In this document: piece by piece, positions 1-64,000 of the stretch
Numbering within the stretch: the first letter of the stretch is position 1
How the letters are laid out: every line of letters starts with the position of its first letter
Assembly (NCBI GenBank): GCA_043810865.1
Contig: JBDRNS010000005.1
Location: 2,821-66,820, forward strand
Origin: an archaeon
GTDB lineage: Archaea > Nanobdellota > Nanobdellia > Pacearchaeales > GW2011-AR1
Direction: 5' to 3'
DNA: 64,000 nucleotides
Program-made: the position numbers and the translations under genes
Notes under the pieces: model-generated
What the model was told of the DNA's origin: nothing
The model's database searches: none
The model's input: the letters and a program-made list of their open reading frames with translations, nothing else

Positions 1-58
1 GTTCCAAAAAATCAAATCCGCGAATTGCTACAGATTAAAAATGCTTATTTGAATTAAA

Positions 59-1777
59 ATGAAAACAGATTATGAGCCATTCAAAATCGGAACTGTATTC
101 AATCCCATTCCAATAAAAGTGAAGAATAATTTTCCCGTTTTAAAGTCGGTGGAGGTTTTATTCCCGAGCAGATTAAATGCGATGGCAATAGATCCGGGCA
201 GAATTGCAAGCAACAAGAATATGGTTTATTCTGCAGGAGAAATAGTTTTCTCACTTCCGATTTTTAAAAGAATTAAAGTCAATGTAATCTCTTCTAGAGA
301 TGTTGTCATATCTGAAAATTCGAGGAGAAAACCTCTTATCAGACACGCATTTTTGATAATGAAAAAAGCAATAAGTTTTGATAACGGATTGTATATCGAA
401 GTGGAAAATTCTGGAGAAGTTAAACATCAAGGGCTTGGTTCAAGCAGCAGTTTATTAGCGGGTGTTTGTGCAGCAATAAATGAAATTTACGGGTGTCCTA
501 TCAACCAAAAAGAATTATTAAAATATGTCGCCCAAAATCACGGAGAGGAAATTGAAGGAAATAATTCAGAATTAAATCCTGTGCAGTGTATTGGTGGTTC
601 AGCAGCATCGGGGCTTTATGAGGGAGGGGTTATATTGGTTCTTGGGAAGAATTTAGTTGCAAAAACCGCAAATATTCCTCAAGATTATTCAATAGTTTTA
701 GGTTTCCCAAAAGATTTTAAAGAAATTGATTCAAAAGTGGCTCTTGAAAAAGAGTTCGAAAATATAAATAATTTTATTGAATGCGGTAAAAAATATGGAG
801 AAACCAATGCTTATAATGTTTTACATAAATTTATTCCTGCGATGATTGAATCAGACATTGAGAAGATGGGAGAGGTGATATATGATTATAGGTATAATAT
901 GGGTAGTATAAAAAATTGTTCATTTCTTTATCCAAAATTAGTTCAGGTTTGCGATAAGGTATCAATTCTTAAAAAAGAGAGGTATGCTTCGATATTATCC
1001 ATCTCCTCTGTCGGGCCATTAATATTCGCGATAACTAAAAATCCAGAAAAATGCCAAGAAATTTTTGAAAAAGAAAATCTAAAAACAGAAATATTTCAAG
1101 TATACAATGGGAAATACAGAGTAGTAAACTTTCTTAGATACGAAGATGTTTTTTGGGATGAACAATCTTCTTTTTTTTCAGATAAGCTTCCCTGTAATCA
1201 TATAATCAAAATCTTAAAAAAGTTTGATAAAAGAAAAGGCAACAAGCTTTTGGATGTCGGATGTGGGGGAGGAAGAAATTTGATATCTAGACTGGGGGAA
1301 GGTTTTGATGTTTATGGGATAGATTATTCTAATTCTATGATAAAGAAAGTCCGACAAAAACTAAGCAAGCATTTTTCTTTAGAAGAGATAAAAAAAAGAA
1401 TACTCAAGAAAAATATCTTCAGTTTATCTGAAATCGACGAAAAGTTTAATGTTGTTATTGCTTCAGGAATAATTCACCAGGCTAAATCGAAAAAAGAGCT
1501 AAAGGAAATAATTTTTTTACTGGCTAATGCACTCAAAAGGGAAGGGATTTTAGTCGGCAATTTATTTACTTCAGATTATTTGGATTCTGAAATGAATTGT
1601 ATTGGTGAGAATGTTTATATTACAAAAGAAGGTTTGTATATGACCCTTGTCACAAAAGACGAATTTTTGGAAATTTGTAAGGAGAATGGACTTTATCCAA
1701 AAACTTTCCAGGAAGAAATAAAGGATGTAGGTACAGGAAAGAGAGCAATCCTCCGTTTTGAACTGGAGAAATTTTAA
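59..1777 (+). CDS. Two-domain protein: N-terminal GHMP-kinase-fold domain (beta-RFAP-synthase-like) fused to a C-terminal class I SAM-dependent methyltransferase
   Basis: N-terminal 'FPSRLNAMAIDPGRI' and 'GLGSSSSLLAGVCAA' (GHMP motif II) then 'GGSAASGL'; C-terminal 'LDVGCGGGRN' SAM-binding motif I; 572-aa ORF. Confidence 0.5.
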   Translation: MKTDYEPFKIGTVFNPIPIKVKNNFPVLKSVEVLFPSRLNAMAIDPGRIASNKNMVYSAGEIVFSLPIFKRIKVNVISSRDVVISENSRRKPLIRHAFLIMKKAISFDNGLYIEVENSGEVKHQGLGSSSSLLAGVCAAINEIYGCPINQKELLKYVAQNHGEEIEGNNSELNPVQCIGGSAASGLYEGGVILVLGKNLVAKTANIPQDYSIVLGFPKDFKEIDSKVALEKEFENINNFIECGKKYGETNAYNVLHKFIPAMIESDIEKMGEVIYDYRYNMGSIKNCSFLYPKLVQVCDKVSILKKERYASILSISSVGPLIFAITKNPEKCQEIFEKENLKTEIFQVYNGKYRVVNFLRYEDVFWDEQSSFFSDKLPCNHIIKILKKFDKRKGNKLLDVGCGGGRNLISRLGEGFDVYGIDYSNSMIKKVRQKLSKHFSLEEIKKRILKKNIFSLSEIDEKFNVVIASGIIHQAKSKKELKEIIFLLANALKREGILVGNLFTSDYLDSEMNCIGENVYITKEGLYMTLVTKDEFLEICKENGLYPKTFQEEIKDVGTGKRAILRFELEKF

Positions 1778-1894
1778 AAAATTAAAATTATAAACAATAT
1801 ATTCTTCTCCGAAACACAAGCCCGGAGAAATCGCCAAGACAAAAAAAGATGCGGAGAAAGCAGAGAAAAACACAAGTAAAATTAATTTCAGTTT

Positions 1895-2359
1895 TTATCC
1901 TGCTAAATATCTTCTTAAATCAAGATTACGCAAACCTCTTATTACATCTTCGGGGACGAAAACATCTGTTGTTTTTATTGGAGAATCTCTTCCTAATTTT
2001 ATTCTTTGTAATGAATCTTTTTTTGGAGAAGAAAACATTTTGCCGAGATCTTCAAGATAAGGAAGGGTGCTTTTTCCCGCGTGAAGAAGGAAATCAGGGG
2101 CTAGGGGAATTATAATCTGTTTTTCTGTTAAATCGCTCCAGATGTATAAATTGCCTTCCCGTACAGTTCTTATATCTTCTCTTTTTGGGATTTTATGCAA
2201 CCACCATTCCTCCCATTTTAATCTTGGATTAATTTGAACAACATTTCTCCCATTAGTATAGCTTGTTAGATAACCTATCACTAGCTCTCTTATATCTTCA
2301 GGGTTTCTTGCATAAATGTGTGGTTCCCGATTTGAGAGATCTTTTAATTTATATAACAT
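1895..2359 (-). CDS. hypothetical protein
   Basis: 154-aa ORF with no recognisable motif; coding-like composition. Confidence 0.35.
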   Translation of the reverse strand: MLYKLKDLSNREPHIYARNPEDIRELVIGYLTSYTNGRNVVQINPRLKWEEWWLHKIPKREDIRTVREGNLYIWSDLTEKQIIIPLAPDFLLHAGKSTLPYLEDLGKMFSSPKKDSLQRIKLGRDSPIKTTDVFVPEDVIRGLRNLDLRRYLAG

Positions 2360-2656
2360 GCGAAAATATTTTCTTGAAGTTATATAAGGTTTTTGTTTTG
2401 GGTGGAATTTTGATTTTTATTTGCGTTCGCCAAAGCCAAGATAAATTCTTTCAGAATTTAGTATCGGTGCTCACGATTATTGACCTAGTTCCGTTTTATA
2501 TTTTCGACAAGGAAGGAATTTCGCTAAAAAAGTTTTAGTGCAATAATTTTCTAATCAATATCTGAACGAGAGGAAGGAAATTAAAAGCGAGCCGAAGGCG
2601 AGCTAAATTAATGCCCCCAAATTTTTATAAACTTGTTCTTATGTTTTATTTTATCA

Positions 2657-2859
2657 GCCCCAATCGCATAAGGGTATTGCACAAGATTGGAAAGCAGAAC
2701 CGAGGTTCCGCACCTCCTATGAATAAGAAAAGTTCAGCAGGAACGCACCTCCTATTGGTGAAAGGGGGTTCGGCGCCCAAAGAAACTACAATAGTTTCCG
2801 AGAGAAAAACAAACATCTTGGTCCGCAAGGACATCCAGGTTCGAGTCCTGGTTGGGGCG
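2657..2859 (+). tRNA. tRNA-Ser (anticodon GGA), type II long variable arm, interrupted by an intron of about 122 nt (2693-2814)
   Basis: 7-bp acceptor GCCCCAA/TTGGGGC; D-arm GCAT-AAGGGTA-TTGC; anticodon stem CAAGA/TCTTG; loop TTGGAA|A gives anticodon GGA; variable arm GTCC-GCAA-GGAC; T-arm CCAGG-TTCGAGT-CCTGG; discriminator G; poly-T follows. Intron boundaries approximate. Confidence 0.55.
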
Positions 2860-2868
2860 TTTTTGAAA

Positions 2869-3432
2869 ATGGAAAAAGATTACAAAAAAGAATTTATTGA
2901 AATAATTAAAAATGATAATTTTTTGACTGAACTGTTAAAAATAGTCAGGGAACTTGATTTGCCTGATTGGTTTGTTGTTGCAGGAGTTGTCAGGAACAGG
3001 GTTTGGGATTTTCTGCATGGATATGGGCAAAATACCGAACTGAGAGATGTTGATGTTATTTATTTTGATAATTCCAAGTTTAATTCTGAAGAAGATAAAA
3101 GAATTGAAAAGAAACTAAGAGAAAAAAGAAATGATATAGAATGGGATGTTTTTAATCAAGCCCGAAGACATCTTAAAAATCAGAAAAGTGTAAATTCTTC
3201 TGAAGAGGCACTTTTTTATTATAGTGAGACAGCTAATTGCATTGGTGTGAGGTTAAACAAAGACGGCAGTTTTTTTGTTTGTGCTCCTTACGGTTTTGAG
3301 GACTTGATGAATTTGATAGTTAAGCCAGTTCCAGAACCTTATCAGAACATGGAGTTGTTTAATTTGAGAACAAAAGAAAAAGGATGGTTTGAAAAGTGGC
3401 CGAAATTGAAATTAATTACTTCACCACAATAA
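2869..3432 (+). CDS. nucleotidyltransferase family protein (NTP_transf_6-like)
   Basis: 'WFVVAGVVRNRVWDFLHGYG' and 'DVDVIYFD' motifs; start taken at the internal Met (MEKDYKK) because the upstream part of the ORF is the tRNA gene. Confidence 0.45.
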   Translation: MEKDYKKEFIEIIKNDNFLTELLKIVRELDLPDWFVVAGVVRNRVWDFLHGYGQNTELRDVDVIYFDNSKFNSEEDKRIEKKLREKRNDIEWDVFNQARRHLKNQKSVNSSEEALFYYSETANCIGVRLNKDGSFFVCAPYGFEDLMNLIVKPVPEPYQNMELFNLRTKEKGWFEKWPKLKLITSPQ

Positions 3433-3463
3433 TCTTTATAAAGAAGGGATATTCTCTTTTTTT

Positions 3464-3889
3464 ATGAATAGGTTAAGTGAAGTTAGATATGAAGAAGGAA
3501 TTGCTGCGGGACATTACGATCACAGAAGAAATATTGATGACCCTTTAAAATTGTTTGATGGGTTGGAAGGAACATGGCATCCCCACGGAATAATTACATT
3601 AAAGCAGGAAGGATTGGACTTGGGAAATCACCATCATGATTACGATGAACTTTATTTTTCTCCAACAGGAGGGTTTAATGTCTGGCTTGTTGATGAGAGA
3701 GAACCAAAAGATATGTTACATTTTAGGATGACTCCCGGTTCAAGATTGCTTCTTCCAGAATATGTTGCTCACAGAGTTGTTGGGGAAATTGGTTCTGTAT
3801 TGCTGACTTATGGGAACGTTCCTTTTAATTCAAATAGAATTTTAAAGAGTTCGACTGAGTCCTTGGAACTTCTTGCAGTGGGAGAATAA
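3464..3889 (+). CDS. cupin-domain protein
   Basis: 'GNHHHDYDELYF' cupin motif 1 and 'PEYVAHRV' motif 2. Confidence 0.45.
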   Translation: MNRLSEVRYEEGIAAGHYDHRRNIDDPLKLFDGLEGTWHPHGIITLKQEGLDLGNHHHDYDELYFSPTGGFNVWLVDEREPKDMLHFRMTPGSRLLLPEYVAHRVVGEIGSVLLTYGNVPFNSNRILKSSTESLELLAVGE

Positions 3890-3916
3890 TTTATTAATTC
3901 TTTTTTCTTCGCATAA

Positions 3917-4234
3917 TTGATGAAAACCTTCAATGAACGTTGTTATGAAATTTTGAAAAAAGTTCCTGCGGGAAAAGTCACGACTTACAAAGCAATTGCG
4001 CATAAGTTAAATTCAAAAGCTTATCGTCAGGTTGGAATGGCGATGAACAAAAATCCTTACGCTCCAAAAATTCCCTGTCATCGCGTTATAAACAGCGACG
4101 GAAAAATTGGAGGATTTAATTCCGGAGTAAAAAAGAAAATTGAAATGCTGAAAAAAGAAGGCGTTGAAGTGAAAAATAATAGGATTGATTTAGGGAAGTT
4201 TGGGTTTTATTTCTCTCGCTTCGCTCGCTATTGA
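3917..4234 (+). CDS. ogt: methylated-DNA-protein-cysteine methyltransferase (MGMT/Ogt DNA-binding domain family)
   Basis: 'PCHRVI' active-site Cys motif; 'YKAIA' helix; about 100-aa single-domain form. Confidence 0.6.
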   Translation: MMKTFNERCYEILKKVPAGKVTTYKAIAHKLNSKAYRQVGMAMNKNPYAPKIPCHRVINSDGKIGGFNSGVKKKIEMLKKEGVEVKNNRIDLGKFGFYFSRFARY

Positions 4235-4358
4235 TGTGCTTCGTGCCAAACTTCGTTAAAGCACTTCGCTAAGAAAGTTTTAATGCATTAATATTTTTTT
4301 ATTAGCGAGAATTCTTGACAGCGTCTAAATTCAAGCCAGACAATCGTGAGCGTACTTC
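4211..4358. repeat. GC-box intergenic repeat, copy J (CGCTTCGCTCGC ... CGTGAGCG inverted boxes)
   Basis: GC-rich CGCTCGC/GTGAGCG boxes in an AT-rich spacer, shared with other copies. Confidence 0.4.
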
Positions 4359-4408
4359 TTTATGAAAATCATCCAAATCTTTATAAAAGATAAATCTTTT
4401 TTGATTTA

Positions 4409-4717
4409 ATGGACAAAGACGTTGGAAAGATAACAAAAGGCGAATATCAGGGAACTGTTACAGATATTGTTGTCGGAATCAGAGAATACAACGGGAAAGT
4501 CGGTGTTGATATAAGAGAATTTACAACGAGCGACAGGTACACAGGGCCGACGAAGAAGGGATTGAGGATTCCTGCTGAGAGTTTTTCAAAGTTCAAGGAA
4601 ATGATAAATTCAATTAATGAAAGCGACTTGAAACCTTCTGAAGTAAGCTCTGAGAAAACAGAAAGCAAAACAGAAATGAAAAAGCCAAAAAATCAGGAAG
4701 AACTGCCTGATTATTGA
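4409..4717 (+). CDS. PC4/Sub1-like ssDNA-binding protein with acidic C-terminal tail
   Basis: 'VGVDIREF...GPTKKGLRIPAESFSKFKEMINSINE' parallels the PC4 C-terminal domain 'IDIREYW...[24 protein letters not shown]'. Confidence 0.5.
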   Translation: MDKDVGKITKGEYQGTVTDIVVGIREYNGKVGVDIREFTTSDRYTGPTKKGLRIPAESFSKFKEMINSINESDLKPSEVSSEKTESKTEMKKPKNQEELPDY

Positions 4718-4790
4718 AGCAAAAATTTATTTCTAAATTAGTTCCACTCTGTTCGCAATCCTACATAAATTTTTGTCCCTATTTAATTTA

Positions 4791-4950
4791 TTCCCACCCG
4801 CCCACCCCCAGAAAATTAATTAATAAAAATCCCAAAAATAATTACTAAAATTACTTTTTACTACAAAATCATTCACCATCACAAAATTTGTCTCTTTTCG
4901 CCCGATTGATGAAATAAATTTAATCTAAAAATTCCGAGAAAGTTATAAAA
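4791..4950. repeat. Mosaic intergenic repeat family, copy A (CCCACCCGCCCACCC + AATTAATAA + TTTGTCTC...GATTGAT...TTTAAT module)
   Basis: Shares 'TTCCCACCCGCCCACCC...AAAATTAATTAATAA' and 'AAATTTGTCTC..CG..C..ATTGAT.A..TTTAAT' with copies B, C, D, F. Confidence 0.6.
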
Positions 4951-5018
4951 TACAGGTTGTGTTTATATTAACAGTTTAAATTAATATGCAAACGAAGTGA
5001 GCATAAATTTATGAAAAT

Positions 5019-5408
5019 TCAAAAAATCAAACTGACAATATAATCACTTATTCCTGCGCTTAAAATTCCGATTATTATTCCGAAAATTATTTTCTTTTTT
5101 TCCGCCTTGAAGTAAAAGAGCGAGGCAATCATCAAAATATAAATTGCCGACGCGAAAATTGTAAATGTCAGATTTTTGTAATAAAGAGATGTGAAAATCA
5201 AGACAACCAATCCCAATCCTGAGTGGATGTTTGCTTTTATTATGAAAATAGCGATTAAATATACTGCTCCTGCAATTGCAATCTGTGTAAGATATTCGGG
5301 CTTTGAGAGAATTGAAATTCTTGCAAGGACAAGAACAAAAAAAGGAATTCCGCCGAGAGCAACCAAATCCCTTGCAGTTTCTTTCAGATATTTTTTATAA
5401 TTTTTCAT
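5019..5408 (-). CDS. integral membrane protein (4 predicted TM helices)
   Basis: Hydrophobic segments throughout; 129 aa. Confidence 0.45.
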   Translation of the reverse strand: MKNYKKYLKETARDLVALGGIPFFVLVLARISILSKPEYLTQIAIAGAVYLIAIFIIKANIHSGLGLVVLIFTSLYYKNLTFTIFASAIYILMIASLFYFKAEKKKIIFGIIIGILSAGISDYIVSLIF

Positions 5409-6037
5409 TCTACTTGAATTTTATAATTTCCATTTATCTCAAAATCCACTACATTTCCGTTTAGCTGCATCAACTCCTCTTCAATCACCAAACTCCCATT
5501 ATAGCCGTTTATTTCCACTTTTTCGTTGTCTACTTTAAATGTGTTTTTCATGTCTGCTATGTTTATGTGGCCTGAAGTAACATATGACAACTTGTCAATT
5601 TCAACATTATCTATTTCGATAACATTGTAACCTGCGGATTTTTCGAAGGAAACTTTTGCGGAATTTCCAGCGAGGTTTGCAGGATAGCCGTTGAAAATTA
5701 TTTCAGAACTTTCTCCCTTCAATCTTTTTATTTCATCCGAGTTTAGGGATATCTCTCCCCTGAAGTTTTTCATGATGATGTAATTGTTGTTTGAATTTCC
5801 GAGATAATTTTTTTCACTTCCGACGATGAAGTTTGAATCAGAATAAGCGACGAGTTTTACTTCGTTGAAATTTCCTTTTAATGTTATTTCAGGGATTGTG
5901 AGTCCTGCGTTTATGCTGATTGTTGCTGTTTCGTTTTTGCCGCTTATGAAATCACCTGTCAGCGGAATTTTGTCTGAGAAAGCATTGTATGCGAGAAGAA
6001 CTAATATTCCTATAAGCACCATTGTTATTATTTTCAT
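5405..6037 (-). CDS. secreted/surface protein with N-terminal signal anchor
   Basis: N-terminal 'MKIITMVLIGILVLLAYNAFS'; beta-rich N/G/S/E composition. Confidence 0.45.
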   Translation of the reverse strand: MKIITMVLIGILVLLAYNAFSDKIPLTGDFISGKNETATISINAGLTIPEITLKGNFNEVKLVAYSDSNFIVGSEKNYLGNSNNNYIIMKNFRGEISLNSDEIKRLKGESSEIIFNGYPANLAGNSAKVSFEKSAGYNVIEIDNVEIDKLSYVTSGHINIADMKNTFKVDNEKVEINGYNGSLVIEEELMQLNGNVVDFEINGNYKIQVE

Positions 6038-6112
6038 AGTTATCTGATGATGTTATGAATTAAAAAGATTTGCCTTAGTAAGCTTTTTAACTTAATTCGG
6101 TTTTGTGTTTTC

Positions 6113-7855
6113 ATGGAGCAAAAAATAAGACAGCCGATAGTGACGGTTTGCGGGCATGTTGATCACGGAAAGACAAGCGTTCTTGACGCTCTTAGGGAAA
6201 GCTCTGTTACAGAAGAGGAGGCAGGAGGAATAACGCAGAAAATTTCTTTCACGCTTTTCCCGATGGAACAACTGAAAAAAGCATGCCCATTGATTGAGAA
6301 GCAGGGAATAAAATTAAACATTCCAGGTTTTTTGTTTATTGATACCCCTGGGCACGCGGCTTTTACAAATTTGAGAAAAAGGGGAGGAAGTTTGGCGGAC
6401 ATTGCAATTCTTGTCATTGACATAAATGAGGGAATAAAGCCGCAGACAGCAGAAGTAATTCAAATTTTGAAACTTAACAAGACGCCTTTTATTATTGCGC
6501 TGAACAAGATTGACAACATTTCAGGGTGGAGGGCTAGAAAAGATTTGGGACTGAAAGAAAGCATTGAATCGCAGTCGGTAAATGTGAAGCAAACATTTGA
6601 CGAAAGGTATTACACTTTAATCGGAAGTTTGAACAGTTTCGGATTTGACGCAGATTTGTTCTATAATATTTCTGATTTCACGAAGAAAATTGCGCTTGTT
6701 CCTTTAAGTGCGAGAACGAAAGAGGGGATTTCTGAGCTGATAATGGTTTTGTGCGGATTGAGTCAAAGGTATCTTGCGGGAAATTTGTTTGTCGGGAAAG
6801 ATGCTAAGGGAGTCATACTTGAAATTAAAAAAGAAAAGTCAATAAATTATGCAGAGGCGATTTTGTATGACGGCGAGTTGGAAAAGAAAAATAAAATTGC
6901 AATTGCGGATTTAAACGGCGAGCCGATTGTTACAGGAATAAGAATTCTTGAAGAGATTCAGCCGCTTTCATCAAAGTTTAAGCCGAGGGAAAAAGTTTCT
7001 GCCGCGACAGGATTAAGAATGCAGTTTATTGAAAAAGCAAATATTTTATCGGGAATGCCCTTTGTTTCTTACGATGGAGACAAGGAAAAAATAAAAAGTA
7101 TTTTTAGAAAAGAAATCTCTGAAAATATTGAAACGCAGAAGAACGGAATTATTGCTAAGGCGGATTCTTTGGGAAGTTTGGAGGCGCTGCTTGTTTTGCT
7201 GAAACAAAATAATGTTCCTGTCGTGAAAGCAGGAATTGGGGACATAAACAAGACGGATGTAATTTCTGCAAAAGCGAATCTGAAAATAAACGAGCTTGAT
7301 GCAATTGTTGTTGGTTTTAATGTAGATGTTGATGAAGATGCCAAGGAAATTCTTGGAGAAGTTAAGATAGTAAAAGAGGAGGTTATTTACAAGCTTATTG
7401 AAAATCTTGTTGCGTTCAGGGAAGAGAGAAGAAGAGAAATTGAAAAAGAAAGAATGATGTCGCTGAGTTCGTTGTGTAAATTGCAAATTCTTCACCAGCA
7501 TGTTTTCAGGAATACGAAGCCGGCGATTTTTGGGGTTAGGGTTGAAAGCGGGAAATTGATTTCTGGCTTGAATTTGTTTGATGAGAAAAATGAAAAAATC
7601 GGGAGAGTGAAGAATATTCAGACAGAAAATAAATCTGTTCGGGAGGCAGGGGAAGGACAAGAAATTGCGATTTCAATTCCCGGAATTAATTTTGAGAGAA
7701 TGCTCGGAAAGGAGAAGTTTCTTTATTCAGATATTTCAGAGAGCCAATTCAAGAAATTCAAAAAAAACAAGGATTTGCTTTCAAGCAAGGAAATTTCTTT
7801 GCTTCAGGAAATTGCGGAAATTAAACGGAAAGATAAGGCAGATTGGGGGAACTGA
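6113..7855 (+). CDS. infB: translation initiation factor aIF5B (aIF-2/IF2 homolog)
   Basis: 'GHVDHGKTS' P-loop, 'DTPGHAAF', 'NKID' GTPase motifs; 580 aa. Confidence 0.85.
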   Translation: MEQKIRQPIVTVCGHVDHGKTSVLDALRESSVTEEEAGGITQKISFTLFPMEQLKKACPLIEKQGIKLNIPGFLFIDTPGHAAFTNLRKRGGSLADIAILVIDINEGIKPQTAEVIQILKLNKTPFIIALNKIDNISGWRARKDLGLKESIESQSVNVKQTFDERYYTLIGSLNSFGFDADLFYNISDFTKKIALVPLSARTKEGISELIMVLCGLSQRYLAGNLFVGKDAKGVILEIKKEKSINYAEAILYDGELEKKNKIAIADLNGEPIVTGIRILEEIQPLSSKFKPREKVSAATGLRMQFIEKANILSGMPFVSYDGDKEKIKSIFRKEISENIETQKNGIIAKADSLGSLEALLVLLKQNNVPVVKAGIGDINKTDVISAKANLKINELDAIVVGFNVDVDEDAKEILGEVKIVKEEVIYKLIENLVAFREERRREIEKERMMSLSSLCKLQILHQHVFRNTKPAIFGVRVESGKLISGLNLFDEKNEKIGRVKNIQTENKSVREAGEGQEIAISIPGINFERMLGKEKFLYSDISESQFKKFKKNKDLLSSKEISLLQEIAEIKRKDKADWGN

Positions 7856-7888
7856 AATCTTTAAAAACCATTTCCAATACTAGTTATT

Positions 7889-8410
7889 ATGGCATTCAAA
7901 ATTAATATTTCAGAGAAATCAGGGAAGACATTCCATTTGGATATGGATAATGAGAATCTTATTGGGAAAGAATTAAAGAATAAAGTTTCAGGGAATGAAA
8001 TTTCTCCTGACTTGAGCAGTTATGAATTTGAGATTACAGGAATGAGTGATATTGCCGGTTTTCCTTCCTTGGAGAGTGTTGAAGGAATCGGTTTAAAGAA
8101 AGTTCTTTTGACTTACGGGAAAGGCATGAAGAGGAGACCTAAAAAAGAAGGGAAAAGAAAGAGAAACAAAAACAAGCCGAAGGGTTTGCGTTTGAGAAAA
8201 ACTGTAAGAGGCAAGGTAATTTCTCCGAATATTGTTCAGATTAATCTCAAGGTTTTGAAAGAAGGCGCGAAAAAATTGAATGAGATTTTTCCGGAGCAGA
8301 ATCAGAAAAAAGAAGAGGAGAAGAAGGAAGTCAAGACAGAAGAAAAAGTTGAGGAAAAGCCGGTTGAAAAAATAGAGGTTAAAAAAGAAGAAAAACAAGA
8401 ATCTCAGTGA
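7889..8410 (+). CDS. rps6e: ribosomal protein S6e with Lys-rich C-terminal extension
   Basis: 'KINISEKSGKTFHLDMD...ITGMSDIAGFP' matches the S6e N-terminus; K/E-rich tail. Confidence 0.65.
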   Translation: MAFKINISEKSGKTFHLDMDNENLIGKELKNKVSGNEISPDLSSYEFEITGMSDIAGFPSLESVEGIGLKKVLLTYGKGMKRRPKKEGKRKRNKNKPKGLRLRKTVRGKVISPNIVQINLKVLKEGAKKLNEIFPEQNQKKEEEKKEVKTEEKVEEKPVEKIEVKKEEKQESQ

Positions 8411-8868
8411 TTTAGTTTTTCAACTAGCCGTTCAATAAATTCTCTTTGCGCAGGAATTATTTTTTCCTTCGCTTCTTCAATGGAAAATAATTTTACTTTG
8501 TCAACTTCGGGAATTTTTATTTTCTTTCCTGAATTGTATGGATATTCAATTTCAATTATATTTTGTTTTAACAAACCATTCCAGTCATTTTCAAATGCCC
8601 ATGCGTGAACGATTTTTCCTGATTTTTGCCTTACTTCTCCAAGAGGAATAAATTCATTTTTGCCAGTTAATTTTATTCCTGTTTCCTCCACAAATTCCCG
8701 TTTTGCAGTATCAAATAATTTTTCTTTTTCTTTCACCTGTCCTTTTGGAATGCTCCATGCTCCAATATCCTTGTTTTTCCAAAACGGACCGCCGTGATGA
8801 ACAAGAAAAACTTTCAGGTTCTTGTCATTGATTTTATACATCAACAAACCGGATGAGATTTTATGCAT
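8404..8868 (-). CDS. NUDIX hydrolase
   Basis: Nudix box 'GQVKEKEKLFDTAKREFVEETGI' (GX5EX7REUXEEXGU). Confidence 0.65.
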   Translation of the reverse strand: MHKISSGLLMYKINDKNLKVFLVHHGGPFWKNKDIGAWSIPKGQVKEKEKLFDTAKREFVEETGIKLTGKNEFIPLGEVRQKSGKIVHAWAFENDWNGLLKQNIIEIEYPYNSGKKIKIPEVDKVKLFSIEEAKEKIIPAQREFIERLVEKLNH

Positions 8869-8918
8869 TTTGCAATTAGAATACCAAACCTTAAAAACTC
8901 TTTCTTCAAAATATCACT

Positions 8919-10130
8919 ATGGCGAAAATAAATAATGAAGTTCCTGAACTGAATGTTGGCGTAGTCGGGCATATAGATCACGGGAAGACGAGTTTGCTAA
9001 GCAAGCTTACAGGGAAATTTACAGATACGCATTCGGAGGAATTGAAAAGAGGAATTACAATTAAACTAGGTTATGCTGATATGACGATTTATAAGTGCGG
9101 CGATGAATTTTTTAGTAAAGAACAAAAAGGAAAAAAATGCGAGCCGTTCAGATACATAAGTTTTGTTGATGCTCCCGGGCATGAAATGCTTATGGCTACA
9201 ATGCTGTCAGGGGCGGCGATAACAGATGTTGCGATTCTTGTAATAGCTGCGAATGAGGGAATAAAACCGCAGACAAGAGAACATTTCATGGCATTGCAGG
9301 CAAAAAAAATAAAAAAACTTATTATTGTGCAAAATAAAATTGATTTGGTTAGCAAGGAAAAAGCAGTTAAGAATTATGGTGAAATAAAAGATTTAATCAA
9401 GGGAACGATTTATGAAAATACACCGATTATCCCTGTTTCGACTTTGCAGGAAATCAATATAAATAATTTGGTAAAAGAACTAGCGGAAGTGGAAATCCCC
9501 AAGAGAGAAACAAACACTGAACCGATTTTTTTGGTTGCGCGAAGTTTTGACATAAACAAGCCCGGAACAGAAATAAAAAATCTTAAGGGAGGAGTTCTCG
9601 GAGGAATTTTGAAGAGAGGGATTTTGAAAGTCGGTGATGAAATTGAGATAAAGCCGGGACTGGATTTGAAAAAAGGAAATCAGAATTTTTATCAAACACT
9701 TACGACAAAAATTCTCTCGCTTCACAAAGGAAACAAATCTGTTGACGAGATTTTGCCTGGAGCGAGTATTTCAATTGAGACATCTCTTGATCCTTTTCTG
9801 ACAAAATCAGATTCGCTTACCGGCTCAGTAGTTTCCCTGGAAAATGTTTTGCCAGAACTGAAAAATAACATAAAATTAAATTTTAAACTTTTCAGCGAAG
9901 TTTTTGGTTCTGCGAACAAACAGGTAATTGAGCCGCTGAAAGTCAAGGAAATGCTTATGCTTAGTGTTAATACAACAATTACTGTCGGTGTTATAGAGAA
10001 AATAAAAGGAAATGAAATTGAACTTAATCTTAATATTCCTATTGTTGCGCTTGAAGGAAGCAATGTGGGAATAGCACGAAATATAAACGGGCACTGGCGA
10101 CTGATTGGGTGGGGAGAGATAACAGGATGA
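8919..10130 (+). CDS. eif2g: translation initiation factor aIF2 gamma subunit
   Basis: 'NVGVVGHIDHGKTSL', 'DAPGHE', 'QNKIDLV'; 403 aa, EF-Tu-like. Confidence 0.85.
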   Translation: MAKINNEVPELNVGVVGHIDHGKTSLLSKLTGKFTDTHSEELKRGITIKLGYADMTIYKCGDEFFSKEQKGKKCEPFRYISFVDAPGHEMLMATMLSGAAITDVAILVIAANEGIKPQTREHFMALQAKKIKKLIIVQNKIDLVSKEKAVKNYGEIKDLIKGTIYENTPIIPVSTLQEININNLVKELAEVEIPKRETNTEPIFLVARSFDINKPGTEIKNLKGGVLGGILKRGILKVGDEIEIKPGLDLKKGNQNFYQTLTTKILSLHKGNKSVDEILPGASISIETSLDPFLTKSDSLTGSVVSLENVLPELKNNIKLNFKLFSEVFGSANKQVIEPLKVKEMLMLSVNTTITVGVIEKIKGNEIELNLNIPIVALEGSNVGIARNINGHWRLIGWGEITG

Positions 10131-10771
10131 TTAAACTTATAATTTTTGATTATGACGGAGTGATTGTTGATTCATTTGAGAATATTCATAAGATTTATCA
10201 GATTATTTGCGACAAACTTGGAAAATCCTGTCCTGAAACAATTGAAGAATTTAGAAAAATTTATGGATATAACTATTTTGAATGCTATAAAAAGTTAGGC
10301 ATAACTGGAGAAGAACACGAAAAAGCTGGGGAAATATTTAAGGAAGAAGTAATAAAGCAAGAGCCACTAATGTTTGAGGGTGTTGATAAAGTTATTAAAG
10401 AACTTGCTGAAAAATACAAATTAGCATTGGTCTCATCCACTTACAAAGAGGAAGTGATGCAGAAATTGGAGAAATTTAATTTGAAGGAATATTTCTCATC
10501 AATTGTTGGGATGGGCACCGCGACAATTTCTAAAGCAGAAGGATTTGTTAATGCTATGAAAAGGTTTGGAGTGTCCAAGGATGAAACTCTTATTATTGGC
10601 GACAGGGAAATTGATTACAATGCTGCACAAAAAGCAGGAATCAAGAATAAAATTCTTGTTGATTATGGTTGGGGTTATAATCCGGAAAATCTTGAGGGAT
10701 TTAATCAGAAAATAAAAGTTTACAAGCCGGAAGATTTGGTTAAAGCAGTTGAATTATTTGAGCAAGGTTAA
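10127..10771 (+). CDS. HAD-superfamily hydrolase (phosphatase)
   Basis: 'IIFDYDGVIVDS' motif I, 'VSST' motif II, 'GDREIDYNAAQKAG' motif IV. Confidence 0.7.
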   Translation: MIKLIIFDYDGVIVDSFENIHKIYQIICDKLGKSCPETIEEFRKIYGYNYFECYKKLGITGEEHEKAGEIFKEEVIKQEPLMFEGVDKVIKELAEKYKLALVSSTYKEEVMQKLEKFNLKEYFSSIVGMGTATISKAEGFVNAMKRFGVSKDETLIIGDREIDYNAAQKAGIKNKILVDYGWGYNPENLEGFNQKIKVYKPEDLVKAVELFEQG

Positions 10772-10802
10772 TTTTATAACCTCTTAATTTTTATAGTTCT
10801 TC

Positions 10803-11672
10803 ATGATAAAAAGAGACGGCAAAAAGAAATTTTTTTCGCACTCGAAACTTTCTGCATTTGAGCAATGCAATCTTAAATACAAATTCAGATATATCGACAG
10901 AATAATTCCTGAGATTGAAAAGACGATTGAGTCGCATCTCGGGAGTGTTGTTCACAGAACACTTGAATGGCTTTATACTCAGGTGAAGAGAAAAAGGGTC
11001 CCGGGCATCGAAGAAGTGATTTCAAAATATTCAGATATGTGGAAGGAAGATTATGAAGATGAAATTCCTATTGTAAAAAAAGGCATGACTTTGGAATATT
11101 ATTTCAACAAAGGAATTAATTTTCTCGTGAATTATTACATAGAGCACAAGCCGTTTGATGATAATACGATTGAAGTTGAGAAAGAAATTGAACTTGAACT
11201 TGACGAGGACGGAATTTACAGGATAAGGGGATTCATAGACCGGCTGGCTTACAATATTCATACGGATGAGTATGAAGTTCATGATTACAAAACGTCAAAT
11301 CATCTTCCGAGCAGCGAGGACATTGCAAATGACAGACAACTTGCGCTTTATTCAATCGCTGTAAAGGAAATTTACGGGAAAGAAAAAAAAGTAAGATTAG
11401 TTTGGCATTATCTTTCTTTCAACAAAAGAATTTATTCAAAGAGGACAAATGAGCAACTTGAAAAACTTAAAGAGGACACGCTGAATTTGATAAGGAAAAT
11501 AGAAGCGACGAAAGAATTTGCTCCGACGAAATCAGCTCTTTGCCATTGGTGTGAATACAAAAACATTTGTCCGGCGTGGGGAAACAAACCACCGGAGAAA
11601 CAAACAAGAATTGACGGTTTTGTAGAAGTCAAAAAAGAAGAAAACGGCGAGAAAATGGATATTTGGAATTAA
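10803..11672 (+). CDS. Cas4-like PD-(D/E)XK nuclease (RecB/DUF83 family) with Fe-S Cys cluster, standalone
   Basis: N-terminal Cys 'FEQCNLKY'; 'GFIDRL' / 'EVHDYKT' (D...ExK); 'QLALYS'; C-terminal 'CHWCEYKNICP' CX2CX5C. Confidence 0.6.
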   Translation: MIKRDGKKKFFSHSKLSAFEQCNLKYKFRYIDRIIPEIEKTIESHLGSVVHRTLEWLYTQVKRKRVPGIEEVISKYSDMWKEDYEDEIPIVKKGMTLEYYFNKGINFLVNYYIEHKPFDDNTIEVEKEIELELDEDGIYRIRGFIDRLAYNIHTDEYEVHDYKTSNHLPSSEDIANDRQLALYSIAVKEIYGKEKKVRLVWHYLSFNKRIYSKRTNEQLEKLKEDTLNLIRKIEATKEFAPTKSALCHWCEYKNICPAWGNKPPEKQTRIDGFVEVKKEENGEKMDIWN

Positions 11673-11890
11673 TTTAGCAAATATCCCGGGATTTCAGTTA
11701 AACCATTCATAAGTGCCATTTCATAGAATTCCTCATTTGTTCTTGCTATGTAAGTTCTTTTTTCATGAACAACTCTTCCTGCTACTGCATCTATCATCTG
11801 AAAATCTCCTTCTATACCCTGACTCTTAAATCTTTTTCCTTTGGCAAATTTTTCAGCAATACTTTGAACTTGGATACTGTCTGTTTTCAT
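11669..11890 (-). CDS. hypothetical small protein
   Basis: 73-aa ORF immediately downstream of gyrA; no recognisable motif. Confidence 0.3.
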   Translation of the reverse strand: MKTDSIQVQSIAEKFAKGKRFKSQGIEGDFQMIDAVAGRVVHEKRTYIARTNEEFYEMALMNGLTEIPGYLLN

Positions 11891-11927
11891 TTTATTAAAT
11901 CAGAAAAATTTAGATTTATAAAACTTT

Positions 11928-14375
11928 TTATTCTTCCCCGTTGAGGTCCTGCACTCTGATTAAATCAGTAACATAGTCGCCCTGATGAAGTTTTACTATT
12001 CTGACACCCTGCGCTGTGCGTCCCATAATCCTGATATTTTTCAAACTTGTTCTTATAACAATTCCTTTTGCAGTTGTTATTATTATGTTGTCATCTTCGT
12101 TGACTGAAATTGTTGTAACAACGTCGCCTGTTTTTTCGGAGACCTTCAGGTTGATTACTCCTTTTCCTCCGCGTGCTGTTTTTCTGTAATCACTGACATT
12201 TGTTCTTTTTCCAAATCCGTTTTTTGTCACAGTCAAAACAGCTTTTGTATTTAATATTTCCAAACTTACAACTTCATCGTTTGCATGCAGACGTATTCCT
12301 GTAACACCATAACTTGCTCTTCCTGTATCCCGCACGTCGTCGCTGTTGAATCTTACAGCCATTCCTTTTTTTGTTGCGAGAAGAACTTCCTGCCCTTTTT
12401 TCAAAACCTGCACATCAATCAATGCATCTGAATTGTCGTTTGGGAGATTCATTGCTCTTACTCCTGAGGCCCTTGGCTTTGAGAAATTATTCAAAGATAT
12501 TTTCTTCACAACTCCTTTTTTTGTTGCCATGAACAAAAAATCGTCGAAGTTTTTTACAGAGATTACATTTGTAATTTTTTCATTTTTCAAGTTTAGGATG
12601 TTTATGATTGCCTTGCTTTTTCCGTATCTTTCTGCTTCGGGAATTTCATACGCTTTCAGCCACAAGACCCTTCCTCTTGATGTGAAGAACATCAGATAAT
12701 CATGAGTTGAGCATGTTATCATTTGCTTTACAAAATCACCTGTTGCAAGATTGCTTCCTATGACTCCTTTTCCGCCTCTTTTTTGTTCTCTGTATGTCTT
12801 CACATCCATTCTTTTACAATACCCTTTTTCTGTTATTGTCACGACAACTTCTTTTTTCTGAACCAAATCCTTTTCGGAGATTTCAGAAATTTTGTTCAGA
12901 ACCTGCGTTCGTCTTTCATCGCCGTATTTCTTTTTGATTTCAGTTATTTCCTTTACAATTATTTTCAGGACTTCTTTTATGTCAGAAAGAGTTTTTTCGT
13001 ATTCGGCAATTTTGCTTTTTAATTCGTCCTGTTCTTTTTTAAGTTTTTCATGTTCCAGGGAGGTTAATTGCTGAAGTTTTGTTTCAAGAACCGCCTGTCC
13101 CTGTCTTTTGCTGAGAGAAAATTTTTTCATCAGAATTTCAAGAGCTTCAGCACCTGTCTTGGATTTTTTAATCAGAGAAATAATTTCATCAATGTTTTTC
13201 AGAGCGGTAAGCAATCCTGAAACAATTTCCATACGATCTTTTGCTTTTTTCAACTCGAATTTGGTCCTGTTTGTTATTATTAATTTTCTGTATTTTACAT
13301 ATTCGCTGACAATTTCTTTCAGATTCAAAACTTTTGGCTGCCCGTCGACAAGTGCAAGAATATTCACGTTAAATGAATCCTGCAGACGCGTGTATTTGTG
13401 AAGAGCATTTATAACAAATTTTGAATTTGTGCCTTTTCTTAATTCGAGCACAATCCTTATTTTTCCTTTTGATGATTCATCTCTTAAATCAGAAACATCC
13501 TTGATTTTTTTGTCCTGAACCATTTTCGCAATTTGTTCAACCAAAGTTGATTTGTTAATCATGTAAGGAATTTCTGTTATGACAATCAAGTCCCTGTTTT
13601 TTACTGCTTCGGTTGTTATTTTTCCTCTGAGCATTAGTTTTCCTTTTCCTGTTTTGTAAAGTTCTGTCATGTCTCCTGAAACAGTTCCTCCTGTGGGAAA
13701 GTCAGGCGCTTTTACTATTTGGCAAAGTTCTTCAACTGACATTTCGGGATTTTTTATAAAAGCCATAATTGCATCGCAAACTTCTGTCAGGTTATGTGGA
13801 GGAATGTTTGTTGCCATACCGACTGCTATACCTGTTGCTCCGTTGAGAATTAATGCAGGAAGTTTTCCCGGGAGAAGAAGCGGCTCTTTGAGCGAGTTGT
13901 CAAAATTCGGGACAAATTTCACAGTTTCTTTTTCAATGTCTTCTATTAATTCAAGAGCTATTTTCGTGAATTTTGCTTCAGTATATCTGTATGCAGCAGG
14001 AGGGTCACCGTCGATAGAACCGAAGTTTCCCTGCCCGAAAACAAAAGGATAGCGAAGAGAGAAATTCTGAGCCATTCTTACCAGTGCATCGTAAACAGCT
14101 ATATCTCCGTGAGGATGAAATTTACCGATAACATCTCCAACAATTCTTGCGGATTTTTTTGTCTGTGTTTCAGGTTTCAAACCCATAAGATTCATTGCAT
14201 AAAGAATTCTTCTCTGGACAGGTTTTAGTCCGTCTTCAATTGCAGGTATTGCACGCGAGACAATAACAGACATGGCGTAATCAAGATACGCTTTTTTCAT
14301 TTCTGTTGAGACCTCTGAGTTGATTACTCCTTTCTCATTTTGTCCGTTTTTGTTTTCGTCAGTCATCTTGTTCAT
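11928..14375 (-). CDS. gyrA: DNA gyrase subunit A
   Basis: 'GKFHPHGD', active-site 'AAYRYTE' Tyr region, C-terminal beta-pinwheel repeats; 815 aa. Confidence 0.9.
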
Positions 14376-14571
14376 TTTTCATGTAATTTATTTTCAAAAA
14401 TGTTTCATTGTCAATTTCAAGTTCAATCGGCTCTTTTTCTTCTTTCAGTTTTGCCAGTTCATTTATCCATTCGTCAATTTCTTCTGAGTCAAGGGAAAAT
14501 TCAATTTCTTCGGCCTCAATTATTTCTTCTGTTTCTTCTTCCATTTTAATTAACAGATTCTCCTTTTTCAT
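14359..14571 (-). CDS. small highly acidic protein
   Basis: 70 aa, about 40% Glu/Asp; coupled by overlap to gyrA and to the upstream Zn-ribbon ORF. Confidence 0.4.
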
Positions 14572-14821
14572 CGAGATATTTCATGAATTCCTCTTCGCTT
14601 AGATTTTTTTGTTTTATGTCTCTTCCTTTCCATCCGCATTTTCTGCATTCCCAGTTATCTGCTTTCTTTCCTTCTTCTCCGATTAGGACAACGCCGACAT
14701 TATCACTTCCACATTTAGGGCATGTGCGAATTTTGAACGTCTTGCCTTTTGTTTTTGATTTCTCTGAATTTGGAGAAGTTTTTCCTTTCAAAACCCAGTC
14801 AGGTGTTTTTATTTTTCCCAT
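14546..14821 (-). CDS. zinc-ribbon protein
   Basis: 'CPKCGS...x19...CRKCGW' C4 zinc ribbon; basic N-terminus. Confidence 0.45.
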   Translation of the reverse strand: MGKIKTPDWVLKGKTSPNSEKSKTKGKTFKIRTCPKCGSDNVGVVLIGEEGKKADNWECRKCGWKGRDIKQKNLSEEEFMKYLDEKGESVN

Positions 14822-15150
14822 TTTTCTTTTTCCAAATTAAAAGTATAATTTCCCTCCCCGCAAGAATATACCGAACAGCCGAGCAGGACATTTGTAAATG
14901 TTTTTTCAATTTTATTCACACAAAGTTCTCTTTCCTTGTCTAATTCAAATCCTAGTGAGCATTTAAGTCGGTTTCTTTCAACGCAATTGCAGTTTTCAGG
15001 AAGCCAGTCCTCAAAATATTTTTGTTCTTCTTCCTGTTGCTTTATTACATTTGCTGTCTGAATTTTGTTAACAGAAATCAGAGTGATTAATCCTATTATT
15101 ATCAAGACAGCTATTGCGAAACCCACGTTTTTTGTTTTTTTGTTTATCAT
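14809..15150 (-). CDS. secreted Cys-containing small protein
   Basis: N-terminal TM/signal 'VGFAIAVLIIIGLITLISV'; 6 Cys in the mature part. Confidence 0.4.
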   Translation of the reverse strand: MINKKTKNVGFAIAVLIIIGLITLISVNKIQTANVIKQQEEEQKYFEDWLPENCNCVERNRLKCSLGFELDKERELCVNKIEKTFTNVLLGCSVYSCGEGNYTFNLEKEKWEK

Positions 15151-15487
15151 TCTGCCCTCCCGTAATCGTCTTCCAGACGAACAATGTCATTTTCGTCAAC
15201 TTCCCCTATTGCTACTTCTATAAATTCCAATCCTTCACGGTAAGCTTCGGCTCTATGAACTGCTCTAACAGGAATATGAACGTAATCTCCTATTTTAACA
15301 TCTCTTTCTAAATTTCCAACAGTAACCCTGCCTTTGCCTTTAATAATAATCCATTGTTCTTCTCTTTTTTTGTGATATTGCAAACTGAGTTTTTTGTCTG
15401 GTTCTACTTTTATTATTTTGACTTTTGAATTATCTTTTTCATATAGAATGTCATATCTTCCCCACGGGCGTATGTTTTCTTCTGTCA

Positions 15488-15488
<1 letters not shown>
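15147..15488 (-). CDS. cupin (mannose-6-phosphate isomerase type II C-terminal-domain-like)
   Basis: 'PWGRYDIL...VKIIKVEPDKKLSLQYHKKREEQWIIIKGKG' cupin_2 pattern. Confidence 0.6.
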
Positions 15489-17392
<1,904 letters not shown>

Positions 17393-17395
17393 TTA

Positions 17396-17420
17396 GTAGG
17401 AGATTTTCTCCGTCGAGAAA
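17396..17420. promoter_or_regulatory. perfect hairpin GGAGA-TTT-TCTCC in the divergent gyrB/17620 promoter spacer
   Basis: 'gtaggagattttctccgtc' seen directly; function unknown. Confidence 0.2.
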
Positions 17421-17619
17421 TTTCACATTATATAAAATATTGTTTTCTTTAAAAACCTTGCTGCCAAAATTCAGCTATTTTAAGACGAGAAACGACAAAA
17501 TCTGAAAAGGTGTTTGTTTTCCGAGGTTTAATTTGGAGTGATGAAAATGATGTTTATTTTTACTATTTAATAGTGATAATAATAGTAAAATTTATAAAGC
17601 AGAAATTTATGGATTTTGG

Positions 17620-18186
17620 ATGGAAACATCAGCTGAAAGAACAGGATATGAGGAACCAACAAAAATGGAAAATCCAAGATCAAAATTAGCAAAAGTTGGG
17701 AGAGGAATTGTTTTGGCAACAGCTGCATATTTTGGCCTTTTTGGTGGAACTGCTTATGCTAATACTTCAGCTGAACAAGAAGCACTTAATTATGTTAGAA
17801 GAAATAATATTGATTTATCTGTTTTAGCTAGGGATGAAAAACCTGTTGATTTGTATTCCATGGGAGGTTCTGATACAAATAAAGTTGTAATTACTGATAA
17901 ATCATTGCCATATATTAATAGGATTGATAATTTGATACAAGAATTAAACAGAAGAAGAATTGAAAATTGGGATAATGGAAAGGGAGGAGATGCCTTTGAA
18001 ACTCTAGAGATGACTGCTGAAGATGTTGAGAGTGTTATTAATGCAATGGATGCTGGATATGATTGTTCTGACTCAAATGCAGGACCCAAAGGAAGGTTGG
18101 ATCACTTGATTACAGGTAAAGAAGCAAGAAGTTCACATTCTTGTATAGTTGATTATTTAGAAAGACAAATAGCAAACTTGAAATAA
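17620..18186 (+). CDS. secreted hypothetical protein
   Basis: Signal-like 'VGRGIVLATAAYFGLFGGTAYA' then hydrophilic domain. Confidence 0.4.
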   Translation: METSAERTGYEEPTKMENPRSKLAKVGRGIVLATAAYFGLFGGTAYANTSAEQEALNYVRRNNIDLSVLARDEKPVDLYSMGGSDTNKVVITDKSLPYINRIDNLIQELNRRRIENWDNGKGGDAFETLEMTAEDVESVINAMDAGYDCSDSNAGPKGRLDHLITGKEARSSHSCIVDYLERQIANLK

Positions 18187-18233
18187 AATGAAAAATAAGA
18201 ATTCAAACAAAGTTGAAAGGAGATTAAGATAAA

Positions 18234-18692
18234 ATGGAAAAAGAAAAAAACGGAAAGGGAGCTTTGACAAGAAGAAATTTTTTAGCAGGAATTCTAGGTT
18301 TAGTTGGGAGCGCAATGATTCCAAAAATTGCCAGAACAGAACCGAGATTTGTAGATGATATTTTATATATGGATGTTGCAAAGCCGGTTTATTATCCTTC
18401 AGAAGTAAGGTTTACAACAGAAGAAGGAGCAGAAGTAACAATAAAAGATCTTGACGGAGATGGCATAATTGACTGGGCTTGTAATAATTATGGTTGGGGG
18501 CAGAGGATTTTTAGAAGAAATAAATCCAGTGTTGGAGAAGGAAGAAGAATTGAAAAAAATGAAAGTGACCCTTGGTTTATGTTTGATGTATGGGACAGAA
18601 ATCCTGGTAAAGGAGATTTTGACTATGGTGGTAAAGCAAATGTTTTCAATTATTATCAGAGACAATTTGATCAAAGACAAAAAAATATTTAA
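18234..18692 (+). CDS. secreted hypothetical protein with twin-arginine-like signal peptide
   Basis: 'TRRNFLAGILGLVGSAMIP' RR motif followed by h-region; 'DLDGDGIID' Ca-binding-like motif. Confidence 0.45.
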   Translation: MEKEKNGKGALTRRNFLAGILGLVGSAMIPKIARTEPRFVDDILYMDVAKPVYYPSEVRFTTEEGAEVTIKDLDGDGIIDWACNNYGWGQRIFRRNKSSVGEGRRIEKNESDPWFMFDVWDRNPGKGDFDYGGKANVFNYYQRQFDQRQKNI

Positions 18693-18723
18693 CAGCTGGT
18701 TTAGGAAATCGTTTTGCTTAATT

Positions 18724-18894
18724 TTATCCCTTAACTTTCTTTTTCTTAGAAATCCACCTGACTTTTCTTCTCTGCATCGCCATGTTTTTTTTGCATTTGC
18801 TGGAACAAAGGTAATTAATGTTTCCTTTGTTTGTAACTAATGTAAGTCCGCGAGGGAATTCATATATTTTTCCACAATAAACACATTTAGGCAT
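18724..18894 (-). CDS. rpl24e: ribosomal protein L24e
   Basis: 'MPKCVYCGKIYEFPRG...LCSSKCKKN' zinc-binding L24e signature; start placed at the internal Met. Confidence 0.7.
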   Translation of the reverse strand: MPKCVYCGKIYEFPRGLTLVTNKGNINYLCSSKCKKNMAMQRRKVRWISKKKKVKG

Positions 18895-19144
18895 TTGGGA
18901 TAACCTCCAAAGGATTTGTTTCGAGCCAATATCTTTTTCTTGAAACAAGAAGAGATATGTGTGGTTCATTTCCGTGAGTTCTTATAGCATAATTTCTCCC
19001 TTTAAGATATTCAAAAACAGGTGCGATGTTTCCCCATGATGTTTGATGCATGGCTTCATAGCAAAGATTGTTTTTGTCGCTAAAGAATTCTGCAATTTTT
19101 CTTTCTAATTTCTCCATCTCTTCCTGAAATTTTTTATCTTTCAT
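18887..19144 (-). CDS. hypothetical protein
   Basis: 85-aa ORF between rps28e and rpl24e. Confidence 0.3.
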   Translation of the reverse strand: MKDKKFQEEMEKLERKIAEFFSDKNNLCYEAMHQTSWGNIAPVFEYLKGRNYAIRTHGNEPHISLLVSRKRYWLETNPLEVIPNA

Positions 19145-19440
19145 TATGTGTAGGCACCTTTTGTGACTTTTGATTTTATTTTTCTTGCTTCAATTTCTGT
19201 TTCCCTTAACATTAAGTAGTCGCCGACTTTTACCGCGCCTTTTACATTTCTTCTAATTACTCTTCCCTGATCTCTGCCTTCCATAACCTGGCACCTGACT
19301 TGCGTGATTTCTCCTCTGAAACCTGTTCTTCCTATTATTTCCTCGACGAGTGCGGGCACTGCTTCTCCTGAAACAATTTTCGCGCTTCCTTTACTTCCTC
19401 CTGATTGTTTCTGCTGCTGGGGTTTTTGTGTTTTCGCCAT
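19144..19440 (-). CDS. rps28e: ribosomal protein S28e with N-terminal extension
   Basis: '[51 protein letters not shown]' matches the S28e core. Confidence 0.8.
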
Positions 19441-19441
19441 T

Positions 19442-19642
19442 TTAATTTTGGTTTTGATACTGGTTTAAAGTTTTAAATTTATTTAAAGGCATTATTTTAT
19501 AATTTGCCTGAAATTTTCCAGAAACATTTTCCTGCTCTTCTAATCTAATTTCTCTGGCAGTTCTAACATCTTTTAAACTTCCTCTCGCTATCATCCATTC
19601 TATTCCATCCCTGTGTATTCCTGTTAAAACATATTCTGTCAT
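19442..19642 (-). CDS. hypothetical small protein
   Basis: 66-aa ORF inserted between rpl7ae and rps28e. Confidence 0.3.
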
Positions 19643-19643
19643 T

Positions 19644-19949
19644 TTATTTCAAAGAATTAATATCTTTTTGTGCGTCTCCTGATTCAATTACTGCGACACT
19701 TGATGTTGAGACAGGAATTCCTGCGGCAATTCCGAGTTTTTGCTTGCTGTCTGCCTCCTGGCACGGAATATTTTTTTCCTTGCATAAAACAGGAATGTGC
19801 TGGACAATTTCTTTTGGTTCCACATCTTTCGCGTAAGCGACAAGTTTTGCAGTTCCGCGTTCAATTGCTTTTGTAACTTCGTTTGTGCCTTTTTCTATTT
19901 TTCCTGTTTTCCTTGCCTTTTCGATTATTGAATAAATATCTATAGCCAT
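19644..19949 (-). CDS. rpl7ae: ribosomal protein L7Ae (K-turn binding)
   Basis: '[43 protein letters not shown]'. Confidence 0.85.
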
Positions 19950-20067
19950 TTTAATAAATCTTAGAACGAGTCCCTCGCGAAAGAGTTTCGTTCATCGGAT
20001 ATTTTAGTGAAAAGAAATGAGTTTTTAAAGTTTGCGTGTTAAAATTTTTGTTTCTTTTGTTTAAATT

Positions 20068-20161
20068 CTCTCACTCCAAAGTCGCTCGTTATTAATGAAT
20101 TGTTAACATTGAATCTTCATAATATCATTAATATCTAAATCGTGAGCAAAGCGAGCGCATG
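20068..20161. repeat. GC-box intergenic repeat, copy G (CTCCAAAGTCGCTCGT ... ATCGTGAGCAAAGCGAGCGC inverted boxes)
   Basis: 3' box is the reverse complement of the 'GCGTTCGCTTCGCTCACGA' box of copy D; 5' box matches the copy F tail. Confidence 0.5.
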
Positions 20162-20192
20162 TCTTTAGAAAGTTATCACGGGAAATTTATAA

Positions 20193-21317
20193 TTAATTTC
20201 TCCACCTTACCTCAACATCATCTGTTCTTTGTCTTGGTTTTATGTCCAAATCCTGCGCGCTTTTTCCAGAGAACTTTATTCCTGCTCTGAACATGATTTC
20301 TCCGAGGAATGCAATCATTGTGCCATTATCAACGAGAAGAGAATTTTCAGGAACAAAGAATTTTGCTCCTCTTTCCCTGCACATAATCCTGCACATTTCC
20401 TGAAGGCGTTTGTTGCATCCTACTCCTCCTCCTAACAATAATTCGGTTTTTCCTGTATGTGCAAGAGCACGTTCTGCAACTTCAACAAGCATTGCAAAGA
20501 CGGTTTCTTGCAGAGAATATGATAAGTCCTCGAGAGTGTAATTTGTCTCGCTATTATTCCCTCCGCCGGCGCCCCGACCACCCGCCCCCTTAGAAGTTGC
20601 TAATTGAGAAACAATTTTTTGATTAATATTCCTCCCCTGATTTTTTTGAGCAGGTAAATTTTTATTTATTTTTTCTAATTTTTGTTTCAGATTTGTTAAA
20701 ATTCCTGAGAGTGCAATGTCCATGCCTTTTACTTTGTATGGAAGTTCAATATAATTTTTTCCTTTTAATGCAAGAGATTCTATTTCCGGACCACCGGGAA
20801 ATCCCAATCCAGAATATCTTGCGAAAGTGTCAATAAAATTCCCAATACCTGTGTCGAGAGTTTCACCGAAAATTCTGTATTTTCCCGACGCGTATGCAAT
20901 TATTTGTGTGTTTGCTCCGGATGTGTAGAGCATTACCGGATTTTTGGCTCCTGTTGTTTTTCCGATTTCAAGATGCGCGATGCAATGATTTACAGGAACT
21001 AACGGCTTGTTTAATTTCAAAGCCAAAGATTTTGCAAATTTTATTCCTTCGAGCAAACAGGGAGACAAGCCAGGGCCTTGTGAAAAAGCAATTGCGTCAA
21101 TTTCATTTTCTTTAATTCCTGAATTTTTTATCGCTTTATTGTAAATTTTTTTGGAAATCAAGTTGTGATGTTTTGCAGCTTCTGTAGGAATTATCCCTCC
21201 TTTTTCTGTCGTGTAAGTGTCTTTTACATTTGCCAAAACCTGCGAGTTTTTTACAATTCCAATTCCAAAAGTATGCGCGGTTGATTCAATTCCCAGAATT
21301 ATTTTCCCAGTTTTCAT
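20193..21317 (-). CDS. kae1: tRNA N6-adenosine threonylcarbamoyltransferase Kae1, with a low-complexity Gly-rich insertion
   Basis: '[16 protein letters not shown]', 'HxxAH' ('HCIAHLEIG'), '[12 protein letters not shown]'; insert '[16 protein letters not shown]'. Confidence 0.8.
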
Positions 21318-22038
21318 TTGCTTCGTCATATGTCTCTTTGCTTCCGATGTCATACCACTTTCCATCTAATTTGAAAGAATATAATTTTTTCCCTTTTGAA
21401 AGAAAATACATAATAAGATATCCTGGGCCGTCTTTTGAATTGTCTGTTTTCATGTATTCTTCTATATCCTTGATATTTTCTTTTTTGAATACATAAATTC
21501 CCGTTGATATCAAAGTTGATTTGGGATTTTCCGGTTTTTCTTCCATTGAAATTATTTCATTATTCTCAACTTCAAGGACACCAAATTTTCTTGCTTTCTC
21601 TAGGGATTTCAAATCGTAAACTCCAACAACCATATTTTTTTTATCCCTGAAAAAATCAACAATTTTGTCCAGGTCGGAACCAAACAGATTATCTCCGAGA
21701 ATAACTAAGAAATCATCATTTATTTTTTCTTTTTCAATTGCGAACCATAAGTCACCCAAGCCGCCGAGTCGTGTTTCATTTGTCGTTGTTCCGTCATTAA
21801 CTATCTTAACCGGTTTTTTGAAGTTTTCTTTGTTTTGATTGAACCACCAAACAAAGTCCATGTAGAACTTGTCATTTGTTACTATGAGTATTTCGTCTAT
21901 TTCCTTTACTTTCCCGATTTTCTCGATAGCATAGTTCAGAACGGGTTTTCCAGAAACAGGGAGGAGACATTTTGGCTTGTCCAGCGTCAGAGGATAAAGC
22001 CGTGTCGCGTATCCTGCGCATAGAATCACTGCTTTCAT
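21286..22038 (-). CDS. sugar-phosphate nucleotidyltransferase (glucose-1-phosphate thymidylyl/uridylyl-transferase family)
   Basis: '[28 protein letters not shown]' G-x-G-T-R motif. Confidence 0.7.
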
Positions 22039-22123
22039 AACCAGTCATAAAAAAACAAAGTTAAAAAGTTTATGAATGTGAATAAAATTAATATAAAATA
22101 ATAAAAATAAAAAATGTTAAGCC

Positions 22124-22285
22124 CTATCTTCTTTTCTTCTTTTTAGCAGGCTTTTTCTTTTTTGTCATCTTTTTCTTCTTTCCGCCACGAGCCATTCTTG
22201 CTTCGCAGACGTTACCCTTTCCATCAACATAGTAAAGATGTCCAGGTTTTCTTTTGACAACATTTTTGACAACTACTTTTCCCAT
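22124..22285 (-). CDS. very small Lys-rich basic protein (53 aa), candidate nucleic-acid-binding protein
   Basis: Hand translation 'MGKVVVKNVVKRKPGHLYYVDGKGNVCEARMARGGKKKKMTKKKKPAKKKKRR'; not in the ORF track (under 60 aa). Confidence 0.35.
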   Translation of the reverse strand: MGKVVVKNVVKRKPGHLYYVDGKGNVCEARMARGGKKKKMTKKKKPAKKKKRR

Positions 22286-22309
22286 TTTACCTCCTTTTAT
22301 TTTATGATT

Positions 22310-22672
22310 TTAACAAACTAACGGTATATTTAAATCTTTCTTATCGACGAAGAAATTAGTAATTTTCCTGTTCTTATTGTTCAATGGTATTTCAATTAAT
22401 TTGTTAAATGGTTTTTTTGAATTTACATTTAAGTTAAATGGTTTTATGATTCTTGTTTCCAAAACTTTATTTTTTTCGCTGAGCCAGATTGCAAGAAACG
22501 GAAAAAACACAAATAAGGAATGTATTTGCATTTGTGTTTTTTTGTGGAATTCAAACAACAAATTTTCTGTATTTCTGGATTTGAACATTAATCCCAAGAA
22601 TTTTCCAAGAAAAGAAACCTTTTTCACAGGAATTTTTATTGTTTTATTTTTAAAAGAGATTTTTATTTCCAT
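22310..22672 (-). CDS. hypothetical protein
   Basis: 120-aa ORF. Confidence 0.3.
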   Translation of the reverse strand: MEIKISFKNKTIKIPVKKVSFLGKFLGLMFKSRNTENLLFEFHKKTQMQIHSLFVFFPFLAIWLSEKNKVLETRIIKPFNLNVNSKKPFNKLIEIPLNNKNRKITNFFVDKKDLNIPLVC

Positions 22673-23037
22673 TTTTTAAGCTTTCATATTTTTTATAGTA
22701 GAGGTTTACATTTTTATCGCAGACAAAATCATGATGCTTGAATCCGCCGCCGAATGTTTTTGGGATATGCATTAATTCGTGCAGAATTACCTTTATTTTT
22801 TCTTTTTCATTCATCTTATCAAACCTCTCAGAAATGAATTCAAGCGCGTAATGCGCTTTTACGTCAAGGGCTTTTTGCATTAATTTTTCCCAGAGCATGA
22901 CAACGGGCAATTGTTCCCCTTGATGAACTTCCGAAACTTCTGAAGCATTTTACTCTGTCAAGTTTTATGTGGGGAAACAATGCACGAGAAATTTCTTCCG
23001 CAGTTTTTTGCAAGTCAGGAGCAGATTCATATTTCAT
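22650..23037 (-). pseudogene. DUF45/YgjP-type zinc metallopeptidase (HExxH), apparently frameshifted
   Basis: The upstream frame reads 'MKYESAPDLQ...FRSFGSSSRGTIARCHALGK*'; the -1 frame continues '...VVMLWEKLMQ...VILHELMHIPKTFGGGFKHHDF'. Both halves match the same family. Confidence 0.45.
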
Positions 23038-23038
23038 T

Positions 23039-23524
23039 TTAAAATAAATTAATCCATTTTTTCATTTCTTTTAATACTTCATCTGATTTTGTGCTGATTA
23101 ATTTCAAAACATCTTTTTTAGTAAACCACCTGATTTCCGCGACTTCTTCTCTGCTATAACTAAAATTATTGATATCTTTATCCAGTTTTAAATAAAACCA
23201 TTGAGTGAAATGGTTGTAATTCCCTTTCACTAGTTCTTTAATTCCTTTTTTTGGTTTGATATTTTTTAATTCTAATTCTTCTTCAGCTTCTTTAATAATA
23301 TTACTTTCATAAGTTTCTTTATCTTCAACAGTTCCTGCTACAGCCGGTCCCCATTTTCCAGGGTTTTGTTTTTTAGTTAATGCTCTTCTTGCCAGGAGTA
23401 TTTTGCCTTTTGAATTAGTTATCCATAACGCTGAGACCCTGTAAATGTCTTTTTTGTAATTTAATTTTTCTCTATCTTTTACCTTTATAATCTCATCATT
23501 TTCATTAACGATTGGTATTTTCAT
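23039..23524 (-). CDS. NUDIX hydrolase
   Basis: Nudix box 'GTVEDKETYESNIIKEAEEELEL'. Confidence 0.6.
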   Translation of the reverse strand: MKIPIVNENDEIIKVKDREKLNYKKDIYRVSALWITNSKGKILLARRALTKKQNPGKWGPAVAGTVEDKETYESNIIKEAEEELELKNIKPKKGIKELVKGNYNHFTQWFYLKLDKDINNFSYSREEVAEIRWFTKKDVLKLISTKSDEVLKEMKKWINLF

Positions 23525-23739
23525 TTTATTTCAACAATTTTATTTTTGCTGTTTAATCCTGAATTTATTTTAACCGGCTTATTAAAATACTTTTGTAATA
23601 ACTTGACTAGTGCAATATTTGCTCTGTTGTTAATTGGCTTTTCTTTTATCCAAACTTCATATTCCATTTCATTTATTCTACTAATTTTTTCTTGCGAGGA
23701 GTTTGGGTGAAGTTTAATGCGGAGTTTCATCTTTTCCAT
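23521..23739 (-). CDS. DUF167 (YggU-like) small protein
   Basis: 'LRIKLHPNSSQEKI...EVWIKEKPINNRANIALVKLLQKYF...VKINSGLNSKNKIVEI'. Confidence 0.5.
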   Translation of the reverse strand: MEKMKLRIKLHPNSSQEKISRINEMEYEVWIKEKPINNRANIALVKLLQKYFNKPVKINSGLNSKNKIVEIK

Positions 23740-24200
23740 GGTTCTTTGTAATGGCGTCCAAGTGCATTGTAGATTTCCCTCTCTGTTTTTCCAGCAATCC
23801 GATGTCCTGTTTTTCTGCTGAACAATCCGTGCTGTGTAAGTTTCATTCCTTTCATTCTTGCAACAACTCTTAATCCAATTCCGGAGCCCTTTTTGCTTGA
23901 ATACGCGAGAAGTTCTGCACCCCATTCTTCGGGATTTGTGTAGTAAAGTTCAACTTTAATTCCTTCAATTTTCCAGGTTGATTCGCGCTCGCCACCCTGC
24001 AAATATTTGTATTTTTTCTTCAGAAATTCTTCAAGTTTTCTTCTATTTTTTGGAATAAGCACAATGTCAATGTCTTTTGGATTTTCTTCTTTTCTCCGTA
24101 TGCTTCCGACAATTTGAATTCTTCTGCAGTAAGGTTTTAACTGGGCGATAATTTTTTTTGAGAGTGCAAGAACATGATTGCCCCTTTTTTTCCCAGACAT
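23727..24200 (-). CDS. minimal DNA polymerase X-like protein (Pol-beta palm + thumb only, 157 aa)
   Basis: 'IVGSIRRKEENPKDIDIVLIP' parallels Pol-beta 'CGSFRRGAESSGDMDVLL'; 'GSGIGLRVVARMKGMKLTQHGLF' parallels '[25 protein letters not shown]'; C-terminal 'TEREIYNALGRHYKEPWKR' parallels 'SEKDIFDYIQWKYREPKDR'. Confidence 0.6.
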   Translation of the reverse strand: MSGKKRGNHVLALSKKIIAQLKPYCRRIQIVGSIRRKEENPKDIDIVLIPKNRRKLEEFLKKKYKYLQGGERESTWKIEGIKVELYYTNPEEWGAELLAYSSKKGSGIGLRVVARMKGMKLTQHGLFSRKTGHRIAGKTEREIYNALGRHYKEPWKR

Positions 24201-24239
24201 AAATCTTTAAAAGAGTTTGTGCTTATAAATTTTCTTAGA

Positions 24240-24860
24240 ATGATAATTATTTTTATCGGGATTCAGGGGAGCGGGAAAGGGACACAGGCAAAACTGCTTG
24301 CAGATAAACTTAAAATCCCGGGCATTTCCACCGGCGATGTTCTCAGAAGCGTGGAGGGAAAACTGAAAGAAAAAGTTGATAATGTGATGAACAGAGGAGA
24401 ACTTCTTTCTGCTGACTTAGTCATGGAATTGCTTAAGGAAAGAATTTCAAACAAAGATTGCAAAAACGGATTTATACTCGACGGGTTTCCGAGAGATCTT
24501 GAGCAGGCGGAGAAATTTGATGCAAATCTTGATGCGGATTTTATTATTGAACTTGAAATTTCAGACAAGGAGGTTTTCAGGCGACTGGAAGGAAGACGTT
24601 TGTGTCCGAAGTGCGGGAGAGGATATAATGTTGTAACATCTCCAAAGCCCAAGAAAGATAATCTGTGTGATATTGACGGTGCTGAACTTGTCAGGAGAGC
24701 AGATGATACAGAGGATTCCATAAAAAAGAGAATAGAAATTTATCATGAAGAAACCGAGCCGATTTTGAAACGCTACAAGGATAAAATTATAAAGATAAAC
24801 GGTGAGCAAAAGATTGAAAATATTTTTGAAGATATTCTTGAGAAACTGAGAATAAAATAA
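24240..24860 (+). CDS. adk: adenylate kinase (long form with zinc-binding lid)
   Basis: 'GIQGSGKGTQ' P-loop, 'GFILDGFPR', lid 'CPKCGRGYN...CD'. Confidence 0.85.
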   Translation: MIIIFIGIQGSGKGTQAKLLADKLKIPGISTGDVLRSVEGKLKEKVDNVMNRGELLSADLVMELLKERISNKDCKNGFILDGFPRDLEQAEKFDANLDADFIIELEISDKEVFRRLEGRRLCPKCGRGYNVVTSPKPKKDNLCDIDGAELVRRADDTEDSIKKRIEIYHEETEPILKRYKDKIIKINGEQKIENIFEDILEKLRIK

Positions 24861-26057
24861 TTATCGTGTTATGATTTCCAGTGCATCCCTGTGTTTCAGC
24901 TTGTAATCTTTTCCCAAAGCTTTTTTGCTGCGTGCATCAATTGCTTTTATGAAATTTTTCCCGAAGTCGGTGTGAAGGAAATATGCAAAGTTCAGTGCAG
25001 TGGAATTTTGAGGTAGAAGAAAGCAATCAGGGAGGACATTTCCTTTTGAGTCCGCGAGTTTATTTGCTCCGGCGGGAAAAATTGCAATGTATTTTAATAA
25101 TTCAAAAACAGCTTTGTTTAAGATGTTCTGAACTCCTGTGCCAAACTCGTATTTTTCCAGCACACTTTCTTTTATTTTTTCAAGGGCGTTTTTTTGTTTT
25201 TCATTTAGAGATTTCAAAATTTTGAAATCTTTTTCTCCGGGAATGTATTCAATCAATCCTGTTTTTGCCGCCTGCCTTAATGCAAGTTCTGAATCAGCAC
25301 TACAAGGGATAATTATTTGTTCAGGGAATTTTTCCTTTAGTTTTTTATAATTCACAATCCCAAGTTCAGTATCAATTTTATTTGCAGCAATAATCATCGG
25401 CTTGGTTTCTTTTCTTAATTTTGATGCAAATGCAAGAATTTCATTTTCTTTCCATACAGAAGGTTTTTGCGAGAAATTTAATTTCAGCAAGACATCTTTT
25501 ACATGCTCTTCTTTGACTTTCAATCCTGAGAATTGCTTTGCAACTGCTTCTGAGAAATTTCCTTCAATTTCTGCTTTTTTTGAGAAACTTTTCCATGCTT
25601 TCATGAAAATATTGTAATACCATTTATTCAGTTCATCTTCAAGAAATAAAATATCTTTTGAGACATCATAGCTGCCATGTGTTAAAGGTTTCCCTTCTTC
25701 ATTTGTTTTTCCGGAGCAGTCAACAATGTGGATAAAAACATCGGCGTTTCTTAAATCGTCGAGGAACTGGTTTCCAAGCCCTTTGCCTTCGCTGGCTCCC
25801 GGAACCAAACCGGCAACGTCCATTAAATCAACAGGAACAAATCTCCAGTGATTTATGCAGAAGCCATGATTTGGATTGCATTGTGTTTTGAATTCCTTGT
25901 CTATGCATTCCACTTTTACATATCCCATTCCGTGGTTTGGTTTTATTGTTGTGAAAGGATAAGATGCGATTTCAACTTCTGCCAAAGTCGCTGCCTTGAA
26001 AAAAGTGCTTTTTCCTACAGAAGGTTTTCCGACAAGTCCAATTAACATAGTATTCAT
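24861..26057 (-). CDS. Obg-family GTPase (YchF/OLA1-like) with C-terminal TGS-like domain
   Basis: '[16 protein letters not shown]', '[11 protein letters not shown]', 'DVAGLVPGA'; 398 aa. Confidence 0.7.
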
Positions 26058-26177
26058 CTGAAGAGTAATTATTTAAATTTATTTCTTAAGTTAGTTCATT
26101 AACAATTCCACACAAAAATTTATTCTGCTTAATTTGTTTCCTTCTACTCACGACCTAATTTTTTCTCTTATTAAATT

Positions 26178-26420
26178 GTTCCCACCCACCTCAAAAACAA
26201 ATTAATTAATAATGAAATTCTTGAAGAATAATAATCTCTACCACAAAGTTGCTTGCCCACCCAAAGAACTTTTTTAACTAATTTTCACCCACCCGAAATT
26301 TGTCTCACTCGCAAACTCACCCGAATTGATAATTTAAAATTTAATAGAGAAAGTTTTTTAGTAGGAACATTAGAGGTTGCAGGATTACTAGAAAATTGCT
26401 TATTTAGATTAGAAGAATCT
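26178..26420. repeat. Mosaic intergenic repeat family, copy B
   Basis: 'GTTCCCACCCACC...AATTAATTAATAA', 'AAATTTGTCTCACTCGCAAACTCACCCGAATTGATAATTTAAAATTTAATAGAGAAAGTTTTTTAG', '...TTAGAAGAATC'. Confidence 0.6.
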
Positions 26421-26440
26421 GTTAAAATTTTTTAAGAAAT

Positions 26441-26719
26441 TTATTCACAAAATTTTTCTTTTACTTCTTCATCTCTTAAGTCATTCCAGCCAGAAGGCAT
26501 TTGCACTGCGAAACCTGTCGGAGTAATTTTTAGAATTTTATCCTTGTTGCACTGAATCTCGTAATCCTCGCAAAAATTGTTTTTGTCGCAAATTGCTTTT
26601 GTGTGGGAATGGAAATAATTTTCAGACGCTTCTGCAGTGATAATTTTTATTGCACTGAATGTTAAAATCCCGATTAGGACTGTTAAAAATACAATTACTG
26701 CAAAATTTATTTTTTTCAT
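26441..26719 (-). CDS. small secreted protein
   Basis: N-terminal TM 'INFAVIVFLTVLIGILTFSAI'; 4 Cys. Confidence 0.4.
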   Translation of the reverse strand: MKKINFAVIVFLTVLIGILTFSAIKIITAEASENYFHSHTKAICDKNNFCEDYEIQCNKDKILKITPTGFAVQMPSGWNDLRDEEVKEKFCE

Positions 26720-26754
26720 AAAAATGAAACAGAAAAAGTGTTTTTAAAGGTTAT

Positions 26755-27081
26755 CTAAATATCATCAAGCTCGGATTTTATCTTCTGGACTTTTGAGAGC
26801 TTGTCTGATAATCTTTCTTCTCTCATGCCTATATTCTTTTTCTTTTCTTTAAGCGCGGCTTCGCGTTCAAGAAGTGCCGCGATTCTTTTTTGCAATTCCT
26901 TTTCAAACGCCATAAAGTTTCTCAAACTTTTGTCGGAATTCTTAATCTGGTCTCCAAGGCGCTTTTTTTCCTTGTTTATGTTTGCAATTTCCCTGTTAAG
27001 ATCAAGAAGAGCTTCTCGTATCATTCCTTTTTTGCCCTTTTTTGTTTTTGCAACTCTTTTTTTCACACTCTTTTTTTTCAT
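26755..27081 (-). CDS. basic coiled-coil protein
   Basis: K/R/E-rich heptad-like 108-aa ORF. Confidence 0.35.
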   Translation of the reverse strand: MKKKSVKKRVAKTKKGKKGMIREALLDLNREIANINKEKKRLGDQIKNSDKSLRNFMAFEKELQKRIAALLEREAALKEKKKNIGMREERLSDKLSKVQKIKSELDDI

Positions 27082-27104
27082 TATTAAGTTAAACCTAAAG
27101 GATT

Positions 27105-28364
27105 TTATAAAGATTTTCTTTTAATTTTTCTTGTGGCTGACTGGATTCTGGAACTTCCTTTTTTGTAGGAATCTCTGCTTATGTATCCTTCCGAATACGC
27201 TTCTTTCAACGCGCCGAGTTTTAGCTTTAATTCGCGACTTATTTCCGCCGACTTGAGCGCTTTCGGATAAATTTCTCTTCTCCATTTTCTCAACTTTTTT
27301 TCGACGGTTTTCCTGTTCTTTTTGTTTTTTATTTTTCTTAGTTCGCTTCTCTGTTCTTTTTGCTGTTTTTTTATTTCGTTGATTACCTTGTCTTTTGCAC
27401 CCCTGAATTCCGCGAGAATTATTTTCTTTTGCTTTTCTGTTTTTGCTTTTCTCAACAGCTCTCTTTTTTGCTGGTCTATATTTTCTGAATAGAATTTTAT
27501 TTCAGATGAATGCTGTCTTTTGAGTTCTGTAAAAAGCTTGTTTCTTTCATTTACAATGTAGATTATTATGATTACCATTATCAGCAAGAACACGGCAACC
27601 ATGAGCGTGAAGAAATTCATTTCAGAAAGCGGAGGAATTATTCTTCTTTCAACGACGCTGAACAAATAACTTGAAGTGCTTGTTCTGTCCTCTGATTTTG
27701 CGACAACTGCAAATACATAATTTCCTGAAGGGGTGTTTTTTGGAATCGGAATTGTTTTTGTTACAGATGATTTTGAGCCGACGCTGATTGTGTTTGTCTC
27801 TGAATTTATTATCTCTCCTTTTGTATTCAAGATTTTGTAAACAATTTCAATTTGGTGGTTTCTTGTATCTTTTATGTTGAAGAAATTTATTCCGGCAGTT
27901 ATTTCCCCGTTTCTGTTCACTTCCTTGTATTTTGGACTAACGTCGAGATTTATTGCGAATATGGGGTCCTTTGACTGAATTTCAAGGATAACAGGAATTA
28001 TTTCTTCGCTGATTCCTGAGATTTTCAGAGAGCCGACATAAACATCCGGCATTATGTTTGTATTGTTAAATATGGCTTTAACTTCTGCTGACTCATCAAT
28101 TTCCAGATGAAATGATTTCTCCCCGACAAAAATAAGATTTTCCAAATCAATAATTTCTACGGTGAAATCTTTCGCTTCATTTAAGTTTATTACTTTGAAA
28201 CTTGTTGTCAAATCCTCGTTTTGTTTTACCACTGATTTTAAGAATATGTGGTCTACATAGAAGTTTTTGTCTTCTTTTGAATAGAAATTATAGTATACAA
28301 AACCGATTGCAATTATTATTACAAATGCAACTGCTAAAATCAGGAAAATATTTTTCTTCACCAT
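27105..28364 (-). CDS. bitopic surface protein: extracellular beta-rich domain between two TM helices, cytoplasmic K/R-rich coiled-coil tail
   Basis: TM1 'IFLILAVAFVIIIAIGFVYY', TM2 'FFTLMVAVFLLIMVIIIIYIV', then about 150-aa Lys-rich tail. Confidence 0.5.
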   Translation of the reverse strand: MVKKNIFLILAVAFVIIIAIGFVYYNFYSKEDKNFYVDHIFLKSVVKQNEDLTTSFKVINLNEAKDFTVEIIDLENLIFVGEKSFHLEIDESAEVKAIFNNTNIMPDVYVGSLKISGISEEIIPVILEIQSKDPIFAINLDVSPKYKEVNRNGEITAGINFFNIKDTRNHQIEIVYKILNTKGEIINSETNTISVGSKSSVTKTIPIPKNTPSGNYVFAVVAKSEDRTSTSSYLFSVVERRIIPPLSEMNFFTLMVAVFLLIMVIIIIYIVNERNKLFTELKRQHSSEIKFYSENIDQQKRELLRKAKTEKQKKIILAEFRGAKDKVINEIKKQQKEQRSELRKIKNKKNRKTVEKKLRKWRREIYPKALKSAEISRELKLKLGALKEAYSEGYISRDSYKKGSSRIQSATRKIKRKSL

Positions 28365-28381
28365 CTTTTATTTTATAATGA

Positions 28382-29428
28382 TTATTTCCTTTTATAGTTT
28401 TTCGCTATGATGATTAGCACTATTAATATCAGAATCGCTGCGAGCAGTTCTATTACAATTATGAAATTCGGGGCTTTTATTTCCGGGCTGTAAACACTGA
28501 ACTGGGCGCTTGCTGTTGCGATTCCTCCAGAATAAATTACTTCTGCTCCAAGAAGATAATCTCCAATAGGAAGGGAAGTTGAGTCAAATATTTTCTCATA
28601 ACTTTTTTCTTTTAAGACGGCGAGAGTTTCAGATTCTGTCAGGTAAATATTTCCGTCGAAGTCCTTTATTACGTATTCCATAACAACGTCCTGTTTTTCC
28701 TGAAGTCCTGCCTGAATCAAAGTTATCTGGCTTGTGAGAACATTTCCTTCCCTGATTCTTTTATTTGTTTCAGATAAGTCCACAGATATGTCAAACAAAC
28801 TTAATTCTGAGCCAACGTTTAATGCGAAGGGAACTTCAAGTTTTCTGCTTCCTGAAGTGAACACAATTTTGCCGGCATATATTCCCGGTTCGTTCGGAGG
28901 GATTATCAAAAACGGGAGAGTTTTTGTTTCGTATCCTGAGAGGGAAAATACTGTCTCTTCGAATAATAAAATTCCGTAAAGATTAGTCAAACTTATAACT
29001 ATGCTCAAGCTTTCTTCTCCAAGATTCGATAAAGAAATTTTTCCAGCGTCTTCAATTCCTGCTGTTGCAGGGATGTTAAATGAATTTGGGATTGCTCTCA
29101 GGACTGAAAAAGGAACAGTGGTTACTCCTGCCCCTCCACCTCCGCCACCACCTGTGCTGCCTCCTGGAGTTCCAGTATCACTTACTTCATTTTGACAAGT
29201 TGATGAACATCCGTCGCCATTTGCTGTTCCTCCGTCGTCGCACTGTTCTCCTGTGTCAATAATTCCGTCGCCGCAGATTAAATTTCTGAAGAAAAATCCT
29301 TCTGTGTAAGTGTCAGGACTTATAACAATGTTTGAATCTCCTCCTGAGTTTATCGAGAAAATATCTGCATTTACAAACTGCGAAAAAGCTATCGCGAGAA
29401 AGACAACCAAAAAGATTTTCAGCCCCAT
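28382..29428 (-). CDS. surface protein with Myxococcus-type cysteine-rich repeat, Gly linker and C-terminal TM anchor
   Basis: Signal 'LVVFLAIAFSQFVNA'; 'CGDGIIDTGEQCDDGGTANGDGCSSTCQ'; 'GGSTGGGGGGGAG'; C-terminal 'IIVIELLAAILILIVLIIIAKNYKRK'. Confidence 0.6.
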   Translation of the reverse strand: MGLKIFLVVFLAIAFSQFVNADIFSINSGGDSNIVISPDTYTEGFFFRNLICGDGIIDTGEQCDDGGTANGDGCSSTCQNEVSDTGTPGGSTGGGGGGGAGVTTVPFSVLRAIPNSFNIPATAGIEDAGKISLSNLGEESLSIVISLTNLYGILLFEETVFSLSGYETKTLPFLIIPPNEPGIYAGKIVFTSGSRKLEVPFALNVGSELSLFDISVDLSETNKRIREGNVLTSQITLIQAGLQEKQDVVMEYVIKDFDGNIYLTESETLAVLKEKSYEKIFDSTSLPIGDYLLGAEVIYSGGIATASAQFSVYSPEIKAPNFIIVIELLAAILILIVLIIIAKNYKRK

Positions 29429-29502
29429 TTAAACTACATGTAATCTGCATTTAAATTTTTTCTTGTCGCAAGTTTTATAAATCGATTTGCGACTTTATCT
29501 AT

Positions 29503-29925
29503 ATGGGACTAAAAAACGCGATGAAAAAAGCGAAGAACCGAAAGAAGTTCAGATGGAAGGATAGAAAATACAAAGTGAAGACACTCAATCTTTATGCTAA
29601 GTCAGATCCTCTTGAGGGAAAGAGCCAGGCGAAGGGAATTGTTTTGCAGAAAATCCAAAAGGAAGCGAAACAGCCAAATTCAGCGATGAGAAAATGCTGC
29701 AAGGTTCAACTGAAAAAAAACGGGAAGCAGATTACTGCATTTATTCCGGGAAATCTTGCGCAGAAATTTATTGATGAACATGATGAAGTCATGGTTGAGA
29801 GAATCGGCGGAAAACAGGGAAGAAGCAAGGGAGACATTCCAGGAGTTAGGTTTCAAGTAATTAAAGTAAATGACCAGCCATTGCATTTGCTGTGGTTGGG
29901 AAAGATAGAGAAGGGAAGGAGATAA
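29503..29925 (+). CDS. rps12: ribosomal protein S12 (S23e)
   Basis: '[26 protein letters not shown]...GVRFQVIKV'. Confidence 0.85.
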
Positions 29926-30536
29926 TGGAACAAAAGCAAATTCAAATTTTCAAGGCATTTGATTTGTATGACTTGTCGGGAATTGAAATAAAGGACAAGG
30001 GGTTGAAGTCAGCGATAAATCTTGAGCCGAAACTTGTTCTTCAGAGTCATGGGAGAAATGTTCAGAGATTTGTGCAGAGCAAGATTAATATAATAGAACG
30101 ATTAATGAACAAGTTTTCTGTTGCAGGGCACAGGGGAAGAAAGCACAAGCTGATGATGGGGCATGCATCCGGGAAATATTCAAAGAACATGAAAATTATT
30201 CTTGAGGCATTTAAAATTGTAGAAAAGAGAACGGGGAAAAATCCTGTGCAGGTTCTTGTTACTGCGATTGAAAATGCGGCGCCGAGGGATGAAATAACTG
30301 TTATTGAATACGGGGGGGCGAGATATCCTCAGGCAGTTGATGTTTCTCCTTTAAGGAGAGTTAATGTTGCATTGAGAAATATTGTTCACGGCGCGGGAGA
30401 CAAAGCGTTCAACAAAAAGAAGAATATTGTTCAGAGTTTGGCAGAGGAAATTATTTTGGCGAGTGAAAACAACGGTGAGAGTTTTGCGGTGAGAAAAAAG
30501 AATGAGACAGAGAAGCAAGCCGATAGCGCGCGTTAA
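29925..30536 (+). CDS. rps7: ribosomal protein S7 (S5e)
   Basis: 'VNKFSVAGHRGRK...' S7 family; follows rps12 in the conserved order. Confidence 0.8.
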   Translation: MEQKQIQIFKAFDLYDLSGIEIKDKGLKSAINLEPKLVLQSHGRNVQRFVQSKINIIERLMNKFSVAGHRGRKHKLMMGHASGKYSKNMKIILEAFKIVEKRTGKNPVQVLVTAIENAAPRDEITVIEYGGARYPQAVDVSPLRRVNVALRNIVHGAGDKAFNKKKNIVQSLAEEIILASENNGESFAVRKKNETEKQADSAR

Positions 30537-30817
30537 TTTCTCAGATAATCCCAGACAACATTTTCTTCGTCAGGATACAAGACAAGCATCTCACATTTAT
30601 TTTCGTAATTATATCCTTCTGAGATTTTATTTTTTATCTCTTCTTCACTTTCATTTTCCATGAGAAATTTTTTCCCATCTTTTTCTAAGACGTGTTCATT
30701 AATTATGTAATCTCTTTCCATGCAATTAAATTTATTCTTAAATAGATTTATTCCTTGCTTTGTTACACATAAGCCTGAAAATCCAATTATTTTAAGATTA
30801 GGATTTTTTTCTCTCAA
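30533..30817 (-). CDS. hypothetical protein
   Basis: 94-aa ORF, start overlaps the stop of the upstream ORF. Confidence 0.3.
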   Translation of the reverse strand: MREKNPNLKIIGFSGLCVTKQGINLFKNKFNCMERDYIINEHVLEKDGKKFLMENESEEEIKNKISEGYNYENKCEMLVLYPDEENVVWDYLRN

Positions 30818-31188
30818 TTTTGAGGTGATTGCAGAAATTTGCTCAAGTGTTTTTTGTAGAATTCTCTTTCTTCAAAGAATTTTTCTATATGGTAAATGTG
30901 GATTCCAATTTCCTTATCTCTTGAATTATCAAAAATAGTTTCTTTGCTAAGTTCGGATTCTGCAAGCTCTCCATTTATCAGTTTTTCCCACCCTATTTTA
31001 TTCAGAGGAATTACGATGCACATTCCTGTGATTTTGTTATTTTCTTCAAAAATGATTCCAAATTCGGGATTTTTCTGAAACCATGAATCAAGTATTCTCG
31101 GAGTTACGGGATTTGGAGTAGGGTATACTTTTCTGTCGAGTTCAAGCAGTTTATCATAATCTTTCCTGTTTATTGCTCTTACATTCAT
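30814..31188 (-). CDS. hypothetical protein
   Basis: 124-aa ORF. Confidence 0.3.
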   Translation of the reverse strand: MNVRAINRKDYDKLLELDRKVYPTPNPVTPRILDSWFQKNPEFGIIFEENNKITGMCIVIPLNKIGWEKLINGELAESELSKETIFDNSRDKEIGIHIYHIEKFFEEREFYKKHLSKFLQSPQN

Positions 31189-31248
31189 AAAGTTTGGAAG
31201 TAAAATGACTTATAAATTTTTCTTTTAATATCTTCTTATTTAATTTAA

Positions 31249-31374
31249 ATTGCGTTCGCTTAACTCACTATTGATAATTTTAAATCTTTTTATTGTAATT
31301 TGTTCCCACCCGCCCACCCTTCAAGAAAATTTTAATAAAGAGTATTTTTTAGCAAGGAGGTTAGAAGTTGCATG
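31249..31374. repeat. Mosaic intergenic repeat family, copy C
   Basis: 'GCGTTCGCTTAACTCACTATTGATAATTTTAAAT', 'GTTCCCACCCGCCCACCC', 'TTTTAATAAAGAGTATTTTTTAGCAAGGAGGTTAGAAGT'. Confidence 0.6.
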
Positions 31375-31496
31375 AAATTTATTTTCTTTTTTTAAATTAT
31401 TCCTACTTTACTCGTAAAAGCAATTATTGATAGCGAGATAAATAAGGCGAGCAATGTTTCAACAAAATTTATAACCCTTTCTTTCTTTTTGGTTTT

Positions 31497-33176
31497 ATGA
31501 AAAAAGAGATTGCGAAGATTATCAAGAAATCTTTGGGAAGTTTTGTAAGTTTAGAAGATATTGAAAAAGTTATTGAAATTCCTCCTTCTAGTGATTTGGG
31601 AGATTATGCGTTTCCGTGCTTTTTTCTTGCAGGCAAATTTAAAAAAAATCCTAATGAAATTGCGCAGGAACTTTCTAACAGAATAAACAAAAAAAATTTT
31701 GACGGCGTTAAAGTTGTTAATGGTTATGTGAATTTCTTTATTGACAGAAATAAATTTACGAATAAAGTTATCTCCGATATCCTGGGGAAAAAGGATAATT
31801 TTGGTAAGATGAAGTCCGGAAAGAAAAAAGTTATGGTAGAATTTTCGCAGCCGAATACACACAAGGCATTTCATGTCGGACATATAAGGGGGACTTCGCT
31901 CGGAGAGAGTTTAGCGAGGATTTTTGAATTTCGGGGGAACAAGGTTTTGAGGGTAAACTACAGCGGAGATACGGGTATGCATGTTGCAAAATGGATTTGG
32001 TGCTACAAAAAATATCATTCAGGAGAAAAACTCAGAAATGAAGAGTCGTGGATTGCAGGAATTTATGCCGAGGCGGTGAGAAAAATAGGGGAGAATGAGG
32101 GGTTTAAAGAAGAAGTTGATGAAATAAACAGGAAACTTGAAAGCAAGAAAGACAAGAAATTAAATGAACTCTGGAAAAAGACAAGAAAACTTTCAATCAA
32201 TTCCTGGGAGGAAATTTACAAAGAGCTTAATACAAAATTTGACGTTCATTTTTTTGAAAGTGAAATGGAAAGAAGAGGGAAGGAAATTGCGCAGGAGCTT
32301 TTGAAAAAAAGAATCGCAGTGAAAAGCGACGGCGCTGTGATTATGGACTTGAAAAAATACAATCTTGGCGTCTGGGTTTTGCTTAGAAGCGACGGCACGG
32401 TTTTGTATTCTGTAAAGGATCTGGCTTTGGCAAAAATGAAAATTAAGAAATATAAGGCAGGAAAATATCTTGTTGTGGTTGGAGATGAGCAGAACCTGCA
32501 TTTTCAGCAACTGGTGAAGACATTGGAACTGATGAAATTATCCAAAAAAGAAATTTATGATTTCATAACTTACGGGATGATACGCCTGCCTACAGGAAAG
32601 ATGTCATCGCGAACAGGAGATAATATTCTTTATTCTGATTTCATGAAAGATATTACAAACTATACGAAGAGCGAAATCAAAAAGCGCGAGAAGAAAATAT
32701 CTGAAAAAGAACTTGAACAAAGAGCAAGAAAGATTTCGATTGCCGCGATAAAATATTCCATGCTTAAACAAAGTTCAAACAAGAACATAATTTTTGACAA
32801 AAAAGAGGCACTGAATTTTGAAGGTGATACAGGAGTTTATATTCTGTATAGTTATGTCCGTGCGGCAAGCATTTTGAGAAAAATAAAAAACAAAAAAAAG
32901 AAATCCTCAAGAATTACCGGAGAAAAAGAATTTGAACTCGCAAAAAAACTTTCGCAGCTCCCGGAAATTGTTTTTAATTCTTATAAAAATTTAAATCCTG
33001 CGCTGATGGCAAATTATTCTTACCAACTCTCGCAAATTTTCAATGAGTTTTATCATTCATGTCCTGTAAAAAATTCTGACAATGAATCTTTCAGAATCAA
33101 TCTTGTAAAGTCATTTGAAATTGTTTTAAGAAATTCCTTAAATCTTTTGGGAATTGAAATCTTGGAGAAAATGTAA
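31497..33176 (+). CDS. argS: arginyl-tRNA synthetase
   Basis: 'PNTHKAFHVGHIRGT' HIGH region, Arg-specific anticodon-binding C-terminal domain; 559 aa. Confidence 0.85.
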   Translation: MKKEIAKIIKKSLGSFVSLEDIEKVIEIPPSSDLGDYAFPCFFLAGKFKKNPNEIAQELSNRINKKNFDGVKVVNGYVNFFIDRNKFTNKVISDILGKKDNFGKMKSGKKKVMVEFSQPNTHKAFHVGHIRGTSLGESLARIFEFRGNKVLRVNYSGDTGMHVAKWIWCYKKYHSGEKLRNEESWIAGIYAEAVRKIGENEGFKEEVDEINRKLESKKDKKLNELWKKTRKLSINSWEEIYKELNTKFDVHFFESEMERRGKEIAQELLKKRIAVKSDGAVIMDLKKYNLGVWVLLRSDGTVLYSVKDLALAKMKIKKYKAGKYLVVVGDEQNLHFQQLVKTLELMKLSKKEIYDFITYGMIRLPTGKMSSRTGDNILYSDFMKDITNYTKSEIKKREKKISEKELEQRARKISIAAIKYSMLKQSSNKNIIFDKKEALNFEGDTGVYILYSYVRAASILRKIKNKKKKSSRITGEKEFELAKKLSQLPEIVFNSYKNLNPALMANYSYQLSQIFNEFYHSCPVKNSDNESFRINLVKSFEIVLRNSLNLLGIEILEKM

Positions 33177-33251
33177 AACAAAACTTATTTAAATGGTTTT
33201 TGTGTTGTATAAATGCCTTCTAAAAGGCATAGTGAAAGGAGGTGTTTAGTG

Positions 33252-33473
33252 ATGGCAAAAAGAAATGGCGGAAAAGTATTGAACCTTGTTGCATGGTTTA
33301 CAGGTGTTGTAGTTTCACTTGCAGTAGGATTCGGTCTTATTAATGGAACACTTATGTTACCAGGATGGCTTGGAGGAGCTACTCAAGGTGGAATGTGGTT
33401 GACAATGTTTGTCGGATGGGTGGTTGTTATAACAACACTGATCAGTGCAGTACTGGCAGTAATGAACCAATAA
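33252..33473 (+). CDS. small membrane protein (2 TM helices)
   Basis: 'VLNLVAWFTGVVVSLAVGFGLI' and 'MWLTMFVGWVVVITTLISAVLAV'. Confidence 0.4.
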   Translation: MAKRNGGKVLNLVAWFTGVVVSLAVGFGLINGTLMLPGWLGGATQGGMWLTMFVGWVVVITTLISAVLAVMNQ

Positions 33474-33561
33474 AAATACCTTTTATTTTTACTAATTCTT
33501 TTTTATTTTATTTAAGATAAGTTGTTTAGAAATTTATCCTTTCTGATTGATTAAACATTTT

Positions 33562-33656
33562 GCGCTCACTTCGTTCACGATTAATAAGGGTATTAATTAA
33601 AAAATTACCTGTTTTGTGTTAACAATTAGATTATACGGGTGAAGCGAGACAAATTT
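33562..33656. repeat. GC-box intergenic repeat, copy H
   Basis: 'GCGCTCACTTCGTTCACGA' 19-mer is identical to the reverse complement of a 19-mer in copy I (60468-60490); 3' box 'GGGTGAAGCGAGACAAATTT'. Confidence 0.55.
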
Positions 33657-33731
33657 AAATAAACTATATTGAACGAAATGTATTTATTAAACAAAATATT
33701 CTAAATAAATAAAATTTATGCAGAAGAATAA

Positions 33732-33974
33732 TCAAAAATTTTCATCAAGAAAATTAATTATGTCTTCTGATTCGCCGATGTATTTGTTTCCAACTTTTAG
33801 AACAGGAACTGTATGAACTCCTGAATTTTTGAAAAGTTCTTTTCTTATTTTTGCATCTCTTTCGTAAGGAACATTTATTTTTTCAAATTGCAATTCACGT
33901 TCTTTTAATTTCTGCCGAACTTTTTCACAAAAAGGGCACTGCTCGAATTGGAAGAGAGTTAGTTTTTGTTTCAT
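33732..33974 (-). CDS. glutaredoxin
   Basis: 'CPFC' active site, 'TVPVL..G..IG' motif; 80 aa. Confidence 0.75.
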   Translation of the reverse strand: MKQKLTLFQFEQCPFCEKVRQKLKERELQFEKINVPYERDAKIRKELFKNSGVHTVPVLKVGNKYIGESEDIINFLDENF

Positions 33975-34059
33975 TGTTAATTAAGGGATAATTTAAATGA
34001 TTTTTAAGATATTATCTTTAACTTCATAAAGTTTTTAAGCATTTTGTGAATGAAAATAA

Positions 34060-34359
34060 ATGGGCGATACGGATTTGGGTGATTTTTCAGAGGGATTAAA
34101 AAGCATTCGCTATTTTATTTCTTTACAGGTGTGGACAGATAGAAATGAGTCCAGAATTAATGATGTAGTTCTTGCAGATAGTGATAGGAATGCAATTCAA
34201 CAATCTCTCTTTTATGTGAATGATTTGGCTTCAAGAGGGTATTTAAATTTAGCAACAAGAGTTTTGTATCAATTAAGAAGACCTAATGGTGAAGTATTCT
34301 ATGCAGATATTAATGCATGTCCAAGAAGTTTAGATTCTATTTCTGGCGGGGGCGGTTAG
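34060..34359 (+). CDS. hypothetical protein
   Basis: 99-aa ORF. Confidence 0.3.
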   Translation: MGDTDLGDFSEGLKSIRYFISLQVWTDRNESRINDVVLADSDRNAIQQSLFYVNDLASRGYLNLATRVLYQLRRPNGEVFYADINACPRSLDSISGGGG

Positions 34360-34367
34360 TGATGATT

Positions 34368-35174
34368 TCATTTCACGCTTTTCATTTCTTTCCATGCCAA
34401 ATCAAAAAGTTGCTCAAGTGCCTGTGCGAAGAATTCTGTGTTTATCCAGACGCCTGTGTCATAGTTTGGGTGGAATTTTTCATCGTCAAGAAGCATGAAC
34501 ATTATCTGGTTTGAATCAACTATCACAAAACGCGCTTTCATTTTGTCCATGTTTTTCATTTCGGCAACTTTCTTGAAATCGCGCGCGACTTTTACATTGT
34601 TGTTATCTATTGGTGCGGCAATTCTAATTTTTATTCCGCGTTTTTTGCATTTTTCCAAACTCGGCATAAGTGATTCCATTTTTCTGTTCAAACCCTCTTT
34701 TGTCGTAACAATTACTATTGATTTTTCCGCATTTCTAATCATCATGTCAATGTGGTTATACAAATTTTGCCTTCCTCTTAAGCCCCCTGACAAATCCGAG
34801 GGCTCGACAAATTTTATTCCCTGATGAAACAAAGTGTTTAGTTCTTCAATAACTTCGTCTCCTTTCAATGACTCAAGCCGTTTTGTTCTTTCCTGCGCGT
34901 CTTTTGCAAGATTTCTTTTTACTCTTTCAACAACCTCTTCTGGTTTGAGGGCCACGAACTTGATTGGCTTTCCGAGTTTCATCACAATGAAACCTTTCTT
35001 ATCCAAGCTTTCGAGGATATCATATGTTCGGCTTCTTGGAACATCAGAAATATTGCTTAATTCACCTGCTGTGCTTGTTCCTCTTGATAGCAATGCGGTC
35101 CAAACCTTTACTTCATAGAGATTTAAGTCAAAAATTTTCCTTAATCGGCTTAAAAATTCTTCCTTGACTATCAT
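34368..35174 (-). CDS. TrmB-family transcriptional regulator
   Basis: N-terminal wHTH 'LYEVKVWTALLSRGTSTAGELSNISDVPRSRTYDILESLDKKGFI' plus C-terminal sensor domain. Confidence 0.7.
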   Translation of the reverse strand: MIVKEEFLSRLRKIFDLNLYEVKVWTALLSRGTSTAGELSNISDVPRSRTYDILESLDKKGFIVMKLGKPIKFVALKPEEVVERVKRNLAKDAQERTKRLESLKGDEVIEELNTLFHQGIKFVEPSDLSGGLRGRQNLYNHIDMMIRNAEKSIVIVTTKEGLNRKMESLMPSLEKCKKRGIKIRIAAPIDNNNVKVARDFKKVAEMKNMDKMKARFVIVDSNQIMFMLLDDEKFHPNYDTGVWINTEFFAQALEQLFDLAWKEMKSVK

Positions 35175-35254
35175 TTTATTTGTTGAGTGTTTTTCCTTTT
35201 AAAGATTGTTATGATGCAAGAGTAAAGTGAAGGTATTACCTGTTGGTAGTTATT

Positions 35255-38074
35255 TTACCTGTTTATCACTATTTTTCCTCTTTTATCTTTCACTTTAAAG
35301 TCATTACTATTTTTAAACTTTTCTTCGCCGATTAGTTTATCGTCGGTTAAAAAACGAATTTCGCGGGAGTTTGTTCTCTTTTTTATGAAATTCTCAAACT
35401 TCCGGAGCATTTGTTTCGTTTCGTTATCTGTGATTATCAAAAGTTTTATAGTGTTTTCTTTGACTAATCCGAGTTTTTTTCTGAATTCCTGAATCTGCCT
35501 GCTTAATTCCCGAGCATAGCCCTCTGCTTCAAGTTCTGGCGTGATTTGAGTGTCAAGGTTAACCAAAATATGGCTTCCGCCAATTTTTATTTCTACTTCT
35601 TTAACATTCAATTGAGATTTAATCACTTCCCCAAAATATCCTAAGGATTTAGCAAATTCTTTATCAGGGGTTGAGATAATTATTTTCTTTAAAGGCCATC
35701 TTACATTAATCTTTTTTTCATCTCTTATCATTAAACCAGTGGAAATTACATCCATCAAAGTAATTGAGAAATATTTCTCTAACTTTTTATCAATTTTTTT
35801 CTTTTCAACTTTCGGCCATTTTGAAAGATGCACGGAGTTTTTTGAAAATTCCTGATAAATGTGCTCGGTTATATACGGCGCGAACGGAGCCAAAATCAGG
35901 GAAATTTTTTCCAGAACTTCACCAACAATTTTTTTATTGTCTTCCCTGTCACGCGTGAATTTTATGTAATTTCTTGAGAAATCATTTATTATAAAATTTT
36001 GCAATTCAAGAAATGCCTTGTCCAGAGCATAGTCATCAAGTTTTTCTGTGACTTCTTTTATTGTTGAGTTCAGTCGTGAGAGAATCCATTTGTCTTCAAT
36101 TTGAATCTTTAATTTTTTGTTTTCTTGTTGCCTGTAATAATTGTTGCAGTTATATAAAATCGTCAGGAACGGAATAACTGAATCCTTCATTAGATTGAAT
36201 GAGAATCTCTTTGAATCTCCAGGGCTGGTTGTGAAAAACTGCAGTCGTATTGCATCAACACCTGCTTTTTCAATCATCTCTTTTGGATTTATTATGTTGC
36301 CTTTTGATTTTGACATTTTCTCTCCTTTTTCGTCGACAACATGCCCTGCGCAAATCACGCTTTTGTAAGCGTTGCTGTTAAATAACAAGACACCGAGAAC
36401 GTGAAGAGTGTAAAACCAACCTCTTGTTTGGTCTATTGCTTCAGAAATATAACTATACGGGAAATGTTTTTCGAACAATTTTTTATTTTCAAAAGGATAG
36501 TGGAACTGCGCAAAGGAAGCTGAGCCGGAATCATACCAACAGTCAATTACATCCGGGACGCGCGCCATTTCTTTTTTGCATCTTGAACATTTTAATTTTA
36601 TTTTGTCAATCCATGGCTTGTGCAAATCCATTTCTTTTTCAGAGAATTTTTTTACAGATTTCTTTTTCAGTTCTTCAATGCTCCCGATGATTTCTTCGTT
36701 TCCGCAGGAACATTTCCAGACAGGGAGAGGTGTTCCCCAAAACTTGAATCTTGACAAAGCCCAGTCCTTTGCGCCTTCAATCCAGTTTCCGAATCTTCCT
36801 TCTTTGATGTGCTCGGGAACCCATTTTATTTTCCTGTTGAATTTTACAAGTTCATTTCTAAACTTGCTGACTTTTATGAACCATGAATTTATTGCGTAAT
36901 ACAACAAAGGTGTTGAACATCGCCAGCAGAAAGGATAAGAATGCGTGATTTTTTCTTTTTTGAAAAGCAGATTGCGGGATTTTAAGTCATCGATGATTTC
37001 TTTTTCAGCACTTTTTACGAATTTTCCGACGAACTTTGGAACAATATCAAGAAATTTTCCATCTTCGCCGACGGTATGAATTCTTGGAAGATTATACTTT
37101 ATTCCCAGATTATAATCATCTTCGCCGTACATCACGGCTGTGTGAACAATCCCTGTTCCTTCTTCTGTTGAAACAAAGTCGGCAGGAATTATTTTGTGCG
37201 AGTTTTCATTTTGCAATTCTTTGATGTCATACAACGGCTCATATTCCAAACCAACCAAATCCTTTCCTTTTAATTTTTCAATAATTTTTCCGTCTTTAAC
37301 CAAGTCCTTTTTTTCTTTTCCAATAATTATTTTATCTCCGCCAGGAAGTTTTACTTTTACATAATCAATATTTTTCCCGACAGCTAAAGCAACATTTCCG
37401 GGAAGAGTCCAGGGTGTTGTTGTCCATGCAAGTACATATTCATCTTTCTTATTTTTTAATCTGAAAGCCACATAAACAGAGTCCTCTTCAATATCTTTGT
37501 AGCCGAGCGCGACTTCGTGACTGCTTAACGGCGTTTGACAGCGAGGGCAGTATGGGACAACTTTGTGTCCTTCATATAAAAGTTTCTTTTTGTAAAGTTC
37601 TTTTAGGCTCCACCAGACGCTTTCGACGTATTCGCTGTCAAGAGTTACGTAAGGATTTTCCAAATCAACCCAATAGGAAATTTTTTTTGTAAACCAGTTC
37701 CATTCTTTAATGTATTCCCAGACGGACTCTTTTGCTTTTTGATTGAATTTTCCTATGCCATATGAGAGAATATCTTTTTTGTTCTTCAAACCTAGTTGTT
37801 TTTCAATTTGCACTTCAACAGGCAAACCGTGGCAATCCCAGCCGGCTTTTCTCGGCACTGAAAATCCCTGCATGTATTTGAATTTGCAAATAATATCCTT
37901 GAAAGTTCTTGCTTCCATGTGGTGCAATGCAGGCGGAGCGTTTGCCGTCGGCGGACCTTCAAGAAAAGAAAACAACGGTTTTTGGGAATCATATTGCATT
38001 GCTTTTTTTATTTCCTTCTCATGCTTTTTCCAGACGTTCTCTGACTGTTCTTCTACTTTTTTGAAGTCGTACAT
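35255..38074 (-). CDS. ileS: isoleucyl-tRNA synthetase (class I aaRS with CP1 editing domain)
   Basis: 'WTTTPWTLPGNVALAV' editing motif, 'KMSKSKGN', Zn 'CPRCQTP'; 939 aa. LeuRS not fully excluded. Confidence 0.65.
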   Translation of the reverse strand: MYDFKKVEEQSENVWKKHEKEIKKAMQYDSQKPLFSFLEGPPTANAPPALHHMEARTFKDIICKFKYMQGFSVPRKAGWDCHGLPVEVQIEKQLGLKNKKDILSYGIGKFNQKAKESVWEYIKEWNWFTKKISYWVDLENPYVTLDSEYVESVWWSLKELYKKKLLYEGHKVVPYCPRCQTPLSSHEVALGYKDIEEDSVYVAFRLKNKKDEYVLAWTTTPWTLPGNVALAVGKNIDYVKVKLPGGDKIIIGKEKKDLVKDGKIIEKLKGKDLVGLEYEPLYDIKELQNENSHKIIPADFVSTEEGTGIVHTAVMYGEDDYNLGIKYNLPRIHTVGEDGKFLDIVPKFVGKFVKSAEKEIIDDLKSRNLLFKKEKITHSYPFCWRCSTPLLYYAINSWFIKVSKFRNELVKFNRKIKWVPEHIKEGRFGNWIEGAKDWALSRFKFWGTPLPVWKCSCGNEEIIGSIEELKKKSVKKFSEKEMDLHKPWIDKIKLKCSRCKKEMARVPDVIDCWYDSGSASFAQFHYPFENKKLFEKHFPYSYISEAIDQTRGWFYTLHVLGVLLFNSNAYKSVICAGHVVDEKGEKMSKSKGNIINPKEMIEKAGVDAIRLQFFTTSPGDSKRFSFNLMKDSVIPFLTILYNCNNYYRQQENKKLKIQIEDKWILSRLNSTIKEVTEKLDDYALDKAFLELQNFIINDFSRNYIKFTRDREDNKKIVGEVLEKISLILAPFAPYITEHIYQEFSKNSVHLSKWPKVEKKKIDKKLEKYFSITLMDVISTGLMIRDEKKINVRWPLKKIIISTPDKEFAKSLGYFGEVIKSQLNVKEVEIKIGGSHILVNLDTQITPELEAEGYARELSRQIQEFRKKLGLVKENTIKLLIITDNETKQMLRKFENFIKKRTNSREIRFLTDDKLIGEEKFKNSNDFKVKDKRGKIVINR

Positions 38075-38148
38075 TTTATTATTTTGTGATTTTAATTAAT
38101 AAAACTTATGTTTCAATAAATTTATAAGCAACCTGTTTTTATGATAAC

Positions 38149-38403
38149 ATGAATTGGATAATTCTGCTTGGTTTTGCAGCAGCAATATGCACCACTATCT
38201 CGTTTCTGCCTCAGGTTATAAAAACAGTAAGAACAAAACATACAAAGGACTTGTCTCTTATTATGTATTCAGTTGTTGCAATAGGATTTGTTTTATGGCT
38301 TACTTATGGAATTATTATTTCTGATTTGCCGTTGATTCTTGCAAATACAATATCTCTTTTGCTAGCTTTAACAATTCTTGTTTTTAAAATCAGATATAAG
38401 TAA
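38149..38403 (+). CDS. SemiSWEET (PQ-loop) sugar transporter half-unit
   Basis: 84 aa, 3 TM helices, PQ motif 'FLPQVIKTVRTK'. Confidence 0.6.
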   Translation: MNWIILLGFAAAICTTISFLPQVIKTVRTKHTKDLSLIMYSVVAIGFVLWLTYGIIISDLPLILANTISLLLALTILVFKIRYK

Positions 38404-38443
38404 ATATCAAAATCTTTAAAAAGCTGTAATTTTACGAATTATC

Positions 38444-38620
38444 ATGTGTGCCGGAAAACCTATGTCCATCGGGGGGAAAGCGCTTGAAAGCATGGCTACA
38501 GAAGGAAGAAGTGTGCACGGTTTTGGTGGAAAGAGCCATAATCACGGTTATAGTGATGGTTCTTATGAATTAGGTTCATATAAGGGCTCAACAAATTATT
38601 CTTCTGGCGGTTACGACTGA
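38444..38620 (+). CDS. small Gly/Ser/Tyr-rich ORF (58 aa), uncertain
   Basis: 'MCAGKPMSIGGKALESMATEGRSVHGFGGKSHNHGYSDGSYELGSYKGSTNYSSGGYD'; locally elevated GC. Confidence 0.2.
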   Translation: MCAGKPMSIGGKALESMATEGRSVHGFGGKSHNHGYSDGSYELGSYKGSTNYSSGGYD

Positions 38621-39321
38621 TTTTTTAATTCTTTCAGAAATTCTTCCTCGGCAAAATGCAATTTTCCAGGAATTATAATGCAGAATGGTTTTTTGATTTC
38701 TTTTTCTTCAAGTTCTTTAATTTTGCTATAAAAAATTTCTGAATTTTCTGTTCCAAGTTGCGAGCATAAAATCAGTTTGTCAATTTTTATTTTATATTTT
38801 TCCAAAGCTTTTTTTAGTTTGATTAAAGCATCGTGAGTTTCAAGCCCTATGTCGACGAGAATTAATGTGTGGGCGTCTATTTCCAGATTATCTTTGATAA
38901 CTTCTGCGAAACTTTCCGCTTCGTGTTTCGGAATGCTTGTAATTTTTCCGAATTTGTAAATCTGCAAGCCGGTTTCTGCAACAGCGTCAAGAATTGATGC
39001 GTTGTGGATTATTTCATATTTTATTCCTTTTTTTCTTGCTTCATTCAGCAATGAAATATGTGTTGTGGCTGTTAGAGGAGAACCATAAACAAGCAATCCA
39101 ATATTTTCTTTTTCTGCATTTTCCAGGACATTAAAACTTTCAACCATTTCCCTGTCTGCAGGAATTATTTTTTTTCCGATGATTTTTTCCAGTTCTTCAA
39201 AGTTGTAAGGAAAATCGACTGTATAATTTTCAAGAAAAATCTTGCCGCATTTTTTCAGCGCTTCAATACCTGATTTTGAAATGCTGTTTAAATTCAAACC
39301 AAGTCCGATGAGGTGTAACAT
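38611..39321 (-). CDS. dphB: diphthine synthase (Dph5)
   Basis: 'MLHLIGLGL...', tetrapyrrole-methylase fold, 'GSPLTATTH'. Confidence 0.8.
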   Translation of the reverse strand: MLHLIGLGLNLNSISKSGIEALKKCGKIFLENYTVDFPYNFEELEKIIGKKIIPADREMVESFNVLENAEKENIGLLVYGSPLTATTHISLLNEARKKGIKYEIIHNASILDAVAETGLQIYKFGKITSIPKHEAESFAEVIKDNLEIDAHTLILVDIGLETHDALIKLKKALEKYKIKIDKLILCSQLGTENSEIFYSKIKELEEKEIKKPFCIIIPGKLHFAEEEFLKELKNQS

Positions 39322-39346
39322 AAGAAATAATCTGATTTGTTGTTTA

Positions 39347-39778
39347 TTAATTATGCGGAATGAGATGTTTTTTTATAGTGCCGTCAACTTCCTGCATGAT
39401 TTTGAATTCTTCTCTCATTATTTCTACGGGGGTTATTCTTTTATCTCCATTTTCACCATCAATTTCTTTAAGAATTAACTCAAGCTGTTTTCCATGACTT
39501 TGTTCGTCATAAGACTGATTTGTAACTAAATATCTTCCATTATCTTCTCTTACAGTGTAATCTCCTGCTTTTATTATTGCGAATTGTTTTAGTGTACTGA
39601 CATATTCTGTAGGCACTGTATATCCTTTAAGTATAGAAAGTCCGTCAAATCCCGGGAGATTCAAAACTTCCTGTGCAGAAACCGACGGCGCAACTGCAGC
39701 ATATCCTAATGCTCCTGCCAAGCCCTTAAGAAAATTTCTTCTTGATGTTGGTTTCATCAAATTTCTTGCGAAAAACAA
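39347..39778 (-). CDS. secreted protein with twin-arginine-like signal peptide
   Basis: 'SRRNFLKGLAGALGYAAVAPSVSAQE'. Confidence 0.5.
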   Translation of the reverse strand: MFFARNLMKPTSRRNFLKGLAGALGYAAVAPSVSAQEVLNLPGFDGLSILKGYTVPTEYVSTLKQFAIIKAGDYTVREDNGRYLVTNQSYDEQSHGKQLELILKEIDGENGDKRITPVEIMREEFKIMQEVDGTIKKHLIPHN

Positions 39779-40024
39779 TTTTTAAATCTTTCTGTTTTGT
39801 TATTATTATAGAATTAATACAGATTAAGGATGTGTCTTTTTTGAGTGGAAAGAAACATATAAAAACTTTTCATCATTAAATTTTTGGTAATAATAAAGAG
39901 GTAGACAACCGATGAAAAAGAAAGGAGCAAAGGGAAAGAAATCTAAGAAATAAGTTAACTCTTTTTAATTTTATTTTTCTTTTTATTTTTCTTTTTATTT
40001 TTTAAGTTTTTGTTTTTTATAAAT

Positions 40025-40288
40025 TGCGTTCGCTTCGCTCACGAATTGATAATTTAATTTTAATAGAGAAAGATTTTTGAGTTGAGAGATTGAAATTAAT
40101 TTTTTGTTTTTAACTTTTAATTTTGTTCCCACCCGCCCACCCCTAAAAATAGTTAATAAAAAAGATTTTTTAGCATAGGGTTAGAATCCCAATAATTTGA
40201 TTAACTATCCAGAAGTTCTTTTTGTTAACATTAAGCCAATAAGCGAGCACGAAGTGCGAGCGAAGAAAGGTGGGTGGAGCGAAAGAAA
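40025..40288. repeat. Mosaic intergenic repeat family, copy D (most complete copy)
   Basis: 'GCGTTCGCTTCGCTCACGAATTGATAATTTAATTTTAATAGAGAAAGATTTTT', 'GTTCCCACCCGCCCACCCC', 'AGTTAATAAAAAAGATTTTTTAGCATAGGGTTAGAATCC', terminal 'GCGAGCACGAAGTGCGAGCGAAG...GGTGGGTGGAGCG'. Confidence 0.65.
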
Positions 40289-40293
40289 TGTTT

Positions 40294-40542
40294 TTATTTC
40301 TTTTTCTTAATTTTCAGACATCTGCTTGTTATGATTATTATGAACAGAAAAGTAAATAGGAGATAATCGTTCCTAAAAAATAAACTCGCAATTGCGCCGA
40401 GCAAACTTGCGAGAATTATTAACTTGAAGTATTTTTGTCCTTGCGCAAGTTCTTCTCTTGTGAATTTTGCGAGCAGATTTCCGATGGGTATTCCGAGAAT
40501 AAGAATGAAAATTCCGATTAAAAACTGAGTTAGTTGTTGCAT
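40294..40542 (-). CDS. small membrane protein
   Basis: Two hydrophobic helices; 82 aa. Confidence 0.4.
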   Translation of the reverse strand: MQQLTQFLIGIFILILGIPIGNLLAKFTREELAQGQKYFKLIILASLLGAIASLFFRNDYLLFTFLFIIIITSRCLKIKKKK

Positions 40543-40610
40543 AAGATAAAATATGAAATCAGGTTTATAATATTTTTGAAATATATTTTGGAGTGAAGTA
40601 ATGGTTATAA

Positions 40611-41456
40611 ATGGAGAAATTATTTATTCTTATGATTAATGAAAGTGAAGAAGAGGTTGCTAAATCTGTTGTAACTGAATTATATAGGGAAGGTTTTATT
40701 CAAACTTTATATAATACTGAAAGTGAAAAACATCAGGGAGAGGGTTGGACTTTAAAGAGCGGAATTTGGAGTCCTTGGTTCTTGAATTTAAGACCCCTTG
40801 GAGATTCTCCTCAACTTGCAAATTATATTTCTTCTGCTATGAATAGGATGATTAGGGGAAATGTGCCGGGACTAACAAAGATGGTTGGAATTGAAATGGC
40901 GGGAGTTCCTTTGGTTGCGTCTATTGGTACTGTTACAGGTTATGGTTGTGAGTTTATTCCTTATGCTTATACAAGACCCTTTCCGGGAGGGGAAAAACCA
41001 AGAACTCCTGAGGAAGCTGTAGAAATTTTAAGTAGAATGGGGGCACCAAATTATAAATACGGACAAAAAGAATTAGTTGAAGGAAGTTTAAGGGAGGGAG
41101 ATGTTTTGTGTATAACAGATGATATGGTGACTAACTTTGGCAGCAAATTAATTGCAAGACACATTCTTGAACATGAAATTCAAAGAAGAGGAATATATTT
41201 AGAAAATGTAAAGATAGATGATGTTGCAGTTGTTTTAGACAGAGAACAAGGCGGAGCAGAAGAAGCTAAGAAATATGGAATGAGATTACACTCTTTAGTT
41301 AAATTTAAAACACAAGGTCTGGAGTATCTTGAAGAAGCGATGCATCCTGGAGAATTTGTTTTAATTGCAGATTATCAGCAAAATCCTGAAAGATATCAAA
41401 ATAGAGATATGCAGAAAGAAGTCCTGGAAATGGCTGCAAAAGTAAGAGGAAATTGA
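40611..41456 (+). CDS. pyrE: type I phosphoribosyltransferase, orotate-PRTase-like
   Basis: PRPP-binding 'VLCITDDMVTNFGS'; directly upstream of pyrF. Confidence 0.55.
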   Translation: MEKLFILMINESEEEVAKSVVTELYREGFIQTLYNTESEKHQGEGWTLKSGIWSPWFLNLRPLGDSPQLANYISSAMNRMIRGNVPGLTKMVGIEMAGVPLVASIGTVTGYGCEFIPYAYTRPFPGGEKPRTPEEAVEILSRMGAPNYKYGQKELVEGSLREGDVLCITDDMVTNFGSKLIARHILEHEIQRRGIYLENVKIDDVAVVLDREQGGAEEAKKYGMRLHSLVKFKTQGLEYLEEAMHPGEFVLIADYQQNPERYQNRDMQKEVLEMAAKVRGN

Positions 41457-41457
41457 A

Positions 41458-42246
41458 ATGATGCAAATAATTCCAATAAGTAAAAGCATAATACCTGCAT
41501 GTGATGTTCCAGATATAGATACTTATGAAAGAATTTTGAATGGCACAGCTGATAATCCTAGAGTGGGGGGGTATAAAATAGGATTCCAACTTGCACTAAA
41601 ATATGGGCTCCCATTAATTGCTTCTGAAACCAGGAATGTAACAGATAAGCCATTAATCTATGATCATCAAAAAGCAGGAACAGATATCCCTGATACAGGA
41701 AAAGGGTTTATGGATGTTGTTAAAAAATCTGGTTTTGATGCAGTGATATTATTCCCTCAATCAGGACCTGTAACTGAATATGAATGGATAAGGGCAGCGC
41801 AAGATGTTGGATTGGGAGTTATTGTTGGAGGGGAGATGACCCACCCAAGATTTTTAAGAACTGACTTACGTAATAGAGATTATACTCAAATTTTTGAAGA
41901 GCTTGGAATCGAAAGAGATTTATCTGGTTTTATGGGATTTACATCTCCTGACGATATATATGAGTTAGCGGCTAGAATGGGTGTAACTAATTTTGTTGTG
42001 CCTGGAAATAAACCAGATTCAATAAAACATTACAAGAGTTTAGTGGAAAGATTTGTTGAAAATCCAGTATTTTTTGCTCCGGGGCTTATTGAGCAAGGCG
42101 GAGAAATTACAGAGGCAGGAAAAGTTGCAGGTGAAAGATTCCATGCAATAGCTGGGAGAGGTATTTACTGGAACAAAAGAGAAAAGAGATATAATACTGC
42201 TGAAGAAGTTGAAGAAGTTGCTTTGGATTTAACAAGCAAACTTTAA
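41458..42246 (+). CDS. pyrF: orotidine-5'-phosphate decarboxylase (long type)
   Basis: 'YDHQKAGTDIPDTG' (DxKxxDIPnT motif). Confidence 0.65.
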   Translation: MMQIIPISKSIIPACDVPDIDTYERILNGTADNPRVGGYKIGFQLALKYGLPLIASETRNVTDKPLIYDHQKAGTDIPDTGKGFMDVVKKSGFDAVILFPQSGPVTEYEWIRAAQDVGLGVIVGGEMTHPRFLRTDLRNRDYTQIFEELGIERDLSGFMGFTSPDDIYELAARMGVTNFVVPGNKPDSIKHYKSLVERFVENPVFFAPGLIEQGGEITEAGKVAGERFHAIAGRGIYWNKREKRYNTAEEVEEVALDLTSKL

Positions 42247-42270
42247 AACATCTGCGATTTTCTTTTTTTA

Positions 42271-43098
42271 ATGTATCAAAAATATCTTGTTGTTGCGAGC
42301 AAACTTGACAAGGCAGGAATAAATATCACGACGCAGCTTTCGCAGTTTAGGGAAAATCCTGTTCTTTCAGGAATGAAAAAATCAGCTGGTTTTGATTTTT
42401 ATCTTGTTGATGAAGAAATTATTTACACAGAAAATCTTGATTTGGAGAAAATAAACAAGTATGATTTTGTGATTTTTGCTTCAAAGCATAAATCAAGAAA
42501 AGGAGAGAAGGCACTGACTGTTCACGCGCCGGGAAATTTTAGGAACAATGAACTTGGCGGAGAGAAGGGAAAAGTTTGCAGAAGTTCGGCTGTTTTTATG
42601 AAACAAATTTTTGAAAAATTGAAACAGAATGCGGATGAACATTCGCTGAAAGATTACAATGTTTTTATGGAAGCAACTCACCACGGGCCGCTGATTGATA
42701 AGCCGTGTGTTTTTATTGAAGTGGGAGGAACGGAAACAGAATGGAATGACAGGAGAGCATGTTTTGTCGTCGCTAAAACAATTTCAGACATAATCAATGA
42801 ATTCAGGGAAAATCCTTACAATGAAATCGCGATTGCAATTGGCGGAGGACATTATTGCCTGAATTTCAATAAAATTCAAATGAATTCGAATGTTGCGATT
42901 TCGCATGTAGTTCCAGATTATGTTTTTCCGTTGACAGAAGAAATGGTTAAGGAAGCGATTGCAAAAACCGAGGAAGAAGTTGATTTCTTTTTGCTTGACT
43001 GGAAAGGACTTGGAAATTCTGAGAAAAGAGAAGAAATAACTGATATTCTCAAGAAATTTTATTTGCAGTATAAGAAGACGAGCGAGGTTGGGAAGTGA
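42271..43098 (+). CDS. dtdA: archaeal-type D-aminoacyl-tRNA deacylase (DTD2)
   Basis: N-terminal 'VVASKLDKAGINI', 'EATHHGP', 'GGGHYCLNF'; 275 aa. Confidence 0.65.
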   Translation: MYQKYLVVASKLDKAGINITTQLSQFRENPVLSGMKKSAGFDFYLVDEEIIYTENLDLEKINKYDFVIFASKHKSRKGEKALTVHAPGNFRNNELGGEKGKVCRSSAVFMKQIFEKLKQNADEHSLKDYNVFMEATHHGPLIDKPCVFIEVGGTETEWNDRRACFVVAKTISDIINEFRENPYNEIAIAIGGGHYCLNFNKIQMNSNVAISHVVPDYVFPLTEEMVKEAIAKTEEEVDFFLLDWKGLGNSEKREEITDILKKFYLQYKKTSEVGK

Positions 43099-43521
43099 TT
43101 AATTTCTAATTGCTATTTCTTCATGACGGTTTTCTATAATATAGATTTTTCTTGTTCTTTGTTTACCATTTCTTGTTCCGTTACTTATCTCATCTGTTCT
43201 AAAATGCAAAGAACCAAATTTTGGACCACCATTGCTGTAATTGACAAATCCTAAACCAAAAAGAGACGGAATTAATTCTTTTCCATATTCAACAGAGCCA
43301 ACAAAATTTGCATCTCTTAGTGCTTGCGCCATTGGTTTTAAACTTTTGAAAGTAACTCTTTCTCTTTTTCCTAATATTAAGTCCCTAAATACTCTTGCAC
43401 CTTCCTGTTGTCTTTGTTCTGTGTCATAATGATTTCCTGCTATCATGCCTCTGGCTTTTCCTAATCTGTAACATCCTTCGAAATGTGGCAACACTGCTTC
43501 TTCAAGTACTTCATAATTCAT
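43099..43521 (-). CDS. hypothetical protein
   Basis: 140-aa ORF. Confidence 0.3.
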   Translation of the reverse strand: MNYEVLEEAVLPHFEGCYRLGKARGMIAGNHYDTEQRQQEGARVFRDLILGKRERVTFKSLKPMAQALRDANFVGSVEYGKELIPSLFGLGFVNYSNGGPKFGSLHFRTDEISNGTRNGKQRTRKIYIIENRHEEIAIRN

Positions 43522-43570
43522 CTCATCTCCAAAAAATAATCCTTTTTAAATTTTTATCTTTTGAAGAATA

Positions 43571-45205
43571 CTATTTTATTTTTCTCAAATGCTCAAAACC
43601 CTCTTTTGCGACCAGCAAACCAAGAACAAACATTCCTAAAGAAATAACTGCAAGAATGTAATTTCCTGAAGAGAAATATCCTTCTGTTCTAAAAGTAAGA
43701 TAAAGAAGTGCAGACATCGTGGTCACTAAAACCAAAAGTGCAGGGATTACAATAAACTTGACTTTTATTTTCTTTGACAAAAAATAAGATGAAACAGCAA
43801 TCATTGTTATGGATGCAATTAATTGATTTGAAGTTCCGAAAAGTCGCCATAGTGCTTCGTAGGAATTTGTAACTGCCAAAAGCCATGCAGGAATAAGAAT
43901 TAAAATTGTTATCAGAATTTTATTTTTTCTTAACTTTGGCATCAGGGTTTCTGAAATTATGAATCTGCTCAAACGTGCAGAGGTGTCTACTGATGTTAAA
44001 ATAAACTGATTTACCATAAAGGCGCCGAGAAGAGATGCAATAGTTATTGTCAGGAACGGAATTCCAATACTGCCGACGATGTTTCCGTAGCCGGATGAAA
44101 ATAAAATTATCCAGCCCTTTCCCAGTTCTGTCTGGAAAGTTCCCTCGCCTATTCCCCACTTTAGCCCTGCAACAGCGACGAGCGTAACGAAAACAGCGAG
44201 AGTTCCTTCACCAATCATACTTCCGTAACCGACTGCTTTCCCATGGGACTCTTTTGCAAGTTGCTTGCTTGTTGTTCCACTTGCAACCAAACCGTGAAAT
44301 CCTGAAATCGCGCCGCATGCAACTGTTATGAATAAAATCGGCCACAAAGGAAAGACAGAATTGGAGATATACTGCGGCGCATTTATCAACGGGCGAACGA
44401 GCAAAATTCCCAAAATTCCAAGGAACAAAATTATTGACATTTGGATTGCACTTAGATAATCGCGAGGGCGAAGAAGAATCCAGACAGGAATTACAGAAGC
44501 AATGCCGGCATATAACAGAATAATTGTGATTAAAATATTTTTCAGCAAGACGGGATTAATAAAAGACAAGTCAACAGGGTATTTTACACCAATCCAAACA
44601 GAGGTAAAAATCAGGATAAGTGCTGCAGCAGAAGAAATTTTATAATTCCATTTGTATTTTTCAACTCCTACACCAAGAATAACTGCAAGAAGCGTTATTG
44701 TTGCCAGAGGAATTATCAAGTCCGGTTTGTAAATAATGCTGTCTGCTGTCGAGACGCTGAATACAGTTATAATTAAGATTAATGTTACGAGAATCATCAC
44801 TGCAAACAAAGTTCCTGCTCTTGAATTCAAACTTCTTTTCGCAATTTTTGAAACGCTTTCCGCCTTGTTTCTTACAGATGCAATCAGGGAAGTGTAGTCA
44901 TGCATTGCTCCGATGAAAACGCTCCCGATTCCCACCCAAAGAACGACGGGAAGCCAGCCGAAATAACTTACAGCTAAAATCGGGCCTATAATCGGACCTG
45001 CGCCGGCGATTGATGCGAAATGATGTCCTATCAAAAACGGTTTTTCTGCAGGAGAAAAATCAATATTGTCTCTTTTTGTCACGGCAGGTGTTTTATTTTT
45101 GTCGCTAATTTTCAGCCGTTTCTCTATAAATTTTCCGTAAATTCTGTAGCCGAGAAAAAACCACAAACCAACAATTAAAACAATCCAGACGGAATTCATA
45201 CTCAC
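43571..45205 (-). CDS. cstA: carbon starvation protein A family transporter
   Basis: Polytopic membrane protein; 'IGHHFASIAGAGPIIGP' CstA signature. Confidence 0.75.
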   Translation of the reverse strand: MSMNSVWIVLIVGLWFFLGYRIYGKFIEKRLKISDKNKTPAVTKRDNIDFSPAEKPFLIGHHFASIAGAGPIIGPILAVSYFGWLPVVLWVGIGSVFIGAMHDYTSLIASVRNKAESVSKIAKRSLNSRAGTLFAVMILVTLILIITVFSVSTADSIIYKPDLIIPLATITLLAVILGVGVEKYKWNYKISSAAALILIFTSVWIGVKYPVDLSFINPVLLKNILITIILLYAGIASVIPVWILLRPRDYLSAIQMSIILFLGILGILLVRPLINAPQYISNSVFPLWPILFITVACGAISGFHGLVASGTTSKQLAKESHGKAVGYGSMIGEGTLAVFVTLVAVAGLKWGIGEGTFQTELGKGWIILFSSGYGNIVGSIGIPFLTITIASLLGAFMVNQFILTSVDTSARLSRFIISETLMPKLRKNKILITILILIPAWLLAVTNSYEALWRLFGTSNQLIASITMIAVSSYFLSKKIKVKFIVIPALLVLVTTMSALLYLTFRTEGYFSSGNYILAVISLGMFVLGLLVAKEGFEHLRKIK

Positions 45206-45238
45206 CTCTGAAAGAAAAAAGAAGAAGAGTTTATATTT

Positions 45239-46039
45239 TTAACTAAAATACCTCACACCATTTCTGAAGATTTGCATGCCTAGATATTCTGACGGAATTT
45301 CTTTTCCTTCTCTTGTAAGTTGTTCTTTTAATAGTGTCCAATGAGGATGTTGTGTGAAATTAATTGCTCTTTCCGGATGAGGCATCATTCCAAGCAATCT
45401 CCCTGATTCGTCGGAAAGTGCGGCGATATCGTCAAGAGAACCATTTGGATTTGCAGGCAAATCTTCTGCTTTGCAAATTTCTCCGCGAGCATATCTTGCG
45501 GCAATCAAATTTTTTTCATTAACCATTTTTAAAGTTTCAGGAGTCGCATATAATTTTCCTTCCCCATGTGCAATCGGGAAACTTGCTTTTTCCAATCCGC
45601 GAGTCCAGACACTGTGATTTCCAAATCTCAAATCAACCCATCTTGCATTATATCTTGGGAAATCATTATCAACAAGTGCAACTTGTCTTTCTCCATAATT
45701 TTTGTTTTGAGCAGGAAGCAATCCTAAGTTTACCATTACCTGAAAGCCATTGCAAATTCCAAGAACAAGCTTGTCTTCTTCAATAAATTTAAGAAGTTCT
45801 TCCCACAAATGATTTTTAATTCTGTTTGCCAAAGCATTACCTGCTGCTGTGTCATCGCCGTATGAAAAACCTCCGGGAAATGCCATTATTTGGTAATCAG
45901 ATAACTTTCTATGTCCGTCGATTAAATCGTTAATGTGAATTAATTCTCCTTCTGCTCCTGCCTGCTTAAATGCAAATTTTGTTTCTTCATCACAATTGAT
46001 TCCATATCCTGTTAAGACCAATGCTCTTGGTTTTGCCAT
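45239..46039 (-). CDS. purQ: phosphoribosylformylglycinamidine synthase I (glutaminase subunit)
   Basis: Class I GATase 'GICNGFQ', 'HGEG' region. Confidence 0.8.
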   Translation of the reverse strand: MAKPRALVLTGYGINCDEETKFAFKQAGAEGELIHINDLIDGHRKLSDYQIMAFPGGFSYGDDTAAGNALANRIKNHLWEELLKFIEEDKLVLGICNGFQVMVNLGLLPAQNKNYGERQVALVDNDFPRYNARWVDLRFGNHSVWTRGLEKASFPIAHGEGKLYATPETLKMVNEKNLIAARYARGEICKAEDLPANPNGSLDDIAALSDESGRLLGMMPHPERAINFTQHPHWTLLKEQLTREGKEIPSEYLGMQIFRNGVRYFS

Positions 46040-46040
46040 T

Positions 46041-49013
46041 TTAAAAATTTCTAAAAGTTGATTTATATGAATTTAACATGTGATTAAAGTTTGTGTCTAC
46101 AACTGTGTCTCCATTTTTTTCATTGACAATAAATCTGCAGTCCTTTCTTACAACACCGATTTTTGCAATGTAAGTTCCTTCCATTGCTTTTTCAAATTCA
46201 GAAACATATTCAGGATTTACTGTGACAACTAATCTTCCCTGGCTTTCTGAGAAGAGTGCGTAATCATTTCTGTTCTCTGAATTTTCCAATTCACTTAATG
46301 AAATTTCCATTCCTAATTTCCCCCCCATCGCTGTTTTTGCAAGAGCGATTCCTAATCCTCCTTTTTCAACACTTTGCGCAGAAGCGATTAATCCTCTGCT
46401 TAATGCCTGCGAGAATTTATTGTAAAGCATTCTGTTTTCTTCTGCGTTAACTACCGGAACATTATTTCCCACAAATCTTTCGCCTCTTATTTGTTCGCCC
46501 TGCATTGCAAAATATTCAGAGCCACCGAGTTCTCTTCTGTCTTTTCCTAAAACATAAACAATGTCTCCAGGCATTTTTGCATCAAGGGAAATTGCTTTTC
46601 TTACATCATCCATAACTGTAATTGAAGAAACAAGTAGCGTCGGTGGAATGGAAATTTTTACAGGATTTCCTTCTTCATCAAACCCCTTGAAATCATTGAA
46701 CATGCTGTCTTTTCCTGAAATAAAAGGAGTTTCAAATGCTACTGCAGTGTCATAGCATGCCTGAACAGCTCTTTTTAATTGCCATAATCTTTTTGCTTCA
46801 TCTGAACTGCACCAGCAGAAATTATCCAGCAAGGCAATGTTTTCTAATCTTGCACCGACGGAGACGGCATTTCTTACAGCAGTATCAATTGCGGCTGCCG
46901 CCATATTATATGTGTCAATATCTCCGTAACTTGGACATAATCCATGGGACAAAATAACTCCTTTGTTTGAATCAAGAACAGGGCGAACTATTGTTGCGTT
47001 TCCGTTTACTCTTCCTTTTCCCTGCAGTGGTTTCAGGACAGAGCCCCCCTGAACTTCGTGGTCATACTGTTGTGAAATAAATTCAGAGCTTGCAATATTT
47101 TCTCTTCCTAACATTGAGTGCAAAATTTCTGTCAGGTTTTTCGGCTGGGAAAATTCAGGTTCTTCATGAATTTGTTTTGTAAATGTTGTCTCCATAGGCC
47201 TTTGAGGCAGTCCATTGTGAAGAAAATCCATATCAAGATCCATTACTCTTTCACCTTCGTAATCAACAACACAATTTCCAGAGTCAGTAAATTCTCCAAT
47301 CACTGTTGCTTCAACCCCTCTCCTTTCCATTAAGTCCGAGAATTCATTCCATCTATTTTTTGGAACAGACAAAGTCATTCTTTCCTGTGATTCTGAAATC
47401 CAGGTTTCCCAAGGTTGTAATCCAGGATATTTGAGAGGAACTTTGCTTAAGTCAACATAACATCCTCCTGATTCTTTTGCCATTTCTGCAACAGAACATG
47501 ACAAACCTCCTGCACCATTATCTGTAATGCTGTTGTATAGTCCGAGATCTCTTGCTTCTTTTATAATCGCATCACTTAATTTTTTTTGAGTTATTGGGTC
47601 GCCGATTTGAACAGCTGTTGCAGGGCTTCCTGAGTCCATTGCTTCTGAAGAAAAAGTTGCTCCGTGTATTCCGTCTTTTCCGACTCTTCCTCCAACCATA
47701 ACCACGAGGTCTCCCGGCATTGCTCTTTTTTCGTATGAATTCCTTCCTGCGCTTTCTTTCGGCATTAAGCCCACTGTTCCGACGAAAACCAACGGCTTTC
47801 CCCTATATCTTTCATCAAAATAAGCAAAGCCCTGAGGGGTTGGGATTCCTGACTGATTTCCTCCCACATTAACACCCCTTACAACACCTTCAAGGATTCT
47901 TCTTGGGGAAAGCATTCTCTGGGTTTGATTTTCTCCTTTGTATAAAACTCTTTCATCATCGGGAAAACCAAAACAAAAACCATATACATTAATTACTGGT
48001 TTTGCCCCCAGTCCTGCACCGATTGCATCTCTGTTAACTCCGACGATTCCTGTAACAGAGCCGCCGAAAGGATCCAGAGCAGAAGGAGAGTTATGCGTTT
48101 CAACTTTGTGTGTGATATAATGTTCATTATCAAACTTAATTATCCCTGAGTTATCTGTAAAAACAGAAACACAGAAATCTTTTTCACCTTTTCTTCTTCT
48201 AATTTCTTCAGTGGCCCCTTTTATGAATGTGTTGAATAGTCCGTCGGTGAATTCGTCCATCGGGTTTGCAAAAATTGTGTGCTTACAATGCTCACTCCAT
48301 GTTTGCGCCAGAGCTTCCATTTCCAAATCTGTCGGGTTTCTTCCAAGCATTGCAAAATGATTTCTTATTGCATGTATAGAAGTTAAATCAAGAGCAAGAG
48401 GACCTCTTCGTGTTCCGTCGGGATTTGCAATTCCTTTTTTCCCGATTATTGCAAGTTCTTCGTCAGGTGCATGAAGAATGTCAACTAAATCAGCTCCTGG
48501 TTTTTCTAAAATCCTGACGCTTGGAACAATAACGTCCATTCCATCGTCGGCAGAGAACTCTGCATAACTTTTAACATGAATTCTTTGTATTAATGGATTT
48601 GCCAATGACCCTCCAACTCTTTTGGCATCTTCTTCTGTTAAATCGCCTGATAAAAAAGTTAATTGGGAAGTGTGAACAACTTGTCCGTCAAATTTTTTTC
48701 TTAATGCGTCACTAATTCCTTCTCTTGCAGTGTTTCCAACATTGTCTGTAACTCCCGGAAGAAGACCTGTTTCAACAGCGAAGCTGAATTCAGGTTTAAA
48801 CGAATTATCAACTCTTCCTTCCTGAAAAACAGGATTAGTTAACATACTTCTAACCTGTTCTAATTCTTTCCCTGTCAAATCATTTTCAACAGTGTAAACA
48901 TCAACTATTTTTACTCCTGTAATTCCAGAAAAACCAGCGGATTCAAGTTCTCTTTTTCTCGCGCTTGCTCTTGCATCAGATATTGTTCGCGCAACTCCTA
49001 TCCTGTGAGCCAT
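46041..49013 (-). CDS. purL: FGAM synthase II fused to an N-terminal PurS-like domain
   Basis: 990 aa; first about 80 aa PurS-like, then duplicated AIR-synthase-like PurL domains ('DNGAGGLS', 'GGSVTGIVG'). Confidence 0.8.
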   Translation of the reverse strand: MAHRIGVARTISDARASARKRELESAGFSGITGVKIVDVYTVENDLTGKELEQVRSMLTNPVFQEGRVDNSFKPEFSFAVETGLLPGVTDNVGNTAREGISDALRKKFDGQVVHTSQLTFLSGDLTEEDAKRVGGSLANPLIQRIHVKSYAEFSADDGMDVIVPSVRILEKPGADLVDILHAPDEELAIIGKKGIANPDGTRRGPLALDLTSIHAIRNHFAMLGRNPTDLEMEALAQTWSEHCKHTIFANPMDEFTDGLFNTFIKGATEEIRRRKGEKDFCVSVFTDNSGIIKFDNEHYITHKVETHNSPSALDPFGGSVTGIVGVNRDAIGAGLGAKPVINVYGFCFGFPDDERVLYKGENQTQRMLSPRRILEGVVRGVNVGGNQSGIPTPQGFAYFDERYRGKPLVFVGTVGLMPKESAGRNSYEKRAMPGDLVVMVGGRVGKDGIHGATFSSEAMDSGSPATAVQIGDPITQKKLSDAIIKEARDLGLYNSITDNGAGGLSCSVAEMAKESGGCYVDLSKVPLKYPGLQPWETWISESQERMTLSVPKNRWNEFSDLMERRGVEATVIGEFTDSGNCVVDYEGERVMDLDMDFLHNGLPQRPMETTFTKQIHEEPEFSQPKNLTEILHSMLGRENIASSEFISQQYDHEVQGGSVLKPLQGKGRVNGNATIVRPVLDSNKGVILSHGLCPSYGDIDTYNMAAAAIDTAVRNAVSVGARLENIALLDNFCWCSSDEAKRLWQLKRAVQACYDTAVAFETPFISGKDSMFNDFKGFDEEGNPVKISIPPTLLVSSITVMDDVRKAISLDAKMPGDIVYVLGKDRRELGGSEYFAMQGEQIRGERFVGNNVPVVNAEENRMLYNKFSQALSRGLIASAQSVEKGGLGIALAKTAMGGKLGMEISLSELENSENRNDYALFSESQGRLVVTVNPEYVSEFEKAMEGTYIAKIGVVRKDCRFIVNEKNGDTVVDTNFNHMLNSYKSTFRNF

Positions 49014-49056
49014 TTGCTAAAAATAATAATTTCTTTTTAAGAATTATTGTGATGAA

Positions 49057-49178
49057 CGCCCCGACCAGGAATCGAACCTGGATGTCCAAAAGGACCGCGA
49101 GTTCAGTGCAGTTCTTAGAAGGTGCGGAACCTCGGTTCTGCGTTCGAGTCGCGTGCAGTACCATTGTGCCATCGGGGC
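49057..49178 (-). tRNA. tRNA-Ser (anticodon CGA), type II, with about 41-nt intron (49102-49142)
   Basis: Acceptor GCCCCGA/TCGGGGC, anticodon stem CGCGA/TCGCG, loop CTCGAA|C, variable arm GTCC-TTTT-GGAC, T-arm CCAGG-TTCGATT-CCTGG, discriminator G; intron has central GCAG/CTGC helix (BHB-like). Confidence 0.6.
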
Positions 49179-49253
49179 TGAATATTTTAATAAAGGACAA
49201 TTTATAACTTTTATTACCAAAAAACTTATAAAAAACTTTACGATTGTTAATTT

Positions 49254-49862
49254 ATGGTTTTTGAACTTCCTCCCTTGGAATATCCGTATGAGTCACTTGA
49301 GCCGTATATAGATAAGGAAACAATGGTTATTCATCATGACAAACATCACAAAGCGTATGTTGACAAACTTAATGCGGCGATTGAAGGGCATGAAGAATTG
49401 CAGGACAAACCGATTGAAGAAATCCTGAAAAATATTAATTCTGTTTCAGAGCAAATCAGAACTGCTGTGAGAAATCACGGGGGAGGGCATTTTAATCATT
49501 CATTTTTTTGGACTTGTCTGAAAAAAGATGTCAAGCCAAATGGAGAAATCCTTGCTGCGATAATAAGAGATTTTGGAAGTTACGAACAATTCGCAGAACA
49601 ATTCAAAAATGCTGCTGTTACGCAGTTTGGAAGTGGTTGGGCTTGGCTTGTCTTAAATCCAGCGACGAGAAAACTTGAAATTATGCAAACACACGACCAA
49701 GAGTCGCCAATATCCTCGGGAAAAATTCCTTTGCTTGTCGTAGATGTCTGGGAGCATGCTTATTATTTAAAATACCAAAACCGGCGCCCGGAATATGTTG
49801 AGGCATTCATGAAGGTAATTAATTGGGAAAAGGTTGATGAGAATTTTGTTAAATCTATATGA
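49254..49862 (+). CDS. sod: Fe/Mn superoxide dismutase
   Basis: 'HHDKHHKAY', 'DVWEHAYY'. Confidence 0.9.
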   Translation: MVFELPPLEYPYESLEPYIDKETMVIHHDKHHKAYVDKLNAAIEGHEELQDKPIEEILKNINSVSEQIRTAVRNHGGGHFNHSFFWTCLKKDVKPNGEILAAIIRDFGSYEQFAEQFKNAAVTQFGSGWAWLVLNPATRKLEIMQTHDQESPISSGKIPLLVVDVWEHAYYLKYQNRRPEYVEAFMKVINWEKVDENFVKSI

Positions 49863-49866
49863 TAAA

Positions 49867-50085
49867 ATGCAAAAACAATTAATCACGAAAAATACAAACT
49901 TAATGGAACTCGTTGAAAAATATCCAGAGGTTGTTGAAATTTTAATGGGTTATGGTTTGCATTGTGTCACATGCACTTTTTCGCAGTTTGACAGTTTGGA
50001 AAATGGAGCGAAATTGCACGGAATGTCAAAAGATGACTTTGAAATGATGCTGAAGGATTTGAATAAATTGATTAAGGATTATTAA
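49867..50085 (+). CDS. DUF1858 redox-disulfide protein (CxxC)
   Basis: 'ELVEKYPEVVEILMGYGLHCVTCTFSQFDSLENGAKLHG'. Confidence 0.55.
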   Translation: MQKQLITKNTNLMELVEKYPEVVEILMGYGLHCVTCTFSQFDSLENGAKLHGMSKDDFEMMLKDLNKLIKDY

Positions 50086-50332
50086 TTGGGGGTTTGGGAT
50101 AGTGGGGCATTTCAAGCTCTCCTGTTTCAGGATTTAATCGTGCAGTTTTTTTACAATAGTCACCTAATTCAGGATCGTTTCTTGCTGCGGATCTTCTGCT
50201 ACAGTAATCACGGAGTTGTATGTGATATTCAATTACAGATGTTAAACCTTGATTTTTGGGAGCATAATTTGTCACACATCCTGCCATTAAAAGTGCAAGT
50301 CCCACCAAACCTAATTTTGTTCTTGTTTTCAT
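50072..50332 (-). CDS. small lipoprotein (bacterial-type lipobox)
   Basis: 'LALLMAGC' lipobox; 3 further Cys. Confidence 0.45.
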   Translation of the reverse strand: MKTRTKLGLVGLALLMAGCVTNYAPKNQGLTSVIEYHIQLRDYCSRRSAARNDPELGDYCKKTARLNPETGELEMPHYPKPPINNP

Positions 50333-50486
50333 TTTATTTTCCTGATTTTGTTATTTTTAAGAATTTATATGGTAAAAATTTGAATGAATTTATCAGAGAG
50401 ATTTAAGATTAGTAAAACATAAATGAACACAATAAAACTTTTAAATGTCTGTTTTTACTCATAAAAGCTAATTAGTAAAAAGTAAA

Positions 50487-50828
50487 ATGGATATAGTAAT
50501 AAAACCACAATATGATATTTTAGATACGATAAAAGATGCTTATGCTACTTTTAGTGATGTTGTTATGTCTTACGCTATAGGACTACAAATGGCGGCACAA
50601 GATGTCAAGAATGTTGTCAAGCCAGTGGGGCTTGCATTAATACTTGTATCATCTTTTGCATTTGGAGGTTGCCCTTCTGGAAATAGTGTGGATTATCAGA
50701 GGTCGCAAGTCAGACAGGAAGAGCAGGGCCCTAATAGAGTTAATATACCTTCTACATACCAACTACCAATTACAGATGGTATCGGTGGAGATTCATGCAG
50801 CGGATGTCTTCCTCCTGCTCGGAAGTGA
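50487..50828 (+). CDS. hypothetical protein
   Basis: 113-aa ORF; internal 'AFGGC'. Confidence 0.3.
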   Translation: MDIVIKPQYDILDTIKDAYATFSDVVMSYAIGLQMAAQDVKNVVKPVGLALILVSSFAFGGCPSGNSVDYQRSQVRQEEQGPNRVNIPSTYQLPITDGIGGDSCSGCLPPARK

Positions 50829-50869
50829 TTAAATTTATTCTTCTTTAATTTAATCTTTACCTAAAGTTT

Positions 50870-51021
50870 GCCTCACTCGTAAACTCGTTCGGGATTGATA
50901 AAAAATTTAATAAAAAAAGATTTTTTAGCGGTGAGATTAGAAGTGCAGGTAATTGATTAACATTTATTCGGAGTTTTTTTATTAACAATTTACTTCAATC
51001 GTGAGCAGAGCGAACGCAAAG
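50870..51021. repeat. Mosaic intergenic repeat family, copy E
   Basis: 'GCCTCACTCG...CGTTCGGGATTGATAAAAAATTTAATAAAAAAAGATTTTTTAGCGGTGAGATTAGAAGTGCAGG'; 3' 'CAATCGTGAGCAGAGCGAACGC' is the reverse complement of the copy D 5' box. Confidence 0.6.
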
Positions 51022-51048
51022 TTTTTTAACAAGTTGAAAAATTAAAAA

Positions 51049-52035
51049 TCAAATAATCCCTTCTTTCAAGATATCATTCCAGCTTTTTACATCCAAAGCC
51101 ACGAGAGCTTCTTTAAATGTCAGAATTGGTTTGTTGTATTTTGCATAATCATCAAGTGCAATTCGCGGGCAGGCGAGCTCTATGAATGCGTCAATTTTGT
51201 AAAAGTTCATAATTTTGTCAGGTGTGAGTTCAGACATTGTAATTAAGATTGGTTTTTTATTTTTTTCTTTTAACTTGTCAAGCAGATATTTAGGATTTCC
51301 AAATTTTTGCCCTGGTTTTATTTCAACAATTATTCCAACTGTTTTTGCATCTTTTAATTTTTGGATTGAGATTGCCCTTTGCTTCAGAATTTTTTCTCTT
51401 AAACCAGCCATGCTTCTGACATTGTCATTGTAAACATCAACCAAAATAACTGGTTTTTCAACTGAGAGAACAGCGCCCATTGAATGAAATTGATTTCCTA
51501 TAATTACAAAGCAATCAACGTTTTTTTCAATTGCTTTCAAGCCGAGATACTGGCAGCCGACAATGTGCCCTTCATATTCCACAAGTCCGAGTTTTTTTGA
51601 CAGCAAGACATTTTTCCCATTTTGTTCATAAAATGATTTTATTTTTTCCACATCATGTTTGTGCTGAATTGAGTAACTTAATCCAAGAGTTTTGAATTCT
51701 TTTAATTCATTAAGAGATTTTTTCAAGATTGGTTCAAGGTTAAGTTCATCTTTTACTTCAATGTAGAGAACAGGAAAATTAACATGAACAAATTCTGCGT
51801 GTCCGAAATGAACAATCAAATCAACTCCCAAGTCCTTGGCTTCCTGAACAGCGACGCTGCACGCGCCCCAGGATGTTTCTCCTGAAAAGATAACTTCTAT
51901 TCTGAGTTTTTCAATTGTGTTTGCAATTTCTTCTGCATTTTGCTTTATTCCCTCTGCTAACTGAACAAGAACTTTTTTTGGTTTTCTTTTTTTAAGCTCT
52001 GATACGAGTTTTGGGATTTCAAAGTTGAGAGGCAT
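51049..52035 (-). CDS. dph2: 2-(3-amino-3-carboxypropyl)histidine synthase (Dph2)
   Basis: 328 aa; 'GETSWGACSV...GVDLIVHFGHAEF' and conserved Cys in three pseudo-repeats. Confidence 0.65.
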   Translation of the reverse strand: MPLNFEIPKLVSELKKRKPKKVLVQLAEGIKQNAEEIANTIEKLRIEVIFSGETSWGACSVAVQEAKDLGVDLIVHFGHAEFVHVNFPVLYIEVKDELNLEPILKKSLNELKEFKTLGLSYSIQHKHDVEKIKSFYEQNGKNVLLSKKLGLVEYEGHIVGCQYLGLKAIEKNVDCFVIIGNQFHSMGAVLSVEKPVILVDVYNDNVRSMAGLREKILKQRAISIQKLKDAKTVGIIVEIKPGQKFGNPKYLLDKLKEKNKKPILITMSELTPDKIMNFYKIDAFIELACPRIALDDYAKYNKPILTFKEALVALDVKSWNDILKEGII

Positions 52036-52084
52036 AGTATTTTATCTTCAATATATTTTTAAAGTGTTTGCTTTAGTTTGATTT

Positions 52085-52366
52085 ATGAAATTATCAAATA
52101 TTTTGGCTGTGGGATTAGCGATTGCTGGTGTGGGTGTTTTTGGGAGTTGTGTTACCATGACTGCTCAGGAAAGATATTATCAATGTGTTGAGAGAGTTTC
52201 TGAAGATATGAGAAACATAAGAGAAGGGATTCAGTTTAATTTAAGAAGAGTCGGGAGTTCTCAAAGTTCTGCTAAAATATTTAATGGAAGATATGGAGAG
52301 GTTTATGCCCGTGCTTGTGAAGAAGAATATGGTGATTTTCAGAGAGAGTTGAAGAATTCTGATTAA
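52085..52366 (+). CDS. small lipoprotein, possible paralog of 50072-50332
   Basis: 'GVGVFGSC' lipobox; 'CVTMT' start and Cys spacing like 50072 'CVTNY'. Confidence 0.4.
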   Translation: MKLSNILAVGLAIAGVGVFGSCVTMTAQERYYQCVERVSEDMRNIREGIQFNLRRVGSSQSSAKIFNGRYGEVYARACEEEYGDFQRELKNSD

Positions 52367-52926
52367 ATCTTTCCAACCAAATCCAAACCCGGCTTTAATG
52401 TTTTGCTTCCTGGTTTCCAATTTGCAGGGCAAACTTCTCCGCCGTGCTCTCTTGTAAATTGCGCGGCTTGTATTTTTCTGATTAGTTCATCTGCGCTTCT
52501 TCCAATACTGTTATCATGAATTTCAAATGCTTTCAAAATTCCGTCGGGGTCAATTATAAAAGTTCCTCTCAAAGCCAAACCCTCTTCTCTTATGTATGTT
52601 CCGAAAAGACGTGAGAGTTTTCCTGTCGGGTCTGCAAGCATTGGGAAATTAACTTTTTTTATTGCAGGCGAATTATCATGCCATGCCTTGTGAACAAATT
52701 CTGTGTCTGTTGAAACACTTAGAATTTCTGTGTTTAACTTTTTAAATGTCTCATAATTATTTGCGAGTTCTTCAAGTTCTGTCGGGCAGACAAATGTGAA
52801 ATCTGCAGGATAAAAGAAAACAACAATCCACTTGTCCTTATAGTCAGCGAGCTTTATGTTTTTTATTTTCTCTTCATGAAATGCCTTTGCTTCAAATTCC
52901 GGGACTTTTTCATTTATGCGTATCAT
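52363..52926 (-). CDS. 2-Cys peroxiredoxin (AhpC/TSA family)
   Basis: Peroxidatic 'FTFVCPTE', resolving 'EVCPANW'. Confidence 0.85.
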   Translation of the reverse strand: MIRINEKVPEFEAKAFHEEKIKNIKLADYKDKWIVVFFYPADFTFVCPTELEELANNYETFKKLNTEILSVSTDTEFVHKAWHDNSPAIKKVNFPMLADPTGKLSRLFGTYIREEGLALRGTFIIDPDGILKAFEIHDNSIGRSADELIRKIQAAQFTREHGGEVCPANWKPGSKTLKPGLDLVGKI

Positions 52927-52965
52927 TTTAATTTAGAATGGTTAATGTTTAAAAGTTTTGTTGTT

Positions 52966-53235
52966 CTAAAACTCAATCTTAACATCGCTGTTTTTTATTC
53001 TGCACTGGCATGCAAGCCGGTGTTTTTTGTCGCGTTCCAAATCCATTTCTTTTTCTGTTAGTTCTGATAAATTATTTTCTCCTGATATAACATCAATCAT
53101 ACATGTTCCGCAAGTTCCTTTTGAGCAATTGAACGGAACGCCGAGTTCTTCACATGCTTCACGAATTTCATTTCCTTCCTGAATTTCAACGAAATCATTT
53201 GTTAGGTTATTTATTATTTTTGGCATAAAAAACAA
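52966..53235 (-). CDS. fdx: [2Fe-2S] ferredoxin
   Basis: 'CSKGTCGTCM...LACQC' Cys spacing. Confidence 0.6.
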   Translation of the reverse strand: MFFMPKIINNLTNDFVEIQEGNEIREACEELGVPFNCSKGTCGTCMIDVISGENNLSELTEKEMDLERDKKHRLACQCRIKNSDVKIEF

Positions 53236-53256
53236 AGAAAAAGGTTTTATATAAAA

Positions 53257-53541
53257 TTAACTCTTTAGTCGGGGGTTTGGGAATCTTTTGTTTTTTAGGA
53301 AATTTCTTACTAAGTCCCCTTCTACACTTCCTTCAGTTACAGGACTAACTACTGAAATGTCAACGCCATTTTCTTCTCTTATTCTGTAATTTCTAATATA
53401 ACCAATAACTTCTGTTTCTTGAGTTCTTTGAACATATAAATCTACTCCTCTATGAAGAACAACCAATAAATTTCTTTCGTTGTGGTGCAGTATTCTCTCT
53501 TTTAATCCAGGAAGATGACGATATTCAATTGTTTTAGCCAT
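53257..53541 (-). CDS. hypothetical protein
   Basis: 94-aa ORF. Confidence 0.3.
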   Translation of the reverse strand: MAKTIEYRHLPGLKERILHHNERNLLVVLHRGVDLYVQRTQETEVIGYIRNYRIREENGVDISVVSPVTEGSVEGDLVRNFLKNKRFPNPRLKS

Positions 53542-53591
53542 ATTATTTTCTAGAAGGTTTATTTATAAGAATTTATGTTTTACATCAGTTA

Positions 53592-54539
53592 TTACTCTTT
53601 GTTGATATATTCATAAGCGCTGTAAGCTGCTGTGCAACCGTCGGCGACTCCTGTGATTAATTGTTTAAACGGTTTGTCTGTCACGTCGCCTGCCGCGAAA
53701 ATTCCAGAGATGTTTGTTTCAGATGTCATGTGATTTATTATGATTTCATTTTTTTTATTTAGTTTTACGCCGAGCGGTTTTGCCAAATCAGAAAGAATAA
53801 TGTGCCCGATTGCGATGAAAATTCCTTCCAATCTTAATTCTTTGCTTCCTTTGTATTGTTTGTCCAGAATAACTGACTCGACATTATTTTTTCCTTTAAC
53901 TTCAACAATGTTTGTGTTGTTTATTACTTCTATTTTTTTGTTGTTTTTTATTCTTTGCAAGTTTATTGGTTCTGGATGTATCTGGGAACCCCGGTAAATT
54001 ATGTAGACATTTTTTGCGTGTTCGCTTAAAAGAAGAGCGTCTTTTGCCGCGCTATCCGAGCCGCCCACTACTGCAATTGTTTTGTTTTTGTAGAGCGGAC
54101 CGTCGCATAAAGCACAGTAACTTATTCCTCTGTTCTCAAATTCCCTGCTTCCTTTTACATTTTCAGGAAGTTTTCTCCATTTTGTTCCTGTCGCAAATAA
54201 AATAGTTTTTCCTTCATAAGAATTTTTGTTTGTTTTTATAGAGAACAAATTTTTTTCTTTTTTTATATTTTCAACTTTTTCATTTTTTATTTCAACCAAA
54301 TCATAACTTCGCGCGTGCTCTTCAATTTTTTTTGCGAGTTCAAATCCTGAGAGTTTTATGAAGCCAGGATAGTTTTCAACTATGTTTGTTGTTGTTATTA
54401 CGCCGCCGACAGGCAGTTCTGTTCCGTGTGTAAAACCCAAAACCAGAGTTTTCATTCCCAGACGTGCAGAATACATTGCTGCTGCCAGTCCTGTTCCGCC
54501 TGCGCCGATTATGATGAAGTCGAATTTTTTTTCTGCCAT
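53592..54539 (-). CDS. trxB: thioredoxin-disulfide reductase
   Basis: 'FDFIIIGAGGTG' FAD motif, 'CALCDG' redox CxxC, 'VVGGSDSA' NADPH motif. Confidence 0.85.
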   Translation of the reverse strand: MAEKKFDFIIIGAGGTGLAAAMYSARLGMKTLVLGFTHGTELPVGGVITTTNIVENYPGFIKLSGFELAKKIEEHARSYDLVEIKNEKVENIKKEKNLFSIKTNKNSYEGKTILFATGTKWRKLPENVKGSREFENRGISYCALCDGPLYKNKTIAVVGGSDSAAKDALLLSEHAKNVYIIYRGSQIHPEPINLQRIKNNKKIEVINNTNIVEVKGKNNVESVILDKQYKGSKELRLEGIFIAIGHIILSDLAKPLGVKLNKKNEIIINHMTSETNISGIFAAGDVTDKPFKQLITGVADGCTAAYSAYEYINKE

Positions 54540-54579
54540 TCTCTTAAAAAGAGTGATTTGTTTTTAAAAGTTTGCAGAT

Positions 54580-55941
54580 TTATAATCTTCTCTTGTAAAA
54601 AATCAAGGAAAACATTATTACATATCTACTTATTATGCTTGCAATTATTGCCCCATAAACTGCAAATAATTGCCCGTTGACAAGGAAAGTTTTTATGAAA
54701 GTATATGTAAGAATTACATTAAGGATTGTTGAAAGAATTAAAATTTTTGAAATCATTCTTGGTTTTCCTCTTGATATAAAATATGTTTCATAAAGAGATA
54801 TAATTGGATTGGAGATAATCACAATGGAAAAAATTCTTAAAATACCTGATGATACTGCGTAAGAACTTCCATAGATAATATTTATAATTAAAGGAGAAAA
54901 GATTATTAATAAAATCACAGAAATTAAGGATAGTAAAATTGTTACGCCTAAAAACTTATTAAAATCCCTTTCAATTTCTCTTTTTCCCAGCTTGCTGAAT
55001 ACCGGAAGCAGTGCAGCAGAAAAGGTTATTAATGCAATGATTCCTCCGACAAGCCCAAAGACAGCTCTGTAATAACCAACAAAATCTGCCAGGACAAAGT
55101 GCCCCAAAAACAAAATGTCTATTTCCCCGAAGAATAATCCTGATATGGCTATTGAAGGCATTGCAATCATAAATTTATTAATTTTTTTATTTTCACTTTC
55201 TGTTAGTTTTTCTTCTTTATGTCTTAGAAAATCAAATTTTTCTCTGGAAAAAAAGTAAATTATGGTAGTAGCAAATAATAATGAACCAGTTAGCCCAATG
55301 ATTATGAGTGAAATATTTATCTCATTGGAAAGAGAGTATTTTAGTCCAAGAATTATTAAAACGGGAACAATAATGACTCTTATTACCTGAAACAGGGTTT
55401 CTTTCCAGAAGATATTTTTAAAACTGTTTGAAGAAAACATTATGTCTTCCAAGATCTCAGAGATTCCGAGTAGAATAAGATATAATGCTCCTGCGATAAA
55501 ACCAAGGAATAAGGGCTTTTCAAATATATTATTTGCGAGATATCTCGAAACCAAAATTAAGGTAATCATTGAGGCGAACACAAGAAAAATTTTGATTTTT
55601 AAAAAATAAACAGCATATGCTTTAGCCTTAGCTTTTTTATTTCTTCCGAGTTCTTTTGAGATAAATCTTACAAAAGCGCTTCCGATTTCCAAATCAGAGA
55701 ACAGAGCAAAAACCATTATTACTGCAAGAACAATGCTATACAATCCGAAGAGCTCAGGCATCAAAAGTCTTGCAATTATTATTGTGAATATTAGGGAGCC
55801 AATCCTTGTAGCAAAAGAAGTAAGCATCATGAAAAAACTGTTTTTTATTTCAAGTCCTTCGCTTCCTGAAAAATCCTTTTTTCTTATTCTGTTGATAAAT
55901 TCTTTCAGAATAAACTCCTCTTTTTTCAGTAATTTGTTCAT
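54580..55941 (-). CDS. MOP-superfamily polysaccharide flippase (Wzx-like)
   Basis: 453 aa, about 12 TM helices. Confidence 0.6.
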   Translation of the reverse strand: MNKLLKKEEFILKEFINRIRKKDFSGSEGLEIKNSFFMMLTSFATRIGSLIFTIIIARLLMPELFGLYSIVLAVIMVFALFSDLEIGSAFVRFISKELGRNKKAKAKAYAVYFLKIKIFLVFASMITLILVSRYLANNIFEKPLFLGFIAGALYLILLGISEILEDIMFSSNSFKNIFWKETLFQVIRVIIVPVLIILGLKYSLSNEINISLIIIGLTGSLLFATTIIYFFSREKFDFLRHKEEKLTESENKKINKFMIAMPSIAISGLFFGEIDILFLGHFVLADFVGYYRAVFGLVGGIIALITFSAALLPVFSKLGKREIERDFNKFLGVTILLSLISVILLIIFSPLIINIIYGSSYAVSSGILRIFSIVIISNPIISLYETYFISRGKPRMISKILILSTILNVILTYTFIKTFLVNGQLFAVYGAIIASIISRYVIMFSLIFYKRRL

Positions 55942-55978
55942 AATGTGAATAAGAAAAAAATGTTTTTATAGCTGTTGA

Positions 55979-56593
55979 TTATTCAAGCGGGACTTTGGAA
56001 TCTTCGTTGTCTCTTGAAGCCCATGTTTTTATTTTTCCATAAACTCTTTTAAGAGGATTGTAATCCGGTGTTGCTCCTGAAAAACCTTTTAGCCCTAATC
56101 TAACTGTATCTGAAACCGGTCCTGAAAGCCCATAAGCCAAATCTTTATACCATCTTTCATCAGGGGTTTGAGATAAAATTAACCTGAATTCCAAATCATT
56201 TTTAACAAGATTTTCTTTTTTTGCAAAGTGTAGCGCTAGTTGGAATCTCATGAAATGCAGTTGGTAAGTGGAAATACCAAAATTATTAAGATTACTTTCT
56301 GTTTCTGAAAGTTTTATAATGTGTCTTACTTTGTCTATTGTATCTTCTCCTTCATTAATTCTTATCCTGCTTTCATCAACCCCTTCTTTAAGAAGTCTTT
56401 GTCTTATTCTTTCTCTTTGCGAGGTTTCGTATACCTGATTTCCCAAAGTTCCTTCAATAACCCATAAGCCATTATAATTCTGGATTTCACCGTATTCTTT
56501 TTCTATTTCATTTATGGCACACCATGTTCTCCATCTATCTATTTCAAGTGTTGGTCCTGTTGGTATTACTACTCCTCCATATTTTTCTTCCAT
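55979..56593 (-). CDS. hypothetical protein (possibly DUF218/YdcF-like)
   Basis: 204-aa ORF; weak 'GGVVIPTGP' motif. Confidence 0.3.
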   Translation of the reverse strand: MEEKYGGVVIPTGPTLEIDRWRTWCAINEIEKEYGEIQNYNGLWVIEGTLGNQVYETSQRERIRQRLLKEGVDESRIRINEGEDTIDKVRHIIKLSETESNLNNFGISTYQLHFMRFQLALHFAKKENLVKNDLEFRLILSQTPDERWYKDLAYGLSGPVSDTVRLGLKGFSGATPDYNPLKRVYGKIKTWASRDNEDSKVPLE

Positions 56594-56632
56594 AAAAAAT
56601 CTACAAAATAGGGGTTTTTAAAAATTGCGAAA

Positions 56633-56703
56633 ATGGTCCTAGGAGGAGTCGAACCTCCCCTTCCTCGGTGTAAACGAGGTGTTCTACCGATAGACTATAG
56701 GAC
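56633..56703 (-). tRNA. tRNA-Val (anticodon TAC)
   Basis: Acceptor GGTCCTA/TAGGACC, anticodon arm CCTCG-TTTACAC-CGAGG, T-arm GGAGG-TTCGACT-CCTCC, discriminator A; 71 nt, no intron. Confidence 0.7.
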
Positions 56704-56793
56704 CTTAAAAGTAAAATTGTTTATCTGTTAAAAAGGTTTTCTGTCACCACTCTTTCCCAAAAACTTTTAAAGGGTTCTTCTCCTTGATTTATC

Positions 56794-58626
56794 ATGGCTA
56801 ATAAAGAATCAGAAAATTTAGAGCAGGAAATTCCGGGAATGAATCTTGATAGCCGATATTCTGCAAGAAATCCTCTCCCAAAAGTTTCTACAGAAGCGCA
56901 GAAAGAAATGGAGAAGACGAAAAAAGAACTTGAGAAACTTAAGAATGCGATTGTTAAGAAGTATGATTTTATTCAGGCAATCGGAATTTTGCCGCCGCAG
57001 ACATTGAAGTCGTTTGTAGAGGATGAACTTGGCGAGAAAGGCAGAGAAATTCCCGAGGCGGAATTTGAAAAACTTCTGAAGAAAATTCACCTTTACATAA
57101 TTGTTCCTGAGGAAAAATTCAAAGAGATACCAAAAATAAAAAAAGAAATTGTCGGGGAAGTTGAGAAGTCAAAACAAAATGTCTGGCTTCATATCAAGAC
57201 ACCAGTTGATGTTTGGGAGACATGTCTTGACAGCAAGTTTGAACTTGTAAGTGCTATAGCAATGTCTTTTCCTCTTTATGACAAAGGAATTCTTAGCGCG
57301 TTGAGAGTTGCGGAGATTCACAAGTCACTTGTTTTGCAGAAATTTGAGAGGTATGTTGTTTCATATGTCCTCGGCGGAAGCTTGGTGAGGGGAGATGTGA
57401 CAAAAGAATCAGATGTTGATGTTTTTATAATTATTAATGATACCGACGTGAAAAGAATGCCGAGGATTGAACTTAAAGAACGACTGAGAAGCATAATTTT
57501 TCAGTATATTTCCGAAGCATTGGGGCTTGCGGGAATTAAGAAAAATCTTTTGAATGTTCAGGTTTATTTGCTTACAGATTTTTGGGAGGCGGTTAAGGAT
57601 GCGCATCCGGTTATGTTTACTTTTATCAGGGACGGTGTGCCGATTTATGACAGGGGAACTTTTATGCCGTGGAAAGCGCTTTTGAAAATGGGAAAACTGA
57701 AACCAAGTCCAGAGGCAATTGATTTGTTCATGTCTTCAGGAGACAAGACAGTTAAGAGAGCGAAGCTTGCACTGATGGATATTCTTGTTCATGATATTTA
57801 TTGGGGAGTCATAACTCCGAGCCAGGCATTGCTTATGCTTTACGGCTCGCCTCCGCCGACGCCAAAACAAATTGTGAAAGACATGGATAAAATTTTTGTT
57901 GAGAATGAAAAAATGCTTGAGAAAAAATACGTGAATATTCTTGAGAAAATTGTCGGGTTGTATAAAGATTACGAGCACGAGAAGTTGAAAGAGATTAAGG
58001 GTGCTGAAATTGACAAATTGCTTAAGGATACTGAGGACTATATTAAACGCCTCAAGGAATTGAGAGAGCAGATTGAAAAAAGAACGCAGGAAAAAACAAT
58101 CGGGCAGATTTACGACGATGTCTTCGGGCTTTTGGAAAATATATTCGGGAAGAAAACAAAGGACAAGCTTACGGAAGAATTTGAGAAGGAACTTGTCAAA
58201 ACAGGAAAACTTCCGCAGCAATCAACAAAAATTCTTAATAACATAGTTAATGCGCGTGCAGAGTTCAGGAAAGGAAAATCAAATTCGCAGAAAATTGATG
58301 ATGCGAGAAAGGAAGCGGCAATTCTTATCAATGATTTGATTGATTATTCACAAAGAAAAGAATTACTTGCCGTCGAGAAATCCAGAATAAAAATGAAATA
58401 TTCTGAAAACGGCAAGGAGAAACTTGCTGAACTTCTTGTCTGCAACGGGAAAAGTTTTTTGATTGTTGGAAATGTGATAAAGAAAATAACAAGCAAAATC
58501 GAAAATTCAAATATCAATGAACTTTCAAAAGCGGTTGAAGAAAGCAAAGGAAAGCCGACGGAAATTAATCCCAAAGTTTTTGAACTTGTGAAAAAAGAAA
58601 TCGGGGATTTTGAGATTGTGCTGTGA
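56794..58626 (+). CDS. large Pol-beta-superfamily nucleotidyltransferase-domain protein with helical C-terminal region (paralog of 61656-62651)
   Basis: 'VLGGSLVRGDVTKESDVDVFIIIND' (GS-x10-DhDh); conserved downstream 'LTDFWEAV..HPVMFTFIRDGVPIYDRGTF..KALLKMGKLKPSPEAI'. Confidence 0.5.
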   Translation: MANKESENLEQEIPGMNLDSRYSARNPLPKVSTEAQKEMEKTKKELEKLKNAIVKKYDFIQAIGILPPQTLKSFVEDELGEKGREIPEAEFEKLLKKIHLYIIVPEEKFKEIPKIKKEIVGEVEKSKQNVWLHIKTPVDVWETCLDSKFELVSAIAMSFPLYDKGILSALRVAEIHKSLVLQKFERYVVSYVLGGSLVRGDVTKESDVDVFIIINDTDVKRMPRIELKERLRSIIFQYISEALGLAGIKKNLLNVQVYLLTDFWEAVKDAHPVMFTFIRDGVPIYDRGTFMPWKALLKMGKLKPSPEAIDLFMSSGDKTVKRAKLALMDILVHDIYWGVITPSQALLMLYGSPPPTPKQIVKDMDKIFVENEKMLEKKYVNILEKIVGLYKDYEHEKLKEIKGAEIDKLLKDTEDYIKRLKELREQIEKRTQEKTIGQIYDDVFGLLENIFGKKTKDKLTEEFEKELVKTGKLPQQSTKILNNIVNARAEFRKGKSNSQKIDDARKEAAILINDLIDYSQRKELLAVEKSRIKMKYSENGKEKLAELLVCNGKSFLIVGNVIKKITSKIENSNINELSKAVEESKGKPTEINPKVFELVKKEIGDFEIVL

Positions 58627-58684
58627 TAAAAGATAGTTGTAAACTGAACAAAACATTTAAATATAATTCCCATTTTATTCTTCT

Positions 58685-58897
58685 ATGAAATTAAATATTG
58701 AAATAACAAAAGGTGAGAAATTTTTTATTGCGAGAGTTCCTGAATTGGGAGTTACAACGCAAGGAAGAACAGTGGAGGAAGCAAAGAAAAATCTTAAGGA
58801 AGCAGTTCAACTGCATCTTGAATCAGTGGTTGAATATATGATAGAAAAAGGTAATGTTAAAATTGATAATAACAAGATAATTTCTTCAAAAAATTAA
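58685..58897 (+). CDS. hicB: HicB-family antitoxin (UPF0150)
   Basis: 'KLNIEITKGEKFFIARVPELGVTTQGRTVEEAKKNLKEAVQLHLE'. Confidence 0.7.
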   Translation: MKLNIEITKGEKFFIARVPELGVTTQGRTVEEAKKNLKEAVQLHLESVVEYMIEKGNVKIDNNKIISSKN

Positions 58898-58898
58898 A

Positions 58899-59117
58899 AT
58901 GTCTAAGTTGCCAAGAATTTCTGGCGTAGAGATTATAAAAATTTTGACTAAATTCTTTGGTTTTAGAACATTAAGGCAAAGAGGAAGTCATGTAACTCTT
59001 ACTAATGATTTGGTTTTTCTCACTGTTCCTTTACATTTGGAATCAGATAAGGGAACATTACTAGCAATTTTAAAAGACGCAAATATCTCAAGAGATGATT
59101 TTTTGGAATATGTTTGA
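58899..59117 (+). CDS. hicA: HicA-family mRNA interferase toxin
   Basis: 'GFRTLRQRGSHVTLTN...TVPLHLESDKGTLLAILKDANISRDDFL' (YcfA/HicA fold motifs); 2 nt after hicB. Confidence 0.75.
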   Translation: MSKLPRISGVEIIKILTKFFGFRTLRQRGSHVTLTNDLVFLTVPLHLESDKGTLLAILKDANISRDDFLEYV

Positions 59118-59138
59118 AGTCAAATTCTTTAATAAGGA

Positions 59139-59423
59139 TTAAAGTTTTTCATTTGGGAGCGGCTCTTTCATACCCTGAAGTTTTTCTATTGTTCCTTCAT
59201 TTACTTTTGTTGCAAATTTTGCCAATTTTGAAAGTCCGAAAAATACGGCTGCAATTACGAGAAGAACCAAACCTACTTTCCAACTAAAAAGAAAAGATAT
59301 AACTGCAATAATAAGAAAAATTATAGATAACGCGAAAAGTATAACACGGCTTATTCTGTTTTTTGCATTAGAAACCTGAACGTGCATTGCTGTTAAGTCC
59401 AATGCAGTGTTTTTTATGCTCAT
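59139..59423 (-). CDS. small membrane protein (2 TM)
   Basis: 'ISRVILFALSIIFLIIAVISFLFSWKVGLVLLVIAAVFFGL'. Confidence 0.4.
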   Translation of the reverse strand: MSIKNTALDLTAMHVQVSNAKNRISRVILFALSIIFLIIAVISFLFSWKVGLVLLVIAAVFFGLSKLAKFATKVNEGTIEKLQGMKEPLPNEKL

Positions 59424-59494
59424 TGTTTTTTCAAGAGAAGATGCTTTTTATATTTTATGAGAAGTTTTAAAAACTAAATTTCTTCTCTCATACA

Positions 59495-59761
59495 ATGGTT
59501 AAAGGTAAAGTTATTCAGTTTCGCAGAGGAAGGCACAAAATTCATGAAAAGCATTTTTTAATTGAAATTCCAAATGTTGCAACAAAAAAAGATGCGGAGA
59601 AATTTGTCGGCAAAAACGTGGAATGGATTTCTCCCGGAAAGTTAAAAAAAGTTATCAAAGGAAAAATCGCGGCGCCGCACGGGAATAAAGGTGTTGTTCG
59701 CGCGATTTTTGAGAAGGGCTTGCCTGGACAGGCGATAGCGACGGAGGTTGAGATAAATTAA
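59495..59761 (+). CDS. rpl35ae: ribosomal protein L35Ae
   Basis: 'KGKIAAPHGNKGVVRAIFEKGLPGQAIATEVEI'. Confidence 0.8.
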   Translation: MVKGKVIQFRRGRHKIHEKHFLIEIPNVATKKDAEKFVGKNVEWISPGKLKKVIKGKIAAPHGNKGVVRAIFEKGLPGQAIATEVEIN

Positions 59762-59762
59762 A

Positions 59763-60299
59763 ATGGGGCTTAGAAAGGCAGCGTCGTATTCAAAGAAGAA
59801 AGTTGTTCCTTATACGAGAATTAGCAAGAAGAAACAGAAGTCATTTATCAAGACAGTTCCGCAGCAGAAGATTGTTAAGTTTTCTATGGGAAATGAGCAG
59901 TTTTTTAGGGAAGGGAAACTGCCTTATGAGATTACAGTTATCACGACGGAGAAAGTTCAGATAAGAAACAATGCTCTTGAGGCGTGCAGACAGTATCTTA
60001 ACAAGCAGTTTGACAAGGCAATTCCCAAAGAATATTATTTCAGGATAATTCCGTTTCCGCACCATATTCAGAGGGAGAACAAAATGCTTACCGGGGCAGG
60101 GGCGGACAGAATGCAGACAGGAATGCAATTGTCTTTCGGGAAAGCGACGAACAAGGCGGCAATTTTGAAAAGGAATGACAGGATTTTTTTCGTGGCTGTT
60201 GCAAACAAAAAAGCGGAACAGCTTGTAAGAAATCTGGTGAAAAAGGTTCACCCTAAACTCCCGTGCAAGATAAAAATTATTTCTGAAGTCAAAAAATAA
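59763..60299 (+). CDS. rpl10e: ribosomal protein L10e (L16 family)
   Basis: L10e/L16 core 'KLPYEITVITTEKVQIRNNALEACRQYLNKQ...AGADRMQTGMQLSFGKATNKAAILKRNDRIFFVAVANKKAEQLVRNLVKK'; 178 aa. Confidence 0.75.
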   Translation: MGLRKAASYSKKKVVPYTRISKKKQKSFIKTVPQQKIVKFSMGNEQFFREGKLPYEITVITTEKVQIRNNALEACRQYLNKQFDKAIPKEYYFRIIPFPHHIQRENKMLTGAGADRMQTGMQLSFGKATNKAAILKRNDRIFFVAVANKKAEQLVRNLVKKVHPKLPCKIKIISEVKK

Positions 60300-60340
60300 T
60301 TTTCAATGTGAAACAAACAGGATTATTTATTTGTCTGCTC

Positions 60341-60493
60341 GTTTCACTCGCAGATATTAATATAAATTATTAAATAAATAATTCTTTAGTCCATAAATCA
60401 CTACCGGTTGATTTCTTTTAATTTGAATTGTCAATGATGAGCGAAGCGAGGGAAATTATTGATAACAAACTCGTGAACGAAGTGAGCGCGAGA
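60341..60493. repeat. GC-box intergenic repeat, copy I
   Basis: 'TTGTCTGCTCGTTTCACTCGCAGATATTAAT' and 'GATGAGCGAAGCGAGGG...CTCGTGAACGAAGTGAGCGCGAG' (reverse complement of the copy H box). Confidence 0.55.
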
Positions 60494-60553
60494 AATTTTT
60501 AAGTAAAGTTTTGAGTATATAGAAATTTATAAATCCTGATTTTTATTTAAGAT

Positions 60554-60970
60554 ATGTTCTTTAGGAGTTTGCTGAACAGAGACGGAAACAGAGGAAATGA
60601 TTCTTTAGAGCAGGGTAATTCAAGATATCCTTTGGGAGAACTAAGAAGACACGTTGAAAGGAGAATTGAAATTGTTTATGTTGATTCTTTTATTGAGTCA
60701 GAAAAAAGAAAAAGAGAGATTAGGAGAGAATTGAACACTCTTGTTTTCCCGCCTTTTAAGGATGGTTTTTATTTAGGTTCCATGAATGGAGGGATTCCTA
60801 CTTTTGGTTTGGTTTATTTTAATCGCAAATATCCTGACGAATCAAGACAATACGTTTTGTCAATAGAGGATGAAAACGGAAAAGAAATTTACAGGAACCA
60901 CATTTCTCAGGAAAGGGTAAGACAATTTAATCATAGTTTGGTAAGGAATTCTCATTTGCACCTTAATTGA
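60554..60970 (+). CDS. hypothetical protein
   Basis: 138-aa ORF. Confidence 0.3.
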   Translation: MFFRSLLNRDGNRGNDSLEQGNSRYPLGELRRHVERRIEIVYVDSFIESEKRKREIRRELNTLVFPPFKDGFYLGSMNGGIPTFGLVYFNRKYPDESRQYVLSIEDENGKEIYRNHISQERVRQFNHSLVRNSHLHLN

Positions 60971-61022
60971 TTATACTACCAAGTAGTAACACTATGGAAA
61001 GATTTATAAAGTTGGAATTTGT

Positions 61023-61655
61023 GTGATTTTTATGGCTGAAGATAATCAAAAGGAGCTTACTCCTGAGGAAATGAGAGAAGAAATGAGAAAATCAAGAATG
61101 CAGGATTTAGAAAATGAATTCTATTTGGGTCTTGTTGGAGCTAATGCATTAAAAAGGAGCCCTGAATTATATGGAAAGATTGCAACTGAAATTGGTAATT
61201 CTTTATACTCTCAATTTATGACTGGCGATGATGCAGAAAAATTAAGGAAGAAGATGAGTAAGCAAGAAATGAGGGAGAGAGATGTTCTTGGAATTGCAGA
61301 TATGCCTGAATCTCCTTCAAATTATGCGGTTATGAAATTTGGTATAAGTGCTGTTCATAATGCTGTTGCAGGATTGCCTCTTGGGAATCTTGAAAATATA
61401 GTTAGGAAAGTTGCACCAGAAGTTAAATTAGAAATTCCAGAGCAATTAAGATTATATTCCGGAAATGAAGAAAAATTAAGTGAGGAAATTAGGGCAGATG
61501 TTAACAAATATAAGAATTTGGTTCTTACTGCAGTAACAGAGAGTGCTGCATATAAGTTAATTGATGCGCATAGATATGACGGATTAAATGCTACAGCAGA
61601 AGAGCTTGGAAAGAAATATAATCCAAAAGAAAGAGTTCTTGAAGTGAGAGAATAA
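61023..61655 (+). CDS. hypothetical protein
   Basis: 210-aa ORF, charged N-terminus. Confidence 0.35.
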   Translation: MIFMAEDNQKELTPEEMREEMRKSRMQDLENEFYLGLVGANALKRSPELYGKIATEIGNSLYSQFMTGDDAEKLRKKMSKQEMRERDVLGIADMPESPSNYAVMKFGISAVHNAVAGLPLGNLENIVRKVAPEVKLEIPEQLRLYSGNEEKLSEEIRADVNKYKNLVLTAVTESAAYKLIDAHRYDGLNATAEELGKKYNPKERVLEVRE

Positions 61656-62651
61656 TTATTTCTGACTTATAATTTCATTGACAAGTTTTGCCATTACCTG
61701 CAAAAATTCTTCTGCACGTTCTTGCCATTCATCTATTTCAACGCCTTTCAAGTCGTTTATTTCGCGATGGACAATTTTTTTGTGCAGCATTAACAAATCT
61801 CTGTACCAAAGAACGTATTTCATTTTCAGCATGTTTTTATTTACAAAATTTTCCTTCAAATCGAGAGCGATGTTTTCCGGAGAGGAAGGCATTATTCCAA
61901 GAGCAATCAAAGCGGCTTGCGCGGAATCAACCATTGCCCAATACAATCCTTCGACAGAACTCATTTCTGCTGTCTTGCTGTTTAAGATATGAATGGGTGC
62001 ACGTTCAAGCAAACTGTGAACTGATTCAGGTGTTGCTTTTATTTTTCCCGCCAGAAGAAGATATTTCAACGGTTCAAAAAATCCGCCGAAGTCAATAAGT
62101 GATTCTCCGTCGCGAATTATGTTTATAACAACAGGATCTCCTCTTAACAAGTCCTCCCACCAGGTTGTCAGTTTTATCGTGTTTATGTGCAGGTCCTTTT
62201 TGTAAGGATTTTTTCTGACAAGTTTTTCAAGTTCTTCCCTGTACCATGCGATGAGTTCCTGATCCCATCTTATTGTTGCGTCGTCGATAATAATCATTAT
62301 GTCTATGTCAGAACCGCGCGTGTTTTCCTGTTTTGCCGTCGAGCCAAAGAGGATAACTGATTTTATTATTTTATTGAACTGCTGATATGCTTTTGTTGCA
62401 AAGTCAAGTGCAATCTCGGGTTCTGTTCTTAACTGTAATGTCGGCGTGTCTCTTACACTTTCAACTTTTCTCTTTTTCTCTTTTTTTATTTTGTGGTGAA
62501 TTGCAGGAGATTTTATTTTTTTGTGTTTTTTCACACGCACTTTTTTATGCTTGTGATGTCTTTGCTTTTTTTTAGAGCTTTTGCTTTTATGTCTCTTAGA
62601 TTTTTCCAAACCTTTTTTCAATTTTGAAAGAAATTTGTCCTCTTTGTCCAT
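61656..62651 (-). CDS. Pol-beta-superfamily nucleotidyltransferase-domain protein with highly basic His/Lys-rich N-terminus (paralog of 56794-58626)
   Basis: 'ILFGSTAKQENTRGSDIDIMIIIDD'; 'LTTWWEDLLRGDPVVINIIRDGESLIDFGGFFEPLKYLLLAGKIKATPESV' aligns with the 56794 protein. Confidence 0.5.
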   Translation of the reverse strand: MDKEDKFLSKLKKGLEKSKRHKSKSSKKKQRHHKHKKVRVKKHKKIKSPAIHHKIKKEKKRKVESVRDTPTLQLRTEPEIALDFATKAYQQFNKIIKSVILFGSTAKQENTRGSDIDIMIIIDDATIRWDQELIAWYREELEKLVRKNPYKKDLHINTIKLTTWWEDLLRGDPVVINIIRDGESLIDFGGFFEPLKYLLLAGKIKATPESVHSLLERAPIHILNSKTAEMSSVEGLYWAMVDSAQAALIALGIMPSSPENIALDLKENFVNKNMLKMKYVLWYRDLLMLHKKIVHREINDLKGVEIDEWQERAEEFLQVMAKLVNEIISQK

Positions 62652-62726
62652 TTACACCTCTTTATTATATATCTTACAACATATATTATGTATTTTTAGT
62701 TTTTAAATTTTGTTTATTTGTATCAT

Positions 62727-62940
62727 TCGCTTTGCTCGTTCGGATTGATGATTAAAATTTTTTTGTTAATCTGTTCCCCGCCCACCCACCTCTCAAAAAT
62801 AATTAATAAGAAAAGATTTCTTAGCGATGATATTAGAATCACAAACAATTTGTTTTGTTTTTGTAAATTAGGTTCGCTCCAAAGTCGCCCGTGATTATCT
62901 GGCTCGGTTCCAGACATTCGTCAAGGAATTTCGCTTAAAG
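62727..62940. repeat. Mosaic intergenic repeat family, copy F
   Basis: 'CGCTTTGCTCGTTCGGATTGATGATTAAAATTT', 'GTTCCCCGCCCACCCACC', 'AATAATTAATAAGAAAAGATTTCTTAGCGATGATATTAGAATC', 'GGTTCGCTCCAAAGTCGCCCGTGATTA'. Confidence 0.6.
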
Positions 62941-63039
62941 AAATATTAATACATTAAATTTATCTGTGGAAAATTCGAGCAGAGCCGGATTTGGAATTGT
63001 ATTAATAGTGAGCGGTAGCGACGGAAATTTTCATAAAAT

Positions 63040-63981
63040 TTATTCCATCGGCGTTCCGCCCATTCTGCTTCCGCCTCTTTGCTGTCTTTGTCCGCCGAGT
63101 TCTGCCGGAAGATTTGAAAATCCTGCGCCGAATGTTTCGTAATTTATCGGAGGGAGCATGCCGCCGTAACCACCGAAGTAACCCTGTGTCAAGCCAACTG
63201 CCTGATTCCAATACGGTGCTGTTCCTGAATAAAACGGAGAGCCAAGTGCTTCAAATGTAGGCCCTATAGGAGATGTTTTTTGGAACTGCCACCAGTGCGC
63301 TGCCTCGACAATTTGTCTTACATCGTCAACTTTTCCGCCTTTTTTTCTAAGAGCATCCATTACTTCCTTGAAATCAACGTTTCCCATTCCCATCGGAAGT
63401 TCTACATTTTCCATTCCGAAATTATCTGAAAGATGGACATGCTTCAGGAACGGCGCAACTTTTTCCGCTTCTTTGATAATTTCCTCGCTTGTAAAACCAA
63501 ACTGCCTCAACTGATTTATGTGCCCGACATCCCATGTGACGCCGATTAATTTTTCCGCTTGTTTTTTTGCATCTGATGCAGACATGCCTTTTTCTGTAGC
63601 TTTCATGATAAACTGTTTTCTTGAGCCCTCAACCATTTTTTTTACATCTTCTGCTCTTGAGAGTCCGAAGCCGGCAGGAGGATTTTCAATGCTGATTATC
63701 GGTGATTTGTCCTTGAATTTATCATAAGCGGCGAATGCTGCGTTTCCGAAACTTTGCGCTGATTTTTCAAGAGCGAATGTTTCAGCCGGCTTGTAAATTT
63801 CAGGGTTAAGAGGACGTAAATCCTCCATAAGTTTTTGCATAGCAAATGAGGATTGATTTCTATTATGCGCTTCACCTAACCTTTTTCCAAATTCCTTAGA
63901 TATTTTCTTCAAACCTTCTCTTTTTTCTTCTGTTCCATATTTATATGCGCGATTAAAGAGTGTTTGAAGATGGGAATACAT
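63040..63981 (-). CDS. xylose-isomerase-like TIM-barrel (sugar-phosphate isomerase/epimerase family) protein with Gly-rich C-terminal tail; N-terminus may extend past the window edge
   Basis: 'WDVGHINQL', 'KHVHLSDN' metal-site motifs; C-terminal 'GYFGGYGGM...GGQRQQRGGSRMGG'. Confidence 0.45.
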   Translation of the reverse strand: MYSHLQTLFNRAYKYGTEEKREGLKKISKEFGKRLGEAHNRNQSSFAMQKLMEDLRPLNPEIYKPAETFALEKSAQSFGNAAFAAYDKFKDKSPIISIENPPAGFGLSRAEDVKKMVEGSRKQFIMKATEKGMSASDAKKQAEKLIGVTWDVGHINQLRQFGFTSEEIIKEAEKVAPFLKHVHLSDNFGMENVELPMGMGNVDFKEVMDALRKKGGKVDDVRQIVEAAHWWQFQKTSPIGPTFEALGSPFYSGTAPYWNQAVGLTQGYFGGYGGMLPPINYETFGAGFSNLPAELGGQRQQRGGSRMGGTPME

Positions 63982-64000
63982 ATCTTTTATTTGTTCCTCG

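Follow-up and report, generated by a model that had tools for sequence, protein, structure and literature searches.

The 64,000-nucleotide stretch of DNA analyzed here (the window) carries two nucleotidyltransferase (NTase)-domain proteins, NTase-A and NTase-B (A and B), which face each other across a HicB-HicA toxin-antitoxin pair and two ribosomal protein genes. The initial annotation took this arrangement to suggest an accessory defense or signaling island inserted around the ribosomal genes, which raises the question of whether A and B are mobile defense components or part of the core genome. All open reading frames were recovered as that annotation gave them, and the motifs it quoted are present in the translations.

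Gene content and conservation of the locus

Table 1. Genes, protein domains and short repeats of the locus, in window coordinates.
Feature	Position	Strand	Evidence or remark
tRNA-Val(TAC)	56634..56704	-	ARAGORN; Rfam tRNA 60.5 bits; immediate upstream neighbor of A
NTase-A, 610 aa, long A-type MNT-HEPN fusion	56794..58626	+	ORF
A residues 57-166, degenerate N-terminal MNT-like domain (pseudo-NTase)	56962..57291	+	
A residues 167-296, catalytic MNT domain	57292..57681	+	G195 S196 ... D207 x D209, D216, R279, D286
A residues 297-400, HEPN domain	57682..57993	+	conserved E307, K391, H395
A residues 401-610, C-terminal extension	57994..58623	+	AF2 secondary structure; BLASTP
HicB-like antitoxin (UPF0150), 70 aa	58685..58897	+	Pfam UPF0150 28.0 bits vs cut-off 27.3
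HicA toxin, 72 aa	58899..59117	+	Pfam HicA_toxin 44.5 bits, E 1.6e-11, cut-off 27
Small membrane (TM) protein, 94 aa	59139..59423	-	ORF; TM-type matches, all weak
Ribosomal protein L35Ae (eL33)	59495..59761	+	Pfam 78 bits; NCBIfam 87.5 vs cut-off 85
Ribosomal protein L10e/uL16	59763..60299	+	Pfam 79.5 bits; NCBIfam 155.3 vs cut-off 91
Short intergenic repeat copy GAGCGAAGCGAGGGAAATT	60439..60457	+	19-nt motif, 3 copies in window vs 0.02 expected
Hypothetical ORF, 138 aa	60554..60970	+	variable L10e-to-B interval
Hypothetical ORF, 210 aa	61023..61655	+	variable L10e-to-B interval
NTase-B, 331 aa, short B-type MNT-HEPN fusion	61656..62651	-	ORF
B HEPN domain, residues 201-331	61659-62051	-	
B MNT domain, residues 72-200	62052-62438	-	
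B basic tail, residues 1-71	62439-62651	-	pI 10.8, net +24
C-rich intergenic motif copy CCCACCCRCCCACC, upstream of B	62777..62790	+	4 window copies vs 0 expected; family D1
AP_endonuc_2-like protein, C-terminal part	63040..64000	-	Pfam PF01261 36.9 bits vs cut-off 31.1

The HicB-HicA pair is genuine, both members scoring above their Pfam cut-offs (Table 1), with further matches of HicB to HicB_lk_antitox (22.5 bits, Pfam) and to a PHROG HicB-like family (2.9e-7), and of HicA to a PHROG toxin family (9.2e-9). The Pfam matches of L35Ae and L16/L10e each have an E value of ~1e-22. The small membrane protein gave no tblastn match across 82 related loci; the two hypothetical ORFs match no family in Pfam, NCBIfam, PADLOC or PHROG, and their homologs in relatives are weak and sporadic. 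What had been called a repeat element is a 19-nt motif (GAGCGAAGCGAGGGAAATT), the flanks of its copies sharing little similarity beyond the core. The AP_endonuc_2-like ORF extends past the window end, with no in-frame stop before 64000.

The gene order A > L35Ae > L10e ... < B < AP_endonuc_2-like is retained in 34 of 40 informative loci, the AP_endonuc_2-like gene being found as upstream neighbor of B in the same number. These five genes form a conserved syntenic block of the core genome. Median identities over the 40 loci are 65.3% for A and 66.0% for B, alongside 68.8% for L35Ae and 64.6% for L10e. A and B are core genes of these tiny DPANN archaea, conserved to the level of ribosomal proteins. 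A is carried by at least 575 species-level genomes, and its best 120 homologs align over the full length at 67-80% identity (57-79% among the top 120 for B). It is a tight family, comprising 716 of 1.84 billion representatives, and it reaches as far as Aenigmarchaeota; all of its named matches belong to Nanoarchaeota/Woese-/Pacearchaeota or to Aenigmarchaeota.

HicAB does not share this conservation. It was not found in the A-to-L35Ae slot of 81-82 of the 82 related loci scanned, the closest relative (L003) lacks it, and the one informative locus of 40 with HicAB near A (L055) has the pair ~6.7 kb downstream. HicAB, with the small membrane protein, is unrelated to the core block and represents a strain-specific insert at a variable slot within it; the toxin-antitoxin pair is the sole recent insertion at the locus.

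The AP_endonuc_2-like product is a xylose-isomerase-like TIM barrel; it shares 62% identity with the C-terminal half of a 615-aa homolog (L001) and is similar to MJ1311 (E 2e-8) and weakly similar to the phosphodiesterase CbiR. In divergent relatives, Aenigmarchaeota among them, family members adjoin the same TIM-barrel gene, and in several of these relatives one member lies immediately 5' of L35Ae. A single array on one contig (L085) reads 570 aa > 715-aa TIM barrel > NT273 > NT414 > L35Ae; in another (L084) the TIM barrel precedes NT256, and NT381 overlaps L35Ae. Four Aenigmarchaeota loci have the order X (~550-590 aa) > TIM barrel > (0-3 genes) > NTase. Linkage to L35Ae is not universal, being missing at three of these four loci and on one marine Woesearchaeota contig. 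Within the 6-10 kb examined, the Aenigmarchaeota loci hold one family member only, so a heteromer would not be obligatory. In reduced genomes, gene order can outlast functional coupling.

Domain architecture of NTase-A and NTase-B

Both proteins exceed the Pfam NTP_transf_2 cut-off of 21 (A, 32.2 bits; B, 40.0 bits) and are paralogous NTases of the Pol-beta superfamily, of the MNT kind, as first annotated. BLASTP aligns them over 176 aa at 32% identity (E=4e-25), a tblastn alignment takes in the NTase core (B90-327 against A182-427, 30%, E=3e-29), and HHalign gives 98% probability for the NTase domain and likewise for the domain downstream. This downstream domain of ~120 aa, correctly recognized as common to both, is a HEPN domain, fused to the NTase in A and in B. 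The two proteins are ancient paralogs within a DPANN-archaeal family of MNT + UPF0332-type HEPN fusions. The family has no characterized member, and neither protein matched a well-characterized housekeeping family.

In A, the catalytic MNT domain is preceded by a degenerate copy in which H99-L-Y101 stands where D-x-D is expected. The catalytic residues of A listed in Table 1 do not vary in 46 A-family sequences and are conserved across the superfamily; in B numbering, G-S, D-x-D, a second DD, R180, D187, E209 and K291 are shared by 80% or more of the 104 diverse representatives compared. The NTase active site is intact in both proteins. The structure models are of moderate quality (pLDDT ~70), with the catalytic domain of A modeled poorly. 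Instead of the coiled-coil C-terminus initially assigned to A, AF2 predicts a helical extension (401-528, pLDDT ~75-90) common to mid-length relatives, followed by a small beta-rich/alpha domain (529-610, beta-rich part 531-572) confined to long forms; BLASTP of mid and long forms extends to A residues ~490-610.

The basic N-terminus reported for B is real, but its length differs among homologs and in some it is missing. The core of B has a pI of 5.5 and the conserved cores of the family are not basic; with a basic tail so variable, the proteins show no evident capacity of their own to bind RNA. The HEPN domain of A lacks an R..H dyad, E and Y occupying those positions. The B clade conserves R284-x5-H290 with an adjacent Tyr, and B may on this account have an RNase or self-AMPylation role. 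The dyad is not conserved superfamily-wide, position 284 being E, K or R and position 290 R, Y, M or A.

Candidate functions

We consider it probable that A and B represent the MNT-HEPN domain pair of HepT/MntA and kanamycin nucleotidyltransferase (KNTase), domesticated to a core housekeeping function. That they are a core housekeeping MNT-HEPN fusion is highly probable, and their residue conservation makes NTase activity likely. The mechanistic part is inferred from the fold, residue conservation and the arrangement of genes. By analogy with KNTase/ANT, the HEPN domain would contribute the half of the active site that binds substrate/NTP, and would not act as a toxin RNase. Joint action of the A-type and B-type paralogs, perhaps as a heteromer, is suggested by the finding that all sampled Nanoarchaeota-type lineages have them side by side or linked, and we entertain such cooperation tentatively. 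More doubtful is the proposal that the target is RNA or otherwise translation-linked, with NMP transferred to a hydroxyl of a conserved macromolecule, either an RNA 3' end or a protein Tyr/Ser/Thr; the EndoIV-superfamily TIM-barrel neighbor would then be a candidate for a partner preparing or undoing the phosphodiester. Our best guess is a KNTase-like, possibly heteromeric enzyme with a translation-linked substrate.

Other readings account for parts of these data. A defense island, comprising CD-NTase/OAS-like enzymes or an MNT toxin-antitoxin pair together with HicAB, would explain the genuine HicAB module between the two NTases, the toxin-antitoxin module near the cluster in one relative (MazE-PIN, L083), and weak partial NTase-core matches to the PADLOC candidates PDC-S09, PDC-M05A and PDC-M70A and to the MntA and HalB models. 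Every such match, however, spans ~30-60 residues around GS..DxD and lies far under its cut-off (MntA, 19.9 and 27.5 bits vs 60; HalB, 18 and 23.8 vs 190). Phages and plasmids gave no tblastn match to the family, A and B matched no PHROG family, and PADLOC and fold searches lent no support to the proposed CD-NTase/OAS/cGAS kinship, the fold matches including no CD-NTase or OAS structure. Set against a core block that rarely has HicAB nearby, the island reading is largely refuted and highly improbable. Scarcely better placed, and disfavored, is a known RNA NTase in disguise, whether an enzyme of the class I CCA-adding kind or a tRNA NTase resembling poly(A)/poly(U) polymerases. Superfamily membership, the adjacent tRNA and ribosomal protein genes and a weak MTPAP-like palm match fit it, but that match reaches 18 bits vs a cut-off of 27 and is confined to the GS..DxD stretch, PDB sequence and fold searches returned no CCA or PAP structure, and the C-terminal domain is HEPN, not a CCA neck/body/tail or a PAP central/RNA-binding domain.

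Small-molecule nucleotidyltransferases of the KNTase/ANT/Lnu type, acting on a sugar-like metabolite, antibiotic or cell-envelope precursor with the TIM barrel as sugar isomerase/epimerase of the same pathway, are unlikely: NCBIfam ANT models score 13-19 bits vs cut-offs of 340-350, resistance-type enzymes are patchy and lack conservation at ribosomal-protein level, the operon-like L35Ae link and housekeeping context speak against secondary metabolism, and the large extra domains of A suggest a macromolecular partner. A little less unlikely is a fused MNT-HEPN toxin-antitoxin of the FhepTA type, self-contained in B (perhaps also in A) and fixed in the chromosome. Its HEPN RNase would be restrained by self-oligoAMPylation of the adjacent tyrosine, and it might, for instance, switch growth or dormancy or process RNA as a housekeeping nuclease. 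The dyad of B would fit, but its x5 spacing differs from the FhepTA motif R-phi-x-x-x-H, and it is missing in A and most of the superfamily. FhepTA and HepT/MntA are also patchy and mobile, unlike a syntenic core family constrained to the level of ribosomal proteins, and the MntA equivalog model is matched far below its cut-off.

Comparison with known systems

The domesticated MNT-HEPN reading agrees with the observation that MNT-fused HEPN domains usually lack RNase residues and have been domesticated as modifying enzymes, KNTase and GlnE being examples (PMC3710099). HepT/MntA and FhepTA (PMC7641770; Yao et al. 2026, PMC13000451) share the two domains, in FhepTA in the same order, and HepT and MNT structures rank among the best fold matches of A and B. 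The B clade resembles these systems in its R-x5-H dyad and adjacent Tyr. Apart from the low MntA scores and the lack of the dyad in A and most of the superfamily, the difference lies in distribution: these systems are patchy and reside on mobile elements, and A and B are core, syntenic and highly conserved. Over the full architecture, the best structural matches are kanamycin nucleotidyltransferase ANT(4') and the ANT(9)/AadA aminoglycoside adenylyltransferases, single chains in which a helical HEPN-like (KNTase_C clan) domain likewise comes after an NTase. Outside the GS..DxD motif, there is no significant sequence similarity to these resistance enzymes, and A has ~350 extra residues. The AF0298/UPF0332 HEPN proteins (PDB 2hsb) and archaeal MNT-HEPN pairs are small stand-alone proteins in two-gene modules, abundant and variable in thermophiles, whereas A and B are fused, conserved and single-copy per paralog.

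[quoted passage not shown] The initial suggestion that the family may be undescribed holds for its function, but a cluster with the same features had been listed. A and B fit this cluster by architecture (MNT and HEPN in one polypeptide), DPANN restriction and housekeeping context, the likeness being one of description. Compared with the single cluster of that list entry, the present analysis adds two deep paralogs, A-type and B-type, a long A form whose N-terminal MNT copy is dead and whose C-terminus is extended, and conserved linkage to L35Ae and an AP_endonuc_2-like TIM barrel.

Gene order around NTase-A and NTase-B

The region, from an archaeon with a low-GC genome (about 35%), encodes two nucleotidyltransferases, the 610-aa NTase-A and the shorter 331-aa NTase-B. 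Its open reading frames are exactly as described in the initial annotation and are listed in the table. Intergenic sequence from 60250-63100 gave no Rfam match. The HicB-HicA pair had been correctly recognized: the two genes adjoin, separated by 1 nt, HicA and UPF0150 score above their cut-offs (HicB_lk_antitox, at 22.5 bits, falls below its cut-off of 27), and PHROG matches are to HicB-like and toxin families.

Features of the region and associated elements (window positions, unless a related locus is named)
Feature	Position	Strand	Evidence or remark
Thioredoxin-reductase-like gene	53592-54539	-	2-3.5 kb upstream of NTase-A
NTase-A	56794-58626	+	ORF, 610 aa
HicB-like gene	58685-58897		UPF0150 (Pfam), 28.0 bits, cut-off 27.3
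HicA	58899-59117		Pfam, 44.5 bits, cut-off 27
Membrane protein	between HicA and L35Ae	-	ORF, 94 aa
L35Ae	59495-59761		Pfam-confirmed
L10e/uL16	59763-60299		Pfam-confirmed (L16/L10e)
Two hypothetical ORFs	between L10e/uL16 and NTase-B		138 and 210 aa
NTase-B	61656-62651	-	ORF, 331 aa
TIM-barrel gene (AP_endonuc_2-like)	63040-64000	-	runs off window end at 64000
Gly/Tyr-rich tail of TIM barrel	63040-63250	-	C-terminus, low complexity
C-rich motif CCCACCCRCCCACC	4793-4806, 31305-31318, 40128-40141, 62777-62790 (also 26181-26222)		intergenic; 4 matches, 0 expected
Short repeat GAGCGAAGCGAG(G/A)GAAAT	60439-60457	+	3 copies, 0.02 expected
Short repeat, further copies	4208-4226, 40022-40040	-
tRNA	49057-49178	-	122 nt; Rfam, 41.6 bits
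tRNA-like segment	2654-2870	+	Rfam, 18.7 bits, sub-threshold
540-590-aa protein, L083	6459-8240
540-590-aa protein, L085	2171-3883
540-590-aa protein, L086	424-2088
540-590-aa protein, L087	1839-3572
540-590-aa protein, L088	229-1860
MazE-PIN, L083	13102-13795		adjoins L35Ae
Fic protein, L088	7358-8299		immediately 3' of NTase

NTase-A and NTase-B each have thousands of homologs, and the best 120 for A (all full-length, 67-80% identity) and the best 120 for B (57-79%) all belong to Nanoarchaeota, Woesearchaeota or Pacearchaeota. A scan of species-representative genomes placed an A ortholog in at least 575 of them. Of 82 related loci, 40 have the complete set (A, L35Ae, L10e, B, AP_endonuc_2-like gene), and the order A(+) > L35Ae(+) > L10e(+) ... 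B(-) < AP_endonuc_2-like(-) is kept in 34 of the 40 informative loci, defined as those whose sequence continues downstream of A for at least 8 kb. Over the same 40 loci, median identities to the window proteins are 65.3% for A, 66.0% for B, 68.8% for L35Ae, 64.6% for L10e and 55.0% for the TIM barrel; A and B thus match the slow evolution of the ribosomal proteins. B has no relative among 50,697 phage and 72,556 plasmid records, and PHROG holds no family for A or B. The earlier view of the region as a defense or signaling island is therefore not supported.

HicAB occupies the slot between A and L35Ae in none of the 82 related loci; a single one (L055) has a HicAB pair elsewhere, located downstream of A at a distance of about 6.7 kb. 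The slot holds only a 69-aa ORF in the closest relative (A 80% identical), and a UPF0020 methyltransferase in two others, preceded by an ion-channel-like gene or by a small unannotated ORF. From this comparison, the NTases and ribosomal proteins form the conserved block, with HicAB and the small membrane protein as the insertion. MazE-PIN and Fic genes stand next to L35Ae and the NTase, respectively, in two more distant loci (see table). Different toxin-antitoxin or AMPylation-type genes have entered variable slots of one conserved cluster in separate lineages, and the slots seem permissive for small selfish modules. Defense-island prediction calls for caution here, as a toxin-antitoxin pair between NTase genes can have entered a housekeeping block incidentally.

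Like the window, no fewer than 11 related loci have the thioredoxin-reductase-like gene (70-86% identity) 2-3.5 kb upstream of A, so that synteny reaches beyond the reported region. Two contigs labeled as bacterial, L026 (JAHYJW010000002.1, 'Patescibacteria group bacterium') and L081 (DATJPO010000032.1, 'Omnitrophota bacterium'), carry archaeal L35Ae and L10e together with an A that is 65-67% identical; L026 also has B and the TIM-barrel gene, and L081 stops short of that region. Both are very likely mis-binned DPANN contigs.

Two short repeats recur in the window. The C-rich motif CCCACCCRCCCACC, one copy of which lies between B and the TIM-barrel gene, usually has TTTGTT on its 5' side and an AT-rich stretch on its 3' side, and may be a transcription signal or small element. 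Two copies of GAGCGAAGCGAG(G/A)GAAAT lie about 100-600 nt from a CCCACCCRCCCACC copy; this repeat has no Rfam match, and the poor alignment of its flanks indicates a short motif, not a long element. The 122-nt tRNA was missed by ARAGORN and presumably contains an intron. Its halves form inverted repeats of 70 and 51 nt (80-83%) with 2654-2723 and 2820-2870, so the segment spanning these could be a second intron-bearing tRNA copy, a split copy or a degenerate one.

Domain architecture and conserved residues

NTase-A and NTase-B are fusions of a minimal nucleotidyltransferase (MNT) domain and a downstream helical HEPN domain. Both match NTP_transf_2 (PF01909) above the curated cut-off of 21 (A, 32.2 bits; B, 40.0 bits), both carry the hG[GS]-x9-13-Dh[DE]h catalytic motif (A: G195, S196, D207, D209; B: G103, S104, D115, D117), and a four-helix HEPN fold (UPF0332/KNTase_C clan) was found in each. 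The initial annotation was right to call them uncharacterized MNT-type enzymes; homologs carry the JGI name 'predicted nucleotidyltransferase / UPF0332 family'. Sequence and profile searches of the PDB gave no match outside a GS..DxD stretch of about 30 residues. The two proteins are paralogs by BLASTP (E=4e-25, 32% identity, 176 aa); tblastn also covers the NTase core (E=3e-29, 251 aa), and HHalign gives 98% probability for NTase and HEPN domains alike.

The catalytic motif is invariant within the A and B families, and 96-99% conserved across 104 superfamily representatives. Candidates for the third carboxylate are also conserved (D124/D216, 96%; D187/D286, 95%; B/A numbering), and the strand that usually carries this residue reads H-I-N-T / N-V-Q-V. 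As judged from these alignments, the NTase active site of both proteins appears intact and strongly constrained.

When 1.84 billion representatives were searched exhaustively with a profile, only 716 proteins were recovered at E<=1e-3 and 132 at E<=1e-30. The family boundary is sharp, with no merging into generic MNTs. Members take a short form (about 250-300 aa, core only), a mid form (350-470 aa, core plus the helical extension of A) or a long form (540-630 aa, resembling A, to which full-length identity is 30-50%). The mid-form profile recovers a large, well-conserved Aenigmarchaeota family; members named in cluster look-ups, among which few distant ones carry names, are Woesearchaeota, Nanoarchaeia and Aenigmarchaeota.

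Residues conserved in at least 80% of the 104 representatives (B/A) are G103/195, S104/196, D115/207, D117/209, D124/216, R180/279, G182/281, D187/286, G202/300, E209/307 and K291/391, together with D123 of B, where A has N215. The B clade further shares W-Y283-R284-D-L-L-x-L-H290-K291, in which R284 is at least 90% conserved and H290 is invariant (R-x5-H), whereas A has Glu and Tyr in place of this dyad and the superfamily is variable (E/K/R at 284; R/Y/M/A at 290). The HEPN R-x4-6-H RNase dyad thus appears not to be a family feature, and to be conserved only in the B clade. This agrees with the generalization (PMC3710099) that, in MNT fusions, the HEPN domain is usually devoid of RNase residues and is part of a domesticated modifying enzyme. 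A conserved Tyr beside the motif position (Y283 in B, Y390 in A) is a candidate oligoAMPylation site.

The N-terminus of A is a degenerate MNT copy: residues 57-165 can be aligned to 187-296 (z=8.7 by Smith-Waterman, 0/500 shuffles; HHalign E=1.4e-5 for non-overlapping segments), with D-x-D replaced by H99-L-Y101. Downstream of HEPN are a helical extension (401-528) and a small β-rich C-terminal domain, for which no match was found. The extension has no detectable likeness to the HEPN domain of A (HHalign P 0.7%) and is therefore not called a second HEPN. Foldseek matches of the A model to eukaryotic ribosomal protein chains were too weak (probability 0.2-0.6, E 0.06-0.5). B carries a Lys/His-rich tail of 71 residues with a pI of 10.8, against 5.5 for its acidic core; tail length varies among homologs, and some have none.

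Neighbors in divergent lineages

The linkage is kept in more divergent lineages, where locus assignments were backed by pairwise BLASTP and family members (NT followed by their length in aa) are found in the arrangements below. Locus L085 encodes, on one strand with gaps of 0-75 nt, a 570-aa protein > 715-aa TIM barrel > NT273 > NT414 > L35Ae. L084 has a 626-aa AP_endonuc_2 protein followed at 11 nt by NT256, and a second member, NT381, overlapping the start of L35Ae by 4 nt. The Aenigmarchaeota loci L083, L086, L087 and L088 share the order 543-593-aa conserved protein > TIM barrel (512-577 aa) > 0-3 genes > one mid-length member. The L35Ae-adjoining NT381 and NT414 are more A-like, as is NT441 of the Aenigmarchaeota; NT256, adjoining the TIM barrel, is more B-like. 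The convergent bracketing seen in the window looks as if it came by rearrangement from an older gene order (TIM barrel > B-type > A-type > L35Ae). The TIM-barrel linkage is the most general; that to L35Ae is common, not universal, being missing in L086-L088 and one marine Woesearchaeota contig.

The TIM barrel resembles uncharacterized MJ1311 (PDB 3wqo, E 2e-8); it also has a weak resemblance to the phosphodiesterase CbiR. Its Gly/Tyr-rich C-terminal tail, with RGG-like elements (…GYFGGYGGMLPP…GGQRQQRGGSRMGGTPME), is unusual for the AP_endonuc_2-like superfamily and reminiscent of RNA-binding tails. Directly upstream of the TIM barrel in all Aenigmarchaeota-type loci is the 540-590-aa protein (pairwise E 1e-49 to 1e-153), which has no Pfam or NCBIfam match, and for which no homolog was detected at that position in Woese/Pacearchaeota locus L001 or in L084.

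Possible function and relation to known systems

Several known enzyme classes share the nucleotidyltransferase core. Neither fold nor cyclase models placed A and B with CD-NTase/cGAS/OAS (CBASS), and no such structure was among the matches; no CBASS effector (phospholipase, TM, endonuclease, TIR etc.) is adjacent, the conserved neighbors being ribosomal proteins and the TIM barrel. No CCA-adding enzyme or poly(A) polymerase was among the structural matches either. The likeness to aminoglycoside ANT(4')/ANT(9) is structural only (NCBIfam 13.4-18.8 bits, cut-offs 340-350). None of these three assignments was retained. PADLOC and NCBIfam defense and resistance models matched only 30-60 residues around GS..DxD, far below cut-offs; in PADLOC and PHROG scans, neither the two NTases nor the hypothetical ORFs could be meaningfully assigned to a defense or viral family, and the variable small ORFs nearby matched no defense model.

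The pairing of MNT with HEPN is known from HepT/MntA toxin-antitoxin systems and from kanamycin nucleotidyltransferase (KNTase), and A and B, with MNT N-terminal to HEPN, are in this respect like Type VII HepT/MntA or fused FhepTA. However, they reach only 19.9 (A) and 27.5 bits (B) against the MntA equivalog model NF047752 (cut-off 60), over about 45 residues. FhepTA toxin-antitoxins, which are fused MNT-HEPN proteins with an RNase motif, reside on mobile elements (PMC13000451); A and B, unlike HepT/FhepTA, are neither patchy nor mobile, given their synteny, their presence in hundreds of species and the lack of phage and plasmid matches. The R..H dyad and adjacent Tyr retained by the B clade mean that B could still conceivably be an FhepTA-like, self-regulated RNase.

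We favor A and B as KNTase-like two-domain nucleotidyltransferases, in which a HEPN helix with E209, K291 (and H295) would complete the active site. The paralogs may cooperate, as A-type and B-type members form a tandem pair in L085 and are linked throughout the Nanoarchaeota-type genomes; there are precedents in dimeric KNTase and in MNT/HEPN hetero-oligomers, and A, with its dead N-terminal MNT copy, resembles a built-in pseudo-dimer. The substrate is most likely a conserved macromolecule tied to translation, as suggested by the operon-like L35Ae junctions, the nearby RNA methyltransferase and tRNA genes, and the basic tails of B. On the other hand, the cores of A and B are acidic to neutral, and gene order alone is no proof of coupling. 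Belonging to the EndoIV superfamily, the TIM barrel could unmask a 3'-OH or strip the nucleotidyl group. It is tempting, if improbable, to view A, B and the TIM barrel (plus the 540-590-aa protein in Aenigmarchaeota-type lineages) as a DPANN-specific, probably essential writer/eraser machine that reversibly nucleotidylylates some part of the translation apparatus, be it the 3' end of an rRNA or tRNA or a ribosomal protein (L35Ae, for example). If so, the smallest archaeal genomes would have recruited a toxin-antitoxin module into their core ribosome or RNA biology.

DPANN genomes are very small, and conservation at the level of ribosomal proteins in hundreds of species implies that A and B should do something important; they constitute a well-delimited and probably important DPANN core system. 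A family similar in architecture, taxon range and context was in 2019 a priority archaeal 'dark matter' target. Candidate partners (a second paralog, the EndoIV-like TIM barrel and L35Ae) and conserved residues for mutation are now at hand.

That family, cls.004259 (NEQ050), is present in 36 of 67 DPANN genomes (Makarova, Wolf & Koonin 2019, Table 1; PMC6393860). A and B are likened to NEQ050 by its description there, as a DPANN-restricted MNT-HEPN fusion in a housekeeping neighborhood. The kind of protein has thus been noticed before without an assigned function; judging by the literature found, the A/B paralog pair, the pseudo-MNT and C-terminal domains of A, the conservation at ribosomal-protein level, and the TIM-barrel and L35Ae linkage kept across two DPANN phyla appear to be new. 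Two domains that make up a mobile toxin-antitoxin system elsewhere have here become a core gene.
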